Origin: Naegleria gruberi
Taxonomy: Eukaryota
Strand: one strand, 5' to 3'
Assembly: GCA_000004985.1 (NCBI GenBank)
Contig: GG738845.1
DNA: 64,000 nt
Under the pieces are notes generated by a model. That model saw only the letters and a list, made by a program, of their open reading frames with translations, was not told where the DNA came from and did not search any database. Positions within the stretch are counted from its first letter, which is position 1. The number at the start of each line of letters is the position of its first letter. The translations under genes and the position numbers were made by a program. Of the stretch, positions 1-64,000 are shown one piece after another.

Positions 1-98
1 TTTTTTTTTCTATAGGTAGTTCGGTTAATTGTTTTAATTCTGGTGATTTTTTCGATTTTACAACGCAAGAAAGTACTTTGGATTAGTAAGGTTTAAAT

Positions 99-2460
99 TT
101 ATGTTTTTCTTGTTCCCTTTCCACTAGAGCCTCGTGAAGCTGTTTTCCTTCCCTTCTTTTTCTCTCTCTTCTTCTTGGGTTGCTCAATTACATCAACATA
201 AACAACAGTGGAAGAAGACTTTGGAAGAGATTTAAGACATTCCTCAATAGGCCTATCCTCAGGCGTTATGATTGCTCTTCTAAGGGTGGAGCTAGGGATG
301 AATACACCCTCCTTAGAAAGCAGTATCTTAATCTTGTCGCATTGATCCATGGCCATATTCTTCTGTAGTGTTGGTGGGCCACCAATTGGTTCGACTTCAA
401 CTTTCTCTGCTGGCTTGACTTCTGTTTTTGGCACGGCACCATCCTTCTTGTTTGGGGTTGATGTCTTTTTAGGATCAGCTTTACCAGTCCTACCAGGTGA
501 AGAAGGAGCTCTTTTCTTCTTAGGGTTGTTCTTTTCTGACTGTTGTTTTGTGAACAAATCGAATACATTGTGAGAAATAACCTTGTACTTGGAAGTTTCT
601 CCAGCTTCTCTTGTCGTAGAACTTGTGAGAGGCCTTACATTACCTGTCGATTCTCTAGTAACAGTTTTATCACTTAATGTCCTTACAGTCTTTCCTCTTC
701 CATAAAGTTGACCTGAAGTAGCAGGTCTAGGATGTGGCACCTCCACAAACTCATTTACAAAGAAGTTACTAAAGGGAGCCTGAGAAGCAAAGTCCACAAT
801 TTTTGGAGTTTGAAAGCCCTTAGGATTTTGTACAGATGGCCCTTGATTACTGTTAGATGTTGTTGCTAACTCATCCCCAGCCTGTTTTGCATGGAATGCA
901 TCTTCAGCACTATATGGAGTAAGGTAACTTGTATTTACATCTGAAAGACTTGAGCTTGTTTCAAGTTCTTCAATCCTAGTTGTTTTGCTAATTTTTGATG
1001 GAGGTTGAGCTCCTTTCTTTGAGCTTGCATCACTGGAAGCACTTTTTGGTCTCCTTTCATCTTCTTCATCACTACTCTCATCCAAAATATTTTCCCTCTT
1101 GATTAGTGTTGGCAGTTTGTAGTTCTTAATTTTATGAACTACTGTCCCTGTTTGAGAAGAAAAGGTTTGGCTTTCCAGTCTTCTCTGTATTTCTTCTTCT
1201 ATTCTTCCTCTATTAACTCTCCATGAATGTACAGCATCTCTAAACTCCATCTCTTCAATCTTTTCCTCTGCTTCCCTTGCTCTGAACATTGTCCAACTTT
1301 TCATTATATTTTCCACACTTCCAGTTCCTCTAACATCCTCAGAATACATTGAAAAAAGATCTCTTTGCGTTTGAATTGGAGGGGCTATCACCTTAGCTGA
1401 AGTATGGCTTCTTTGAGTATCCAAACGAGAAGTTTCTCTTGTTGAAGGTGTTTTCTCCTCAGATATTGTTGTTTCCTTATCATCATATGTACCATTCATT
1501 CTTTCATCGTATGATTTTGCCAAATTTCTTCTGCAATATTGTTTCAACTTGTGATTAATATTGGCCTTTCGTTTCTTTTCCTCACTGGCATAGAAAGGAA
1601 CTTTGGGATCTTTTGAAGGTTTCGATAATACATCGAAAGAGATAACTCTAGGATCCAAAGAATGACCAACATTATTCTTATCCCTTTTTGGTTTTTCTGA
1701 TTGAATTGTTGAAAATGTGTCATCTTCTTCATAGTCAAAGTTTGGTATAAATGGTTGGGAAGATGTGTTCCTAGATGAGGTATCTTGAGTGCTGTGCGTA
1801 GAAAGAGCTGATGGTTGTCTAGAGGAGGTTGTTGTCTGTCCAATATCTAAATGAAGTTGAGATTGAATTGATGAAGGAAGTGCACTCTGATTTCTTGCTG
1901 ATTGTTTAGAGGCAACTTTTCTTTGTTTCATATCCTGTTGTTGGATGGCTAATCTGAATTCCAACAATTTTCTCCTCTTGTCTCTATACCATGAGTAGGC
2001 TTTTTCTATCATTTCCTTTCTGATAAAAACATCACTGTACAAGGAAATACAATCTCTCAATAAGCTCTTCAATTGTCCAGCTACAAATACATAGATCTTA
2101 TCAATAGGTGCCACTCTCTTTAAGAAGGTTAAAATTTACGACATTATAAACTTGCCTTACAATACTCCTCCGAACAAAACTTATTTACATCCTTAATCAT
2201 CTCAAGAAAGTGAGTATCGTTCATAAGGGATTTATCTACTTCAATAAGTGCATTTAGTGAGAAGCTTTTTTCATTACTATTATTACTATCCACAAAAACC
2301 TTGATATCCAACTTGTTGTAGTCTTGGCGATGATCCTTAAAGGTGGTGATGAACCGCTTTTCAGCTTGTTCTCTATTAATTCCATTTCATCGGAAGAAGT
2401 ATTCTTCGTAAAAACGTATCTACGATTTACTTACAGTTTTTCATCAAACCTTTTTTCCAT
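99..2460 (-). CDS. Hypothetical Ser/Thr-rich, basic-tailed protein. Three exons: 2435..2460, 2161..2372 and 99..2113.
   Basis: The long ORF 99..2114 begins at GTG, so it is not a true start. Two upstream exons join it through GTAAGT (62 nt) and GTAAGG (47 nt) introns, and the frames match: MEKRFDEKL-EQAEKRFITTFKDHRQDYNKLDIKVFVDS...EEY-LAPIDKIYVF. I found no recognisable domain. The protein is low-complexity with a KKKREKKKGRK C-terminus. Confidence 0.5.
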
Positions 2461-2579
2461 CTTTTTTTTTTAAGTTCTTGTCGTTAAACATCTCTGCTGT
2501 TGTACGTTTTTACTTCTGCAGGTTTGTGTAACGGTTTTTGCCGCTCTTTTTGTTTTTGTGGATATCAAATTCAAAAAAA
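2461..2579. promoter_or_regulatory. Short divergent intergenic region of about 120 bp between two head-to-head genes, a putative bidirectional promoter.
   Basis: The ATG at 2458-2460 on the minus strand and the RecQ ATG at 2580 on the plus strand face away from each other. A poly-T tract lies at 2461-2470. No specific motif was verified. Confidence 0.3.
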
Positions 2580-5254
2580 ATGTCAAAACGAAAGGCACAC
2601 CTCTTGGAAGCACTCAACCAAAATAATACTAAAGCAAACAATCCTTTTGGATCAATGCCATTTTCAATTAATGGAATGAATACAAGTTTTTTAGGACCAG
2701 TTACACCCATCGGAAATGTGCAATCATCCACAACACACAATGAAGATTCTTCATCTCGTAATAATTTCGTTATTCCAATGATACAGAATAACAAGCGATT
2801 AAAAACAAATAGTACACAAAATAGATTGGCAGGTAAATCTTTTTATCAGGTACAAGAGGAAATGGAAAAGGAACACCAAAAAGAAATCCAAGAGAGGGAA
2901 GAATTAGAAAAGGAAAACAAAACATGGTGTGAAAAATTAGAAAAGAAGGAGGCTCACAAGCCAGCATTCAAATCAGAGCCAAATTTTGTAAAACTAAACA
3001 TGAAGAGGAAGGGTTTCAAATCAAAAAAACGATTTAAACCCTCTGGAGCAAGATTTTCTAACAATTTATCAAAAAAGAATTTTAACAAACTGAACAATAC
3101 TGAAGAAGACCAATCATTAGATCAAGAAATTACAAATGATACTTATTCTGATATTGAAGAGAAGGAATCTACAAACTTCGATGACACCATTTCACTTAAG
3201 TATTCAATGGACGAAATTATTCGATCCAAGGAAAAAGCTGAAGAAATTCTACAAGAGTTCTTCTCTCATGAATCATTTAGACCAGGTCAATTCGAAACAA
3301 TTTCAAGAATTATGAACAACCAATCATCATTGCTTATTTCAGGAACTGGAAGTGGAAAATCTACTTGTTATCAATTTCCTGCGCTCTGCATGACATTAGG
3401 TAAATTAGAATTTGCTATTGTTGTTTCTCCTCTCATATCCTTAATGGAAGATCAGCTGAAAAATCTTATTCCGACCCTACCAGGTTCTATACTTACCAAT
3501 AATCAGTCCAGTCAACAAAAATCTAAAATTATTAATGATATTAGAAAGGGGATCACCAAGATATTATTTATATCACCTGAAAGATTATGCGACCCAAAAT
3601 TTATTGAACAATTAAGGCAACTTCCTAAAATTTCATTTGCATGCATCGATGGTAAGTATTATATTAATAATAGCATGTTTAATAAGGCGTCTAAAAAGAG
3701 GCTCACTGTATGTCTGAATGGTCTCACAACTTTAGACCTTCATATTTAAGCATTAAAAATGTATTGGGGAAGGATTTGGGAGTGACCACTATATTAGCAA
3801 TGACAGGTACTGCTACAAGACACACAGAAGAATCTATTTGTGAATATCTTCATATTGAAAAGGATGGTATTTATAGACAGACTTTAGCGAGACACAACCT
3901 GATAAAGACCATTTCTTTGGGAATTCCAAGCAAGTTTACAGCCGTACTAAACCTTCTAAATAGTGAAAGAATGAGGAATTGCAAAGAGTCCATAATTATT
4001 TATGCAATGCAAAGACGAGATGCAGAGCAGTTATGTAGCCACTTAATTATGAATGGTATTCATGCAATTCCATACCATGCAGGTCTCGACACTTCCAAAA
4101 GAAAAGAAATCCAAAACAAATTTGTAAAAAAGGAAATTAACATTATTGTTGCTACAGTAGCCTTTGGAATGGGAATCAATATTTCAAACGTTCAGGCTGT
4201 CATTCATTTCAATTTACCAAAATCTATAGAAAGTTATATTCAAGAGATTGGTAGAGCTGGTAGAGACGGGTCTCAAGCCCAATGTCACATGCTGTTGGAT
4301 GATGATGACTACCTGTTGATAAGATCATTGTGTTACAGTAACTATGTAGATGTCTTTACTGTGAAAAAACTAATTCAAAAGGTATTTAAAGACAATGAAA
4401 TTGGAACTGTTATTGCAATGGGAATTAAGCAGTTGGAAAAACATTTAGATTTGAAAGAGGAAGTCATCTCAACAATATTAACCCTTTTACAAAGCAAAGG
4501 CTATGTAAAAGTCTTGCCTCAAATGAACCACATATTCACCATTTATTTTATGAAAAGTACACCAGTAGAACTTTCTAAAAAGCATGCATGGATTAAGATT
4601 GCTCTCCAAAATTCCAAATCTACAAAGTTTGAAATTGACATCTCCAAACTCTCAAAAGAAGCCTCCATAACTCTCTCACAATTAGAGATGGAAATTATAG
4701 GATTGAAGGAAATTGGAGAAATCAAATATGAATCAAAATCTGAAGCCTTTTGTTTAGAAGTTGTAAAAGATGTCGATGATATTATTCAAGTGTCTACAAT
4801 AATAACAGAGGAAATGAAATCATTAGAAAAAATCAATGTACACAAATCCAAAGCAATGTATAAACTTGCCAGAGAATTCATTATTTCAGATGAAGAATCT
4901 CAAAAATCTCAACCAAAAAGAAAAACAGGGATGGACGAACTAATAGATAGTTATTTCACAAGCGAAAAGGAAGAGGATTTTCTATCAAGTGAAAATGATA
5001 TTGCAAAAACAGAATTGAAAGGAAATGACAGGATTACAATTCAAGCTGATTGTTTTGTATTATTGAGAAAGTATGAATCAATTCCTAATGCAAAGGTACT
5101 AGCAAAAATACTTACTGGTCTTTCAACTCCAAATTTTAATGTTGAATTTTGGAAGAGTTGTGGAATGTGGGGTAGATATAGAAATGTGGATTTTTATTCT
5201 TTATTAGAAGTTGCCACTGATGTTTTTACCAGACATAAAGTAGAAAACTTGTGA
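2580..5254 (+). CDS. RecQ-family DNA helicase (superfamily 2). Two exons: 2580..3651 and 3699..5254.
   Basis: Walker A is LISGTGSGKSTCYQ. The DEAH box is split by a 47-nt GTAAGT intron at 3652..3698: FACID|G...E AHCMSEWSHNFRPSY, which matches the RecQ motif DEAHCVSQWGHDFRPDY. The helicase C motifs are HAGL...VATVAFGMGIN and IGRAGRDG. It has a long N-terminal basic or coiled-coil region. I saw no clear RQC zinc cysteines. Confidence 0.85.
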
Positions 5255-5311
5255 ATTCCATAAAACAATCATGCAAAATTGCTTTTAAATAAAAAATTGA
5301 ACACTCAAAAA

Positions 5312-5755
5312 ATGTCATCACCAAACACTACTCCTGTTAATAATGTAGTTCGTCTCCCATTCTCTCACGATTCAAAGGGAGAATACAAGCCAGAAAATAT
5401 TGTTTCACAATTAATTCCACAAGCTATGGTTAATAATATTTATACTGATAGATCGGGTCACATGAGTTGCGGAGTTTGGTCATCAACCAAAGGAAAGTGG
5501 TGGTTTGACCAAGGAGATAATGCAGAGGAATTCTGTTGTTTAATTTCTGGTAAAGTAAGACTTGTTGCTGATGGAGAAATCTCGGAAGGTGTTCAAGAAT
5601 TTAGTGCTGGTGATGCTTTCATCATTCCAGTTGGATTCAGAGGTACTTGGGAAACAGTTGAGGATGTAAAGAAGTTTTATTGTGTTTTTGAAAAGAAGGT
5701 TGCCAACTCTAGTGTTGTTCCACACCCAACCTCAAGCACAGAAAGTAAACTCTAA
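5312..5755 (+). CDS. Small cupin-fold protein, cupin_3/DUF861-like.
   Basis: The pattern GVWSSTKGKWWFDQGDNAEEFCCLISGKVRL...GDAFIIPVGFRGTWE is typical of small bacterial and plant-type cupins. It is a single exon. The start was chosen at MSSPNTT. Confidence 0.55.
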   Translation: MSSPNTTPVNNVVRLPFSHDSKGEYKPENIVSQLIPQAMVNNIYTDRSGHMSCGVWSSTKGKWWFDQGDNAEEFCCLISGKVRLVADGEISEGVQEFSAGDAFIIPVGFRGTWETVEDVKKFYCVFEKKVANSSVVPHPTSSTESKL

Positions 5756-5893
5756 TCATCAAACCACACGAATAAAAAGTAGAAACTTCTTCCCGCCTAA
5801 ACCACATTTTCAACTACAAAATTTCCCTCCATTTAAACAGACTGTTTTGCAATTTTAAAAAAAATAGAAAATTGTGTTGTTGTTTCCATCATC

Positions 5894-7066
5894 ATGAGTA
5901 AGGAACAATCACCAACAATGCAAAAAGGACCAACCTTTGATGATATTTTGCAAATGCTCAAAAAATCCTTCATAGAGGAAACAAAAGAGCTTAGAGAGGA
6001 ATTAATGGATTGGAAAGTAAAATGCAAAGAATTGGAAAAGCAAAACAATATTCTTGATTATAGGATCAAAGGATCAAGCAATAGAATATCTGAATTGGAA
6101 AAAAAGCTAGAGGAAACAGAAGAATTGAAAAATTCTACAATGAGAAAATATTATGATTTGAAAAGAGACTATGATGACTTGAACCAATTCAAAACATCAA
6201 TAACACACATGGTTAGCCCAACAAAAGACAAGACAAAGCAATCTATCAATCCAGCTACAAATTTAACTTCTAAATTTTCTTCTCCAGAAGTGAGAAAAAC
6301 AAGTTCATTTGTGTTCAACTCAGAAGATGACCTTTGCACCCCAAGTAATCACTCCAATATAAGTAATATTTCTGTAAGACATGACTCATATGACCCTATC
6401 CTGACAAGTGTGCACCAAAGAAATAAGTATGGATCTGATTCTCCAATAATATTTAACAGAACACCTCAAAAGTCTAGGGATCAAACAGTAAGAAGTAGAA
6501 GTGCAACACTCTCAAATAGAAAGAGAACCTCAATTCTAAAAGATCCATCATCATTTACTTCCAGAGAAAAGAATGTAAAGTTTTCACCAAGTACAAAAAC
6601 TGCTGAGCTAGGAGAAAAAGAAGTGCCAGTGGATACACCATTTTCTGCTCCTCCTACACCACATTCATCGTTTGGAGTTCAATACACTAAGAAGCCAGAT
6701 TTGAAAGAGGAATCCCATGACAAGGTAGTAGCTGATAGATTTGTATCCACACCATCAAGGCGAACCTATTCAAGTCAAGAATCGGCAAATAACTACACAA
6801 AGAATTCTAATCGATTAGCAAGTAGTATTGCAAGTAGCGACTTGGAAGAGATTAGTGCTGATGTAACAGCTCAAGAGTTGTATCTGAGAGTGAAGAAGGC
6901 TCTCTCACCAGATGAGTTTAAGAACTTTAGCACAAATATCAGAAAATTGAACATGGGTGAACAATCCATCACCACAACCCTAGTTAATCTGCGAGAAATT
7001 ATTGGAGAAGAACGTCAGAACTTGTACTCACATCTGAAGAGAGTAATATCTGCTGGAGAAATGTAG
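5894..7066 (+). CDS. Hypothetical protein with an N-terminal coiled coil and a Ser/Thr-rich middle.
   Basis: A single 390-aa ORF with coiled-coil heptads at residues 20-100. I did not recognise any domain. Confidence 0.45.
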   Translation: MSKEQSPTMQKGPTFDDILQMLKKSFIEETKELREELMDWKVKCKELEKQNNILDYRIKGSSNRISELEKKLEETEELKNSTMRKYYDLKRDYDDLNQFKTSITHMVSPTKDKTKQSINPATNLTSKFSSPEVRKTSSFVFNSEDDLCTPSNHSNISNISVRHDSYDPILTSVHQRNKYGSDSPIIFNRTPQKSRDQTVRSRSATLSNRKRTSILKDPSSFTSREKNVKFSPSTKTAELGEKEVPVDTPFSAPPTPHSSFGVQYTKKPDLKEESHDKVVADRFVSTPSRRTYSSQESANNYTKNSNRLASSIASSDLEEISADVTAQELYLRVKKALSPDEFKNFSTNIRKLNMGEQSITTTLVNLREIIGEERQNLYSHLKRVISAGEM

Positions 7067-7214
7067 CAATAAAGGTTAGTTCGATTTTGCAGAAAGTTAG
7101 AAAAATATTAAAATGAATTTTGAATAAAACAGGAAAGATAGTGTTTGGGACAAAATGTCTTTTATTTAGCTTCATTCAGGAGGAATGAGCAGGAAATTCC
7201 TGCAAGCAAACAAT

Positions 7215-7340
7215 TTATTTAGCTCTTTGCTTCATCTGTAAAATATGTAAGAAACAAACTCGATAAATTTAATTATCACTTACCTTCCTTCTCTTTTTCT
7301 TAAGTCTACGCATACGCTTCTTCTTCCACTTTTCACGCAT
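7215..7340 (-). CDS. RPL41: 60S ribosomal protein L41 (eL41), 25 aa. Two exons: 7284..7340 and 7215..7235.
   Basis: The minus strand reads ATG CGT GAA AAG TGG AAG AAG AAG CGT ATG CGT AGA CTT AAG AAA AAG AGA AGG AAG|GTAAGT...TTTTACAG|ATG AAG CAA AGA GCT AAA TAA. This gives [25 protein letters not shown], nearly identical to eukaryotic L41 ([25 protein letters not shown]). The intron is 48 nt. The gene is absent from the ORF track because it is too short. Confidence 0.8.
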
Positions 7341-7856
7341 TGTGAGGTTTTTTTTTTGCGAAAATTACAATTCGTGCCGCAATGCTGCGCTACTTGAATG
7401 TAGAAAAGCTTGTAATTGGTTGGGTGGAGCGTTGACCATAAATTTACAATGAAAACTCTTGCCCTGCATTGTCTAGTGCTAAACTTGTGCTCTCCAACAT
7501 TGTCAAGAAATCAATTTATTTTAATTGGTATTAAGTTAGCAATGACTCTAGTCAACGACATTATGTCATATTGTTTAAATATTGGTATTCACCATATGAG
7601 TTACGAGAGGTATTTTTAGGTTTTTGACTCTTGCAATAAATAATTGTACATCAATTTGAAAATGAATCCCACCATGAAAACCAAAGTAAGCCTTGCTTTG
7701 TCAAAGGAGAAGAAGTGATGTATGATTAAATTGAACCTATGACAAGTTTATTGTTTAATTTTTATGTACATTAGTTCTCTTGTTAATATTTCAATTCTGT
7801 TTGGTTATTATTTACATTATTTTGAAGTGTTCAATTGTATTGGACATTTGGCGTCA

Positions 7857-8480
7857 TTAAATTAGTTGTAATCTTTGATTGGTTTTATCATCAGTCGACT
7901 TATTCCATTTCCATACAATTACTTTGCTTTCTCCTGGGAATGAGCTCCTTTTAGTTCTCTTTTTAGCTGTTGTTGTTGAACTATTATTGCTTCCTCTCCT
8001 TCTACGTTTTGGAGATTTGTCTTTCAAGGATTTAACTTCTTTTTCTGAATTGCTTGCATTATTGTTTTCAAATTCGTTTAAATTTGATTCTTCAGTACTA
8101 CCAATCTCAGATAAAAAACTGAACTCATCTTGAAGTTTTGTTATTTGTCCTTTATCATTACTTGTCGTTATCTGAGCAATGCTGGATGGACTGTCAAGAG
8201 ATGTTAAAAAATCATCCACATCCAACTTTAGAAAAGTTAAATCCTCATCTTCATTTACTTTAAAGTAACTTATGAGGTCTAGAGAGGCAACACTTTGGGA
8301 TGTGGTTGTTGTCAAGTCAGATTTTACATCTTCCTCACAAGTTGGAGGTGATATTACTCCACTATTGTTAGTATTTAATCGTGATAACAGTAATTTTTCA
8401 TTTATGTTGGGTATTGAGTGCAAGTAATCGGCAATGAGTTTGCACTCATAACATCCACAACTCACAAAGTTTGCACTCAT
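7857..8480 (-). CDS. Hypothetical protein with an acidic middle and a basic NLS-like tail (KRRRRGS...KKRTKRS).
   Basis: A 207-aa ORF with no recognised domain. Confidence 0.35.
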   Translation of the reverse strand: MSANFVSCGCYECKLIADYLHSIPNINEKLLLSRLNTNNSGVISPPTCEEDVKSDLTTTTSQSVASLDLISYFKVNEDEDLTFLKLDVDDFLTSLDSPSSIAQITTSNDKGQITKLQDEFSFLSEIGSTEESNLNEFENNNASNSEKEVKSLKDKSPKRRRRGSNNSSTTTAKKRTKRSSFPGESKVIVWKWNKSTDDKTNQRLQLI

Positions 8481-8770
8481 TCTTTTTTATGCAATCTGGA
8501 TTGTCCGTTACCAGAGAACCTACGAGTGTTGGATGATGCACCTTAATAGACCATCGTACACAAGCTTCCTATTCAGTACAGATCAGTACCAACCTTGGCT
8601 GTCTAACCGAACAACTAACATCATGTTATGATCCTAAACAGCGACATCAAATAGTGGAATTTCTAAGGTTTTTCGTTGCATAACTCACTACAATAGGCCA
8701 TGAACATTCAATGTATACAACAATCTTCCAATAAAAAAATAACATTGTAAATGGTTTACAATTAATAGTT

Positions 8771-9910
8771 TTACTTGTTAATTTTTATACCAGAACATTT
8801 TGGAACAGTTCTCTTCATCATATCATACCATGCACCAAGTTGAGGTACTTCCTTGGTCAATTCATTAAAGGTTCTCAAACCTTCAATAGATGTCAAAATA
8901 CCATAGGCAGCAAGATCTGCAAGATCTGGTTTATCACCACCATGGAAACGTCCATTTGGTAAAACAGCTTCATTAATCCACTTTTTACCACAAGAAAAAA
9001 TGGCTTCTCTTTCATCTTCAATACCATACTTTTTCTTCAGTCTCTTGGCTACTGCATACATGGTAAATGAACCTCCATATAAAACTGCTTGCTTTTGGAA
9101 CCAACTGAAACCATTTTGTTCAGAAATGTATTCAAATGCCTCTACGGCTTCTTCATTAGTTCTATAAATGTTTGGAGCAAGAGTATGTACGAAAGTATCA
9201 TCAACCCATTTTCTCCACTTGACAGTATCCTTAGTGTTCATTGTTTTAGTTTCATCGAGAACATCATTCAAGTGAGTAATAATTCTGGAAGAATCGTTCA
9301 ATTGATTATTAATAAGTCCATCAATGACAACTATTGGTACTTTTCTGTAATCTTTGGAAAATTTAATTTCTGATTTGAATAATGGATTGACTTCAATAAT
9401 TTTGTATGGGATTTGATTAAAATCCAAATATGCTCTAACCTTACAACAGAAAGGGCATACTTGATATTGATAGAGAGTAATGTTATATTCATTCTTGTTC
9501 TTTCCTTTGAGAACCTCTCTCAAAATATTCATGTTATCTTCAATTTCATATCTATTGATAGATTCCTCCTCACGAACAGTGCTTTGTGGGGTGACTGGTT
9601 GTTTGACCTCTTCTGCTTTAACTTCGGAATCAGACATTACCATAGAAACACCTGTACCCAATCCAACCAAAGCCAAAACAAGAGCCATCATCTTTTTATC
9701 GATTTTTTGAGATCCACTAGTATTATTATTATTATTGCTTTGATGTTGTTGGAAAAATCCTCTACTCAAATTGAAATTTCGTTGTTGATTAATCACGATA
9801 GAATTAACATTATATTTGGTAGTGAAAGATGTTGTCTTGGTGTTGAATGATACAATACCACGAGCAGAGCAACGTGAGGCAATTCTAGCAAGTGTGGACA
9901 TTTTTTTCAA
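8771..9910 (-). CDS. Prostaglandin E synthase 2-like protein (PTGES2-like), with a glutaredoxin-like and a GST C-terminal-like domain.
   Basis: TLYQYQVCPFCCKVRAYLDFNQIPYKIIEVNP...IKFSKDYRKVPIVV aligns with human PTGES2 [32 protein letters not shown]...IKFSSYRKVPILV. There are also WRKWVDDTFVHTLAPNIYRT and GGDKPDLADLAAYGIL. The N-terminus has a presequence or TM segment. Confidence 0.85.
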   Translation of the reverse strand: MKKMSTLARIASRCSARGIVSFNTKTTSFTTKYNVNSIVINQQRNFNLSRGFFQQHQSNNNNNTSGSQKIDKKMMALVLALVGLGTGVSMVMSDSEVKAEEVKQPVTPQSTVREEESINRYEIEDNMNILREVLKGKNKNEYNITLYQYQVCPFCCKVRAYLDFNQIPYKIIEVNPLFKSEIKFSKDYRKVPIVVIDGLINNQLNDSSRIITHLNDVLDETKTMNTKDTVKWRKWVDDTFVHTLAPNIYRTNEEAVEAFEYISEQNGFSWFQKQAVLYGGSFTMYAVAKRLKKKYGIEDEREAIFSCGKKWINEAVLPNGRFHGGDKPDLADLAAYGILTSIEGLRTFNELTKEVPQLGAWYDMMKRTVPKCSGIKINK

Positions 9911-10014
9911 AAAGTTGGGTTGTGAAAGCTCCGCTATTGTTATTTATCGGACTACTTCAATCAATTTGATTAAATATTTTGTGAATTTCCTCATTTCCTT
10001 TCTGCAAGGTTGGT

Positions 10015-12073
10015 TTATTGATTACTGATTTGTTTACGTTTGAGAGTGACAATTTGTTCCCTTACATTATTATCTTTATCTCGGTGCTTTTCAAATTCGA
10101 TATCTTGATTAAGTTTCTCCTTTTCTTTTGGTGACAGATTGGTATTGTCGAGTCTGGATTGTAAATCTTGATTTACAAGTTGAGAGGTTGATTCAATATA
10201 ACCAAAAATAAGATCCAATTTGGAACTGGTTGGAAGCTCATAACCTAAATACACATCACGTGATTCTTCAAATTTTCTCTTGGCTTTTTCATTCATATTC
10301 ATTTTCAAGTAGGTTTTACCCAATTCCAAGCATAAATCACCAACATCTGGATGGTATTGAGTTGGAAAAGATGCATCATAGGCTTTATAAGAAGCGACAT
10401 AGTGTTTTTCAGCTTCTTCATAATTTTCTTGATTGAAAAAGAATTTACCCTTTAAAGATTCAATAATCACAATTAGTAACATTACTTACAATATTCATCA
10501 ATGCAGTTGCAACAACGTGATTATTTCCTTCCTTAATTGACTTGGCAATAATGTAAGCCTTTTGGTAATAAGCAAGGGCTTCTTCTGGTAAGTTCTTTTG
10601 TTCTGAGATTTTACCCAAACTATTCAAAATGAAGGCAATATCGAATGTAGTATTTGAATCTTGAGATCCAGCAGATTTCATCTTATTGTGGATATCTAAT
10701 GAACGTTTAAGCATATCCTCCGCATTGGAGAAATCCTTCTTATTCAAATATAGTGTTCCTAGTGTGAGATAACATTTACCAGTTTCCAACAGTTTACGAA
10801 TTTGTTCACCATGAGGTAGATCCATTTCAGAGTCGGTCATGGAAAAGACTTCGAGTGCCCTCTTTGTAAATTCTTCAGAGTGGTCAAAGTCCCCCTTTGA
10901 TGCATACAAGACCCCCAAAGAGTATAACAAGCTACCAATCTTTGGATGTTTGCTGCCCAAAACTTTTTCAATAAAAGTGATGGCATTTTGATATAACACT
11001 TCAGCTTTTTCAGACATTTCCAGATATAGCGCACAATTTGCCATATTCAAATAAACATTTCCAATAATTTCAAATGCTTCTTGAGAAATGACATTGTCTG
11101 ATACCTTGTCAAAATGGTGTTGATATTGGACAGCTCTACTGAAAGTAACGTAGGCATCTTCATATTCTTTCAAACGATATTGAACAGTTCCCAAATTATC
11201 TAATGATTTTAACAAATCAATTGGCACAAATTCTAATTCTCTAATATTTGATTTTGGCATAGTTGATTTGTATTTGAGATATTCAGCAGACTCTTTGATT
11301 GGAGCATCTTTGATTTCCATAAATGGCTTTGAAATATTTTTTGCTTTTTCATAATCATTTCTTATTTCTCGTTCTTCTTTTTGGTAGATTGGATTTAATG
11401 TTTGTTCGAATAACTTGACAGACTTTTGGAATGTTTTTTTGGCATCTGTTAAATTACCTTGTTTCATTGCAATCTCCCCCAAATAATTCCATTCTGATGA
11501 CAGGTCAAATGTTAACTCTTTTGATTTTTTTTCCAAAAATGATGTAGTCTTGATTCTGATACATTCAGATTGATATTGATAAGCTGGTTTTAACTTGTCA
11601 ACAGCTACATTTATGACACTCAATTTATGGTATGCATTACCAAGTGCAAGAGTAGATTTACCATATAATTTACTACTTAATTCAATATATTTAAGTGTCA
11701 TATTTTCTGCTTTTTCATATCTATAAATTTTGCAATATAGATCGCTAACTTCTTCATAAATTTCGCAAAGTTTCTTTTCTTCCATATTACTTTCGTTATA
11801 TTGTAATAACTCTTCGATTTCATAAATACGTTCTTCAATTTGTTTAACATTTTTTGGAGCATACTTTTCTGCTTCTAAAACAATTGCTGTGATAGGATCG
11901 ATATTTAATTTTGACAATTTTGTGGAAAAAAATTTGCAATTATTATTACTATTACTTTTGAGCGAGAATTGATAGATAGAAGCAAGATTAAACTTTACGG
12001 AAGACTTGGTTTGTTGTACCAAGGTTCTGCGCAAGAGTGGTGATGTGGTGATGTTTTTGAGCAGATGACTCAT
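10015..12073 (-). CDS. Tetratricopeptide (TPR) repeat protein. Two exons joined by a 40-nt intron at 10450..10489.
   Basis: The ORFs 10460..12073 and 10015..10482 join through ...MNI|GTAAGTAATGTTACTAATTG...CTTTAAAG|GKFFFNQENYEEAEKHYVASY. It contains multiple TPR-like helices (AxxxYxxA, LGxxY patterns). Confidence 0.7.
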
Positions 12074-12112
12074 TTTTTCTTTTGATTCAAAATTAAAATA
12101 TTTTTAAATTTA

Positions 12113-15100
12113 TTATTGATTGGAGTGTGAAAGGACAACTTGTTCAAAGAAAGACTTAACTCCCGCAATATTTTCCTCCAAACTCTTAACTTTAGCATTA
12201 CATTCATCTTGAATTTCCTTCTCTCTGATTTTCATCTTTTCCTTTTCTTTTTCAAGTTGAATTACTTTTTGCTTCTCTTTGTTCAATGTTATACGAAGAT
12301 TTTGACTTTCTGCTTGACTCTTCTCCAAATCATTTCCCAAATCCTCATATGATTTAATCTTTAGTTGTGCAATGTGGAGGGAATTTTGCAGAGATTTAAT
12401 TTGTTCCTCATAATTTGAATTGTCATTTTGCTTTGTCAATTTGTTTTGAGATATTAGGAGGTCGTTATGTGTCTTCAATTTGATAAGTTCATTTGAAAAT
12501 TTAACGAATTCAGATTCAAATCTCTTCATCTCTGATTCATATTTTGAAACTAGGAAGGTGTTTTGTTTTTCTAATTGGAGAACGTCCAGACTTTTTTCTT
12601 CTACTTGTCTGGTCAAATCTACTATTAAATCATTGTACTTTTTGTTTTGTTCGTTTTGCTCATCCTGGGTCTTTTTGACTGATTCATTACTTGAGTGCAC
12701 GTATTGTAAGTTGGATTGGAGTTGGTCATGCAACGCCTTTATGGTTTCTTCATTGGACTCTATTCTCTGGAGCAAGGATAGTTTCATTGATTCCTTGTCG
12801 TTTTGAACTGAAACAAGTTGATATCTGGCTTGTGCTAAATTACTTTCTAGAGAGATCTTTTCCTCCCTTATCTTTTGTATTTGATTTGCACAACCAGTCA
12901 ATTCACAAACTAGACCTTCTATTTCTTTTTCCATATCAGTAATCTTTGATTCAAGTCTCTCGTTGTGAAGTCTCAGCTCTTCTTTAAACGAGGAGTCAAT
13001 CACTGGTAATTTTGTGCCTTTTCTTCTTAATTCCAACTCAGTTTCCAAAGTTGAAATGATTGAGTCTTTTTCTTGTAGTTTGATTTGATATACTCGTTTG
13101 TCATTTTCTATTTTCTCTTCCTGCTTTTGAGTGATTGATTCTATTAAAACAATATGAGATTTGATGTCTTGCAATTTGTTGGTCCACATTTCTTCAACTC
13201 TTTTAGCTTCTGATTTCAAATAATCTCTTTCCTTTTGCAGTATTAAGAGTTGATTATTTAGAGATATGTTTTCTTCTGTTTGTTTTTTTAATTGTTGAGA
13301 CAGGGATTCGTGTGAATTAGACGAAGAACCTATTCTTTTTTTGGTGTCTTCTAAATCTTTGTTCAGGTGCTGAACTACCTTTGTGTAGTTTTTAATATCA
13401 TCCTCGAATTTTTGTCGTTCTCTGTTCTTTTCTTCGACAAGTTTTGCATTCGAACATTTTTGATCTTCAAGTTGAGAGAGTATGTTATGGTTTCTCTCTG
13501 CAAGATCTCTCATTTCTGCTCTTAAGGAAGACTCGATTTTTTCCATGTAAGCTAGATGGGATTTCTCTTTGCTAAGTTCTCTTGAGGCCCTCAATAATTC
13601 TGTTTTGGCACTTTCTGATTCTTCGCCGAGGTGAATTAATTGTTTTTCACTTGTAATTTTCACCCTGTGTAGATCCTCTCTTAATTGTTTTTCTGCTTGC
13701 TGCCTTTCTTCTATTTCAATATCCTTTTTTCTAACAATTTCTTTCAATGACTCTATCTTCTGCATAAACAATAAATTTTTTTCGTTCAGTTGCTCAATCT
13801 CTTTTTGCATTACTTGCTTCAATGATTCAGAGTCTACTGAAATCAACTCCATTTCACTACAAATTTCATTAAAATACTTTTGAATTTCTTCAAAGTTTGA
13901 ACTTATGGACTTGAAATCATCGTTAATTTTAAGGGAAGAAACAATCTTTTCTTTTAGAACTTGTTTTACAAGTTTTTCTTGTTTCTCAAATTTTTCATTT
14001 GAGTTTTTAAGATTGGATATTTTCTTGGTATACGATTGGTATCTATCATCATATTTGGATTTCAATTCCAATATTTCGTTCTCATATCTTTGTTTCAAGG
14101 AGGTAATGTCAGATTCGTAGTTGCTCTTCTCCAAAGAATTAGTCTTCTCCCGAGTATCAAGTAAACTCTGCAAGTTTTCATTAGCTACCTTTACAATTTT
14201 ATATTCCTCCTCCAGAATTGAATGTTTTTTTGAAATATTTTCTTTTCCCTCTTCAAGATCTGTTAAGCTCTTTTCATGTTCGCGAATGGTATGTTGTAAA
14301 TTTTTAAAAAGTTCCTCATAAACTGTCTGGAGAGACTCTTTTTGAGAAGTAAGATTAATAATATCTTCTTTAAGGTGGGTGCTTGTTAATTGTTCCTTCT
14401 TTATATCACTTTCCAAAGCAATATTCACCATTTCATTTCGAATTATCTTCCCCTCTAATTCACTAATTATTTTCGTTGATTCTTTTAATTGTTCCTGAAG
14501 AGATTGTAGCTCTAATTTTTCAAATTCAAATTCTTGATTGAGTTGGAGATTTTTCAATTTCAAATCTTCTATTGTTTTGTACAAGGTTTCAAGTTGAATT
14601 TGATAGGCTCTGGACATTTTTTCCATTCTTTCTTTTATGAAACTGGTTTCTTCTATTTTAATATCTTTAGAATCATTTTCTAATTGTTTCTTCAAGGCTT
14701 CATTTTCAATAGTTTGATCTTCCAACAATTTCTTAAGAGTATATTCATTTTCTCTTGATTCTTTACTCATCTTTTGAATGTAGTTCAAATGTTCCTCATT
14801 TGCTTTTCAATGTTAGGCAAGGGCTCAAACAACTATTAAACTTACTCTTATCCATTTTTTCTTTCCACATCCTGCCAAAATCAATATTTTGAGTTTCAGA
14901 CGAATATTTTTGAGATTTCAATATTTCTTCATACTCTCTAACTCTCATTAAAAGTATTGCATTTTCTTGTTCTAATTTTTTTTTATCTTTCTCTAACTCT
15001 GACTGCTTGTTGTGGTGTTGTAAAAGTAGATTGGCCTCGTTTTTTCTAAAGTTATCCTCTGTTTTTTTGTTAGATTCCATAACGACCATATTCATTTTTT

Positions 15101-16319
15101 CAATTGTTTCTTGAAGAGATTTAATCTCTGTCTTCATTCTTTCAACTTGGATCTGATTTTTAGACTCATCCTGTAAAGCAGGAACAAGTAATTGTTGGAT
15201 TCTTATGTTTTCTGATTTTTCTTTTTCTAGATCTTCTTTTAACTTGTTAATTGTGGACTCGTATTTGTCTTTTTCCTCTTTCCCAGTTTGGTCCTCCTTT
15301 TCGTCACTTGAGCTTTTACTTTCAGAAAAAAGAAGAGCCTTGCGGAGTTCTTCATTTCTACTTAGCACTACCGATAGCTGGTGAAGGAGGTCTTCATTCT
15401 GCATAACTAAACTTTTCATTCTTTTTTGTGCTAAATCCTTTTCAGACAAATCCTCACCATACTGAATATGTTCAGAGGCATTTGATGAGCTGTCATCAAA
15501 ATCAGTTTGACAAAATGCAGTTAAATAGGTTGGCGAGTTTGAAATCAGCCTGGAGGGTGATCCTTCAGAGAAGGAGAGTAGGGATGGGCTTTCAAATGAA
15601 TTGTTTTCCTCTTCATTTCGATTTTCCTTCTTTGTTTGCCTTGTTTGATTTGAAATTGCCAGTGTTTTTAAAGGTAGTGAAAGAGGTGAAATAAGAGCCG
15701 TGTTTCCTAAGTCAGATTTTTGAGGCTCCAAATCTTGACCTGAGAGATGGGCTTTGATTGGTGTTGTATTGTCGAAATCCAAAACCCTGAAAGTATTACT
15801 TCTCTCGCTTACTGAACTGCCGATATATGGTGAATCATTATTCTTAACAGAGCTGTTTGGTGTTGTCATATTAGTATAACTTGTTGAGGGTGACCCTATT
15901 TCAGAAGAATTAGTGGAAAATGGATTTTGAAAATTTTGTGATGGAGATTCTGTAGCAAGCTCTTCAGTAGTTGGATTATTGGGGGTTGTTTCGGGATCAT
16001 TTGACTTTTGTGTTCTCTCAATACCTCGAGACTGTACAATCCTGTTCCAATCATCGATTATACTATCGAAATAGTTGTTTGTTTGATTATTAGCACCGTT
16101 TGTTTTATCTTTCTTAATTATCATTGTATCCTCCATAGTTGTTATTGTTCTATTCAAAACATTGGTGTATTGGCTGAGAAGTGTGTTATAGAAGGATGAT
16201 GACGATCCCGATTCTTGATAATGTCTCGTGGTTGTATTGTTTAATGTATTCTCCTCTCTTGTTTTTAGGATGTCTCCCTCATTTGCCGTTGGCCCTATTG
16301 CCGAGCTAGTTGGAATCAT
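12113..16319 (-). CDS. Large coiled-coil protein of about 1400 aa. A Ser/Thr/Asn-rich N-terminus is followed by more than 1000 aa of heptad coiled coil. Two exons joined by a 43-nt intron at 14803..14845.
   Basis: ORF 14796..16319 ends at a TGA stop a few codons after a GTAAGT donor: MDK|S-GTAAGTTTAATAG...CCTAACATTGAAAAG|. Splicing A+CA joins it in frame to NEEHLNYIQKMSKESRENEY of ORF 12113..14788. That ORF otherwise begins at TTG. The content is myosin-tail or golgin-like, rich in E, K, L and Q. Confidence 0.65.
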
Positions 16320-16403
16320 TTTTATTTAAATTGAATAACGAGAACGCATTGGCGGCACTGATAAAGTGTACTGAAAGTTTTCTTAATTAAAAAAAAATTA
16401 AAA

Positions 16404-19400
16404 ATGACCCAAACAAAAAGAAGAATATTTCGAAAAGATAGGTCTGCTTCTCCTTCCACAACTTCATCAGGCGCGGAAACGAATCCAACACTTCAGCAAC
16501 CAGAATTAACAACAACAGAAGCCAAAACGCCAATCAGAATGAAGCATGTTACCACTGATCAAGCTGATTTGTTTGACTTTTCAAAATGGGATTCCGAAAT
16601 ATCACCAATGTATGTTGTTAACAAAATATTCAATAGTCATCACAATTATTCCAGACAAACATATTTATTATCTGTCCTTTCAAAGCAATTAGAAATTACA
16701 ATCAAACATAACATTCTTTCTCATTTCTTTTTTAATTTGCTTAACCAACAAAACAAGATATCAACACAAAAGTTCTTAGAATTAATCCAATCCATATCTT
16801 CACAACATCCCGATCAAAAGAATACTTTATTAATATCTCTTGCACTTTCCATAGAGTTACAATCAAATAGATTGCCAGAAGAACACAATGATTACGTATA
16901 TCTGGTAAATATCACAAAGTCTCTTTTAGAAAACTCTGTTTTTCAAATTGGTTTACTTAAACAATTGATGAATTTTGATTTTTTAGGAGCTTGTGGAATC
17001 TCGACTAGGAATATGTTTTTAAAAAGCAAAACTCGAGAATTATATACGCAGGACCGTTTTAATCTTTTACACGAAGAAAATGAAGGATTCTCAAAACTAA
17101 TTTCAATCATCATAGATCCAAATAATTTGTCAATTCAAAAGTTGGAACAAATAACCAATGAAATTATTCAAATCATAGGATTTTTCAACCTTGAACCAAA
17201 TAGGGTACTTGATATTCTATTGGATGCTTACGAAAATAATTTAGACAGTGATGTTTTACTGAATCTTGTTAGGTCCCTTTTTAATAATCAACATTTGAAG
17301 CATGTTATTGGATTTAAACTTTCAAGCTATCATAACAAGGTTACTCCAACAAGTTTGATTGTAATGATTGTTAAATTGATGCAAAAAGAACTTTTTATTT
17401 TTCAAGATATTATGTATTATTTAGGTCCACATTCTGTTGATGATTTGGAGCATTTTCATCATGAATACGAAACAGAATTGAAAAGAAGTAGAGAATACAC
17501 AATTACAGTTGATGGAGCAGTTGAAAAAATCGAACCCAGATTTGAAAAATCGTATCCAGAGTTTCAAAAGGATCAAAAATTTGGATTATTAATCCAACTT
17601 TTGAACTTTGATATGATAGCTGAAGCTATCAGCATGTTAGACATCCTATCAAAATATGACCCTCATTGGAATTATGATATTTCCATTGCTTGCTGTAAAT
17701 CTATTGAAAAAATTTCTACTCCTCTATATGAAAAATATACTGTATTGAACAACTATATTTCAATAACCAATGATGACAAATCAACTATTGAAAATTACCT
17801 CTTTCCTCTTATTTGCCATACCAAATATGAACTGTATAGAGAAATCAAATCCCTTACAAAGCTCATACGTCTACTTAAATTATATATGAAACAACCAAAC
17901 GACCATCATCAAAAACTAGTGCAAGTTTTAGCATCAATTCTCTCATCACTATGCTTTGTAGGAATGAACACTTCTATAGTTTCAGAATTTTGGAGTATTT
18001 TGGCTCTATTACCCTATCAAACCAGATATGAAATTTATGGCTTTACAAGGCAACACGGTTATGAGAAACAACCCAAAATGCTCGCTCAACAAAATTGGGT
18101 GTCGAGAGGTATTAGACATATATTTAATAGAATTTCCTTTGCAAATGTGAGAACAAAAGCAAGAGAGATACTTCCATATACTGTATCAAATCCAATTATC
18201 GTATGTGAAGAGTATATTAGAAAATGTGAAACCTACGATAATCAAATACCCCTTTGTGTAGATGTATCTCAATTCTCTCCAGAAATTTCCCATGACATTA
18301 TGCAATACTGTTTACTTAATAGATTACTTTCCAATCAAAGCAGTAACATTAAGGAAGATGGTATTTCTATAGCAACTTGGCTCTCTAATTTAGCTAGTTT
18401 ATATGGGCTGTTTTTCAAAACATACCCATTTGTGGATATGAAACCTGTTCTTAACTATTTAACCCAAAGATTGAAGGAGGGACTTTGGGAACATTTGGTA
18501 ATTTTGACTGAAATTATCAAAAATACCTCAACCTTGGAATATTCTGAAGAGATTAATCAACATCAACTAGAGGCACAAGCAGGAGGAAAAGTTTTACACA
18601 GTCTAGCAGGAACTTTTTCTCCAAACTCTAAAAATACAGGCGTAGAATCAATGAAAAAACTTAAAGATACAATACTGTCAAGTGGAAGTGGTGTATCACT
18701 GGTTTTGTTGCTTGCAAAGCTCAGTAATTATGGAATTCATATCCATGAAGATTATCAAGAATGGAAGCATGTTGCAGATTCAAAGGATATGTGCCATGTA
18801 GCCTACCTTTTATTATTGAAATTCCTCATTTCAGAAATCAAGTTTGTCTTTGAAGAAGAGGCTTTGGGTAATGAACTTAACTCTTCCCTACTTATTCCAA
18901 GTGTGGATACCTTGAAAGCATATGATTTGTCAACACCATTTATTTTTTCAATTGTAAGACTTACACGCTCTTCCATCCCACCAAATATATTACAAAGCCT
19001 ATTACCATTAGACATAAGCAATAATGTCACTTCTCAATTTTATAACTTTTTCTGGATGAAAGACCTTTCAGATATTTATGTACCAACTTCCCTTTACAAC
19101 AGTACCATGAATGAATATGGCAATCATAGATCCTCCTTAGTAAGAGAAAAGGACGAGCAAAATCAAAAATATGAAGCATCTATGAAAGAATTCAAGGAAA
19201 TTTGTCACAAATTCTTTATGGCTGAATCTGAATTTGTGGACATGACTACTATTCTCCAACATTGCTTTCTTCCTAGAGCTTTGTTTTCTGCAGCTGACTC
19301 TTTATACTGTGCAAAACTTGTCCATCTATTACATACTAGTGAAACTCCAAAGTTTTCGTTCAATCTCTTTTTACAATATTTATTGGAATATGTGCCTGGC

Positions 19401-21455
19401 TTACTGTTGACCTGTACAGAAAATGAAGCTAAAAGATTGAGTAGACTTGTTCAATTTTTACTCCCAACAGCAAATAGATGGTATGAAAGCCAAAATGAAT
19501 TCAATCGGGAATGTAAAAACAAGCCTGGTTCGTTTGTATCTGTAAAGAAATATCCTCAACTATCTAGCTCAACAGACGATATATACACCAAACTAGATTT
19601 TGAAAATTATCAAAAATTCCACTTTTTAATAATGGAAAATATGCTCAACAATTGCATTTTGCTACTCAAGAGTAATGATCATATCAAAATTCGAATTGCC
19701 ATGTTATTTCTATCTCCTCTTGTCAAGACAAACACTTTCCCGTTCTATTCCCGTCACTGTGATGCTCTTTTAGAGATATCAGATTCATTGAAAGAGCACC
19801 ACGTTGAAAATATCAAGGTTTTATCTAACACATATTTCCCATTGATAACCTCCATCAGAAAGAAGAGTGAAAATCCAAGCTTTATCAAACCCCTATTGAA
19901 ATTCTCTGTTAAGCCAACTAATATCAATATTCCCTCCAGAGATAATGAAATTCCAGCAAACTCAATAACTCCAAATACTGCTATTTCAGAAAGTGAACTT
20001 ACCTCTCTCACTCCCCAAAAACAAGAAGACACTCTCGGTGACTTTTCTGATTCTGGTAGTACCTCACTTTCTCCACCAACAACCCTTTCCACAAATATTG
20101 AAGCAACAATTGTTGTTCGAGGAGAAGATTCGACTATCCCTCCTATTGAGAATACTCCTCTTGAAACACCTACAGTGGAAGATGTTAAAATGTCGGAGGC
20201 CTCAAATGAAGCAATTCAACCTTATGATACAAGTTTACCTGAATCTAATGTAGAGGCTGCTTCACAAGATGCTCCTGTGGAGGATGTTCCTAAAGCAGAA
20301 ACTGTGGTTACAATTTCTGTGGAAGAAACAAAGAATACCACACCAACCATTACAGAGGAAAAACCCCAAGAGGAAGCTGTTGATATTGAGAAATCTCTAA
20401 CAGAAGAACCAAAATCTCCAGAATACGTCCCAATTGAACAACAATTAGAAAATGAGTACAAATCTCAAGTACAAGAATCTGATAACATTTTAGATAGTTC
20501 CAATTCTGAAAATACCCAATCTGATCAAAATATGATGAACTCCAAATTGGTACAGCTCCTCAAACAGAAACAACAAACAAAATCAGAGGATAAATCTGAG
20601 GAAGTTAAGGACTATGTTAAAGACATTCAACAATTACTCATTCTTCCAATTAACAATCCACTCCAAGTAATCAAGCAATCACAAAGAACAACTGAAAACA
20701 CAGCTCCATCCTCTGAAAGAAAACAAGGCAATGACTCGAAGGAGATTCGTTCTCTACAATCATCCAGAAGAATTGATGATAATCTAAAACGTGACACACA
20801 CCCCTCTTCACAAGAAAGAAGACTATCATCAAATGCTTCTTCAACTAGTAGTAAGGAATCATCCCAAAAAAAAGAATCAGAAACCAAGACAAACAAATCT
20901 AATGAAGATAAGTCAGACATTAGATATGAAAGTTCAAGAAGTAGGAACGATTCAAGAGAGACTCAAAAAAATGAAAATAGCTCACAAAAGAATGACAATT
21001 CTCGTTTGAATAGAAGTGAAGGCAGAAACCTTGACAATAGAAACGACAGAAGTGATAATAGTAGAAACGATAGAAGTGATAATAGAAACTTTGACAACCG
21101 TGATGCTTCCAGATACAGCGACAGATATAACGATAGAAGAAGTTCTTCACAAAGCAGTTCCAATAGGGATAATCGAAATAATGATTTTAGAAGAAATGAT
21201 TCTTCTTCAAACAGATCTGATAAGGGAACATCCGGCAATGATAGACGAGATACAAGAGGAGCTGGTGACTCGTACCAATCTGATAAGAGAAATAGTTTGG
21301 GTGGAAATAGTACATCCTCTGATAATAACAGAAGAGGATCCTCTTCTGGCGAATTGAAAAGACAATACAGTAATGAATCATCCTCAAGTAGCTCCAGCAA
21401 CAATAGACAATCAGAACACGAATCAGAAACAAAGAAAAAACGATTCCACAGATAA
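16404..21455 (+). CDS. THOC2: THO complex subunit 2 (THOC2/Tho2) homologue, 1683 aa, apparently intronless.
   Basis: [15 protein letters not shown]...[20 protein letters not shown] matches human THOC2 FNLLREENEGYAKLI...[44 protein letters not shown] matches [23 protein letters not shown]. The C-terminal 350 aa is a low-complexity R/D/S/N-rich tail with RNDRSDNS repeats, like the basic tail of THOC2. Confidence 0.85.
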   Translation: [1683 protein letters not shown]

Positions 21456-21484
21456 AATTCCCAATAAGTTTGAGTTTTTACTAT

Positions 21485-21806
21485 TTAAAAATGTTTTTGT
21501 GGCATGGTCATCTTGCTTTCATCGGATTCACCATTGAAAGTGGTATTAACAACAGGATAGTTTGTTCCGTTGGCAATTTGTCTCCTCATCTTGACACGAT
21601 TATTAGCAAGAACCTATTAAATAACTTACCTGATCTTGCTTGAATTTAGTGTAGAAAAAGTATGGAAGAACACCAACAAAAACGAAAGCGTATAATGTAT
21701 TCTTTGGTGTAAACTTGAAATTTCTATGAATGTGATCACGATAATTGGCGAAGGCTTCAATCTTTGGATCCAATTTAACTCCAGTTTCTCTTGGTCTGTT
21801 CCACAT
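21485..21806 (-). CDS. NADH dehydrogenase (ubiquinone) 1 beta subcomplex subunit 4-like (NDUFB4/B15). Exon 1 at 21632..21806 is certain. The 3' exon assignment is tentative.
   Basis: ANYRDHIHRNFKFTPKNTLYAFVFVGVLPYFFYTKFKQDQ matches NDUFB4 [41 protein letters not shown], including the single TM segment. A GTAAGT donor sits right after KQDQ. A 41-nt intron would add MRRQIANGTNYPVVNTTFNGESDESKMTMPQKHF. An unspliced read-through would end VSYLIGSC. Confidence 0.6.
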
Positions 21807-22013
21807 CTGTTGTTTATATTATTATAATTCCATCATTAATGTTATCATCCAATACATAAATAATTTAGTGCAACAAATCCGAACCGGCATGAATAACACA
21901 AAAAATGAGGGAAAAACGCACCTAGTTTATGAATATTTTTTATATTTATTATTTAATATTTGAAATTAAATTGTTGAGATTAAATAACACTATTGGGTGA
22001 AAATCCTTTATCT

Positions 22014-23021
22014 TTAAGTACCAGGTTCCTTCTTTAAATCTGAATCCTTTTGATAGGCAGTTTCTCTGATGTGGTCGTTATCACTTGACATTACTCCGGC
22101 TTGCTTCATTATGAAAATTTCTGCAGCATTATCCTCCCCCAATGCCTGTTTGGATTGTTTTGCTTTAGCTCTATATCTCAAATCGATTTGAATTGATTCA
22201 CTAAGAGGGAATATCCATGCTTCTATATGATTAATTTCAAAATCAGAGTCACTCGACAATTGGGGACTGTATGAATAAGTAAGTAAATCTCCAACAGTCC
22301 TCCCAAACCTCCAGTCCTCTTCAATACAAAGAGAAAAGCATCCCATTTTTCCTCCAAATGCAAGGCCATTGTATGGATTATACTTATTTCCATAATTAAA
22401 GTATACATAATTTTCATTTCTATTACTGGACCTGTAAATTTGCACATTCGTTTCCTGATTTTCATTTGTTTCAATTTTGAACAATAAACAGTTGTTATTT
22501 CCATAAAAATTAGGTTTCCTATCCAGAGAAACACTTGTAAAAGCTCCAAATATATTTCCTTCAATATCTTCAATTATGATTATCATTGGTCCGTGATGCA
22601 TTACTATTTCACCAAAAGTTGCTATCGAAGCTCCATTTCTCCAATTTGCATAGAGTAATGTCCATTCATTATGTTGCTTTTGTTCTTGAGGAAGTGCAAG
22701 TCTTAATTGTTGAATAATTGATTTTCCCTTCTCTCCGATTAGTATTTTTGATTCTCCAACGAGATTGGGAGCATTATAGGAAGTTGTTGTATTGGAGGAG
22801 AGACTTGAAGTTGAAGAAGATGATGTTATTTGAAAATTATTCTGATCATTTGATGGGATATTCAATGTTGTCGCATCGGAAGTTGTACAACTGCTGTTAA
22901 AATTGGTATTTACTTGTTGATTTTCAGAAGGGGTAAGTGACTGATCTTGTTTCGTTGTGACTGGGGAGTGTTTGTTTTGTTCTCTTTGTGGCAGCGAACT
23001 GGTCGTATTATTGTTTCCCAT
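22014..23021 (-). CDS. TLDc-domain protein (MEAK7/OXR1-like) with an N-terminal MG myristoylation-type start.
   Basis: It starts MGNNNTTSS, with Gly at position 2. The C-terminal 200 aa has the TLDc pattern: WTLLYANWRNGASIATF...GPMIIIIEDIEGNIFGAFTSVSL...NCLLFKIE...YFNYGNKYNPYNGLAFGG...EINHIEAW. Confidence 0.75.
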   Translation of the reverse strand: MGNNNTTSSLPQREQNKHSPVTTKQDQSLTPSENQQVNTNFNSSCTTSDATTLNIPSNDQNNFQITSSSSTSSLSSNTTTSYNAPNLVGESKILIGEKGKSIIQQLRLALPQEQKQHNEWTLLYANWRNGASIATFGEIVMHHGPMIIIIEDIEGNIFGAFTSVSLDRKPNFYGNNNCLLFKIETNENQETNVQIYRSSNRNENYVYFNYGNKYNPYNGLAFGGKMGCFSLCIEEDWRFGRTVGDLLTYSYSPQLSSDSDFEINHIEAWIFPLSESIQIDLRYRAKAKQSKQALGEDNAAEIFIMKQAGVMSSDNDHIRETAYQKDSDLKKEPGT

Positions 23022-23229
23022 TCTTTCAAGATTTTTATCTATTTTTTATTAAATTAAATGATTAAAGGAATTTTGCTATTAATTATTGATCCTTTTTACT
23101 TTTGTAATGATGATGAGGATTGTAGCAGTTCAAATAAAGATGCATCACCAGCGTATTTTAAAAGTATTGGATCGATAAAAACCAATTACCAATCAAATCA
23201 TCACAACCAAACAAAATAATAATAAAAAA

Positions 23230-25947
23230 ATGAGTTCAAACGGGACTGATTCATCATCAAATAATTCCCAAACTCCTTCCAAGAGTACCTCCCAGAAGGT
23301 ACTTCCAACTGTACCTTCTCCTTCCTCAGCTGGAAGTAGATCAAGAACAACAATTAGACCTTTACCAAGTAGCAGCGGAATGGGATCAAAAGGTTCTAAA
23401 GGCAGTTTGCCGCTTCTTCCAACACAAGATAATTTAGGAGCAAATACTCATCATCTTGTTAGTGTTAACAAGACACCACTCGATTATGATCAATTTTCCC
23501 AAGTCATGACCACAAGCCCAAGGTTTGTTTTATTATTAACAATGTGATTTAACTTGTTCAGTTTACTCTCTGCTCTTTATACTCAGAGATTGCTTTCAAC
23601 TTCAGAGTTGGACGAAATGGCCTTTGCACTCTATCAATTATCTTCATCTTTATCAACATCTTGCTTCATGAATAAGATTCTAATTGGAATTGAATTTGAA
23701 AGAAGTTCTTCCGATACCGGCAATGGAATGGTAATAATGAGAGGAAATACTGTTGCAACCAAAGTAATGGACAATGTTGTTAAAGCAGAAGCTGTAGATT
23801 ATTTGAAAAATATTCTTATTGAACCAATGAAGAAGATCATTCTCGATGAAGTTTTAGATTTGGAAATTGATCCAACAAAAGTAATTACAAGAATTGAATC
23901 TGAAATTGATCTCTCTTCTAAAGATATTGATCAACAACAGCCTGAAGTTGCAGAAAAAGCTGTTATTCAAAACTTAGAAAATTTATTGACTTATTGCCGA
24001 TACTTTTTGGATAGAATGTTATCACAAGAGGCTCTTGAATCTATGCCTTTCAATATGAGATATATTTGTAAAATTATTAACGAAATGTGTCGCGACAAGT
24101 ACAGAATGGAAAATTCTGAAACTATAATTGCAAGTTTTGTTTTCTTGAGATTATTCAATCCAACTATTGTCTATCCTGAATCGAGAGATATTTTCCCACC
24201 TGAAGTCAAGATTCATTCAAAACAAAGAAGAAATTTGGTTTTAATTTCTAAAGTGATTCAACAAATTGCCAATGGGTTTGAATTTGGAGCCAAAGAATCA
24301 TTTATGATTCCACTCAATCCTCTTATTAATGAATACATACAAAAGGCTAAAAAATTCTTGATCGAATGTTCAAACTTGGATAGTGACAAGATATTGGACG
24401 AATTGGAAAAGAGCGTGCCAGACAAAGTTAAAAACAAAATCATTTCTTCTGATGAAAAATTACTTCAACATGCTATGAACATTCAAATGTTAGTTAAAAC
24501 TCATGAAAAGTCTCTCACAGAAAAAACAAATACTTCTAAAGATTTGATTGGAGTATTAAATAGACTTCCTAAAATTGAAGAAGCTATCAAATCTGAATCA
24601 TCCATCCTCTCAAGAAATGATTCCATTAGTAGTAACACAACTACATCAACAACTAATGAGAAGAAATATCAAGATTCTGAAAAGTATTTGGAAATGCTGG
24701 AAAAAGCTAAACAAGAAGATGTTAGAGATTTAGAGGCTATGAATGTAATTTCATGCAGAACATGTGATACTGAGGGTAGACCTGTTATTATCTTTTCTGA
24801 AGAAAAAATCAAGAAGGAAGATTTGGAAAGAACATTGCTCTATATGATTTTAAAACTTGATAAGTTTGTGGAAAGAGATTATGTAATGATTTGGTGTGTC
24901 AGTAACTCTACCTCTCAATCTCGTCCTGGATTTTCATGGATGTTAAACGTTTACAAAACCATTACTAGAAAATATAAGAAGAATTTAAAGTCGCTTTATA
25001 TTGTTCATCCAACTATGATGATCAAGGTTATCATGAAATGCTTTTCACCATTTGTTAGTGAAAAGTTTTGGAAGAAACTTCATCTTGCTGATACTGTACA
25101 AGATATATTCAAAGATATCCCAGAACATATACTACCACTTCCTCCAACAGTCATTGCTTATGATTTGATGCAAAATAATATCAAAAGCAATCAACCTTCC
25201 CTTTTCTCTACATCTTTGGAAGAGTTAATTAAATCAAGAAAGGATTGTGCAAACTCCTTGGTACCATCACCAATTAAGAAATGTATGGACTTCTTGAAAG
25301 AGCATCATGCCAACACTAAAGGAATTTTCAGAATTAGTGGTAATCAAGCCACTGTCAACCAGCTCAAGATTTTGATTAACCATGGCTCTAATGTTGATTT
25401 GCACCATGTTGATTGCCATGTTTTGGCCAGTCTTATCAAACTTTTCTTCCGTGAACTTCCTGATCCACTTTTTATGTTCTCTATTTATGATGAATTAATT
25501 TCAGCAGTTAAAGGTATGTTTCAAGAATTATTTTATTTACGAATTATCTAAGAAAATGGAAACTCTGTTCCAGATGTAATTGAGACGGTCAAAAAAATTG
25601 TTCCTAAAATGCCACAATGCCATTTTGAGCTTGCTAAAGAGCTTTTTGCATTGCTCAACTACGTACAATCACTTAGTGAAGAAAATATGATGAATGCTCA
25701 TAATTTGGCAATTGTTTTGGGTCCAAATATCATTAGATCAAATAGTCCAAATCCATTATTAGCATTACAGGATAATGGTCCACTCACTTATATAACTGAA
25801 ATAATGATTGGCCACCACGAACAAATTTTCCAATCTGGAAATGCTACAAACGCAACAATTCAACGTGGATCAAGAAGACCTCAAGCTCTTATGGAAGGTG
25901 ATTTGGAAAAGCTCAAATCTCTTAATTTTGATGATAGTGATGAATAG
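23230..25947 (+). CDS. Multidomain GTPase-activating protein: RasGAP domain, CRAL-TRIO (Sec14) domain and RhoGAP domain. Three exons: 23230..23522, 23562..25513 and 25574..25947.
   Basis: The RasGAP arginine-finger region is MVIMRGNTVATKVM and the signature is FVFLRLFNPTIVYPE. The Sec14-like region is RPVIIFSEEKIKKEDLERTLLYMILKLDKF...LYIVHPTMMIKV. The RhoGAP region is GIFRISGNQATVNQLK...LASLIKLFFRELPDPLF...MNAHNLAIVLGPNII. It spans a GTATGT intron. The introns are 39 and 60 nt and the frames were checked. Confidence 0.8.
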
Positions 25948-26064
25948 TCAAAATTTTCAATGAACAAGTAGAAATTCATCAACAAATAAATTATTTTTAA
26001 AAACTTCATGCAATAATTTAAAAATAACCTCGTTGTATGTAGTTTTTAAAAATAATTAGAAAAA

Positions 26065-27586
26065 ATGTCAGAAGAAGAAATTGCTAAAGAAATCAAACAA
26101 ATGACCCTAAACGCTGGCGACAGCTGGGCTGATACTGTAGAAGCTCCTGTAACAACAAGTATGTGATCAAGTCATCAACAAGATTTTCTAAATTATTTTA
26201 TTGTAATTTCGTTCCATGATGGTTTTATTCTTCTTTGTGATGATGATGGTTTTATTAAAACAAACAAACAATATCAACAACAACGGATATGGTGATTGAA
26301 CAATAATAATAGCTTCACTTTTGGATGAAGAATTGGATAAACAACAACATGATCCAACAAATCCTCTCTACAGTCAACAAATTAAATTCGAGAATATGAA
26401 ATTAAAGCCTGAACTTTTGAAAGGAATTTACTCTATGCACTTTAAAGAACCATCTAGTATTCAAGCAAAATCACTTCCTATTATTTTGGAAGAAGATGTT
26501 AACTTGATTGCCCAATCACAAAGTGGTACTGGTAAGACTGCTTGCTTTGGTCTTGCCATGCTTCAGGCTGTTGACGAAAGTGTTAACTCAACCCAAGCAA
26601 TTTGTATTTGTCCTGCTCTTGAATTGGCCACCCAAATTTATTCTGTTGTCAAAGGATTGGGTCAACATACAGGAATTAAAATCTATGCCGCTCTCAAAGG
26701 ACAAGAAATTCCAAGAAATTTGACTGATCATATTGTGATTGGTACACCTGGTACAGTTAATGAAATGATTAGACGTAGATCTATTAATACCAAGACTGTC
26801 AAAATTTTGGCTGTTGATGAAGCAGACCAAATGTTGGAAGAAGGAAATAGTCAATTACGTGATCAAACTATTTTAATCAAGAAGGGTTTGCCTGAAAAAT
26901 GTAGAGTATTACTCTTCTCTGCTACATTTAAGGAAGAAGATGATGACAAGGAAGGTGCTGAAAAAGAAAAGAAAGTATTGGATTTTGCTGAAAAGGTTGT
27001 ACCACAACCTCTGAAGACAATCTTGATACCTAAGGAAAAGCTTACATTGAAGCACATGAAACAATTTGTTGTTAAATGTGTAGATGAAACTCAAAAGATT
27101 CAAGTTATTAAGGATATCTACGAAACACTCAAAGTTGGACAAAGTATTATTTTTGTCAACAGTAAGAATTATGCTGAAAAGTTGGCCAATGTTCTCCAAG
27201 AAAACAAATTTACTGTCAGTGTCACTCATGGTGGTTTAGATCCAGAAGTCAGAAAGAAGGTCATGTCAGAATTTGTTGCTGGTACAGCCAAGGTTTTGAT
27301 TACAACAAACGTTCTTGCTCGTGGTGTAGATATTGCCACAGTTACACACGTAATTAACTTTGATCTTCCAGTTGTCTATGATGAAAAAACACCTGGATCA
27401 GACCGTGAACCAGATTATGCCACTTATTTGCATCGTGTTGGTAGAACTGCTAGGTTTGGTAAGAAGGGTTATGCCATTAATATTTGTAGAGATAGAGAAT
27501 ACCGTATCATTGAAGCTTTCAGAAAGAATTTACAAGCTGAAATCAAAGATGTACCACCAGAAGATCTAGATGAACATATTAAATAA
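26065..27586 (+). CDS. DBP5: DEAD-box RNA helicase Dbp5/DDX19-like (mRNA export). Two exons: 26065..26158 and 26313..27586.
   Basis: NPLYSQQIKFENMKLKPELLKGIYSMHFKEPSSIQAKSLPIIL matches the Dbp5 N-terminal pattern NPLYS..F..L.LKPeLL.G.Y.MgF..PS.IQ. Motif I is AQSQSGTGKT. It also has VDEADQM, SAT and HRVGRTARFG. Exon 1 is MSEEEIAKEIKQMTLNAGDSWADTVEAPVTT. The GTATGT intron is 154 nt. Confidence 0.85.
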
Positions 27587-27851
27587 ATCATTAAGTTAAA
27601 CTATGTACATTTTCCTATTACGAATATCAAAATATTTTTAATGGGTAACAAAAATGAAAACCACAATAATACTCAAAAGCTTTGCCAAATATTTTAGTTT
27701 TGCCCTTGAAAAAACTGAATTTTCCTTATGTAATGATGTATCAACCAATTATTTATTATTTCTGACACTTCTAGTCCGAATAAACCTTGTGGATAGAAAA
27801 TATTCTGATGCTCTGTTTGAAAGCTTTTGTTTGAAGAAATAAAAAAGAAAA

Positions 27852-29063
27852 TTAAGCACGATTTAATAAGTAAATAGACCCTGTTCCACAACCAACAGCA
27901 ATATGATGTTGATTTTTAGAAAAAGCCATACAGTAAACAGCTTTTTCTAATTCTCTTATTGCTCCAATAATTCTACCAGAAGATCTAGTCATTATTAATG
28001 CTTCATTTGTTCCGGATCCTCCTACAGCAAGAATGGATCCTGAGCTATCTCCAAACTGTGCACAGTAAGCGTTAAGTGTTGATGGACCTCCTGAATGAGG
28101 TATTGGAATATTCTTTTAATTGTTACTAAAAACAATTCCATCACTTTTACATACCTCAATTAAATTTCCAGATCCAAAGTCCCATAACTGAAGTTGGTCA
28201 TCAGGTCTCCAAGAACCCGTCAATATGGAATTATTAGAATCAATATCAATGGCATCTCCACAAATGTGAGGTCCAAAAATTCTTCTTGCAGCATAATCCA
28301 TTCTCTTATCCCAAATTTGAACTCTGAAATACTCAACATAAAGTTACTTATTAAATAAGATACATACGTATTATCCCATCCTCCAGTTAGAATTATATTG
28401 TCATCATTTGGGTGGAATTTAAGAGAAAATATTCTGTTGGTATGACCAGCACTTGTTACTCCATTTCCACCTCTCATTTTCATTACACAAACATTGGTTT
28501 CTTCATCATACAATCTAACTGTTGAATCTTTACCTGCTGTTGCAAAATAAGCTCCATCCTTTCTATAGTCCACTACATAAGCTTGGTTTTCCTCCTCTTG
28601 AATTTCATTTAAAAGCTTTCCTGATGTCACATGCCAATGTTGAACAACACCTTTTGATCCAGATACAAGTAATACATTTTGAGCTGAATTTGGGTTAAGG
28701 GATGGTCTAAATTTTAAAGATGTTACTGGGAGAGGTAATTGTTGCTTAGTGGCTGTATTCAATGAGTAAAGTAATTTCCCATCATTTACATTAAACACTC
28801 TAACAATACCATCACTACATCCTGCTGCCAAACTCTTTGAATCAGAGCTAAATCTAATACAAAACACTTCCGAATCAGCAGTAAATAATTTATTCTTTGA
28901 AACGGTGTATGAAGATCCTCCTTGAAACCACAAAACAATTATTAAATAATAAAAATATTTACAAACCTCCTGCTGTATTATCCAAACTATCGGCAACACC
29001 TATTGTCGTTGTTGATGATGAAGATGATGCATTATTAGGTGGTGAAAAGTATCGATGATTCAT
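27852..29063 (-). CDS. WD40-repeat protein with four exons and three short introns.
   Basis: It starts MNHRYFSPPNN...GG|GTTTGT. The WD repeats are DGIVRVFNVNDG, GVVQHWHVTSG, DSTVRLYDEE, GGWDNT|GTATGT..TTTCAG|VQIWDKR and QLQLWDFGSGNLIE|GTATGT...TTAAAAG|NIPIPHSGG...SIYLLNRA*. All junction frames were verified. I could not assign it to a specific WD family. Confidence 0.7.
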
Positions 29064-29179
29064 TTTTAAGGTTTTTTCTTTAAGGATAATCTGTTTTTTG
29101 TATTTTGAATAAACACTCAACAACAATAATACAATGAGAGAACAACCTTATTTTAGCATGTCAACAAGTTTAAAAAAAA

Positions 29180-30484
29180 ATGTTACCCAAAGCGCTCATC
29201 ATTTTATTGCTTGTTCAATTTACTACACTGTCAGGTGTCTTTATTTTTAAAAATTACTTTTCGGAATCCAAGTGTGATGTAACTTTTTTAATTCAAGCAA
29301 ATCCAAGGGCTGATATGGAAAAGAATAGTTTCTTTTTATTAGAAAAAACCATGACAAGTATTGCTAATATGAAACATCGTTTATTTAATCCTTGTATTTC
29401 GATATTCAGTACAAAAGGATCAGCCTATGATGAAGATATCGATGAAATATTGGAAAAGTTTCCATCCTCTATTCGAATCAACGTTATTCACAGAGAGGGT
29501 CATGGAGACCATAATTTTAAAAATAGTGATATGGGAAAGTCTGAGAAACACATTGCCAATGAATTTTTCGATATGATCAAAACCTTTCACGACCGTGTTA
29601 AAATAACCGATGATATTCCAATTATTTTAATGGATGATAATTTTGTATTTTGTGAACACGCATTCATTCATCTCCTCTCAATTTTTAATAGGATTAACTC
29701 ATTGGAGAGTGATGGATTGGATTGGGCAGGGTTTCGTTTCTCACATGGAATTGTTGGTACAATGGTTCAAAGGAGAGATCTTGCAGGTCTCATTCAATAT
29801 ATGCAAAGAGAAGCTGAAGGTACTGGTTCAATTGATGCCCTTTTGGATCGTTTCTTTCAAAAGATTAACCCATTTGGAAAAGTACAATTTCACAAGAGAA
29901 TTTTCTATACCTATAGGTATCAATTATTGAAGTCTTCAGAATCTATGAATACTGCAAACCCTCAATGTTTTGAAAGTTTAACTCATACCTATCATGCTTT
30001 CCAAAATGAAAAATGTTCCAATTCTCTCTTCTTCCCATGTAATTCAACCATTTCCACTAGTCAGACAAATAGAATCAATAGCAATCAGTTAAATAATTTG
30101 AGAATGAAGGAAGAATTTGAGCATGATACTCTTTTAATGCCATCTATTCCACCTTCTGCTGATTATTCTCTTTCAGAATTGAGACGAGTAAGATCCACTC
30201 TAACAGAACCTAGTGAAAGCTGTCAATCAGCATGCAAGAAAATTGGAGCTGATTGTGATGCCAGATTTTTTACATTTATCAATAGGTGTGAAGAAATTAG
30301 ACAATTCTACCCAGATTGTAAATGCACAACAGAATTCTCAACTATGAACGCTCCATTCTTCTTAAAGAGTGAAGGTAAGGAACTTTGTGTTCTAGGTACA
30401 AATCCTTCCAGATTTAAATGTGAAAGTCAGACTACAGCAGGTATTAGAGTTTGTCCTTGTTTTAGGCATACAACCACAAAATAA
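29180..30484 (+). CDS. Secreted or type-II membrane protein with an N-terminal signal-anchor and a Cys-rich C-terminus. Possibly glycosyltransferase-like.
   Basis: It starts MLPKALIILLLVQFTTLSGVFIF, which is hydrophobic. A DD-containing segment (ILMDDNFVFCEH) and a C-terminal cysteine cluster are present. No family was assigned. Confidence 0.4.
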   Translation: MLPKALIILLLVQFTTLSGVFIFKNYFSESKCDVTFLIQANPRADMEKNSFFLLEKTMTSIANMKHRLFNPCISIFSTKGSAYDEDIDEILEKFPSSIRINVIHREGHGDHNFKNSDMGKSEKHIANEFFDMIKTFHDRVKITDDIPIILMDDNFVFCEHAFIHLLSIFNRINSLESDGLDWAGFRFSHGIVGTMVQRRDLAGLIQYMQREAEGTGSIDALLDRFFQKINPFGKVQFHKRIFYTYRYQLLKSSESMNTANPQCFESLTHTYHAFQNEKCSNSLFFPCNSTISTSQTNRINSNQLNNLRMKEEFEHDTLLMPSIPPSADYSLSELRRVRSTLTEPSESCQSACKKIGADCDARFFTFINRCEEIRQFYPDCKCTTEFSTMNAPFFLKSEGKELCVLGTNPSRFKCESQTTAGIRVCPCFRHTTTK

Positions 30485-30530
30485 ACCCATTTCTCATGCA
30501 ATGTTGTGTGGTTAACGAATATTAAAAAAA

Positions 30531-33458
30531 ATGAATGACTACAATAACAGTTCCTCTTCTTGTTATTCTCCAATTCATAATGATGCCCCATTTTCTGATG
30601 AATTATGTGGTAGTGAAAACAGCCTTCATTCCGAACTGGATAATAGGATTAAAATTAATGAAAATATGTTAGCATTGGTGAGGGAGTATTTTACAAATCA
30701 TGATTCAAATGAAGATGATCAACTATCATCATCTTCATATTTTAGTAGGGAGAGTAAGGATGATTTTGGATATGGTGAGGATTCAACACAAGTTGTGGTA
30801 GTTGAGAGTGATGATAAATGTGTGACATTTCATATTTCAATATCACCTACAATGTATGGAATGAGTTTGGTAGTGGAACAATTATGTGGATCAATGAGCA
30901 ATGCTATATCTTTTGAATGGAAATTAGACAAATCGTTTAGATTAGTTTTGGATGGAGAGGACATACTGTTGGTGGAACCATTGGAATTGAATATTAATCA
31001 CAATTCATTTGAAATTGATAGAAATTGTTTGAATAGTATGGAAATAGGTTCAATTGGAATTGTAACCATTCAAGTGGGTAAATTTGAAATTTACATTGGC
31101 TTTGTAATGAATGAAACTCTTTACGATGTACAGTTATCAAAGGCTTGTCCAACAACACAGGAAGATGTCCAATCTTTTATATTTACCAATTCAGATGATT
31201 GTATAGATCCAAGCAATATGAAATTATCATATTGCAAATTTGACAAGGATATTTCACTTTTTGAGATTGTGATAGAGAAGGATGATTTTACGTTGTTTAC
31301 ACCCAGATCGGATACGCCTTCTCTTGTGATTCTCTATGATAACAATACTCACAAAATCCCTCTTTCAAGAGCAATCGATATAGGAAGGAAACTGGTATTA
31401 TATTTCCGTTCTGAAGAGCTTGTATTAGAAAATGAAAAGTTGCTAGTACAATTCAACGATTCAAGGCTGTTGAAAAGTTTTGAAATAGATACAGTTTCAA
31501 ATTTGTCAATTGAAGAACCTCACAATGAGGAATGTGCACATTTAATAGATGGTATGAGTTTTAAACATCTCTTCACTGATCTATCGGAAAGAGTTGAGCA
31601 TAAATTCATAGAAATTGCTAAACAATACAAGTACAATGTAGACAGTTTAGGGTTCAATATATTGCAAATTCTCATTTCATTGGGAAGAAGAGAACATGTA
31701 AAAACACTAATTGAAAAAATGGGATTTGATCCAATAGATATGGACACAATTAAATGGGTAGAGTATTTCAAAAATCCAAATGGTATTTCAGAAGATTTCC
31801 TCCTTAAATGTTTTTCCAATTACATTTATTCAAAAGACAATGGGGATGAAATCTCTCTTTCATTACGAGTTAAATCCATCATGTCTAAACTGGCAATATC
31901 AACATTAAATGAGGAGGCAGCAATTAATATTCAGAATTATGTAATCCCTCACTGTTACCTTTCTCATCACTTTTACATTAGTAAGGAAGAAATGTTATCT
32001 TTTAACTCTAATGCAAAATGCCTTTTATTAATTATAGTAGTTAAGGATCATAGTGGCTATTTTAAACTGGGACTATTATTTGGAAAGTGGACTATTATTT
32101 GGAGTGATAACTCATTGGTTCTAACTTTACCTCAACAAGGAAATGAAAAACTGCTCTACACAATTGAAGAGATAGTTTCTGAGAAGAGATTAGAGAAAAT
32201 CACACGAGCTCTTTGTGAAACTATCTGTAGTTGGAATGGAAGAAAGGTGTACGATTTGAAAAGTTGTAATAGTGGTCATTTCATTCTCTCATTTCTGAAA
32301 AAGTCTCTACTCTGGGACACCATTTCGCTTTTACCAAAGAGATATATCATTTCATTTACAAACAACAAAACCGATACATTGAAGGAGTATGAAAATAGAC
32401 CCATCCCACAAATAGGCCAATTCTCAATAGGAAGGTCTAACCTTTTCTCAAGAAGCGATTGTCAATACATAGATTCGGAAAGATTGAAGGATATTATAGA
32501 AAACGTACAAGAATCGCAATTAATTGAGTGTGATGAGTGTGAATTTCTTTCAGAATTGGATTTCATTAGGGATGACATGTTTTTGATTGGTGAAGGAGGT
32601 TTTGGTAAGGTGTTTAAATGTCAAGAAAAAAAAAGAAAAGAGTGGAAGGCTTTAAAAATAGTTGAAAATGATATTGAATACGAATTAAGTGCTGTAAGTG
32701 TTTAGAAATTGACTTGTTTCAAAATAGGAAAGTGTAAAAAATTCATTAATATTAGACATGAGAATTTGGCACCCGTTGAAGATTATGGAATGTTGGAAAA
32801 TGAGCTTTTCATCCTTATGCCTTTCTATGAAGATGGTGATTTGACCACATTTATTAATGAAAAGGGCCACTCCCTGTCTGATAAGAACATTATTCAAATA
32901 TTCCACCAAATAGCAGAATCATTGGCCCACTTGCACAAACTCAAAATTATCCACAGAGATATCAAATTGAAGAATATTTTTGTTTCGAACTATGAAAAGA
33001 TTAGTGGTGATATTCATGTTGTTTTGGGAGATTTTGGATGTTTTCTTGATTTGGAAAGCCAGAATGATAATCAACACTTGTTAGGGTCTGAGAGTTATAG
33101 ACCTCCTGAAAAAGAGCAGACAACTAAGGCCGATGTTTGGAGTCTTGGTGTTTGTATTCTTCAACTAGTGTTAATTCAACAAAAGAGCTCCCTAAATCTC
33201 ACCAGTGAAATTCTCTTTAACCAAGAGGATAAGCAAAAACTTTTCCAATCAATATCTGTAAGTTTTGTAATTTTGAATCAAATAATTTATTCTTCAAAGG
33301 ATTCTGATTTGAAAGATGTTCTCACCAAATGCTTAGACTCAACATTCTCATCTCGCATTGACAGTTATGAACTCTCTAACACTTTGAGAATTCTCACTAA
33401 AGTTTATTCTCCAGCAAAAGCAGGAACACAGAGTTCGTTATCTAAAAACTATTTTTAA
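30531..33458 (+). CDS. Ser/Thr protein kinase with a roughly 720-aa N-terminal region of unknown function. Two exons: 30531..32693 and 32733..33458.
   Basis: The Gly loop IGEGGFGKVFK and ALKIV lie in exon 1. A 39-nt GTAAGT intron follows. The kinase core is HRDIKLKNIFV, LGDFGCF and SYRPPE. All catalytic residues are present. Confidence 0.75.
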
Positions 33459-33540
33459 ATCCTAGTTCATCTTTTTTTCACTTTAAAAAAATACACAATA
33501 TTACTTTTACATTGTACATTACTTTAAATACTTTTTTAAA

Positions 33541-34549
33541 ATGATCAAGACTGTTGCTGTTTTACATCCGGAATTAGTTGATTCCTTGAAAAAGGTTAGA
33601 GAACAAAGAGCCTTCAATGTAGAAGAATGGATCGATAAAAAGACAGATTTATTTAATGATTATATGAAGAGATGTGGTTTGAAGGGTAAGTTTATTGTCG
33701 GTAATCATGGCTGACTTTGTATTTGATAAATTGTACTACACATGATCGGATTGATAAATAGCTTGTCTCGTATCTGTTTCTGGTGGCGTAGACAGTGCTG
33801 TTACATTTGCTTTGGCAGAAAGAGCAATGAGAAAACCAAATTCACCAATTAAACAACTACTTGGTGTTGCTCAACCTATCAAATCAACAGAAAAGATTTG
33901 GAAGAGAGCTCTTGAGCTTGAACAAGCATACGGATCAACAGAAGGTGTTAGAGTTGTCTCAGTTGATCAAAGTGAAATTCACACACAAATTCAAGAAAGA
34001 ACAGAAGAAGCTCTCGGTATTAAGAGTGGAGATTTTGCAAGTGGACAACTCAAATCATATATGAGAACACCTGTTGGTTTCTTTGCTGCTCAATTATTGA
34101 GTCAAGCTGGTTTTCCATGTGTAGTTTTAGGAACTGGTAATTTCGATGAAGATGGTTACTTGTTCTATTTCTGTAAGGCTGGTGATGGTGTTGCTGATGT
34201 TCAATTAATTGCTGATTTGCACAAATCTGAAGTTTTCCAAGTTGGTCATGCTCTTAAAGTTCCACTTTCAATTCTTGAAGCTCCACCAAGTGCTGATTTA
34301 TGGTCTGGTCAAACTGATGAAAATGAATTGGGTTTTCCATATGACTTTGTTGAACTCATGACTGAATTAATGGTAAAGACTGAAGAAGAACAAAAAGCTA
34401 TCAAACAATCATGGAGTCCAGAAGCACTCAATCAATTCGAAGAATTATCTGCTGAAGCCAAACTTGTACATAAGAGAAATAATCACAAGGCCAAGTATCC
34501 ATTGAATCTTAACCTCATTCACCCAGTGGGTGACAATTTTTCTTTCTAA
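33541..34549 (+). CDS. nadE: NH3-dependent NAD+ synthetase, single-domain bacterial NadE type. Two exons: 33541..33685 and 33762..34549.
   Basis: Exon 1 is MIKTVAVLHPELV...CGLKG. After a 76-nt GTAAGT intron comes ACLVSVSGGVDSAVTFALAERA, which is the PP-loop SGGxDS signature, and then ...GTGNFDEDGY..., KSEVFQVG and ELG. The protein is about 310 aa. Neither this ORF nor the flanking sequence contains a nitrilase/glutamine-amidotransferase domain. Confidence 0.85.
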
Positions 34550-34682
34550 ATAAACTTTAAAGAATAAACTTTTTTTCTAACCTTTACAGTTTGCCTTTAA
34601 AGTACTGTTTACAATTGTAGTAAACTACTAAACTTGTAATTCAAACAAAACTAAACTTCAAAAAAAACAACTACTACACAAC

Positions 34683-35165
34683 ATGAATGCCACACACCAA
34701 CAAACAATTATACCAACCTCAAAAAGTTTAGTTCAAACTATTGGCAACCAACAAGTAAAAAGTCTATACTTGTATAATTATTCAAATACTGTGTTCCAAA
34801 TAAGTACATTCTACAAGGACATAGAGGGACAAGATTATGAGGAACAGGTTGACGAAGAGTTATTTGTCAAACCATTTGATTGGTATTTTATAAAACCAAA
34901 AACTCATCATAATCGAGAAATGCACATTCTTGGTATTCAGTTACAAGATATCACACACAATGTCAATAGTTGTACTTTTTTACTGAGTGAACTAGTGACA
35001 AATTTGAAACATTATTGGAAGGATGAAATGCTCAATCTTCACGACATCAAGTACTCTATTGATTTCAATAATTATAGGCAAGATTTGAATGAGAATGACA
35101 ATATTTTTGTAATTACTAAACATGTTGGTGAGAATATTAATTTATATTATTATAAAAATAAGTAA
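34683..35165 (+). CDS. Hypothetical 160-aa protein.
   Basis: A single ORF with compositional coding character. No motif was recognised. Confidence 0.3.
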   Translation: MNATHQQTIIPTSKSLVQTIGNQQVKSLYLYNYSNTVFQISTFYKDIEGQDYEEQVDEELFVKPFDWYFIKPKTHHNREMHILGIQLQDITHNVNSCTFLLSELVTNLKHYWKDEMLNLHDIKYSIDFNNYRQDLNENDNIFVITKHVGENINLYYYKNK

Positions 35166-35325
35166 ATAAATTAGATTTAATTGGTGTCAAAAATTATCCT
35201 CAACAACAAACCGCATTGTTAAAAGAGAATCATCAAATGATAGAATATATATTCAATTTTTTGATAATCTCTGATAACACAAAATGGATGATAAAATTAG
35301 AATTTTTAAATTTTAAAAATACAAG

Positions 35326-36768
35326 ATGAGCATGCTTCCGAATTCACTTCTTACTCAAGGACAAGCTCCACCTCGCGAGAAACTCTTTGCTAAATCCAAT
35401 GGATTGGGAGCAGAACAGAACATGACAGCAAAGAGAAGACAAGGATCAAATTTACAATTTGAAGCAAGTAGGTTTCCATACTTATAAAAATTTATATATT
35501 ATTTAAAGTGTTGAGTACTTCAATTCCATCATTATTTGATATGTGTATTAAATTATTACAGAATAATATTGATGATCTACCAACTTTGGAAAATATTGAA
35601 GATGAAATTGTCATTCGTATTTTAAGTAATTGTGAACCACACAAATTGGAAGAAATTGAGAGAAAGAATGAGGAGGAAAATGTAATTTTACAAACTGATG
35701 TATTATGGAAAAGATTAGTAACTAAAGATTTTGGAGGTAAGGATTTTGGAAATTGAAACATTTCAACAATCAAATTGTTTAGCTGGGCTTCTTTCTAAAA
35801 GTTCCGAATACATACAAGAAACCAGACCACATAAGGAACTTTATAATGAATTGAATAGAGAAAGAATGGAAAGAGAGTACAAAATTCAAAAGATCAAGGA
35901 AGATTCAAAACGTATGAAACAGTCATCAACACGAATGATTGGAGCCAAGACAGTAGGTTCCTCTCAAACAATCAATTCTACCAGTTCAAATCCTGTTACT
36001 CAAACCAAACATATTGCCAAAACTATAGATCCAATTAGACAACCATCAAGAATTAGAAACTCCTCAACAAGAAGTAGAATATCCAGTTCATCATCTTCAA
36101 ATGATAGACCAAGAACTACTTCCTCTGCTCCTAGCGGTTCTAAAAAGAGCAAATTGTGGACAAGTTCACTTGGTGGTGACTCTGCAGTCGTGAGAAAAAA
36201 ACCAGAACAAACAAAAAGCTCTGTATTTATTCCAGGAAATGTAACAGCTGCTACCAGAAATCCACCAATGAACATGAATCGATACACTCCACCACCACTC
36301 TCTACTAGTGCACCTCTTGTATATAGACAGCCTGTTGTTGTTTCCAAAGCCAATACTATTGACTACACAAAGAAACGACCATCTTCACCTCCTCAATCAG
36401 ATACAATTGCTGGATCACCTGTTGTAAGCCATAGCTATGTGGAAAATGTTTTTGGCAAAGAGACATCGAAGAGATTTGAAAAGGTAAAACGCCAAGCAAC
36501 CAATGACTCAACCAAACTCAGAGATTCTGCTCGTCGAGGTGTACCTCAAAGCATGCAACCTCCAACCTCTAGCAGTAGTTTTAATCATCGTGTATCAAAT
36601 CAACCTAAACCATCACATCCTCCTCCATCATCTCATAGCTCTTCCTCTCTTGCTCCTCCCCAAAAGAAAGCCAAACCAAACAACTCTTATACACCCCCTC
36701 CTTCAAGATCCACACCACCTTCTGCCAGATCTTCTGAGCTCAATTTCACAATTCCAAAGAGAAGATAA
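35326..36768 (+). CDS. Elongin A domain-containing protein, a transcription elongation factor (Ela1/ELOA-like). Three exons: 35326..35467, 35509..35736 and 35783..36768.
   Basis: LPTLENIEDEIVIRILSNCEPHKLEEIERKNEE...TDVLWKRLVTKDFGG matches the Elongin A domain pattern (..qL..iE..N.....TDeLWk..c.r.F). The introns are 41 nt (GTAGGT) and 46 nt (GTAAGG). The C-terminal half is Ser/Pro/Thr-rich and disordered. Confidence 0.65.
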
Positions 36769-36929
36769 TAATTGATTTTTCTTGTAAATTTTTATTGTCA
36801 CAATAAACGTTTTGAGCAATTTTCAAAGGATTTGAATTAAGCAGCAATTTTCAGTAAGAATTTTTCCTCTCGATCCTTGGCACTATTTCACATATTATTT
36901 TGTCGTCATTAGTTCTTTGTACTGGTTTT

Positions 36930-37337
36930 TTAACCAAAGTAATAGACTGTATTGTCAGTGCTTGAGGTATTTCTATTAGTATTATGAAGTTGGTTAACAG
37001 GTCCAAAACAATTAGGGTGTTGCAGGTTTTCAAGTATTGTCTCATCAAGATCGTTCTCATTAATAGAGCCCTCAGATTTAGTGGTTTTAACTTTGTGATG
37101 TTTTTGAGATGAGTTAATTGGAGGTAATTTAACAACAGCTGATCTCTGTGATCTAAATTCCTTCACCATCATTCTTCTTCTCAGCATGGAGTCATCATCG
37201 TATACGACTCGAGGAAGAATTCTTTGACAAGTTGAATACTCGCTCAGTGGCTTAATGGCCGTTCTGTTTTTATACTTTTCATCAAAGCAATACTCTTCCT
37301 CAATACTCTTCATCATTTGGCTTGCGAATCCTCCCAT
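36930..37337 (-). CDS. Hypothetical small protein that starts MGG.
   Basis: A 135-aa ORF with no recognised motif. Its N-terminus is MGGFASQ. Confidence 0.25.
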   Translation of the reverse strand: MGGFASQMMKSIEEEYCFDEKYKNRTAIKPLSEYSTCQRILPRVVYDDDSMLRRRMMVKEFRSQRSAVVKLPPINSSQKHHKVKTTKSEGSINENDLDETILENLQHPNCFGPVNQLHNTNRNTSSTDNTVYYFG

Positions 37338-37609
37338 CTTGAATGTCTAATTGTTTTTTTTTGGTTCTGAACGCATTATTCATTTTGCAGCCCATATGTT
37401 CGGTTGGTGATCCTCGAACTTAACAAAGTGGATTAAGTTGTCTTTTTTATAACAGTAAAACGCACAACCACACCAAATAAGTTTAGATCTTCTACAAGTG
37501 AGGATTGTGAGGAATTTATTTTTTTTTTTGCACAACCTCACACTTCCCTCTCCACCTTCTAGAGAGATTATTGGCCAAGAGTAGTTGTAGGGATTGTTGT
37601 TGAGAAATC

Positions 37610-39603
37610 TCAATTGAGGGGTGTTGAGGAGAGGTCTGCTCGTTTTTGGTCATCCGCAAAGGAGACTGTTTTGGACGGTGCTATATTCTTCCTAAGGTAA
37701 GGTGTGATGGAGAAATTCATTTGGGATTGATGATTCTCCAAACAGTATTGAATAAAAGTCTTTGAGAAACCTGGGAAAGACACTTCAGTTTCATTGAATA
37801 ATTGGGAGATTTTTTCACATTGTTCCTGTAAGATAACTTCAGAGTTTGGCTGGGGTGTATCAATGAATTGGTAATTACTTGCAACCGATTGTAAACTAGC
37901 CTCAACCACACTTGACAGCAACTTTTTGCTAAAAGGATCAATAGATGAGGAGATTGATAATTTTCTTTGAGATGCATAGAGATCTTTCTTTTCTCTGTCT
38001 ATCATAATTTCTCTACTCTTTTCGTACACTGGAGTAGTCTCTGGTTCTTCGGAATGAGTATGAATATCATCTTCTTCAATAACTACTTCATTAAAATTAT
38101 CAGTAAATTCTGTATCTTCTTCCTCTGCAGAAATAGAAGTTTTTTTAAATTCCACAATCTTAATCGAAGATGGCACTATCTTCATTGTTCCATACTCTGT
38201 TTCACTATCTGACGGATCTGAAATCTCATCATCTGAAGTTGAAGAAGAATCAGTATCCTTTTCCTCTTCACTAGATGTTCCACCACCTTCTCCCTTGAAG
38301 GAATTCTTATTACTGTTTAGCTCCTTTGACAAATCCGAAACTAGCTCATTAAGCTTGTGAACAGAGGTTGTCTTTTTCTTTCTTCTCATAACAGTACTTC
38401 TAAAATCCCAAAAATTATTTTCTCCTTCTCCCTCCTCAGAAGAATCAAATGAGCTGTCTGATGAATCAGTTGAACTATTAGAGTCCTTGGACTTGTCTCT
38501 CATCTCCCTCTTCTTTTCAATCAATTCTATTAGACTACTATTCTTTTTTGCTGATTTTATAAATCTATGTTTCAGTAACTCCTTTGCTGATTGTCTTTCT
38601 GAAGGATCCTTTTTCAAACATAGGGAAACAAACTCTTTGAAAGTCTTTGAAAATTTTCCCTCCAGTGTCGGTGGCTCATTCTTTGGAATCAGAAACAATA
38701 TCCTCATTGGATCATCTCCATAATATGGAGGAGATCCCTTTGCCATTTCAATAGCAGTTATACCAAGAGACCAAATATCAGCCTTTTCAGTGTAACCTGA
38801 TTGTTTAATAACCTCAGGAGCCACTATTATTCCTCAAAATAAGCGATTGTATTGAACTTGGAATACTTACTCCAAAATGGTGTTCCTACAAAAGAATGTC
38901 TCTTATTGATTGTACTCGATAGTTGTCCAGCCACACCTAAATCCGCTAATTTAACATTTCCGTCCTCGCTCAATAAAACATTTGCTGCCTTTATATCTCT
39001 ATGGATCAATCCAATAGCATGTAAATATTCCAGACCAAGCAACATTTCTCTCAATATTATTGCTATATATTTCTCATCAAATTTTCCTCCATTTGGTTTC
39101 ATAAGATCCAACACTGACCCTCCACTCAGATACTCCATCACAATTAATAATTTGGTATCCTGAACAATTGAACCATAGACTGAAACGACATAGGATGACG
39201 AACATTGCAACAGAATATGAATCTCTTTTTGTATATCCTCAATATCATCCTCTGCCTTTTCTAAATCTATTGACTTTACAGCAACTATTTGTCCAGTTTT
39301 CTTATTCCTCCTATTATCAGAATATTAAAATGTCACCAAGATCCAAATGACATGAACATACATTTTGTACACTTCTCCAAAAGATCCCTTTCCAACTCGT
39401 TCCAATTTTTCATAATCGGAGCTATTTGCAGAGAAAGGTGCCTCTGCCTCTCTGAAATGATGATGAATATTTGATGATCCTCCTATGCTACCAACATTCG
39501 AAGAGTTAGAAGAGACTGATGAAACAGAATCTAAGGAGGTTAAACTGTTGGCCACAATACTTGAAATTGGTATTCCTTCAGAGACAAATGTTTGAGGTGG
39601 CAT
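37610..39603 (-). CDS. STE20-family Ser/Thr kinase of the GCK-III (MST3/MST4/STK25-like) type. Four exons.
   Basis: Exon 1 is ...[17 protein letters not shown]|GTATGT. Exon 2 is [43 protein letters not shown], to compare with MST4 [29 protein letters not shown]. Exon 3 is [11 protein letters not shown]...DLGVAGQL...FVGTPFW|GTAAGT (47 nt). Exon 4 is [11 protein letters not shown]...[18 protein letters not shown]. It ends in a roughly 300-aa acidic Ser-rich tail. Confidence 0.85.
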
Positions 39604-39831
39604 ATTATTATTTACAATTTTAAACTCGTATAATTATTTCAATGATTATTACTACAATTAATTCAAGCATCAACACAAAGTGATGGCTTTTTTTTTAAGG
39701 AGAGATGTTTGTGGCGCCTTGTAATAGGAATTTATGAGTTTGACTACAATGTATTTTAACTAGTAACTCTTTTTGTTTAAGGGAGAATGTCCACAAAGAT
39801 CATTGGTTTTGTTTTTACATGTTCTCTGTGT

Positions 39832-40712
39832 TTATTCTATTTTAGCGGATTTTTTCTTCTTTGGTGTTGTGCTAGCAGCAGTTGAAGACTCTGGTTTTTC
39901 GGTGCTGGTGGTAGTGGTTGTATTTCCCTTAATCATGTTATAATAAATAATTTGAGCCATGATGATACCGTTCAAAGCAACAGCCAAACCAGCAGTAATC
40001 AACATGAGTTGGTCGTCAACTTCTTGCAAGGTTGTAAACAAACGAGCAGATGAACCAGCAACTTGCATAAAGGTAGTACTGAAACTTAAGGCACCAACAC
40101 CACCTTGAGAGAAGTTCTTGATGATTTGAGGAACTCTAGAAAAGATGAAGAGTGGAAGAGTGAGAGCAAACAATGATCCAATAACAGTTTCAGTTACATA
40201 AATTGTATCGAAAATGACAAAGTAGAAAAATACAGGGAATGCAACACTTGAGAAGGAAAAGACAATATCATTCTTCTTTGAGTAAACAAAGAAAAAGACG
40301 AGAATGATAATATCTGCATTATACAAATAAATTGAAAGTAAATGAATGTTTTTGTTATCATTAAAAACTTACTTTGGATGATCATGAAAATATATTCGCC
40401 ATAGGTACTAAATGGATAACCACTACGATAGTTGTATCCAAGAGTAATGACTTGACTATTTGATCCGATAATTAATACAGTTGTCTCACTTTAAACATAC
40501 CTGTATATTTCCAAGATAAACATTAAAGCAGACAATCCTTCAACTGATGACTTTTTCATGATGGTAATAATTTGTGGAACCTTGTAAAGAACTGATCCGA
40601 GAATGACCAAAGTTCCCAACAATTTGGACAAAATTAATTTCAAACAATCGGCAGCAAAAAGGCTCTCTGCACATTTCTCACTATTCAAAAATTGTTGAAC
40701 AAATTCACTCAT
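39832..40712 (-). CDS. Mannose-P-dolichol utilization defect 1 protein homologue (MPDU1, a PQ-loop protein). Three exons.
   Basis: LGTLVILGSVLYKVPQIITIMKKSSVEGLS, ITLGYNYRSGYPFSTYGEYIFMIIQ and SSARLFTTLQEVDDQLMLITAGLAVALNGIIMAQIIYY match MPDU1 LGIVAGSLLVKLPQI...SAEGLS, ITNNFPFSSWGEALFLMLQ and [38 protein letters not shown]. Introns were located between the ORF fragments and the frames were checked. Confidence 0.8.
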
Positions 40713-40866
40713 TTTTTAATAATCCTAATCTTGGCTCTCAATAACAACAAGTTTTACAAGTATTCTATTCAATATTTGAGCATTTATACTACAACCAAGC
40801 AAAGGCAGTCATTCTACTTCGCCAACCAACAATTATTCATAATTGATAACAATAATATTAAAAAAA

Positions 40867-41136
40867 ATGCTCAAGAATTTATTCCAAAATTCCGCCAAAA
40901 ACGTCTTCCGTCGTTCCAACAAGACAAACATCAACAGCAGATTCCAAGCACGTTCTTCTGCTACATCATCAGGAAATGCCAAGATGTCTGCCACTGGTTG
41001 GGTTTATGAATCACCTAACTTGGCCCAATATACTGCTTTGAAGGGTGCTATGGTTTCTATTTGTATGCGTGGATTGTACGTGTGGAACCTCGTCATGTTG
41101 ATGGGAGAAATGTACGTAGTAATTCTTAGACAATAA
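40867..41136 (+). CDS. Small hypothetical protein. It may be a mitochondrial inner-membrane subunit: presequence-like N-terminus and one hydrophobic segment.
   Basis: MLKNLFQNSAKNVFRRSNKTNINSRFQARS is basic and hydroxylated, like a presequence. It is followed by GWVYESPNLAQYTALKGAMVSICMRGLYVWNLVMLMG. I could not assign a family. A GTACGT donor near the 3' end could mean a short extra exon. Confidence 0.3.
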   Translation: MLKNLFQNSAKNVFRRSNKTNINSRFQARSSATSSGNAKMSATGWVYESPNLAQYTALKGAMVSICMRGLYVWNLVMLMGEMYVVILRQ

Positions 41137-41371
41137 TTTATTTATTATTTGAATTATTTAAATTATTTACTGATATTACTTTAACGTCAAATTTCAATTA
41201 TTTATTTTATTATTGGATTGGTTTTATTTGGAATTAGTGCTTTCTATCCATTCAGTCTTACTGATTTGCTAAGAGGAAAGAAGAGATGTTAAATTGTACA
41301 ACATAATAAACCTTCAATCAAGGGAATCATAATTATTAAAATGGATTATATTACATAATTTACAAAATGAT

Positions 41372-42406
41372 TCAAGAAAGATACAATTGTCTAAATATGT
41401 CAAGGAATTGATTAATTGACATGTTTGCACCTCCACATTGCTCAGTGGCATACTCATAAACGAGCTCAAAGTCTACACCTTCTTCTTCAACAATCAAAGT
41501 CACATATTCCTTCAATTCATCTTTTGGAAGTGGTTTATCTCTTTCTTCAACAGTTGTTCGATATGATAATGTTTCAGTTGCACCAATGTCCTTCTTGTTT
41601 TGAATGCCAAATGTCATATGTTCAGTTCCAGGAAGGAATGGTGCTCTCATTCCCTTATCAATATTGTGGTCAACTCCATAGCCATACCCTCTAATACAAT
41701 CAATTGATCCCCATTCGTCAGGCTTATTTGTCATTCCAAACACCTTTCCATCCAATGGATCTTCATTTGGAACCGGCTCATCATGTACGAGTTGTCCAGC
41801 TGTTGGTGCTTGGTAATAAGTAGAGACTGTCTTTTTTGCTCCATCAACTTCTGGTTCCAAAACCTTTCCAAATCTAAAGTGTGTTGGGTCTCTTATTGGA
41901 GTTTTATCCCAAACATAATTCCTGTTAACTTGTTCTCCAGCTTCCCATGCTTGATGAGAAAGTTTGTACAATTCATTTCTTTCCTTCTCCATTTCATTTT
42001 GATCATACCTATCTATTGGGTAGAGAATATTCTTAGCACTCTCAGAGTAGTCAGTTTTAATACCAAACACCGAATCACCCTTAGCATGATTGTTTATAAA
42101 ATTAGTATGTTTCGCGGAATGGCCAACTGGTTCTCTCTTGTAAATGGCCTCCTTCTTCTCCTTATAATACGAAACAAGGGGAGGTTCATTAGGATGAATA
42201 CAATCCGAGGCAGCGCCATTACTACTTTCAATTTTTCCAAATCTTGTTGGGGGAACATAGTTTGAATCCGGATCATTTTTTGTGTCATATCCATACTTTG
42301 CATTTACTAGAGAATCTGAAACCTTATTCCTCAACAACATTTCATTGCTGGCTCCGAATGATTTGTATTGAGGGAAGGCATCCCTTATCTTTCCGCTTTC
42401 ACTCAT
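41372..42406 (-). CDS. Hypothetical protein with five internal repeats of about 50 aa, each with an FG/FGK core, and an EF-hand-like C-terminus.
   Basis: The repeats are TRFGKIESS, SVFGIKTDYS, FRFGKVLEPE, KVFGMTNKPDEWG and MTFGIQNKKDIG. The C-terminus is ...FELVYEYATEQCGGANMSINQFLDIFRQ. The start was chosen at MSESGK (42406). The family is unknown. It could be a microtubule-inner-protein or EFHB-like type, at low confidence. Confidence 0.5.
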   Translation of the reverse strand: MSESGKIRDAFPQYKSFGASNEMLLRNKVSDSLVNAKYGYDTKNDPDSNYVPPTRFGKIESSNGAASDCIHPNEPPLVSYYKEKKEAIYKREPVGHSAKHTNFINNHAKGDSVFGIKTDYSESAKNILYPIDRYDQNEMEKERNELYKLSHQAWEAGEQVNRNYVWDKTPIRDPTHFRFGKVLEPEVDGAKKTVSTYYQAPTAGQLVHDEPVPNEDPLDGKVFGMTNKPDEWGSIDCIRGYGYGVDHNIDKGMRAPFLPGTEHMTFGIQNKKDIGATETLSYRTTVEERDKPLPKDELKEYVTLIVEEEGVDFELVYEYATEQCGGANMSINQFLDIFRQLYLS

Positions 42407-42628
42407 TTTTTTTAAAAATGTCAAGTTGAACTGTATACTGTTTGGCGCCAAAATACTAGCTGTCACTGTTACTCTCCAAGGAAACCAGGTGAAAACTCCT
42501 TTTTTTAAATATATCAATTAAATTTTCAGCTATTTTGTGTGTTCAATTCTGTTGTCAAAGAAATATGAAAGATAATTTGAAACACAAGCGAAAAGAAGGC
42601 AGGTAAAAGAAAAATTTGAAGAAAAAAA

Positions 42629-45073
42629 ATGAAAGGTTTTACATCTGAAGAACAACAGAATTATGCCCAACACCAAATGGACGTCTCCAACAAGGGACAC
42701 AAGGGATTGGGATTCTCCTCTGCAAAGAAATCATCCTCCACACAACAGCCAGCTGGTAAACATACTATTCTTGGTGGAAAGGTCTCTTCAACCACTTTCC
42801 GTATCTCACCAAGCAAGAAGCAAAAACAAGAAAAGTTGAAAAAGTTGTACCCAGCCATTTATGACTTTTTAGTTTATTGTGAATTGGATAATGTTGCTAA
42901 AGTTTTTGCTGAAACCACTGAAATGGTAAGTTGAACATTTTGTGAATCTTTGATCACTTAGTAATAATTTAAATAGGAAAATTTTGAAGAATTAAACATG
43001 CCAAAGGTTATGGAAGTTTATGAAGAACATTTTGCCAAGTATGGAATTGATCTTTATGGCGACTTTTTGAACTTGGGAGCTGCTTTAAAGCTTGCTAAAT
43101 CAACTAATACAATGACTGACGATGAATCATCAACAAAGAAGGCACCAACTTCTACTACATCTGCTTCCACAAGTCAATCCACAGAATCTTCTCCAAAGAA
43201 GAAATTTAGAAAGACCAAATCTGATTCATCATCTTCATCGTCATCATCAGATTCTGATTCCGATGCTGAAATGAAAGAAACACCAAAGGAAACACAAAAG
43301 TCCAAGAAGGAATCCAGCTCATCAGATTCTTCATCTGATGAAGAAATGAAAGATACCAAGCCTACTCAAACTAAGCCAGCTATCTCAAAGAAGGATTCTT
43401 CCTCATCTAGCTCTTCATCATCAAGTGAAGATGAGATGAAGCCAACACAAACCAAGCCAGCTGTGACAAAGAAGGATTCATCATCCGATTCAAGTTCTGA
43501 CAGCTCATCAGAAGATGAAAAGAAACCAGTTAGTAAGCCAGCTGTACAAGTCAAGCCTATTGTCACAAAGAAGGATTCATCAGATTCAAGCTCTGACTCT
43601 TCATCATCAGAAGATGAAAAGAAACCAACTCCAAAACCAGCTGTTGAAACTAAGCCTATTGTCACAAAGAAGGATTCTTCAAGCTCTGATAGTTCTGACT
43701 CTTCATCATCAGAAGACGAAAAGAAGAAGCCAGCTATCAAACCAACCGTCACAAAGAAGGATTCATCATCTGATTCAAGCTCTGATTCATCTGATGAAGA
43801 AATGAAGGATGCCAAGCCTACTCAAACTAAGCCAGCTATCTCAAAGAAGGATTCTTCAAGCTCAGACAGTTCCGACTCTTCAGAAGATGAAAAGAAACCA
43901 GTTAGTAAGCCAGCTGTTCAATCAAAGCCAGTAACTAAGAAGGATTCTTCATCTGATTCCAGCTCTGACTCTTCAGATGATGAAAAGAAACCAACTCCAA
44001 AACCAACTGAAACTAAACAAGTCATAACAAAGAAGGATTCATCTGATTCATCTGATTCCAGCTCTGACTCTTCAGAAGATGAAAAGAAACCAGTTAGTAA
44101 GCCTATTCAACCAAAGCCAGTAACTAAGAAGGATTCCTCATCTGATTCTGATTCATCATCCTCTTCAGAAGATGAAAAGAAACCAACTCCAAAACCAACT
44201 GAAACTAAACCAGTCATAACAAAGAAGGATTCCTCATCTGATTCTGATTCCAGCTCTGACTCTTCAGATGACGAAAAGAAGCCAGCTACCAAACCAATTA
44301 TCCAATCTAAACCAACCAAGAAAGATTCTTCATCCGATTCTGATTCATCATCCTCTTCAGAAGATGAAAAGAAACCAGTTAGTAAGCCAGCTGTTCAAAC
44401 CAAACCTATTGCTGCAAAGAAGGATTCATCAGATTCAAGCTCTGACTCTTCATCAGAAGATGAAAAGAAACCAACTCCAAAACCAACTGAAACTAAACCA
44501 GTCATAACAAAGAAGGATTCCTCATCTGATTCTGATTCCAGCTCTGACTCTTCAGATGACGAAAAGAAGCCAGTTAGTAAGCCAGCTGTTCAACCAAAGC
44601 CAGTAACTAAGAAGGATTCTTCATCTGATTCTGATTCATCATCCTCTTCAGAAGACGAAAAGAAACCAGCTGTTAAGGCAGTAGAAAAGAAACAAGCTAG
44701 CTCTTCATCAGATTCTAGCTCATCTGATGAAGAAATGAAAGAATCTTCTGATGCTTTGAAGAGAAAGAGAGAAGATACTGAGGAACAAGTTGAAGAACAA
44801 ACTGATGCCAAGAAGAACAAGTTTGAAAATGAAAACAATAGAGGTGTCCCATATCAAAGAGTAAAGAGAGACGAAGTCAAATTCCAAGATGAAAGATTAT
44901 CAGTAAGATCATACAGTTTTGGTTCTCATGGCGAAAGAGCTGTCAGAGATTTGGGCCCAACTAAAGGAAAGGACTTTAGAGCAGCTAAAACAAAGAAAAA
45001 GAAGAGTACGTATAGAGGAGGTGCTTTGGATGTCAATGTTGTTAGAAGCATCAAGTTTAATAATAACAAGTAA
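42629..45073 (+). CDS. Nopp140/SRP40-like nucleolar phosphoprotein: LisH-like N-terminus, alternating acidic-Ser and basic repeats, and an SRP40_C domain. Two exons: 42629..42925 and 42977..45073.
   Basis: Exon 1 ends ...LYPAIYDFLVYCELDNVAKVFAETTEM|GTAAGT (51-nt intron). The C-terminus GVPYQRVKRDEVKFQDERLSVRSYSFGSHGERAVRDLGPTKGKDFRAAKTKKKKSTYRGGALDVNVVRSIKFNNNK is the conserved SRP40/Nopp140 C-terminal domain. The middle is about 12 repeats of KKDSSSDSSSDSS(S/E)EDEKKP(V/T)(S/P)KPxxQxKP(V/I)(T/A). Confidence 0.8.
43200..44700 (+). repeat. Tandem coding repeat array with an approximately 120-nt period inside the Nopp140-like gene. Its antisense frames produce spurious ORFs.
   Basis: Near-identical units such as aagaaggattcttcatctgattc...gaagatgaaaagaaaccagttagtaagccagctgttcaa recur from about 43.2 to 44.7 kb. 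The minus-strand ORFs at 43174-43815, 44107-44319 and 44590-44838 are just the complements of this array. Confidence 0.7.
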
Positions 45074-46699
45074 ATAATTTTGATAATTTTTACTGTGTTT
45101 TAGTTCTTATCAACAAATTAATATCATTATTTAAGGACGTTAAAAATAATTTCAAATTACTCTTTCCACCCTGAATAGAGTTATTATTTGTTAGCAAAAT
45201 ACTAATGTGGTATTTAAGGATCCAAATCCCACGCGACTCCTTTGCAGTGACCAAGAAAAACAAATAAATTTTTGAGGTCATCATTTTTCATGTTTTCACA
45301 ATAAATATTAATATACATTTATTGTAAGCTTAAATCATTTTCTTTGACACATCATTGAATGCATCTGACTTTTTGTTATTGTTAAAGCTTTTTCTTGCAG
45401 TTAGAAAAGCAATTTCAAAAACATCCATAACATTTTCAATATATAATTTGCTGTTCTCATCATTAACATTTGCCACTTCTAATTCATGATAACTCTTGCT
45501 TCTTAATTATAGTGGTTTTTTGAACAATGCCTAATGATGTTGGATACTAAATATGAAAAAAACAAGATGATAATGTTGTGAACATTTTAATAACTCTTCA
45601 GAGGTTGTTTTATGCTGTAACGAAATGATCATAATGATTTATGAATCATGTGCTTAGAACCTATAACAAAAATATCTAAATCAACAGTTCTATACTTTGA
45701 CATGTAGGTGAAATCATTTTCATGCCCTTTTGGATGTCTAGTAGGGTTGTTAAATAATTTTGCTATTGAGGGTGGTGATTGAAGAGCCCTAGTAATTGTA
45801 ATAGCTTTCATCATCAAATGGATCAATTTTTGAAAAAGATGTTACTCATCCTCTTAAAACAAAAACATTAAATCAAAGTTGTCCATATGGACAAGGGTAA
45901 CAATATTAGTACTATTCATCATTGTGTTTGTCTTATGTTGTTCTAATTTGAATAACCAATCGAAATGCTTATATGTAGTTGTAGTCATTTTTTATCAAAT
46001 ATGAAAATGTAAATTTTACTAAAACCTACCCAATATCACATTGTGTTAATAGGTAATTTGTAAAAAAGTTGGAACAATGATGTCTAATGAATATTGCATG
46101 TAGAAATATTTGTTTGTTGTTTTTATGGTCTTGGTTGTCTTGTTATTACTTTCACCCTCTTTCTGAAATATATTACGCGTGTAACTATGAGATATACATC
46201 ATTACAAAAACACAATACATAATCCCATTGTGCTTGTTGTATGTTTGAATCATCGAACAATTTAGAGAAAAGGAAATTGAAATTTTCTAATATACTAACA
46301 GAAAAATAATCGCATCTCTCTAAGTTACACGTGTAGATTAATTGGTAGGAATAATAATAATTCAAAAAACTTAAAAAACCATTAAAAACAAATCTGCTTT
46401 GGATAATTGGTTATCCAAATGAAAATATCATTTTACCACATTATCTGTCTCCAAATTGGATATGATTAAATGAAATCCAATAAAATAATATTAACTTATT
46501 ATATCTGAAATTTCTATTGAAATCTTATTCTGTGTTAGAGTGGGAATTCTTTAGCCGCTTGTGGTAATTGAGTATAATGAGTAATTTTATTCCTTTCATT
46601 TACTCTTTCTTGGTAGTACCGTTTGGTGGTTTAGTGTTTCTCAATCTTAATTCGAGTTTGAATATAATTTTTGTATATTTTCACAATTTATTTTGTTGT

Positions 46700-46717
46700 T
46701 ATATATATATATATATG
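46700..46717. repeat. (TA)n dinucleotide microsatellite.
   Basis: tatatatatatatatat lies inside the 45.1-48.6 kb ORF-free block. A second imperfect TA/CA-rich stretch lies at 47140-47170. Confidence 0.8.
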
Positions 46718-47039
46718 TGAACAAAAATTATATTTATCTATGTTAGAAAAATCATTTCCCTATTATTCTTCATCATACTCCTCATCATGCAGTTAAAATT
46801 TAATTTGATTGCAATAATCTAAATGATTAAAAGTACTTTCTTTTTATTAGAAATCAAGTTACCAGCATTAATTGTCTTAAAAATCAATGTTGTTCAACAA
46901 CTTCTATCATATTTATTGGAATCTTGATGATCCAATTTTATTCCATACCATGTTTACCATTTAATATCGAGTAGTAAAAATATGTAAATTAAAAAATGGA
47001 AAAAATGTTTTTTTGAAAAAAATTTCGATAAAAACTAGA

Positions 47040-47067
47040 AATTTATTAGTATTTCAATGAAAAATAC
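47040..47067 (+). repeat. Copy 1 of a perfect 28-nt direct repeat, aatttattagtatttcaatgaaaaatac.
   Basis: The identical 28-mer recurs at 48306..48333 in the same orientation, 1266 nt downstream. Both copies are preceded by tagaa within 10 nt. Confidence 0.7.
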
Positions 47068-48305
47068 GAATTTTCATACATGCGTTGGTGGGATATGTTT
47101 GTCATATTAGATATTTAATAAAAATAAAATAAAAATTTTCGCATGCATATATATATATTTATGTATATATACATCCGAAAAAATTTTTGTTGAAAGTTGG
47201 TTTATAAGATGGTGGTTAAATTGGTTTATCTGAAAAATCATTTAATGTGATGTTAGATATAAAGATAATGAAATTAATTGAAAATTAAGAAGCAAAAATA
47301 AATTTTCAAAAATTTTATCGATTTGAAATTTAGAAAAGCTTAACAAAGTAATATAAAATACAAAGACCATTAATTTTTAAAAATCTTCTAAAGTTGGTAT
47401 TATCATTATGAAGATTATTGATTGGAAGTAATAATCTTTATGGTAAATTCAAAGAAAATGAATTCAAAGAAAAAACAAACTTTGTAAAAATATTACAAAA
47501 ACACTGTTATTAGAAGTATTAAAAGTAGAGTTGTGATAGTTGTTTATTAAAACAAAGAAAAACTCTTACACCAAGAAATAGACAACTAGATTCATGGAGG
47601 TTGATGGAGTGATAAGTTTAAAAATATATTTAAACAAAATCCCAATAAAATTCGATATGTTTTGCCTGAGATGGGTGGGGTGGTAATGGTATTTCTGAAA
47701 ACTCTATTATTAACTAATTCTTATTTATTTAAAGCACAACTCATTTGATTAAAAAGGTCAACAAATGATCCTATCTTGTTCCTGCTGGTGTTTGAATTGA
47801 TTTTGTTGTGAGTAAATTGATTTTTTTTTACTACATTTCAGAATTACAGATATAGCTTTTCTTTACAATAATCCATCTTAAACCACTTTTTGGATGTTGG
47901 TGACTAAAAAATCAGCAAAAAGCGAAGTTTGGGATAGATATTAATATAGCATCATACTTATAATTATATTCTTGCTCTTCTGAAAATAAAAACTTACATT
48001 TCAAACCTCATCCACAGAAAATAAAATAATTTATCGTTCGTAATATTTGGGAGTGGTATATAAAGGTGTTTGTATTAATAATGAGCTTTTCGGCAATTAA
48101 GAACTCTGTGTAACACTTGATGATTTGGGTTTAGATTGAGTGTTGTTGAGGGGGAGTGTGTTTTAAATAGGCAAATAGGAATTTTGAGTTTTTGGGAGGG
48201 ATAGTTGTTTCAGTAGTTTGGATCAAGTTTACTAAAATAAAAAACAAAAAACTCGCAGAAACTAGAGTAATTTTAACATATCTTGTATTTCCTTTAGAAT
48301 CAAGT

Positions 48306-48333
48306 AATTTATTAGTATTTCAATGAAAAATAC
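48306..48333 (+). repeat. Copy 2 of the perfect 28-nt direct repeat, aatttattagtatttcaatgaaaaatac.
   Basis: See copy 1. It lies about 275 nt upstream of the Zn2Cys6 factor ATG at 48610. Confidence 0.7.
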
Positions 48334-48609
48334 AATTAAGCAAACGTAGGTATTGTGAGTTTCTAGAAACCGTTAATTTATTGGTTGGAATAAATCTTGG
48401 GAGAACAATTATTTCCATTGAAGTTTCAGTGTTTTCTTTAAAATATTGAATTTTTAATAGGTTTATTGAAGAAGATATTTTACAGGTTCGTGATTTTCAA
48501 ATTTCTGAGAAAACTAAAATGAGATAGAATATTTATTGGCACAGTAAGTGAAAGAAGTGTAGTATGTTTTAAAAAAAGAAACGAATTATTTAAAATCTGA
48601 AACAAAAAA

Positions 48610-50103
48610 ATGTACAATCCGCCAGAGGATACTAGTTCGGAACAACAATTTCATCCTATCTCATGTAAAAATTGCAAACGTTTGCACAAAACTTGCAACA
48701 AAAGGTATCCAACTTGTAGCGGGTGTGAATGGAGAAACATTAGATGCGAATATGAGAAACCAAAGAGAGTAACGAACAAGAAGAAAACAAAGTCAGAAGT
48801 AACCTCCATTCAATGGATTGCAAATACGGAACAAAAAACTAGTGATAATATGGATCCATTATCGGATTGGATTGAAATTAGAAAATATATTGATCAGTAT
48901 TTTACAATATTGCATGAAATTAAATTTATTGAAAAAGAAGAGTTAGAACTTTATATGTTGAGGAGTGATAACTCAGCACAACTGCCCAACTTTAAACAGA
49001 TACGTGCTTTATTCTATTGTATAGTGGCACATTTGACACAAATATTAGCTCTTGAATGTGCTGATGATTCACTGAACAGAGCTGTTGAAGCTGTACGTGA
49101 GTTTTTCAACGAATACTCTAATTTTTATGTGGCTTGTTCTTATGGATTATTGGCATTGGTTGAAGTTGGGTATGGAAGGGTGAAGAATGCCAGATTCTAT
49201 TTGAAATTTGTTGATTTTTATATGGATGAACTTGCAAAGGAAGATAGGAATAATTATTATGTTGTTAATTTACAAAAATTACAAATAGTTGTATGTGTGG
49301 ATGCGAAATTTGATTCTTCTGTGAGCTGTGTTGTTAGAGATTGGTTTTATATTTTAGGAAAATATATTGGTATCGAGCTCCCAAAAGAATGGAAAGATTT
49401 TATTGTTCAAGAAATAGATGAAAATAATTACATACTATTTATTCAAATGCTGCAAGCACTCATTCAAATAGGAAAGTTAAATCTAAAAGATGAAAAAACA
49501 GTAAGATTTTATAACGAAACTGCAGACATGCTTTATCATGGAATACGCATAAGAATTCTTACTGAGATGAACAAGAGTCCAGAGTTGGTGGAAGAAAGTG
49601 CCTTGAAAATTGTTCATTTAACTGAGTCAGATATGTTTTCGGTATCTCCTGGATTTCTATCAAACTCTATTGCTGCATCTGCAAAAGTAATTCTTCACAT
49701 AGTTAGACTGATAGAAATGGGCCATAGAAAGAATTGTGATGAATTTTCGATACATGGACCAATTAATTATTTTCAAATTTTATCTAAAATTTACAGAGGC
49801 TTGCAAATTATGGGAAAACGATTCAGGAAAGTATTTCTTCTTCAGGGTTCAACAATCAAGGAAATTGAAATTATTTTAAATCAATATTCTCTTAATTCTC
49901 CTTTGACAAGAGTTGATATGAACAATATTTCGTCAGAAAATAGTGGACCATCAATTACAGAATTCTTCCAGATTATTTCAGCAAATAAGGACACTTCTGA
50001 ATATGAACGAATGCAATATGAGCGAAATGTATTCAATATTTTACAACATATACAATTGCCTAATAGCAAACCAACAAGTAATTACCCACCTATGGGTTTG
50101 TAA
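48610..50103 (+). CDS. Zn(II)2Cys6 binuclear-cluster (Gal4-type) transcription factor.
   Basis: The N-terminal motif is CKNCKRLHKTCNKRYPTCSGCEWRNIRC, that is C-x2-C-x6-C-x6-C-x2-C-x6-C, followed by a basic linker (KPKRVTNKKKTK). The remaining 400 aa is helical with no other recognised domain. Confidence 0.75.
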   Translation: MYNPPEDTSSEQQFHPISCKNCKRLHKTCNKRYPTCSGCEWRNIRCEYEKPKRVTNKKKTKSEVTSIQWIANTEQKTSDNMDPLSDWIEIRKYIDQYFTILHEIKFIEKEELELYMLRSDNSAQLPNFKQIRALFYCIVAHLTQILALECADDSLNRAVEAVREFFNEYSNFYVACSYGLLALVEVGYGRVKNARFYLKFVDFYMDELAKEDRNNYYVVNLQKLQIVVCVDAKFDSSVSCVVRDWFYILGKYIGIELPKEWKDFIVQEIDENNYILFIQMLQALIQIGKLNLKDEKTVRFYNETADMLYHGIRIRILTEMNKSPELVEESALKIVHLTESDMFSVSPGFLSNSIAASAKVILHIVRLIEMGHRKNCDEFSIHGPINYFQILSKIYRGLQIMGKRFRKVFLLQGSTIKEIEIILNQYSLNSPLTRVDMNNISSENSGPSITEFFQIISANKDTSEYERMQYERNVFNILQHIQLPNSKPTSNYPPMGL

Positions 50104-50198
50104 ATAAATTATTAAATCATAAACTCCAATTAAATAAATAATAGAAATGAAGCTTACAACAACAGCAAACAATCAATTCTGATTTCTGTTAAAAAAAA

Positions 50199-51898
50199 AT
50201 GCAAACTACCAAACGTTCCGTTTCCGTGGTTACTTCCTCCTTGAAGCGCACTCTTGCCAGTGGTCAAAAGAGAAATTTCTCATCAGGTATCGTTAACAAT
50301 GGTGTTAACACTGAAAAATGGGCTGCACAATTGAATGCCTCTTTAAAGGATGTTGATCCTGAATTGTTTGATATCATTGAACACGAAAAGAATAGACAAT
50401 ACAAGGGTTTGCAATTGATTCCATCAGAGGTAAATATATTTTAATTATAATTTTGATCATAAAATTTCGGAACGATAATTAATTTGGAATATTATATTTA
50501 AACATTTGATGACGATTCATAAACAATTAATACCAACAACAATTTAAATAATACCAATACTTGTTTAATAATAATAACAGAACTTTACTTCCAAGGCCGT
50601 TTTGGATGCTTTGGGATCTGTCATGCAAAACAAGTACAGTGAAGGTTATCCAGGAAAGCGTTATTATGGTGGTAATGAATATATTGACATGTCTGAATCT
50701 CTCTGTCAAAAGAGAGCCCTTGAAGCATTCAATTTAGATCCAAAGGAATGGGGTGTTAACGTTCAAAGTTTGAGTGGTTCTCCAGCTAACTTTTATGTTT
50801 ACACTGCTTTACTTCAACCTCATGATAGAATTCTCTCATTGGATTTGCCACATGGAGGCCAGTAAGTTTTTTTCACACATACACTCAATTCAATCTTTCC
50901 TTAGTCTTTCACATGGTTACCAAACTCCAACAAAGAAAATTTCTGCAGTCAGTATCTATTTTGAAACATTAGGATACAGATTGAATGAAGAAACTGGTTT
51001 GATTGATTATGCCAAGATGGAAGAATTGGCTGATTATTATAGACCAAAGTTGGTTGTTGCTGGTGCTAGTGCTTATTCTCGTTTGATTGATTATGCTGCC
51101 TTCAGAAAGGTTTGCGATAAGCATAATGCTTACCTTGTTTCTGATATGGCTCACATCAGTGGTTTGGTTGCTGCTGGTGTTATTCCATCACCATTTGAAC
51201 ACTCACATGTTGTCACTACTACTACTCACAAGAGTTTGAGAGGACCAAGAGGCGCCATGATCTTCTACAGAAAGTCAATTGAAGGTCTCGAGGATAAGAT
51301 TAATGCTGCTGTTTTCCCAGGTCATCAAGGTGGTCCACACAATCATACCATCTCTGCTTTGGCTGTTGCCTTAAAGATGGCTACAACCCCAGAGTACAAG
51401 GAATATCAAGAACAAGTTTTGAAGAATTGTAAAGTTTTGACTGAAGAAATGAAAAAGTTGGGCTACAAGATTGTCAGTGATGGTACTGATAACCACTTGC
51501 TCCTTGTTGATTTGAGAAATAAGGGTGTAGATGGTGCTAGAGTTGAAGCTGTTCTTGAACGTTCGAGCATTGCTGTCAATAAGAATACCGTCCCAGGTGA
51601 TAAATCTGCTATGGTTCCAGGTGGTATCAGAATGGGTTCACCTGCTTTGACAACCAGAGGATTTTTGGAAACTGACTTTGCTCAAGTTGCCCAATTTGTT
51701 CATGAGGGTATTCAAATTGCTCAAAAGACTAAGGTTGAACTTGAAAAGCAAGGTCTCAAGAAGGTTAAGGACTTTAAGGATCATTTGGATCAAAACCCAG
51801 ACGCTGTTGGTATTACTCAATTGAGAAATAAGATTGAATCATTCAGCAAGTCATTCCCATCCATTGGTTTTGACAAGGAATTCATGAAATACAAATAA
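50199..51898 (+). CDS. SHM: Serine hydroxymethyltransferase, mitochondrial precursor. Three exons: 50199..50429, 50581..50861 and 50905..51898.
   Basis: The N-terminus is presequence-like: [22 protein letters not shown]. Exon 1 ends LQLIPSE|, then [36 protein letters not shown]...LDLPHGGH|[20 protein letters not shown]... The PLP site [13 protein letters not shown] and the C-terminal domain follow. The introns are 151 and 43 nt. Confidence 0.9.
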
Positions 51899-52039
51899 AT
51901 CAAATAGCTTTAAACTCATAATTACTAGATATAGAATATGATATATTTAAAAGATCAAAAGTATACTTTCCATCTTTGGAGATTGAAATTAACATTCGTT
52001 CCATTTTTGTAACATGAACCAGAAAAGTTACAATAAATA

Positions 52040-53246
52040 GTGAATCACATCAGAAGAGTATTTAATATTCTTTTAGAAAAAATGAAATCCCTCTGTTTGA
52101 ACGTTACGTTTTGTTTTCATACCTTCTTTGAGATTCTTCAATCACTATGTCACCTGTTATTATTCAGTACTGCAATCATGTTTAGAGAGCATGCAGAGAG
52201 AATGAATTCCCATCTCCTATTGAATCGATCAGTGATGTACTTGGTTATTGGAGTTTCCTTGATGTTATTAATTCTACTTAAGGTTTTTGTTTGGGTTTCT
52301 TCAATTTTGACCTTTAGAAAATTGTCATACAGAGTTGAAACTGACTACCATCCACTCTCCTCTGATGAATGTTCATCAGTCAAGTTGGTAGAAAGAGTCA
52401 ATTCAAGATCATGGATTCAAAACATCAGATTATTGTACTATATTAGAAAATCCATTCATTCTAACATTTTTGTGTTTGCCTTATCAACAATTTCATTTGC
52501 CTCTATGGTTTCTTGGTATGTTGTTTTTTCGTTTATTCTAATGTTCAATATTGTACGAATCAACTTGTTGTTACTTTTCCATTAGTGTAACGTTGAGTAT
52601 TCTCTTCATTCTATACTATTACACTATTGAATATGTCTTGATCACTTGTATTACTTCACTTGTTGTAACTATTTTAAGCATACCAATCAATACTTTCCTC
52701 TTCCTTCATTCCTTCATCAATGAATCTCTCAACAAGTTGGGTCACACAGCTGGAGAGTCATCAAACCCTCAACATGATGAAGAAAACAAATTCACTCACA
52801 ACACAACCATTCAAACACCTCGTTCCACCATGTCTCAAGATGAAAAGGGAAATGAAACGTCCTATGAATCTTCCATACTTTCTGGAGGTGATGGTTATTC
52901 AATTATTAATAGTGAAACATCTCATCTTATTACAAGTGGTGGTGGTGGAGCAATATTTGAGAGAGATCACAATTCTTTGGAGGATAAAGATGAGAATGAG
53001 GCAAGGCCCTTCTTTACTACCTCAACAAGTTCCTCTCCAATGCAAATCAAATTAGATCATCACCATCAACAACAATTTGATAATCCATTGCAAGGAACCT
53101 CCAATTTCACTAATTTGGTTCAGGATGATCCACCCCAAGAAATTCAAAAACCACAACAAGTCAAACCAAAAAACAATAATGCAAATAATAAGAAACTAAA
53201 GAAGAAGAAGAAACAAAATCTAGCCCAAATTGAAACTCTTAATTAG
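52040..53246 (+). CDS. Hypothetical polytopic membrane protein with a Ser/Gln-rich C-terminal tail. The reading frame switches near 52550-52590, from an unresolved intron, a frameshift or a pseudogene.
   Basis: ORF 52040..52585 is hydrophobic with several TM-like segments. It overlaps ORF 52551..53246 in another frame. That ORF starts with more TM-like segments and then a disordered tail ending KKLKKKKKQN. The only GT...AG pair at the overlap (GTACGA...CATTAG) would give a 33-nt intron in the wrong phase. Confidence 0.3.
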
Positions 53247-53419
53247 ATGATGGTCCATGCATGATATGAAGTGAAAATAAAACATAAATTCAATCAGTTA
53301 AACTGCCCTACTAGTCTCTAAAAGTGAAGGGAAGAAACAAAAGATCTTACCTAAATCACAAATCAAAAAAAATCTTTTATTTCATGTGGATATAATAATA
53401 TTTAACCATCAAATCATGC

Positions 53420-54628
53420 ATGATAGTAACAACAATGGATAGTTTAGAAGCAACAACCACAGCACCTGTAGAAGAAGAAACAACTGCTGGCACATGCTCT
53501 TCTTCGGTTGTTTGTAACGAAATATCATCATGGAATAATACAACAACAACAACAACGAAATATAATAATGAGGAGGAAATAATTATTGTTGAAACTAACG
53601 ATGATATTGATGATGCAAGTCCAATACAATCGGAAATTACTCAACATCCCATGTTCTACTTTGATGATTCACAAACAGATGCAGGAGATGATATTCATTA
53701 TACAACTTCATTACTAGCTAGTAATACCAATAATAACAGCAACGTTCATTCTCCATATGGAGTTAGACTTGTTGCAAGGAAAATTGGTAACATTCTTCAA
53801 ACCTCAGTTAGTAGGACTATCAGTGGAGGAAAATCTCTGTTGGGAGCTGTTAGAAAACCATTAATGACAGGTAATGATGAACATTTTGAGGTTATTATTA
53901 CTGATCCCAATAATGTTAATAGTGAAATTATGCAATTTAATACAATGCAGAGAAAGGTATTTAATCTTTCTGCAGTTTATTCTAAAGTAATTGGATGGAG
54001 AAAGAAAGCTACCAGACAAATAAGGAGACGTATCAATAATTATGATGATAATTATTTACATCCTCCCACTCAATTGAGTGATAATCATCTCACTAGACCT
54101 TTTAGAAAAAGAAAACGGAAAGTTCCAACATGTTCCACTTGTATTATTCCACAAGAAATTTGGGCCTACAATGTTCTTCCCTACATGAGTTGGACTGACA
54201 AGTTGATAATGAGAATTGTCTCCAAAATGTTTCTCATAATGGTTCAAGAACAGGATGAAACATGGAGTGAATTATTTGAAGCAAAGAGTTTAAAGTACTT
54301 TGGTGAACCAACTGATTTGTGGAAAAATACACATAATTACTTTTACTATGATTTGGATGAGGCAATAGTAAAACAATATTTTGAGGAAGTTCTTTTTGAA
54401 CGATATAGGAAAATATACAGACATTTTTTCAACACACTTAAATTATCCTACCAACAAGATTCCCAAGCAATTATTTCATCCAGTCATACAAATATTGAAA
54501 GACAAGAGAGTTTTATTTCGTACTTATCATCTAGTAGATCAATTTCTGAAAGAAAGAAACAAGTCAACCAAAGAAAAAATCTATCCCAACAAGAGTTACT
54601 CAAAAGCGTTGAACACAGAAGTAAATAA
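53420..54628 (+). CDS. F-box-like domain protein (hypothetical).
   Basis: IPQEIWAYNVLPYMSWTDKLIMRIVSKMF resembles the F-box consensus (LP.EI...IL.yL...dl....VSK.W). It follows a basic KRKRK stretch. The N-terminus is acidic with poly-T/poly-N runs. Confidence 0.45.
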   Translation: MIVTTMDSLEATTTAPVEEETTAGTCSSSVVCNEISSWNNTTTTTTKYNNEEEIIIVETNDDIDDASPIQSEITQHPMFYFDDSQTDAGDDIHYTTSLLASNTNNNSNVHSPYGVRLVARKIGNILQTSVSRTISGGKSLLGAVRKPLMTGNDEHFEVIITDPNNVNSEIMQFNTMQRKVFNLSAVYSKVIGWRKKATRQIRRRINNYDDNYLHPPTQLSDNHLTRPFRKRKRKVPTCSTCIIPQEIWAYNVLPYMSWTDKLIMRIVSKMFLIMVQEQDETWSELFEAKSLKYFGEPTDLWKNTHNYFYYDLDEAIVKQYFEEVLFERYRKIYRHFFNTLKLSYQQDSQAIISSSHTNIERQESFISYLSSSRSISERKKQVNQRKNLSQQELLKSVEHRSK

Positions 54629-54677
54629 TAACAAGTATTCACTTGAAAATGATGGAAGACCAAGATCTCCCAATGAG

Positions 54678-55412
54678 ATGTACCTGTACATGACATTAAC
54701 AGTTGTGTGCTGTATACTATTTTTTGTCTTTTTAAATATTCGGCTCGTTCATCCGTATTGTAATAACTTAATAGAGAGTTATTATGCTGGAGAGGTAAAA
54801 TTAACTGAGGCAGAAGCTTCCAGTTTGCTACTCTCAGAGGTTTTTAATAATGGTGTAGTCTTGTGCTCACCCTTACTTTCGATTTTAGGACTCTTCACTC
54901 TATATCTTTTAAGATCCACACATATGGGAGTGCAATACACAAAGTATGCACTCAGATTTTCTCCTAGGTATTTTTTGATTGGAATTGGTGTTTGGAAATT
55001 TGTAACACCGTTCATTATTTGGCTATTCAGTTCATTTTCAGTTATTCTATTCGTATTGTATCTGGTTTTTGAAACAATTCCAGCTCTAGTTCCAACAATA
55101 CCAATAATGATTTTACATTTGGGTTTAATTTTAGTATTTGGTTGGTCAATTCTCTACTTTTTTGTCATGTTCATTACATGCTCATTGGATAGAAAGTCAC
55201 TTATTGAAAATGCCATGACTTGTATTTATGGCATTTTCATGATTTCATCCCCAATTGCTTTCTATGTACTATTAGGATTGGGTTTTAGTAGTGGTTACAT
55301 AGCAATACCATGTTGCGTATTCTTTTTAACTCTACTTTTATATGGAATGAATTATCTCAATTATTTGGAAGATTTTTTCACTATGAACGAGGATAAACTG
55401 CCATTCTCTTAA
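54678..55412 (+). CDS. Hypothetical multi-pass membrane protein with about 6 TM segments.
   Basis: MYLYMTLTVVCCILFFVFLNI... has successive hydrophobic helices through to ...LTLLLYGMNYLNYL. The start was chosen at the first in-frame ATG after the upstream gene's stop. The ORF track extends it back into the preceding gene. Confidence 0.45.
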   Translation: MYLYMTLTVVCCILFFVFLNIRLVHPYCNNLIESYYAGEVKLTEAEASSLLLSEVFNNGVVLCSPLLSILGLFTLYLLRSTHMGVQYTKYALRFSPRYFLIGIGVWKFVTPFIIWLFSSFSVILFVLYLVFETIPALVPTIPIMILHLGLILVFGWSILYFFVMFITCSLDRKSLIENAMTCIYGIFMISSPIAFYVLLGLGFSSGYIAIPCCVFFLTLLLYGMNYLNYLEDFFTMNEDKLPFS

Positions 55413-55514
55413 TCACATTCAGACCAATATGCAAGAGCAGGAATGCCAATACTATTTTATAATAAAAACCAATATTTAAAAAAAAATTCATTAAAAAAAA
55501 AGTTCAAAAAAAAA

Positions 55515-57442
55515 ATGAATGATAATACGGATTCGTCAGCATCAGCAGGAGGTATTTCAAGTTGGAGAAATGCTTCGGGAGCTGATGAAGAGGATAAACC
55601 AAAACCAACATCATCATGGCTCGGATTGACAAGAGTTAATAAAGTCAACGAAAAATATAGGACCAATCAATCAAGAGATTTGGCTCTCCGATTTTTAGAA
55701 GAACAAAGTGATGATGAAGCAGATGATATTTCTAAAAAGAGAACCTACGATGAGATGGAAAACGATGATAATATCGAGGAGGAAGAAGACATTTCTAAAA
55801 GAACAGATGAAACTACAGCTGCTGTCATTAATATTTGGGCTAAAAAACAAAAAATCAATGAGGAAAAGGATGTCAGATTGGGAAATGTTTGGGTTATGAG
55901 TAATTGTAAAGTCAGTGTGGAAAAGGCATCACTCTCTGAAAATATTGTTGAATGTTTAAAGAATAATAGACACAACCCAGTTCGTGAATTATTTGCAGTT
56001 CAGAGAGCTGTTGTTCCTGTTTTAATTGCCATGACAAAGAGTGGTGTACCTGGTGACATTTGTATTGGTTCACCAACTGGTAGTGGTAAAACTCTTTCCT
56101 ATGTATTGCCAATCGTAGAAGTTTTATCATCACTTAAATTTACAAAACTGAGAGCTATTGTAATTGTACCAAATTCTCAATTGGTGAAACAAGTAACACA
56201 AGTTTTTAGATCATTTGAAAAGTATACATCACTTAAAGTGAAATCATTGAATCCTTACAATAGATTTGAATCAGAACAATCTGACTTGGTTGACTCTTTA
56301 ACTGGTGATTCAAAAGTTGATATTCTTATTGGAACTCCTTCTCTTTTTGTTGAACACATCAAAAAGACAAAGAATTTCACGTTGGAACATTTGAAGTTTT
56401 TAGTATACGATGAAGTTGATACCCTATTATCAGATGAACATTCTTCTTTCATTAAGGTTATTGCTGATACATATTATAATTGGTAAGTATGATGTCCTTA
56501 TTTATAACAATAATAATACTTGACAATATACAGCACATCTGTAATTAGTAGAAGAGCCAAAACTCAAATTATTCCAAATATTCCTCTTCCTGTTGCCCAT
56601 TCATTTGCTAGAATTATTTGTTGTTCAGCCACTATTACTTCCCATGCTGGTAAACTTGATATCATTAGATTGAATAGACCTCAATTCTTTACATATTTGG
56701 CTCCAGCTAAATTGAGATCAGCAGAAGATATGTCAACATCATTGGACGATCCTCTTGTTGGTAAAAAGTATTACATTCCAGATACATTGGCTGTAAGTAC
56801 TCTATTATTAATTGAATGATTTTTAATGTCATTTAGCAATTCATTGTCAAGTATGAAGCTGTTACTAAACCACTCTATCTTATTGCTCTTTTATTGGATA
56901 ACAAGTGTAGAAGCAAAAAGACACTTGTATTTTGTAATGACAGTCAGACAGCTCATAGATTAAATTTACTACTTGAAACTGCCGTCAGTGAAGGGGCTTT
57001 CAATTCCAAAGATGCTTTTGGTATTGCTCCAGAACTCAATACAAAATTCTCTGAATATTACAATCCAAAAGATAAGAAGTCTACAACCATACTGAATAAT
57101 TTCAGAAAGGGACATTTCAATGTATTAATTTGTACAGATGTTATTGGAAGAGGTTTTGATATTGAGGTTGATTTTGTGATAAACTATGATGCTCCTCTCA
57201 CCTTAAAGACTTACATTCACAGAATTGGTAGAACTGCCAGAGCTGAAAAGGAAGGTACTTCATTTACATTCTTAACTGGACCTGAAATCGAGACATACAA
57301 ATCCAAGTTGACTTCAAGAGCAGAAATGAGCAATCTCTTGGAAGAATTTATCATTCCTCACAGACGTTTGAACAAGTTTGTGGAACCATTCAGACACATT
57401 TTGGATAAGTACAAGGAAAAGATTGAAAAAAGTAAAGATTAA
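55515..57442 (+). CDS. DEAD/DEVD-box RNA helicase, DDX51/Dbp6-like (ribosome biogenesis). Three exons: 55515..56482, 56534..56792 and 56837..57442.
   Basis: Motif I is [17 protein letters not shown]. Motif II is DEVD. SAT in exon 2 is CCSATITS. The C-terminal RecA domain has [14 protein letters not shown] and [13 protein letters not shown]. The two GTAAGT introns are 51 and 44 nt and both are in frame. The N-terminus is acidic. Confidence 0.75.
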
Positions 57443-58882
57443 TCCTTTTTCTCTTTATTTTCTTCTGGTTTTTGTTTTCTAAAGAAACTGACGCCCAACA
57501 ATAAAACAGCAATACCAACAATTGCGCCATAAACAACAGCTATGAGAGGTGCGTATTGTTTTCTATTGTGATAGGTAATCATTTCATGATAATTATAGAT
57601 GGATTGAGAGTGTTGTTTGAATGAGTTGATCAAGGCAACAATTTCATTTCTTTGCAATGTGTGGAAGACATGATCACCATCCAAATTAATCTTGAGAGCA
57701 GTGGCCAATCCCAAAACATCTAATTTAGCCCACATTTTGCATTTTTCACATGCAACACAATCCATAATTGAGGAAATATTTCTAAATGATGCCTTCATTT
57801 GAGTTCTCAAATCAGCCATTTCTTCACTCTTGAACATTTGTTTTTCATCAAAAGCAATTCCACACATTTTGTTTTCCAAGAGTTTGGACATTAAGGCTGA
57901 AGTTTCCAAATCTTCCATTTCATTTTCAGTATTAAAATTGTATGACTTTAAGAATGGTGCTGCCTTTTGAAGGGCTCTCAAAGTAAAAGTGTACAAAAAA
58001 TATAAATTCTTTACACGATCAGGGAATGGCAAAATAGCCTTTTCAAACATTTCATAGTTAGGAGTGTAGGAATCATAGGTTGGATTCTCATCATGACCAA
58101 ACTTGAGAGTGTAATATCTGGCGATTTTCATTGTGATGGAGATGTGGAGTCCTGAAATTAATTTGTAAAAAACTCGTTCCTCAAAGCACATGTCATTTAA
58201 ATTTCTATTCACAAAACAGTTAACTCCATAAATAGCGTTCCAAACTCTGGAAGCTTCCTCACCAGAATATCCTGTTCTAGTTTCTGGATTCCTCAAAAGA
58301 TTAATATATGTAAGCTTTGCTCCATCTCCTTCTTTCTTTGTCCAACAATCAATATCCTCATCTTGCCACTTTTGTACCTTTTTTCCTTGAGAACTCAACC
58401 CCAAAAACTTATTCACCTTATCCGTAAGTATAGGTGTTGATTTTTTCCAAGATATTGGTATTTCATTTTCATCACATTCACAAACAGAACATCCACCTTT
58501 TCCTGTGCATACTTTTTTCATTGCCCAGAAGGGACAAGGACTAGAAAGGTCAACTTTGAAAATTTTAAAGAATTGTTTAGACTAAACAATTAAATTATTC
58601 TCTTGTATATGTATATAAAAAACATACAACCAATTCCTTAAGTATTGGGAAAATCTTTTCATTATTATTTTGCTCTATTGAGGCAATTGTACAATTAGCA
58701 TCTTCCAAAATTTGATCCGATCCAAAAACATATGTTGATGGTTTAATTTTCAACAAATCCTCCAATCCAATACAATACGACACATTAATCATCATACAAA
58801 CCATCAACATTACCATCACTGTACTCAATACCAGTGATAATGTTGAAATCCTTCTCGGAATTGTTTTTGCTCGTTGTTGCAT
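57439..58882 (-). CDS. ERO1: Endoplasmic reticulum oxidoreductin 1 (ERO1). Two exons: 58628..58882 and 57439..58581.
   Basis: Exon 1 has a signal/TM segment ([17 protein letters not shown]) and ...[11 protein letters not shown]|GTATGT (46-nt intron). Exon 2 begins [42 protein letters not shown], to compare with yeast Ero1 [28 protein letters not shown]. The active-site motif is [24 protein letters not shown] (ERO1 CxxCxxC). The C-terminus is a TM anchor. Confidence 0.85.
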
Positions 58883-59109
58883 TTTTTATTTTGTAATTTT
58901 GGCAAAGATCGGAATCTTACCCATCATTGCACTATTCTTATTATTATTCATAATTGGACACGTGTTGGTGCGTGAGGAAAAAATTCAATATCCATATGCT
59001 TTTCCAATTCCTTGCACATCCATATATCGAATAGTTTTTTAATTTCGAGTTATTTATTTTAGACCTGATAAATAATCGAATAAACCATTTAAACTTTTGA
59101 TTGGTCAGA

Positions 59110-59117
59110 TGACGTCA
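59110..59117. promoter_or_regulatory. Perfect palindromic CRE/ATF-type bZIP site TGACGTCA in the divergent ERO1–MetH intergenic region.
   Basis: tcagaTGACGTCAtttatt. An adjacent ATTGG (inverted CCAAT) sits at 59099-59103. It is 209 nt upstream of the MetH ATG and 228 nt upstream of the ERO1 ATG. Confidence 0.3.
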
Positions 59118-59325
59118 TTTATTTGTTGAGGACAATATTCTCGCTTTATTTTCCTGTGCAGAGAGATTCTCTAAGCTTCTTACCAGAGAGGAATTTTCTC
59201 TGCTTTTTACTCGCCCACCACAACTTGACAAAGCGAAATATCAACTCCACTTCGTTCTCCACTCTCTAAACAAATCCCACACAACTTCAAAAAAAAAATT
59301 CAAAAAGACACTCTCTACATATACA

Positions 59326-62300
59326 ATGGTCACCCGTAAGGAATTAGAAGAAATCTTTAAAGAAAGAATTCTCATCATCGATGGTGCTATGGGTACCATG
59401 ATCCAAAAATACAAGCTCTCAGAAGCTGATTTTAGAGGTAGGTAATGATGTTCGGAACATTTTAAATTCAATTATATCAAATATTCTTACTTGTGATGAA
59501 TAATTTTAGGAGAGGAATTCAAGGATTGGAATTGCGATTTGAAGGGTAACAATGATATGTTGTGTATTACACGACCTGAAATTATTGTTGAAATTCATGA
59601 AAAATACTTGGAAGCTGGAGCAGATATTATTGAAACTAATACCTTCTCATCAACAGTTATTTCTCAAGCCGATTACAATGCACAATCATTAGCATATAGA
59701 TTAAACTTTTGCGCAGCTCAGTGTGCTAAAAAAGCTGCCACAAAATATACTCAACTCACACCTGAAAAGCCTCGTTTTGTTGCTGGTGCTTTAGGTCCAA
59801 CAAACAAGACCGGTTCTATTTCTCCTAGTGTTGAAGATCCTGGTTTTAGAAATATCTCTTTCGACGAATTATATGAAGCATATTTCGAACAAGTTCGTGG
59901 TTTAGTTGATGGTGGTGCTGATATTTTGCTCATTGAAACTATTTTCGATACATTAAATGCAAAGGCTGCTGCATTTGCTTGTATGGATTATTTGGAAAAG
60001 TTTAATATTGATATGCCAATTATTATTTCTGGTACAATTACCGATCAAACTGGTAGAACCTTGTCAGGTCAAACAACTGAAGCTTTCTACATTAGTATGA
60101 TGCATAGTAATATGCTTTGTATGGGTCTCAATTGTGCATTGGGTACTGTTCAAATGAAGCCTTTCGTTAAGGCATTGTCTAACATTGCTGAATGTTTTAC
60201 TCATGCTTATCCAAATGCTGGGTTGCCTGATGAAATGGGTCAATACAGACAAACTCCGGAAGAAATGGCTCGTCAAGTTAAGGATTTCCTTGATGAAAAA
60301 CTCGTCAACATGATTGGAGGTTGTTGTGGTACTACACCAGATCACATTAGAGCTTTGGCTCAATTGGCAGCTCAATACAAACCAAACCAAATCAGAAAGC
60401 CACAAGAACCTACTCATGATATGAAATTATCTGGATTGGAACCAATGATTTATTCTAAGAATTCTAACTTTATCAACGTTGGTGAAAGATGTAACGTTGC
60501 TGGTAGTATTCGTTTCAAGAAATTGATTATGGAAAATAAGTTTGAAGATGCCTTGTCTATTGCTAGAAACCAAGTTGAAGCTGGTGCTCAAGTAATTGAT
60601 GTTAACATGGATGAAGGCCTTTTGGATTCCAAGAATGTCATGAAGAAATTCTTGTACTTGATTATGAGTGAACCTGAAATTTCCAAGATCCCAATCATGG
60701 TTGACAGTTCTAAATTTGAAGTTGTTGAGCAAGGTTTGAAATGTATTCAAGGTAAATGTATTGTCAACTCATTGAGTTTGAAGGAAGGTGAAGAAGATTT
60801 CATTGCCAAGGCCAAGAAGGTCAAAAAGTACGGTGCTGCTGTGGTTGTCATGGCTTTCGATGAACAAGGTCAAGCTGCCGAATGTGCCAGAAAGGTTGAA
60901 ATTTGTACTAGAGCTTACAAGATTTTGACAGAAAAAGTTGGATTCCCACCAGAAGATATCATTTTTGATCCAAATATTCTTACAATTGCCACTGGTATTG
61001 AAGAACACAATAATTATGGTGTTGAATTCATCAATACTATCAAGATTATCAAGGAAACCCTCCCATATGCTAAAGTATCTGGTGGTGTATCAAACTTGTC
61101 ATTCTCTTTCCGTGGTTTAACTCTTGTCCGTGAATCTATGCACAGTGCATTCTTGTATCATGCCATCAAGGCTGGTATGGATATGGGTATTGTAAATGCT
61201 GGTGCTTTGCCAATTTATGATGAAATCACACCAAAGATCCTTCAATTGTGTGAAGATGCTATTTTGAATAGAAATGAAAATGCAACTGAAAATCTTTTAA
61301 GTTTTGCCTCCGAATTGAGAGAAAAGCAAGCTCATGGTGAGGATATTGAAGGACCAAAACAAAAGGAAGTTTTGGCTTGGAGAACTGGCTCAGTTCAAGA
61401 AAGACTCAAACATGCCTTGATTAAGGGTATTGTAGATTTTATTGATTCAGACGTTGAAGAAGCAAGACAAAATTTGCCATCTCCACTCTCTGTTATTGAA
61501 GGTCCATTGATGAATGGTATGAATGTTGTTGGTGACTTATTTGGTGCTGGTAAAATGTTTTTGCCTCAAGTTATTAAGAGCGCTCGTGTCATGAAGAAGG
61601 CTGTCAAGTATCTCATTCCATACTTGGAAAAGGATAAGGAAGAGAAGCGTCTCAGAGGTGAAGCTACTTCTTCATCAGCTGGTAGAATCTTATTAGCCAC
61701 TGTTAAGGGTGACGTTCACGATATTGGTAAGAATATTGTTGGTGTAGTCTTGGCCTGTAATAACTTTGAAGTTATTGATTTGGGTGTCATGATTCCTCCT
61801 GATGTTATCGTTCGTGAAGCAAAGGAAAAGAATGTTGACATTGTTGGTCTCTCTGGTTTGATTACTCCATCTTTGGATGAAATGGCTACTGTTGCCAAGG
61901 AAATGCAAAAGGGTGGATTGACTTGTCCACTTCTTATTGGTGGTGCTACTACATCTAGAACCCACACTGCTGTCAAGATTTGCCCACAATACGATCAACC
62001 ATGTATCCATGTTTTAGACGCCAGTAGAAGTGTTGTTGTTGCCTCAAGCCTTTTGGATAATAGATTGAGAGAAGAATATATGGAAGAAATTAATGAACTC
62101 TATGAAGAATTGAGGGAAGAGCACTACGACTCACTCCTTGAAAGAAAGTTCGAAAATATTCAACATGCCAGACAATCCAGACTTGCAATAGATTGGGAAA
62201 AGCAACCACCTGCAAAGTCTCCAACCTTTTTGGGTGAAAAAGTTTTGGACAACTTCCCTCTTGACCAACTTGTGTCTCATATTGATTGGTCTCCATTCTT

Positions 62301-63162
62301 CTCAGTGTGGCAAATTAAGGGTAAATATCCACACAGAGGTTACCCAAAGATTTTCAACGATCCTGATGTTGGTGAAGAAGCTAAGAAACTCTTTGATAAT
62401 GCTACCAAGATGTTAAAATCTATTATTGAAGAAAAGAAACTCGTTGCTAGAGGTATTGTTGGTTTCTACCCAGCCAATACAAATGATTCCAAGAGTTTGG
62501 ATGATATCGAAATTTATGATCCAACTTGTCCAGAGGAAAAGAAGCAAATTGGTACATTCTATGGTCTTCGTCAACAAGCTGAAAAGGAAAATGATGAAGA
62601 ACCATTCATGTGTATTTCTGACTTTATTGCTCCAAAGACTACTGGATTGAATGATTATATTGGTCAATTTGCTGTTTCCATCTTTGGTGCTGAAGAATTG
62701 GCTGCTAAATATCAAGAAGATGATGATGACTACTCATCCATTATGGTTAAAGCTCTTGCCGATAGATTGGCAGAGGCCTTTGCTGAATTATTACACGAAC
62801 TTGTCAGAAAGGATTATTGGGGATATTCTCCAGAAGAAAAGTTGGATACTGAAGATTTGTTGAGAGTTAAATATCAAGGTATCAGACCTGCTCCTGGTTA
62901 TCCATCACAACCTGACCACACTGAAAAGGAGACAATGTGGAGAATTGGTCAAATTACTGAAAAGACTGGAATTAAATTGATTGAAGAAAGTTTGGCAATG
63001 TGGCCACCTGCATCCGTATCTGGATTATACTTTGCTCACCCAGAAGCTAAATACTTTGCTGTTGGTAAGATTAGTAAGGATCAAGTTGAAGATTACATGA
63101 AGAGAAAGGAATGGGCTGATATGGATTATGCTGAAAAGAAATTGAGCACAATGCTCTTCTAA
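59326..63162 (+). CDS. metH: Cobalamin-dependent methionine synthase (MetH/MTR-type, 5-methyltetrahydrofolate–homocysteine methyltransferase). Two exons: 59326..59437 and 59510..63162.
   Basis: Exon 1 is [37 protein letters not shown]|G (GTAGGT, 72-nt intron). Exon 2 [46 protein letters not shown] matches human MTR. The B12-binding region is [18 protein letters not shown] (DxHxxG) with ...SGL and the C-terminal AdoMet activation domain. The full protein is about 1245 aa. Confidence 0.9.
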
Positions 63163-63268
63163 GAAATATAATGTTTACAATTTTAATTAACTACACAAAA
63201 ATTTGTTTTTGAATCATTTTTCTTCTCATCATCAATGACGTACTTAAACTTATTAATAGAAAGCAAAA

Positions 63269-63691
63269 ATGAAAAAAATGGCCAATAATCATAGACAATT
63301 AAAGTCATCACTGTTTGGAAGTGCTTCGGAAAAGGATACCTCCTCCAAACCAACAACTGGGTATCGGGATAGAAGTGTAAATGAACAGGATGAAGATTTG
63401 CAAGATTCTGAATTTAATCAAGTTGCTTTGGAATTAGGGCAAACCAGTCAAGCATTGAAACATATAGCAGGAGAGTTGAAAGATGAAGTTTCCCAACAAG
63501 TTTATGGACTCAAGGGAACAAGTACAAACATGACGGAAACCAATGTAGGAATGAAAAAAGTGATGACCAGGATGGAACAAGTTTTTGATGTGAGGACCTG
63601 GAGTCAAATGTGGACTTTGGTTTTGATAATTGTTGGAGTCTTTTTCTTTTTCTACTATTTGATTAGATTTTTAGTTTATTATTTCAAGTAG
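63269..63691 (+). CDS. Bet1-like Qc-SNARE with a C-terminal transmembrane anchor.
   Basis: A SNARE heptad region (LQDSEFNQVALELGQTSQALKHIAGELKDEVSQQ...MKKVMTRMEQVF) is followed by WTLVLIIVGVFFFFYYLIRF. Its size of about 135 aa and its architecture match Bet1/Sft1. Confidence 0.55.
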   Translation: MKKMANNHRQLKSSLFGSASEKDTSSKPTTGYRDRSVNEQDEDLQDSEFNQVALELGQTSQALKHIAGELKDEVSQQVYGLKGTSTNMTETNVGMKKVMTRMEQVFDVRTWSQMWTLVLIIVGVFFFFYYLIRFLVYYFK

Positions 63692-63872
63692 TAGAGTTTT
63701 TAGTTTCTCTTTAGCAGATAATATTTAGAATTATTGAGAGAAGATTTGTAAAATAATATAGATTTTGTAAATAAGTTAAAAGAAATATTTATACATTAGG
63801 CCAACACAACTGTGTTGTAATCAAAATTGATTAACACATCAATCATTAAAATACACAAAAAAAATTACAAAA

Positions 63873-64000
63873 TTAATCCTTCTTCAAATAGAATCTTCTG
63901 TGCTTATCGTCGACTCTATCCAAGTAATAAGATCCTGAATCAATATAATCGGTAGGATTTGTGGCAACAAAGTCATGCTTCAAATATGTTTCCATGTTAG
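63873..64000 (-). CDS. 3' end of an unidentified gene that runs off the window edge.
   Basis: The minus-strand frame ...METYLKHDFVATNPTDYIDSGSYYLDRVDDKHRRFYLKKD* ends at a TAA at 63873-63875. It is open to the window edge. Confidence 0.4.
   Translation of the reverse strand, partial: NMETYLKHDFVATNPTDYIDSGSYYLDRVDDKHRRFYLKKD

Follow-up and report, generated by a model that had tools for sequence, protein, structure and literature searches.

Does a single gene in Naegleria gruberi bring GTPase-activating domains for two branches of the Ras superfamily together in one polypeptide, and if so, what might such a protein do? Ras signalling is usually linked to Rho/Rac signalling by distinct proteins or complexes, for example p120RasGAP together with p190RhoGAP or DLC1. 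Pseudopods and feeding cups of amoebae are shaped by the spatial coordination of Ras with Rho/Rac, and amoeboid protists often shuffle domains among their GTPase regulators. The window, a 64,000-nucleotide stretch of contig GG738845.1 (assembly GCA_000004985.1), contains a gene whose product was proposed in the initial annotation to carry RasGAP, Sec14 and RhoGAP domains in one chain. All three have been found by Pfam, by sequence search of the PDB, and by AlphaFold2 modelling with Foldseek; in the Pfam scan that the annotation suggested, all three lie far above the curated cut-offs. The four motifs quoted in its support were located at residues 155-165 (VIMRGNTVATK), 292-298 (FLRLFNP), 685-692 (GIFRISGN) and 788-796 (MNAHNLAIV).

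Gene structure and protein model

From start to stop codon the gene occupies 23230..25947 of the plus strand, on which all of the features given below for it also lie. Its three exons (23230-23522, 23562-25513 and 25574-25947) splice to a coding sequence of 2619 nt in one open frame, and the product is 872 amino acids long rather than the approximately 880 first estimated. Intron 1 (23523..23561; 39 nt, GTTTGT...CAG, phase 2) leads, if read through, to a stop at 23545-23547, and reading through intron 2 (25514..25573; 60 nt, GTATGT...CAG, phase 1), which lies within the RhoGAP domain, meets an in-frame stop at 25549-25551. With intron 2 removed, the Pfam RhoGAP match continues unbroken over the junction (profile positions 1-147 of 148). 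At intron 1 the junction sequence TTSP-S-LLSAL runs colinear with P0001, the orthologue from N. lovaniensis, and with TTSPKLLGM of the intron-free L001 sequence. P0001 is colinear over both junctions, as is a relative that has no introns at those positions, and the start and end of the gene agree with P0001. Exon 1 also has 97% identity to a 105-amino acid ORF in ENA (P0058). The coordinates, the three exons and the lengths of both introns agree with the annotation. The annotation had also made domain order hinge on these introns, but this does not hold: a single ORF at 23554-25551 (665 codons) takes in RasGAP, Sec14/BCH and the N-terminal half of RhoGAP, and runs from the RasGAP arginine finger to the RhoGAP arginine finger, both included. 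Given that the locus lies between a minus-strand TLDc gene (22014-23021) and the start, at about 26066, of a gene for a DEAD-box helicase, there is no space for extra exons. The gene is confirmed to encode one protein made up of RasGAP, Sec14/BCH and RhoGAP domains.

The AlphaFold2 model of this protein, built from an alignment that left out the hand-spliced L001 protein, has a pLDDT of 82 and three well-folded domains; its pTM is 0.50, and it therefore does not predict how the domains sit relative to one another. The top Foldseek matches of the whole model are the NF1 GAP-SecPH structures 7mp5, 7r03 and 7pgq (E ~1e-13 to 1e-12). Outside the domains, the Ser/Pro-rich N-terminal region (residues 1-81; 23230..23472) is predicted to be disordered (pLDDT <50) and carries short motifs, RSRTTIRPLP and SLPxLPxQDNLGA, that are conserved within Naegleria by comparison with P0001. 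A Ser/Thr-rich flexible linker (residues 441-463; 24589..24657; pLDDT <50) separates the RasGAP and BCH domains and differs in length and sequence among orthologues. The acidic C-terminal tail (residues 838-872, with the stop codon; 25840..25947) is likewise predicted to be disordered, with pLDDT <50 at 838-858 and 864-872, and shares the motif RPQALxxGDLExLKxLNFD with P0001.

The RasGAP domain

The RasGAP-related domain (GRD) spans residues 82-440 (23473..24588, interrupted by intron 1), with a Pfam RasGAP core at residues 145-335 (23701-24273; PF00616, E 2.8e-34, 119.3 bits against a cut-off of 28.3). Alignment with NF1 places the putative arginine finger at Arg158 (VIMRGNTVATK; codon AGA, 23740..23742), opposite an Arg in NF1 (LFRGNSLASK) and a Thr in IQGAP2 (IVTGNPTVIK); this is the finger position of NF1 R1276 and p120GAP R789. 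The same alignment identifies Arg294 (codon AGA, 24148..24150) in the FLR motif (FVFLRLFNPTIVYP), where NF1 has MFLRFINPAIVSP and IQGAP has YYRYMNPAIVAP, and the stretch FVFLRLFNP is matched with NF1 MFLRFINP. Downstream of Arg294, Lys328 (24250-24252) lies in LISKVIQQIAN, which aligns with NF1 LMSKILQSIAN. The Arg294 and Lys328 sites correspond to NF1 R1391 and K1423. In a 14-sequence alignment of the family described below, Arg158 is kept in all 10 members that cover the site, Arg294 in 13 of 14 and Lys328 in 14 of 14, and (F/M/I)LR is retained across the family together with Arg158. The model of the domain is all-helical, with pLDDT mostly >90, and Foldseek pairs it with p120GAP (8bos_G, TMt 0.82) and the NF1 GRD (TMt 0.83).

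Among sequence matches of the GRD to solved structures, IQGAP2 (77 bits, E 1.5e-20) and IQGAP1 (70 bits) precede NF1 and p120GAP (~57-58 bits), and the IQGAP matches cover the whole GRD, including its extended, 'extra' helical part; SynGAP is also among the matches (E 2.5e-11). Given that IQGAP GRDs bind Rho GTPases (Rac/Cdc42) without GAP activity (PMC8305917), the protein might be a Rho-only regulator, in which an IQGAP-like pseudo-RasGAP binds Rac/Cdc42-type GTPases or scaffolds, and which would amount to a p50RhoGAP-like protein with an extra Rho-binding module. We consider this unlikely. Both substitutions that distinguish IQGAP1/2 in the alignment, Thr for the finger Arg and YYR for FLR, are absent from the Naegleria domain, which has Arg and FLR instead. 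Further, Dictyostelium IqgC, which like the Naegleria protein keeps the catalytic residues in its GRD, is a genuine GAP for RasG (PMC8305917), and so provides an example of a GRD that retains finger and FLR and acts as a true RasGAP (PMC8305917; PMC10806400). Membership of the IQGAPs themselves is rejected on the same substitutions and because Pfam finds no CH, IQ, WW or RasGAP_C domain. Outside its own family, the best match of the domain is the NfaA-like protein P0137 of the dictyostelid Acytostelium (119.6 bits), which from architecture and taxon we infer to be an NfaA orthologue, and NfaA is treated as a RasGAP (PMC4374526). The reading preferred here, that the GRD is a catalytic RasGAP, is consistent with these observations, and the RasGAP half appears closest to the 'miniature neurofibromin'/NfaA class.

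The Sec14/BCH domain

The Sec14-like domain comprises residues 464-640 (24658..25188), and its assignment to the BCH subclass follows from Pfam and from the BCH motif. Pfam CRAL_TRIO_2 matches residues 503-632 (24775-25164; PF13716, E 1.3e-26, 94 bits against a cut-off of 23) and CRAL_TRIO is matched as well (PF00650, E 4.5e-10); CRAL_TRIO_N was not found in the protein by the Pfam scan. BCH domains have been characterized by the motif R(R/K)h(R/K)(R/K)NL(R/K)xhhhhHPs without CRAL_TRIO_N (PMC3313917), and the signature RKYKKNLKSLYIVHPT at residues 567-582 (24967-25014) agrees with the published motif at every position. Within it R567, K571 and N572 are invariant among 30 sequences, and the domain aligns with the BCH domains of ARHGAP1 and S. 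pombe. By motif and alignment, the Sec14 module belongs to the BCH type found in p50RhoGAP.

Sec14 domains of this type are known above all for binding GTPases and auto-inhibiting GAP domains (PMC2938388; PMC11090974); that of p50RhoGAP sequesters RhoA and auto-inhibits the adjoining GAP domain (PMC2938388; PMC11090974), with the conserved Tyr188 of β5 implicated in the latter (PMC11090974). The Naegleria protein has Leu606 at this position (KKLHLAD vs QKIFYVN of human p50RhoGAP). Tyr occupies the site in 56 of 84 BCH-RhoGAP sequences and Leu across the Naegleria clade. Consequently, the analogy with p50RhoGAP auto-inhibition may not carry over exactly. Binding of lipids by this BCH domain is conjectural, as is the lipid regulation proposed in the initial annotation.

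The RhoGAP domain

The third domain (residues 645-837; 25201..25839, interrupted by intron 2) has a Pfam RhoGAP core at residues 666-805 (25264-25743; PF00620, E 1.4e-39, 135.8 bits against a cut-off of 24.5). Alignment with ARHGAP1 identifies Arg688 (codon AGA, 25330..25332) as the putative arginine finger: GIFRISGN lies opposite GIFRRSAN, in which Arg688 pairs with Arg282 of full-length ARHGAP1, the R85 of the GAP fragment. LIKLFFRELPDPL aligns with ARHGAP1 ILKTFLRELPEPL, and NLAIVLGPN with NLAVVFGPN. Neither R688 nor the conserved Lys, K724, varies among the 14 aligned family members. The modelled domain superimposes on p50RhoGAP-GTPase complexes in Foldseek with TMt 0.90-0.92 and rmsd 1.6-2.1 Å.

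Relation to known systems

The initial annotation had likened the first two domains to neurofibromin and the last two to p50RhoGAP, and both likenesses are upheld, the former by the NF1 GAP-SecPH matches of the whole model and the latter by a single colinear alignment of residues 475-837 with residues 53-434 of full-length ARHGAP1 (E 2e-47). The BCH signatures of the two proteins are of the same type, RKYKKN(L/I)K-LYIVHPT, and GIFR, the Lys and NLAxVxGPN are kept. Compared with ARHGAP1 (Cdc42GAP) and the other BCH-RhoGAPs, namely ARHGAP8/BPGAP1, S. pombe C1565.02c and the gacY-type proteins of Dictyostelium, the Naegleria protein adds an apparently catalytic RasGAP domain of ~360 amino acids N-terminal of the BCH domain. 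Proteins of the p50RhoGAP type have two domains, ~440-700 amino acids and no other catalytic domain, and the Naegleria protein thus falls outside that type.

NF1 likewise has a GRD followed by a Sec14-type domain, and its finger, FLR and Lys residues align with those described above. However, NF1 has about 2800 amino acids against 872, the similarity of the GRDs is modest (58 bits), and the Naegleria protein has neither HEAT/ARM arms nor a PH-like partner for its Sec14 domain, while possessing the RhoGAP domain that NF1 lacks. The MNF class, defined and also reported in Naegleria by Bloomfield et al. (PMC4374526), consists of Dictyostelium NfaA (XP_645456) and its relatives, which combine RasGAP, CRAL/TRIO (BCH-like) and PH-like domains. 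It shares the order of RasGAP and Sec14 and carries the BCH-type motif RKYKKNIDKMFIVHPS; the Sec14 domain of NfaA has been classed as BCH by Gupta et al. (PMC3313917). MNF-like proteins nevertheless end in PH/TH1-like repeats, whereas a helical RhoGAP domain follows BCH in the Naegleria protein. Given that RasGAP and Sec14 are present but RhoGAP takes the place of the PH-like domain, the protein belongs to neither neurofibromin nor the MNF class.

Other proteins of amoeboid protists also unite a RasGAP domain with a Rho-family regulator. RGBARG of Dictyostelium (RCC1-RhoGEF-BAR-RasGAP) couples control of Ras and Rac in one amoebal protein (PMC7416115), although it pairs RasGAP with a Rac GEF and so acts on Rac with the opposite sign. 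Likewise, RasGAP-RhoGAP-WD40(-SH2) proteins of Soliformovum and RhoGAP...RasGAP proteins of Percolomonas hold both in one polypeptide, yet lack Sec14/BCH and differ from the Naegleria protein in domain order or partners.

Proposed function

Because the arginine fingers of both GAP domains are in place and have been kept across the family, the protein may reasonably be read as a dual-specificity Ras/Rho GAP. The account that we consider probable, given the sequence, is that of an 872-amino acid GAP with both GAP domains active, which would switch off one Ras-family and one Rho/Rac-family GTPase with the BCH domain as regulatory hub. A single molecule would then turn off GTPases of both families at the same membrane patch, and this dual switch-off might bring pseudopods, feeding cups or other actin protrusions to an end. 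If p50RhoGAP and neurofibromin are a guide, the BCH domain may keep the adjoining GAP domain or domains auto-inhibited, may bring the protein to the membrane by engaging lipids or a prenylated GTPase, or both. We read a lipid- or BCH-gated dual Ras/Rho GAP as an old, uncharacterised variant of known parts. A conserved single polypeptide with apparently active GAPs for both branches, joined by a BCH domain, is a compact natural system in which to study their joint switch-off.

Two GAP domains need not imply two branches as targets. RasGAP folds include dual Ras/Rap GAPs (PMC13634398) and SynGAP, as noted, matches the GRD, so that the RasGAP domain might act on Rap or another Ras-like GTPase; or it might mainly sense Ras-GTP and thereby recruit the protein, with RhoGAP as the regulated output. 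In the members from jakobids and Jenningsia, the NLA motif of RhoGAP varies at its Asn while the fingers are retained, which hints at unlike constraints on the two domains. However, the sequence holds nothing to tell substrates apart, both fingers are equally conserved within the Naegleria clade, and a target in only one branch seems to us improbable. Dual switch-off of Ras-family and Rho/Rac-family GTPases remains the favored account.

Distribution and evolution

The initial annotation regarded the fusion as unusual. No description of the three-domain architecture was found in the literature searched, whose coverage was limited. The architecture is found beyond this genome, in Discoba and CRuMs. 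The N. lovaniensis orthologue has 70-74% identity, and C9374_009801 of that species is colinear with the spliced product and yields matches to the same four families in Pfam. A relative with 43% identity, encoded on a contig of 53.8 kb, has all three domains in a single reading frame; its one intron lies elsewhere. The architecture also occurs in other Heterolobosea, in jakobids, in a euglenid and in CRuMs (Rigifila, Diphylleia). Single transcript-derived ORFs combine RasGAP, CRAL_TRIO_2 and RhoGAP in Pharyngomonas, Stygiella, Rigifila, Diphylleia and Jenningsia, as does a gene model of Andalucia that is auto-annotated 'gacY', a name for which a literature search returned only unrelated matches. 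The catalytic residues are conserved even among members that are ~25-35% identical. RasGAP-BCH-RhoGAP proteins are a conserved family in Discoba and CRuMs, unnamed in public databases. A search of a 5.8-billion-protein collection with the 14-sequence profile returned only three known Naegleria-like matches and generic RhoGAPs, and so did not widen the taxonomic range.

That adjacent RasGAP and BCH-RhoGAP genes have been merged in the gene model, or that an internal promoter normally yields only a p50RhoGAP-like product, would accord with the RasGAP-less BCH-RhoGAP proteins of related lineages (e.g. P0023 of Heterolobosea sp. BB2) and with the disorder of linker 441-463, but is scarcely credible, and a two-gene artefact is rejected, because the 665-codon ORF runs across the domains without stop codon, intergenic spacer or frame change, because the stretch that links RasGAP to BCH is coding and shows partial conservation (vs P0001) where neighbouring genes in the window are separated by AT-rich spacers of ~120-210 bp, and because colinear orthologues range from 70% to 25% identity and include complete transcriptome ORFs from at least five species.

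The family is relevant to where the BCH domain and ARHGAP1-type GAPs came from, and the deep-branching lineages that hold it (Heterolobosea, Jakobida, Euglenida and CRuMs) are missing from surveys of model organisms. Its practical importance is modest: each of the parts is familiar, and the architecture is already visible in public protein databases. Gupta et al. postulated a 'missing link' between NF1/NfaA-like RasGAP-BCH proteins and p50RhoGAP-type BCH-RhoGAP proteins (PMC3313917). It is conceivable, though we hold the idea only tentatively, that the present architecture is ancient, possibly of LECA age, and is that link; the ARHGAP1-types of animals, fungi and amoebozoans would then have arisen by loss of RasGAP, and the BCH domain at the centre would serve two GAP domains on opposing faces as their common switch, extinguishing Ras and Rac together on one membrane patch. 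A single origin of the RasGAP-BCH-RhoGAP proteins is unproven. In a neighbour-joining tree built without bootstrap from 84 BCH+RhoGAP sequences, the CRuMs members are not resolved and the tri-domain proteins of Discoba fall together. The notion that NfaA is a tri-domain protein minus its RhoGAP is unsupported, since the C-termini of Acytostelium P0137 and Diphylleia P0149 contain no RhoGAP remnant in hmmsearch at maximum sensitivity (E > 0.4); these tails consist of two PH/TH1-like repeats. The Sec14 domains of the same two proteins are far more remote from the Naegleria BCH domain (E 4e-8 and 5e-7) than are the BCH domains of proteins with BCH and RhoGAP only (~1e-38 to 1e-51).

Domain Content and Predicted Fold

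The gene at 23230-25947 (+) had been proposed in the initial annotation to unite a RasGAP, a Sec14, and a RhoGAP domain in one protein, and Pfam calls on the spliced 872-aa product found all three, far over the curated thresholds: RasGAP (PF00616) at residues 145-335 (E 2.8e-34, 119.3 bits), CRAL_TRIO_2 (PF13716) at 503-632 (E 1.3e-26, 94 bits) with CRAL_TRIO (PF00650) at 496-623 (E 4.5e-10, 40 bits), and RhoGAP (PF00620) at 666-805 (E 1.4e-39, 135.8 bits). The further view that a neurofibromin-like RasGAP-Sec14 half is combined with a p50RhoGAP-like Sec14-RhoGAP half is upheld by sequence and structure searches. Residues 475-837 align in a single piece with full-length human ARHGAP1/p50RhoGAP (E 2e-47) in a PDB sequence search, in which residues 81-440 match the GAP-related domains of IQGAP2, IQGAP1, NF1, p120GAP, and SynGAP. 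An AlphaFold2 model from a 30-sequence alignment (mean pLDDT 82.3) contains confidently folded modules at 82-440 (all-helical), 464-640 (alpha/beta), and 645-837 (helical), with disorder predicted at 1-81, 441-463, and the tail from 838 (pLDDT <50 at 838-858 and 864-872); given the pTM of 0.50, how the domains sit relative to one another is undefined in this model. The best Foldseek matches (PDB) of the whole model are neurofibromin GAP-SecPH structures (E ~1e-13 to 1e-12), while the C-terminal domain matches p50RhoGAP-GTPase complexes (TMt 0.90-0.92, rmsd 1.6-2.1 A) and the N-terminal domain the GAP-related domains (GRDs) of p120GAP and NF1 (TMt 0.82-0.83).

Catalytic and BCH Signatures

The arginine finger first suspected in MRGNTVATK is supported by alignment (HMMER): R158 (VIMRGNTVATK) lies opposite the finger Arg of NF1 (LFRGNSLASK), where IQGAP1/2 carry Thr. 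Likewise, FVFLRLFNP lies opposite NF1 MFLRFINP (IQGAP counterpart YYRYMNP) and LISKVIQQIAN opposite NF1 LMSKILQSIAN. The main alternative, that the GRD is an IQGAP-like pseudo-GAP that binds Rho, is unlikely given that both the Arg finger and the FLR motif are retained. In the RhoGAP domain, R688 occupies the position of ARHGAP1 R282 (GIFRISGN vs GIFRRSAN), and NLAIVLGPN lies opposite ARHGAP1 NLAVVFGPN (PDB sequence alignment).

Between the two GAP domains, the Sec14 module contains RKYKKNLKSLYIVHPT, which fits at every position the BCH signature of Gupta et al., R(R/K)h(R/K)(R/K)NL(R/K)xhhhhHPs (PMC3313917); the module is therefore of the BCH type, like that of p50RhoGAP, and not a classical lipid-transfer Sec14. 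The beta5 tyrosine, human Tyr188, is the reported mediator of BCH auto-inhibition of the p50RhoGAP GAP domain (PMC11090974). It is replaced in the window protein by Leu606 (KKLHLAD), and all Naegleria-clade relatives have Leu here; the position is Tyr in 56 of 84 BCH-RhoGAP sequences. This beta5 position is listed at 25033-25050 (+), the Leu606 codon at 25084-25086.

Gene Structure

Three open segments (23230-23547, 23554-25551, and 25609-25947, all +) are joined across two introns with canonical ends, at 23523-23561 (39 nt, GTTTGT...CAG) and 25514-25573 (60 nt, GTATGT...CAG), and the spliced frame is open, in agreement with the three exons and intron lengths originally given. Read-through meets an in-frame stop in both introns, and the full-length product consequently needs splicing. 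The spliced CDS of 2619 nt encodes one protein, as predicted, of 872 aa rather than about 880. The claim that domain order depends on the introns does not hold: the uninterrupted ORF 23554-25551 (665 codons) by itself carries the RasGAP domain from upstream of the finger Arg, the complete Sec14 module, and the N-terminal half of RhoGAP with its finger Arg, so that the fusion is independent of splicing.

Relatives and Taxonomic Spread

The nearest named protein is a Naegleria lovaniensis hypothetical protein (C9374_009801, 908 aa) with identical Pfam families and 70% (BLASTP) or 74% (alignment) identity. Its colinearity with the window protein extends from the first Met to the NFD motif at the C-terminus, both splice junctions included. 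The exact window protein was not found in a collection of 5.8 billion proteins, but a 105-aa ENA ORF on a 1.2-kb contig (P0058) matches exon 1 at 97% identity; the source species, or a strain close to it, thus has only marginal representation. Two environmental contigs encode relatives, one (L002) with 70% identity and one (L001, 53.8 kb) with 43% identity and the three domains in one frame. The sole intron of the latter (60 nt, L001 5997-6056) splits the RasGAP FLR motif between YIML and RLFNPT, and no intron is present at either intron position of the window gene; intron positions are therefore not conserved within the family.

The architecture does recur in other taxa. Exhaustive phmmer of 1.84 billion representatives and then per-domain phmmer, with Pfam scans of full-length candidates and selected others followed by source look-ups, identified all three domains in 17 proteins among the best 150 matches. 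These include Heterolobosea (Pharyngomonas kirbyi, Percolomonas cosmopolitus), Jakobida (Andalucia godoyi, auto-annotated "gacY", and Stygiella incarcerata), the euglenid Jenningsia fusiforme, and the CRuMs Rigifila ramosa and Diphylleia rotans. Most of the tri-domain proteins from named sources are complete ORFs from transcriptome assemblies, independent evidence that in the orthologues a single mRNA is translated into all three domains. Together with the unbroken ORF 23554-25551, this bears out one gene rather than two and makes a two-gene artefact highly improbable.

A family alignment of 14 sequences, 24-74% identical to the window protein, has the finger Arg of the RasGAP domain in all 10 members covering the site and the FLR Arg in 13 of 14; K328, BCH R567, K571, and N572, and RhoGAP R688 and K724 are invariant. 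Conservation of this kind would be expected if purifying selection acted on two active GAP domains. A single gene encodes three folded domains whose intact catalytic signatures are conserved across lineages.

Placement among Known Families

The window RasGAP domain scores 119.6 bits against an Acytostelium subglobosum protein (XP_012750654, P0137), at least as high as against distant members of its own tri-domain family, compared with 77 bits against IQGAP2 and ~58 against NF1 and p120GAP. P0137 comprises RasGAP, a BCH-type Sec14 (RKYKKNIDKMFIVHPS), and two PH/TH1-like repeats, the layout of Dictyostelium NfaA (XP_645456). The NfaA class was named "miniature neurofibromin" (MNF) by Bloomfield et al., who place it in dictyostelids, Entamoeba, Thecamonas, and Naegleria (PMC4374526), and the NfaA Sec14 domain had earlier been reclassified as BCH by Gupta et al. 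(PMC3313917). Given this RasGAP score, layout, and reclassification, the window protein is an MNF/NfaA-type RasGAP-BCH front and a p50RhoGAP-type BCH-RhoGAP back sharing one BCH. Two copies of a repeat, Y(R/H)VxKVNxxGKxQER...KxTxxS(L/I)LN(L/I)D, end P0137 (620-897) and the Diphylleia protein P0149 (540-770); their Pfam match is a weak Myosin_TH1 only, and they are probably the divergent PH-like module of MNF.

That the window protein is simply NfaA with one domain gained or lost was considered and rejected: no RhoGAP remnant was detected in NfaA-like proteins, Diphylleia holds both forms (P0164 with three domains, P0149 with RasGAP-Sec14 and the repeats), and the window BCH is far closer to two-domain BCH-RhoGAP proteins than to the Sec14 of P0137 and P0149. 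In a neighbor-joining tree of the BCH and RhoGAP region (84 sequences, no support values), the Discoba tri-domain proteins form one clade, with the CRuMs members near but outside, a topology compatible with one old origin, though no proof of it. RasGAP and RhoGAP were paired more than once, as layouts differ in Percolomonas (P0097: N-terminal RhoGAP, RasGAP downstream, without Sec14) and Soliformovum irregulare (P0151/P0181: RasGAP-RhoGAP-WD40, with SH2 in one isoform).

Potential Function and Significance

A protein so built probably inactivates both one Ras-family and one Rho/Rac-family GTPase. The p50RhoGAP BCH binds RhoA and keeps the adjacent GAP domain auto-inhibited (PMC2938388, PMC11090974), and PDB titles describe rearrangement of the neurofibromin GRD and Sec14-PH module between closed, auto-inhibited and open conformations; by these analogies, the central BCH is probably the point from which one or both GAP domains are regulated and targeted. 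In Dictyostelium, NfaA is described as a regulator of pseudopodium formation (PMC4374526), IqgC and NF1 regulate macropinocytosis via Ras (PMC10806400, PMC4374526), and RGBARG, a single protein acting at macropinocytic and phagocytic cups, links control of Ras with that of Rac (PMC7416115). With these precedents, it is plausible that the tri-domain GAP ends actin-driven protrusions in its amoeboid host. Such a mechanism would be unsurprising, given that amoeboid protists shuffle GTPase-regulator domains freely.

No published description of a RasGAP-BCH-RhoGAP protein was found in the literature searched. The architecture is already present, unnamed, in public sequence databases, as a "hypothetical protein" in N. 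lovaniensis and under the automatic annotations "Rho GTPase-activating protein 1" or "gacY". The parts are all textbook; the combination is uncharacterized, conserved, and probably old. Its importance would lie in being a natural Ras/Rho co-inactivator, and it is a candidate link in BCH-domain evolution.

Genomic Neighborhood

The gene lies in a compact eukaryotic neighborhood, with flanking spacers of only ~120-210 bp that leave no space for further exons. Upstream are an intron-free ORF for a THOC2 (THO complex subunit 2) homologue (16404-21455, +, 1683 aa) and, adjoining and divergent, a TLDc-domain gene (22014-23021, -, 335 aa, Pfam TLD E 3.9e-34). The start codons of the TLDc and GAP genes are ~208 bp apart, and because of this proximity the two may have a bidirectional promoter region in common. 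Downstream is a DEAD-box helicase gene (26066-27586, +, DEAD and Helicase_C), which appears to open with a short exon at about 26066 and to continue, after an intron with GTATGT at its 5' end near 26162, into a long ORF from 26321. Further along, the region ~45100-48600 is AT-rich (GC 0.24 in 46001-48000 vs ~0.33 elsewhere) and contains no ORF of at least 100 aa; a single tandem repeat, short and AT-rich, lies in it. This region may represent either a gene rich in introns or a long stretch between genes. AT skew is strongly negative (-0.25 to -0.31) at 12001-16000 and 1-2000, presumably from long minus-strand coding regions.

Follow-up and report, generated by a model that had tools for sequence, protein, structure and literature searches.

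A stand-alone NadE-like protein of Naegleria gruberi from a clade of the NAD synthetase superfamily found in eukaryotes and giant viruses

Main finding

The gene NAEGRDRAFT_28968, located in the 64-kb stretch of Naegleria gruberi DNA that was analysed here (the window), encodes a stand-alone member of the NAD synthetase superfamily (N-type ATP pyrophosphatases), as established by its domain, PP-loop, catalytic residues and fold. Judging by sequence comparison, the product belongs to a clade, here named E-type, which is restricted to eukaryotes and giant viruses, bears an active-site signature of its own, is sister to a group of bacterial multidomain proteins and, as far as we found, has not been described in the literature. 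We consider it probable (about 60%) that the product is an ammonia-dependent NAD synthetase converting deamido-NAD (NaAD) into NAD, with the substrate, the nitrogen donor and dimerisation assigned by analogy. The kind of enzyme was already known, and the gene is present in public databases as an unnamed or automatically named protein. According to a 2012 survey of 16 eukaryotic genomes, all eukaryotic NAD synthetases (NADS) are two-domain enzymes fused to a glutaminase (PMC3376133); a stand-alone NadE-like gene in eukaryotes contradicts this published statement.

Gene structure and genomic context

Exon 1 extends from the ATG to the splice donor (33541..33685, + strand) and codes for residues 1–48 and the first base of codon 49, thus covering N-terminal helices that include Tyr41. 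It is followed by a spliceosomal intron of 76 nt in phase 1 (33686..33761, + strand; GTAAGT...AAATAG) and by exon 2 (33762..34549, + strand), which codes for residues 49–310 and the TAA stop and contributes most of the NAD_synthase domain. The PP-loop SGGVDS, the ATP pyrophosphatase signature, begins six codons past the splice junction (33779..33796, + strand; residues 55–60). Without splicing, the reading frame runs into a stop after 57 codons. An earlier note on this DNA had placed a 76-nt GTAAGT intron just before the PP-loop, and both its coordinates and the gene structure proved exact. In an exact-sequence look-up, the spliced product of 310 aa was 100% identical to N. gruberi EFC50434.1 / XP_002683178.1 / D2UY97_NAEGR. 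Since it agrees with XP_002683178.1 letter for letter, the earlier gene model is that of the public annotation, which describes the product only as a "predicted protein" (NAEGRDRAFT_28968) on a scaffold of 1.56 Mb. Four further ORFs of the window were also exact matches to N. gruberi proteins. No tRNA or Rfam features were detected in the 64-kb window.

The gene is truly host-integrated, as indicated by its intron, its host-like codon usage and its eukaryotic neighbours on the 1.56-Mb scaffold. The nearest neighbours, called unrelated in the earlier note, are a protein kinase gene at a distance of 82 bp upstream and, 133 bp downstream, an ORF of 160 aa with unknown function, neither with a glutaminase domain; a DEAD helicase and a WD40 protein are also encoded nearby. 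The relative synonymous codon usage (RSCU) correlated with that of the window at 0.89 (0.81–0.96 for 13 other ORFs) and GC3 amounted to 0.22 (0.22–0.31 for the same ORFs), bearing out the suggested match of codon usage. The orthologue of N. lovaniensis (76% identity) carries an intron at the same position and in the same phase (after GLK) and two more, and the Willaertia orthologue has none. The Planoprotostelium orthologue has three introns as well, but the one position in common is that of intron 1 in the two Naegleria species. Intron positions were also considered as an age test across supergroups; sharing was limited to Naegleria intron 1 and gave no evidence of deep age. Around the gene, no synteny between N. 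gruberi and N. lovaniensis was found within ~6 kb, which is uninformative.

A single-domain architecture is typical of prokaryotes and would suit a recent, Naegleria-specific gain from bacteria, or an assembly contamination. The spliceosomal intron common to N. lovaniensis, the host codon usage and the eukaryotic genes on the long scaffold speak against such an event, and thus uphold the earlier view of a host gene. Orthologues in Willaertia, Pharyngomonas, Percolomonas and Acrasis, together with the absence of the family motifs from every one of 185,579 prokaryotic genomes scanned, point the same way. We therefore regard a recent gain or contamination as practically negligible.

Domain assignment and active site

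The product consists of a single NAD_synthase domain spanning residues 32–287 (PF02540, E = 1.1e-33, 116.8 bits, cut-off 21). It also matched TIGR00552 (nadE) with 112.1 bits (cut-off 63.65). Both scores lie well over their cut-offs, so that the match is far beyond chance. By comparison, two full-length prokaryotic equivalog models, PRK13980 (125.6, cut-off 255) and PRK00768 (80, cut-off 250), were missed, indicating that the product is not an orthologue of the prokaryotic groups on which these models are built. The earlier description of a synthetase domain of roughly 310 aa with SGGVDSAV and no glutaminase was thus accurate: the protein has 310 aa, PF02540 is its sole domain and SGGVDS occupies residues 55–60. 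An AF2 model of the product (pLDDT 84.9, pTM 0.87) was compared with the PDB by Foldseek, and ranks 1–39 were all single-domain NadE structures, among them 3fiu, 2e18, 1xng and 1nsy (probability 1.00, target-normalised TM-score 0.79–0.88).

Active-site residues were mapped with the help of a published table that lists the key positions for 11 NADS of known 3D structure (PMC3376133 Table S4). The contacts to ATP, pyrophosphate and Mg are kept (S55, G57, D59, S60, K203, P224, S225, A226, E178, D190, T173, R150) and were invariant in 23 eukaryotic members. The PP-loop aligns with Ser46–Ser51 of Bacillus subtilis, and B. subtilis S46, D50, S51, E162, D173, K186, T157 and R139 correspond to S55, D59, S60, E178, D190, K203, T173 and R150. 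Most contacts to NaAD are retained as well, namely Y41, F/Y155, D194, F140, E237, Y184, F185, K187, L228, H290 and K291, four of which bind the adenosine half (Y41, F155, D194, H290). The C-terminal His290-Lys291 (34484..34489, + strand) is equivalent to His257/Lys258 of B. subtilis, which contact deamido-NAD. A family-defining stretch, GTGNFDEDGYLFYFCKAGDG (34130..34189, + strand; residues 172–191), was invariant in 15 family members and includes Thr173, the Mg ligand Glu178, the nicotinate-stacking Tyr184/Phe185, Cys186, Lys187 and Asp190; within it, residues 185–191 were modelled by AF2 with low confidence.

Three substrate contacts differ throughout the family. Asn133 and Arg137, which contact the pyrophosphate of NaAD, are replaced by Gln144 and Tyr148, and the nicotinate contact Thr169 by Cys186, although these positions are (nearly) universal among the 11 structurally characterised NADS in PMC3376133 Table S4. 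Because the replacements are family-invariant, an altered substrate is possible.

The best PDB match in both sequence and fold was 3fiu, annotated as 'NMN synthetase from Francisella tularensis', an enzyme (NadE*) that prefers NaMN. The product could accordingly amidate another pyridine nucleotide, for example NaMN to NMN, whereupon an NMN-accepting adenylyltransferase would complete NAD; the change of both binders of the NaAD pyrophosphate (N133Q, R137Y) would be in agreement with such an activity. The margin of 3fiu over Pyrococcus 2e18 is trivial, however (107 vs 103 bits), and 3fiu was placed in the canonical cluster of the neighbour-joining (NJ) tree, apart from the E-type family. Moreover, the product keeps the binders of the adenosine half (Y41, F155, D194 and H290), while 3fiu has a serine at the position of Y41. 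We thus rate an NMN synthetase as rather unlikely.

Absence of a glutaminase domain

A domain search of the 310-aa product detected no CN_hydrolase (nitrilase/glutaminase) domain, and tblastn with bacterial and human NADSYN1 glutaminase-domain queries yielded no match in the 64-kb window (best E = 1.3). The human NADSYN1 sequence had been checked against PDB 6ofb: it agreed fully over the synthetase part and deviated at two positions of the glutaminase part, for which the tblastn query took the 6ofb residues. Likewise, no glutaminase-domain gene was present within 3–8 kb of the orthologues in N. lovaniensis, Willaertia, Planoprotostelium and two eukaryotic metagenome contigs. A nitrilase-domain exon spliced to the gene, which according to the earlier note would have spoken against a stand-alone enzyme, was thus found neither in the gene nor in its neighbours or the rest of the window.

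Split enzymes are known from bacteria and archaea (PMC3376133), and the portion of the genome examined was 64 kb. The product might hence, as synthetase subunit, form a two-component, glutamine-dependent NAD synthetase together with a nitrilase-like glutaminase coded elsewhere in the genome. We hold this to be improbable in view of the lack of a glutaminase gene both in the window and around the orthologues at the five eukaryotic loci, and of the short C-terminus past the HK motif, which, judged by eye, resembles that of single-component enzymes.

Distribution of the E-type clade

The E-type signature comprises Y41, F140, Q144, Y148, C186, A226, E237, H290 and K291 in a protein of ~285–320 aa, together with the motifs GTGNxDEDGYLxYFCKAGDG and HK..P.NL. 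The N. gruberi product has every one of these elements. Its best 120 database matches were all single-domain proteins of ~290–340 aa, apart from two partial ORFs of 240 aa, and shared 54–81% identity with it (54–80% for the named eukaryotic members). Among the matches listed, named sources belonged to at least seven eukaryotic lineages: Heterolobosea (N. lovaniensis, Willaertia, Acrasis with two paralogues, Percolomonas, Pharyngomonas), Euglenozoa (Euglena longa), Amoebozoa (Planoprotostelium, Protostelium, Vermistella, Pelomyxa), Breviatea (Pygsuia), Stramenopiles (Blastocystis), Alveolata (Colpodella, Selenidium), Preaxostyla (Paratrimastix) and Hemimastigophora (Hemimastix). On long metagenome contigs with E-type members, the genes nearby were eukaryotic (e.g., Arf, ubiquitin and CDC50).

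When the two invariant motifs of the family were searched for in 185,579 bacterial and archaeal species genomes, no E-type copy came up, and the only matches were three distant relatives (28–30% identity). The product shares no more than 20–31% identity with any bacterial NadE. The label 'bacterial-type' given to the gene by the earlier note is therefore not supported as it stands, as the motif scan detected no close bacterial or archaeal copy. The same applies to its reading as the signature of an old horizontal transfer from bacteria: the clade is common to many protists and giant viruses, and its bacterial sister group consists of different, multidomain proteins. In the literature consulted, the coverage of which was incomplete, we found no account of a single-domain NadE from eukaryotes or viruses, nor any enzymology of a family member.

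Bacterial sister proteins

An exhaustive profile search yielded 372 representatives at E<1e-30, among which a second subtype was recognised (B-type). B-type proteins mostly measure 550–1400 aa. Their NadE-like domain is fused to a 2OG-Fe(II) oxygenase and to a NadD-like adenylyltransferase, as well as to a weak PRTase-like region; in some cases the parts are encoded separately in an operon (L011). The best match of the NadD-like domain was the nicotinate-nucleotide adenylyltransferase model TIGR00482, at 47–52 bits and thus below threshold. Named sources were Myxococcota (Paraliomyxa, Nannocystaceae), Vulcanimicrobiota, other bacteria and three ascomycetes. With 32–42% identity, B-type proteins are the nearest relatives of the E-type.

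Residue signatures separated the two subtypes cleanly: F140, C186, A226, E237 and a length of <=400 aa marked the E-type and occurred in eukaryotes and viruses. More of the canonical residues are preserved in the E-type, which is therefore no mere offshoot of the B-type. The fusion or operon linkage of B-type proteins with a NadD-like domain ties the superclade to pyridine-nucleotide synthesis. B-type proteins, with their NadE-like, 2OG oxygenase and adenylyltransferase parts, themselves represent an uncharacterised pathway.

Giant-virus homologues

E-type motifs were also detected in IMG/VR, in eight giant-virus MAGs with 45–49% identity to the product; the viral assignment follows the GVMAG labels of IMG/VR. 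The gene, with the full residue signature, is additionally carried by AT-rich marine contigs that encode TFIIB and glycosyltransferases. In one giant-virus lineage a conserved micro-synteny was observed, consisting of an unknown 243-aa ORF, the NadE-like gene, a methyltransferase (at some loci) and a UDP-glucose/GDP-mannose dehydrogenase, surrounded by dehydratases, epimerases and glycosyltransferases in a sugar-nucleotide cluster. The arrangement occurs only in related viruses and is missing from the other viral sub-lineage.

This context, together with the family-invariant changes at three substrate-contact residues, would be compatible with an enzyme that is not involved in NAD synthesis and instead amidates another nucleoside-diphosphate-linked carboxylate, such as an NDP-uronic acid. 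Yet the pyridine-stacking aromatics and the ribose-binding glutamate are retained (F140, Y184, F185, E237), the synteny is confined to one group of related viruses, the sugar enzymes of the viral cluster are themselves NAD-dependent, and a NadD-like domain is part of the bacterial sister proteins. A role outside NAD metabolism thus appears quite improbable. The presence of viral copies points to manipulation of the host NAD supply by giant viruses or to a use of the enzyme in glycan synthesis.

Phylogeny and origin

NJ trees were calculated with Kimura distances from 287 columns for 64 and 87 sequences (200 bootstraps); the branching order within families and the root of these trees are not trustworthy. 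They separated the E-type, the B-type and tandem forms from all canonical NadE with 179/200 and 199/200 replicates. Bacterial two-domain enzymes and the synthetase domain of human NADSYN1 fell on the canonical side, the latter grouped next to Cytophaga 3ilv within the cluster of canonical NadE, which also contained 3fiu. B-type proteins were monophyletic (200/200), as were the viral sequences (187/200). Acrasis paralogue a grouped with protosteloid amoebae (198/200), a hint of transfer between eukaryotes or of old paralogy. A profile of the family scored 3fiu with 107 bits, 2e18 with 103 and Bacillus and E. coli types with 54–74, followed by bacterial two-domain enzymes (35–48), human 6ofb (31) and the Mycobacterium tuberculosis enzyme (26).

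These results bear on the question of whether the protein arose by truncation of two-domain NADSYN1/Qns1, with loss of the glutaminase domain, a notion to which the eukaryotic origin and the PF02540 domain of both proteins would lend themselves. The human synthetase domain is only 24% identical to the product and reached 31 bits, against 103–107 for single-domain NadE; the model PRK02628 gave 21 bits (cut-off 473); and the insertions specific to NADSYN1 and its long C-terminal tail are missing from the product. As the NJ split and the profile scores agree, domain loss from NADSYN1 is rejected, and we judge it very improbable. A position inside the NADSYN1 clade was the outcome that the earlier note had named as refuting it; the family of the product lies outside that clade in both trees.

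The gene is old in Heterolobosea. The E-type family either arose before several eukaryotic supergroups diverged or was passed on between them, with giant viruses as a plausible vector. As to its origin, E-type and B-type may go back to a common ancestor, or one of the two may have received the gene from the other. The distribution is consistent with an old or ancestral eukaryotic NadE lineage, without proving it. A more far-reaching proposal would regard the E-type as a second NAD-synthetase-like lineage, independent of NADSYN1 and possibly as old as LECA, that was captured and possibly spread by giant viruses. The invariant Q144/Y148/C186 would then reflect a non-canonical substrate or chemistry (e.g., NaMN, another pyridine dinucleotide or an NDP-linked carboxylate), and hence an uncharacterised amidoligase reaction in eukaryotes and viruses. 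We consider this combined proposal unlikely.

Predicted function and significance

As an ammonia-dependent NAD synthetase, the product would be a predicted cytosolic, stand-alone PP-loop amidoligase of the NadE superfamily that, in analogy to NadE, may act as a homodimer. The nicotinate carboxylate of NaAD would be adenylated with ATP-Mg, and free ammonia would displace AMP to give NAD (EC 6.3.1.5), again by analogy with NadE and with no glutaminase domain as ammonia supplier. N. gruberi possesses the kynurenine route to quinolinate (PMC4217691); since this route ends in NaAD, the organism needs an NADS activity. Besides this metabolic demand, the NadE reaction is supported by the intact catalytic apparatus with the nicotinate-stacking residues, by the binders of the adenosine half and by the NadD-linked sister proteins. 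Against it stand the three replaced contacts, the failed prokaryotic equivalogs, Francisella as the best structural match and the sugar-nucleotide context in viruses.

A conserved NadE-like enzyme that stands alone is thus present in many protist lineages and in giant viruses as well. Were it to act as an ammonia-dependent NAD synthetase, E-type organisms could uncouple their NAD synthesis from glutamine. Should it be the sole NAD synthetase of Naegleria, it would differ sharply from the human enzyme and would be a candidate for selective targeting in pathogenic relatives.

Comparison with known systems

NADSYN1/Qns1 (6OFB), the enzyme of the last step of eukaryotic NAD synthesis, has a PF02540 synthetase domain in common with the product. 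The product lacks its N-terminal nitrilase-type glutaminase domain, its ammonia tunnel, its insertions and its long C-terminal tail, and at 24% identity the two fall into different clusters. Francisella tularensis NadE* (3FIU) is the best PDB match of the product by profile (107 bits) and by Foldseek (E = 8e-16, target-normalised TM-score 0.88); it shows 26–28% identity, is devoid of the N-terminal tyrosine equivalent to Y41 and lies outside the family in the tree.

The single-domain NadE enzymes of B. subtilis (1NSY), P. horikoshii (2E18) and H. pylori (1XNG) resemble the product in fold and in their single domain of ~250–310 aa, as well as in the PP-loop, the ATP/Mg/PPi residues, most NaAD contacts and the C-terminal HK motif. 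With 20–31% identity, the E-type nevertheless forms a separate cluster (bootstrap 179–199/200), is distinguished by the invariant exchanges N133Q, R137Y, T169C and M140T and by a short stretch inserted ahead of the GTGN strand, and falls short of the NCBIfam equivalog cut-offs. Unlike single-domain NadE, it was found in eukaryotes and giant viruses and not, by the motif scan, in prokaryotes.

B-type proteins, e.g., that of Paraliomyxa miuraensis (P0304), share Q144, mostly Y148 and the motifs DLHKSEV and YDFVELY with the E-type, whereas their active site is further diverged (W140, G186, G226 and a hydrophobic residue at 237). The giant-virus (GVMAG) homologues are intronless and AT-rich and form a clade of their own (187/200), but like the N. 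gruberi product they are single-domain proteins, of ~286–306 aa, with the full E-type signature.

Relatives of the Naegleria NadE-like gene in giant viruses, bacteria and fungi

An NadE-like protein of the E-type, the single-domain clade of eukaryotes and giant viruses that includes the 310-aa Naegleria protein, was found to be encoded in giant-virus genomes, namely on the IMG/VR GVMAG contigs L016–L023 and on the marine contigs L013–L015 (25% GC), at 45–49% identity and with the full residue signature. In the tree these viral sequences formed one clade (187/200 bootstraps). One giant-virus sub-lineage showed a conserved block around the gene, consisting of an unknown ORF of 243 aa, the NadE-like gene itself, at some loci a methyltransferase, and a UDP-glucose/GDP-mannose dehydrogenase, with GDP-mannose dehydratase, epimerases and glycosyltransferases in the surroundings. 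Further IMG/VR contigs, all large (24–424 kb; L024–L028, L025/L026), carried canonical-type NadE genes. Their products shared 29–36% identity with the Naegleria protein and clustered with prokaryotic NadE, some of them beside the CPR Uhrbacteria sequence; the likely source of these genes is jumbo phages or misbinned bacterial DNA.

Bacterial proteins of 1100–1400 aa were observed in which an NadE-like domain is fused to a 2OG-Fe(II) oxygenase and an NadD-like adenylyltransferase, together with a region that weakly resembles a PRTase. Examples are P0138, P0304 (L012, 6001–9594) and P0134 with its neighbour (L011, 892–4330); in some bacterial cases an overlapping two-gene operon replaced the single fusion. 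Their sources were Myxococcota, Vulcanimicrobiota and others, and the architecture looks like an uncharacterised pyridine-nucleotide pathway. The same bacterial-type fusion, about 1165 aa in length, was present in three ascomycete fungi, Zopfia rhizophila, Tricladium varicosporioides and Halenospora varia (P0317, P0336 and P0337). Because the sequences from Zopfia and Tricladium, the two of these three analysed in the tree, nested within the bacterial clade, their placement suggests a transfer from bacteria to fungi.

N-terminal extensions and genomic neighbourhood

Judged by eye only, some family members, including the second Acrasis paralogue, possess N-terminal extensions resembling mitochondrial presequences, and others contain Lys-rich stretches resembling nuclear localisation signals (members listed for these features: P0089, P0031, P0062, P0069, P0121; P0093, P0095, P0111, P0116). 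By the same inspection the Naegleria protein carried neither.

A public metagenome contig (L004/L005; ENA ERZ929261, run ERR1078381) matched window positions 31495–35055 at 99.7% identity, which means that the sample contained a nearly identical strain of Naegleria. Within the upstream kinase ORF (32709–33458), a 42-nt stretch with GTAAGT...AAG ends at 33258–33299 could, from its sequence, be a candidate short in-frame intron; the ORF is also open across this stretch, so that it can be read through without splicing.

Tandem NAD_synthase proteins

Seven proteins of about 550–630 aa (P0136, P0139, P0123, P0218, P0234, P0252 and P0265) contained two NAD_synthase domains in tandem, and the N-terminal copy of P0136 has lost its PP-loop. 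Such proteins may represent a covalent pseudo-dimer of the normally homodimeric enzyme.
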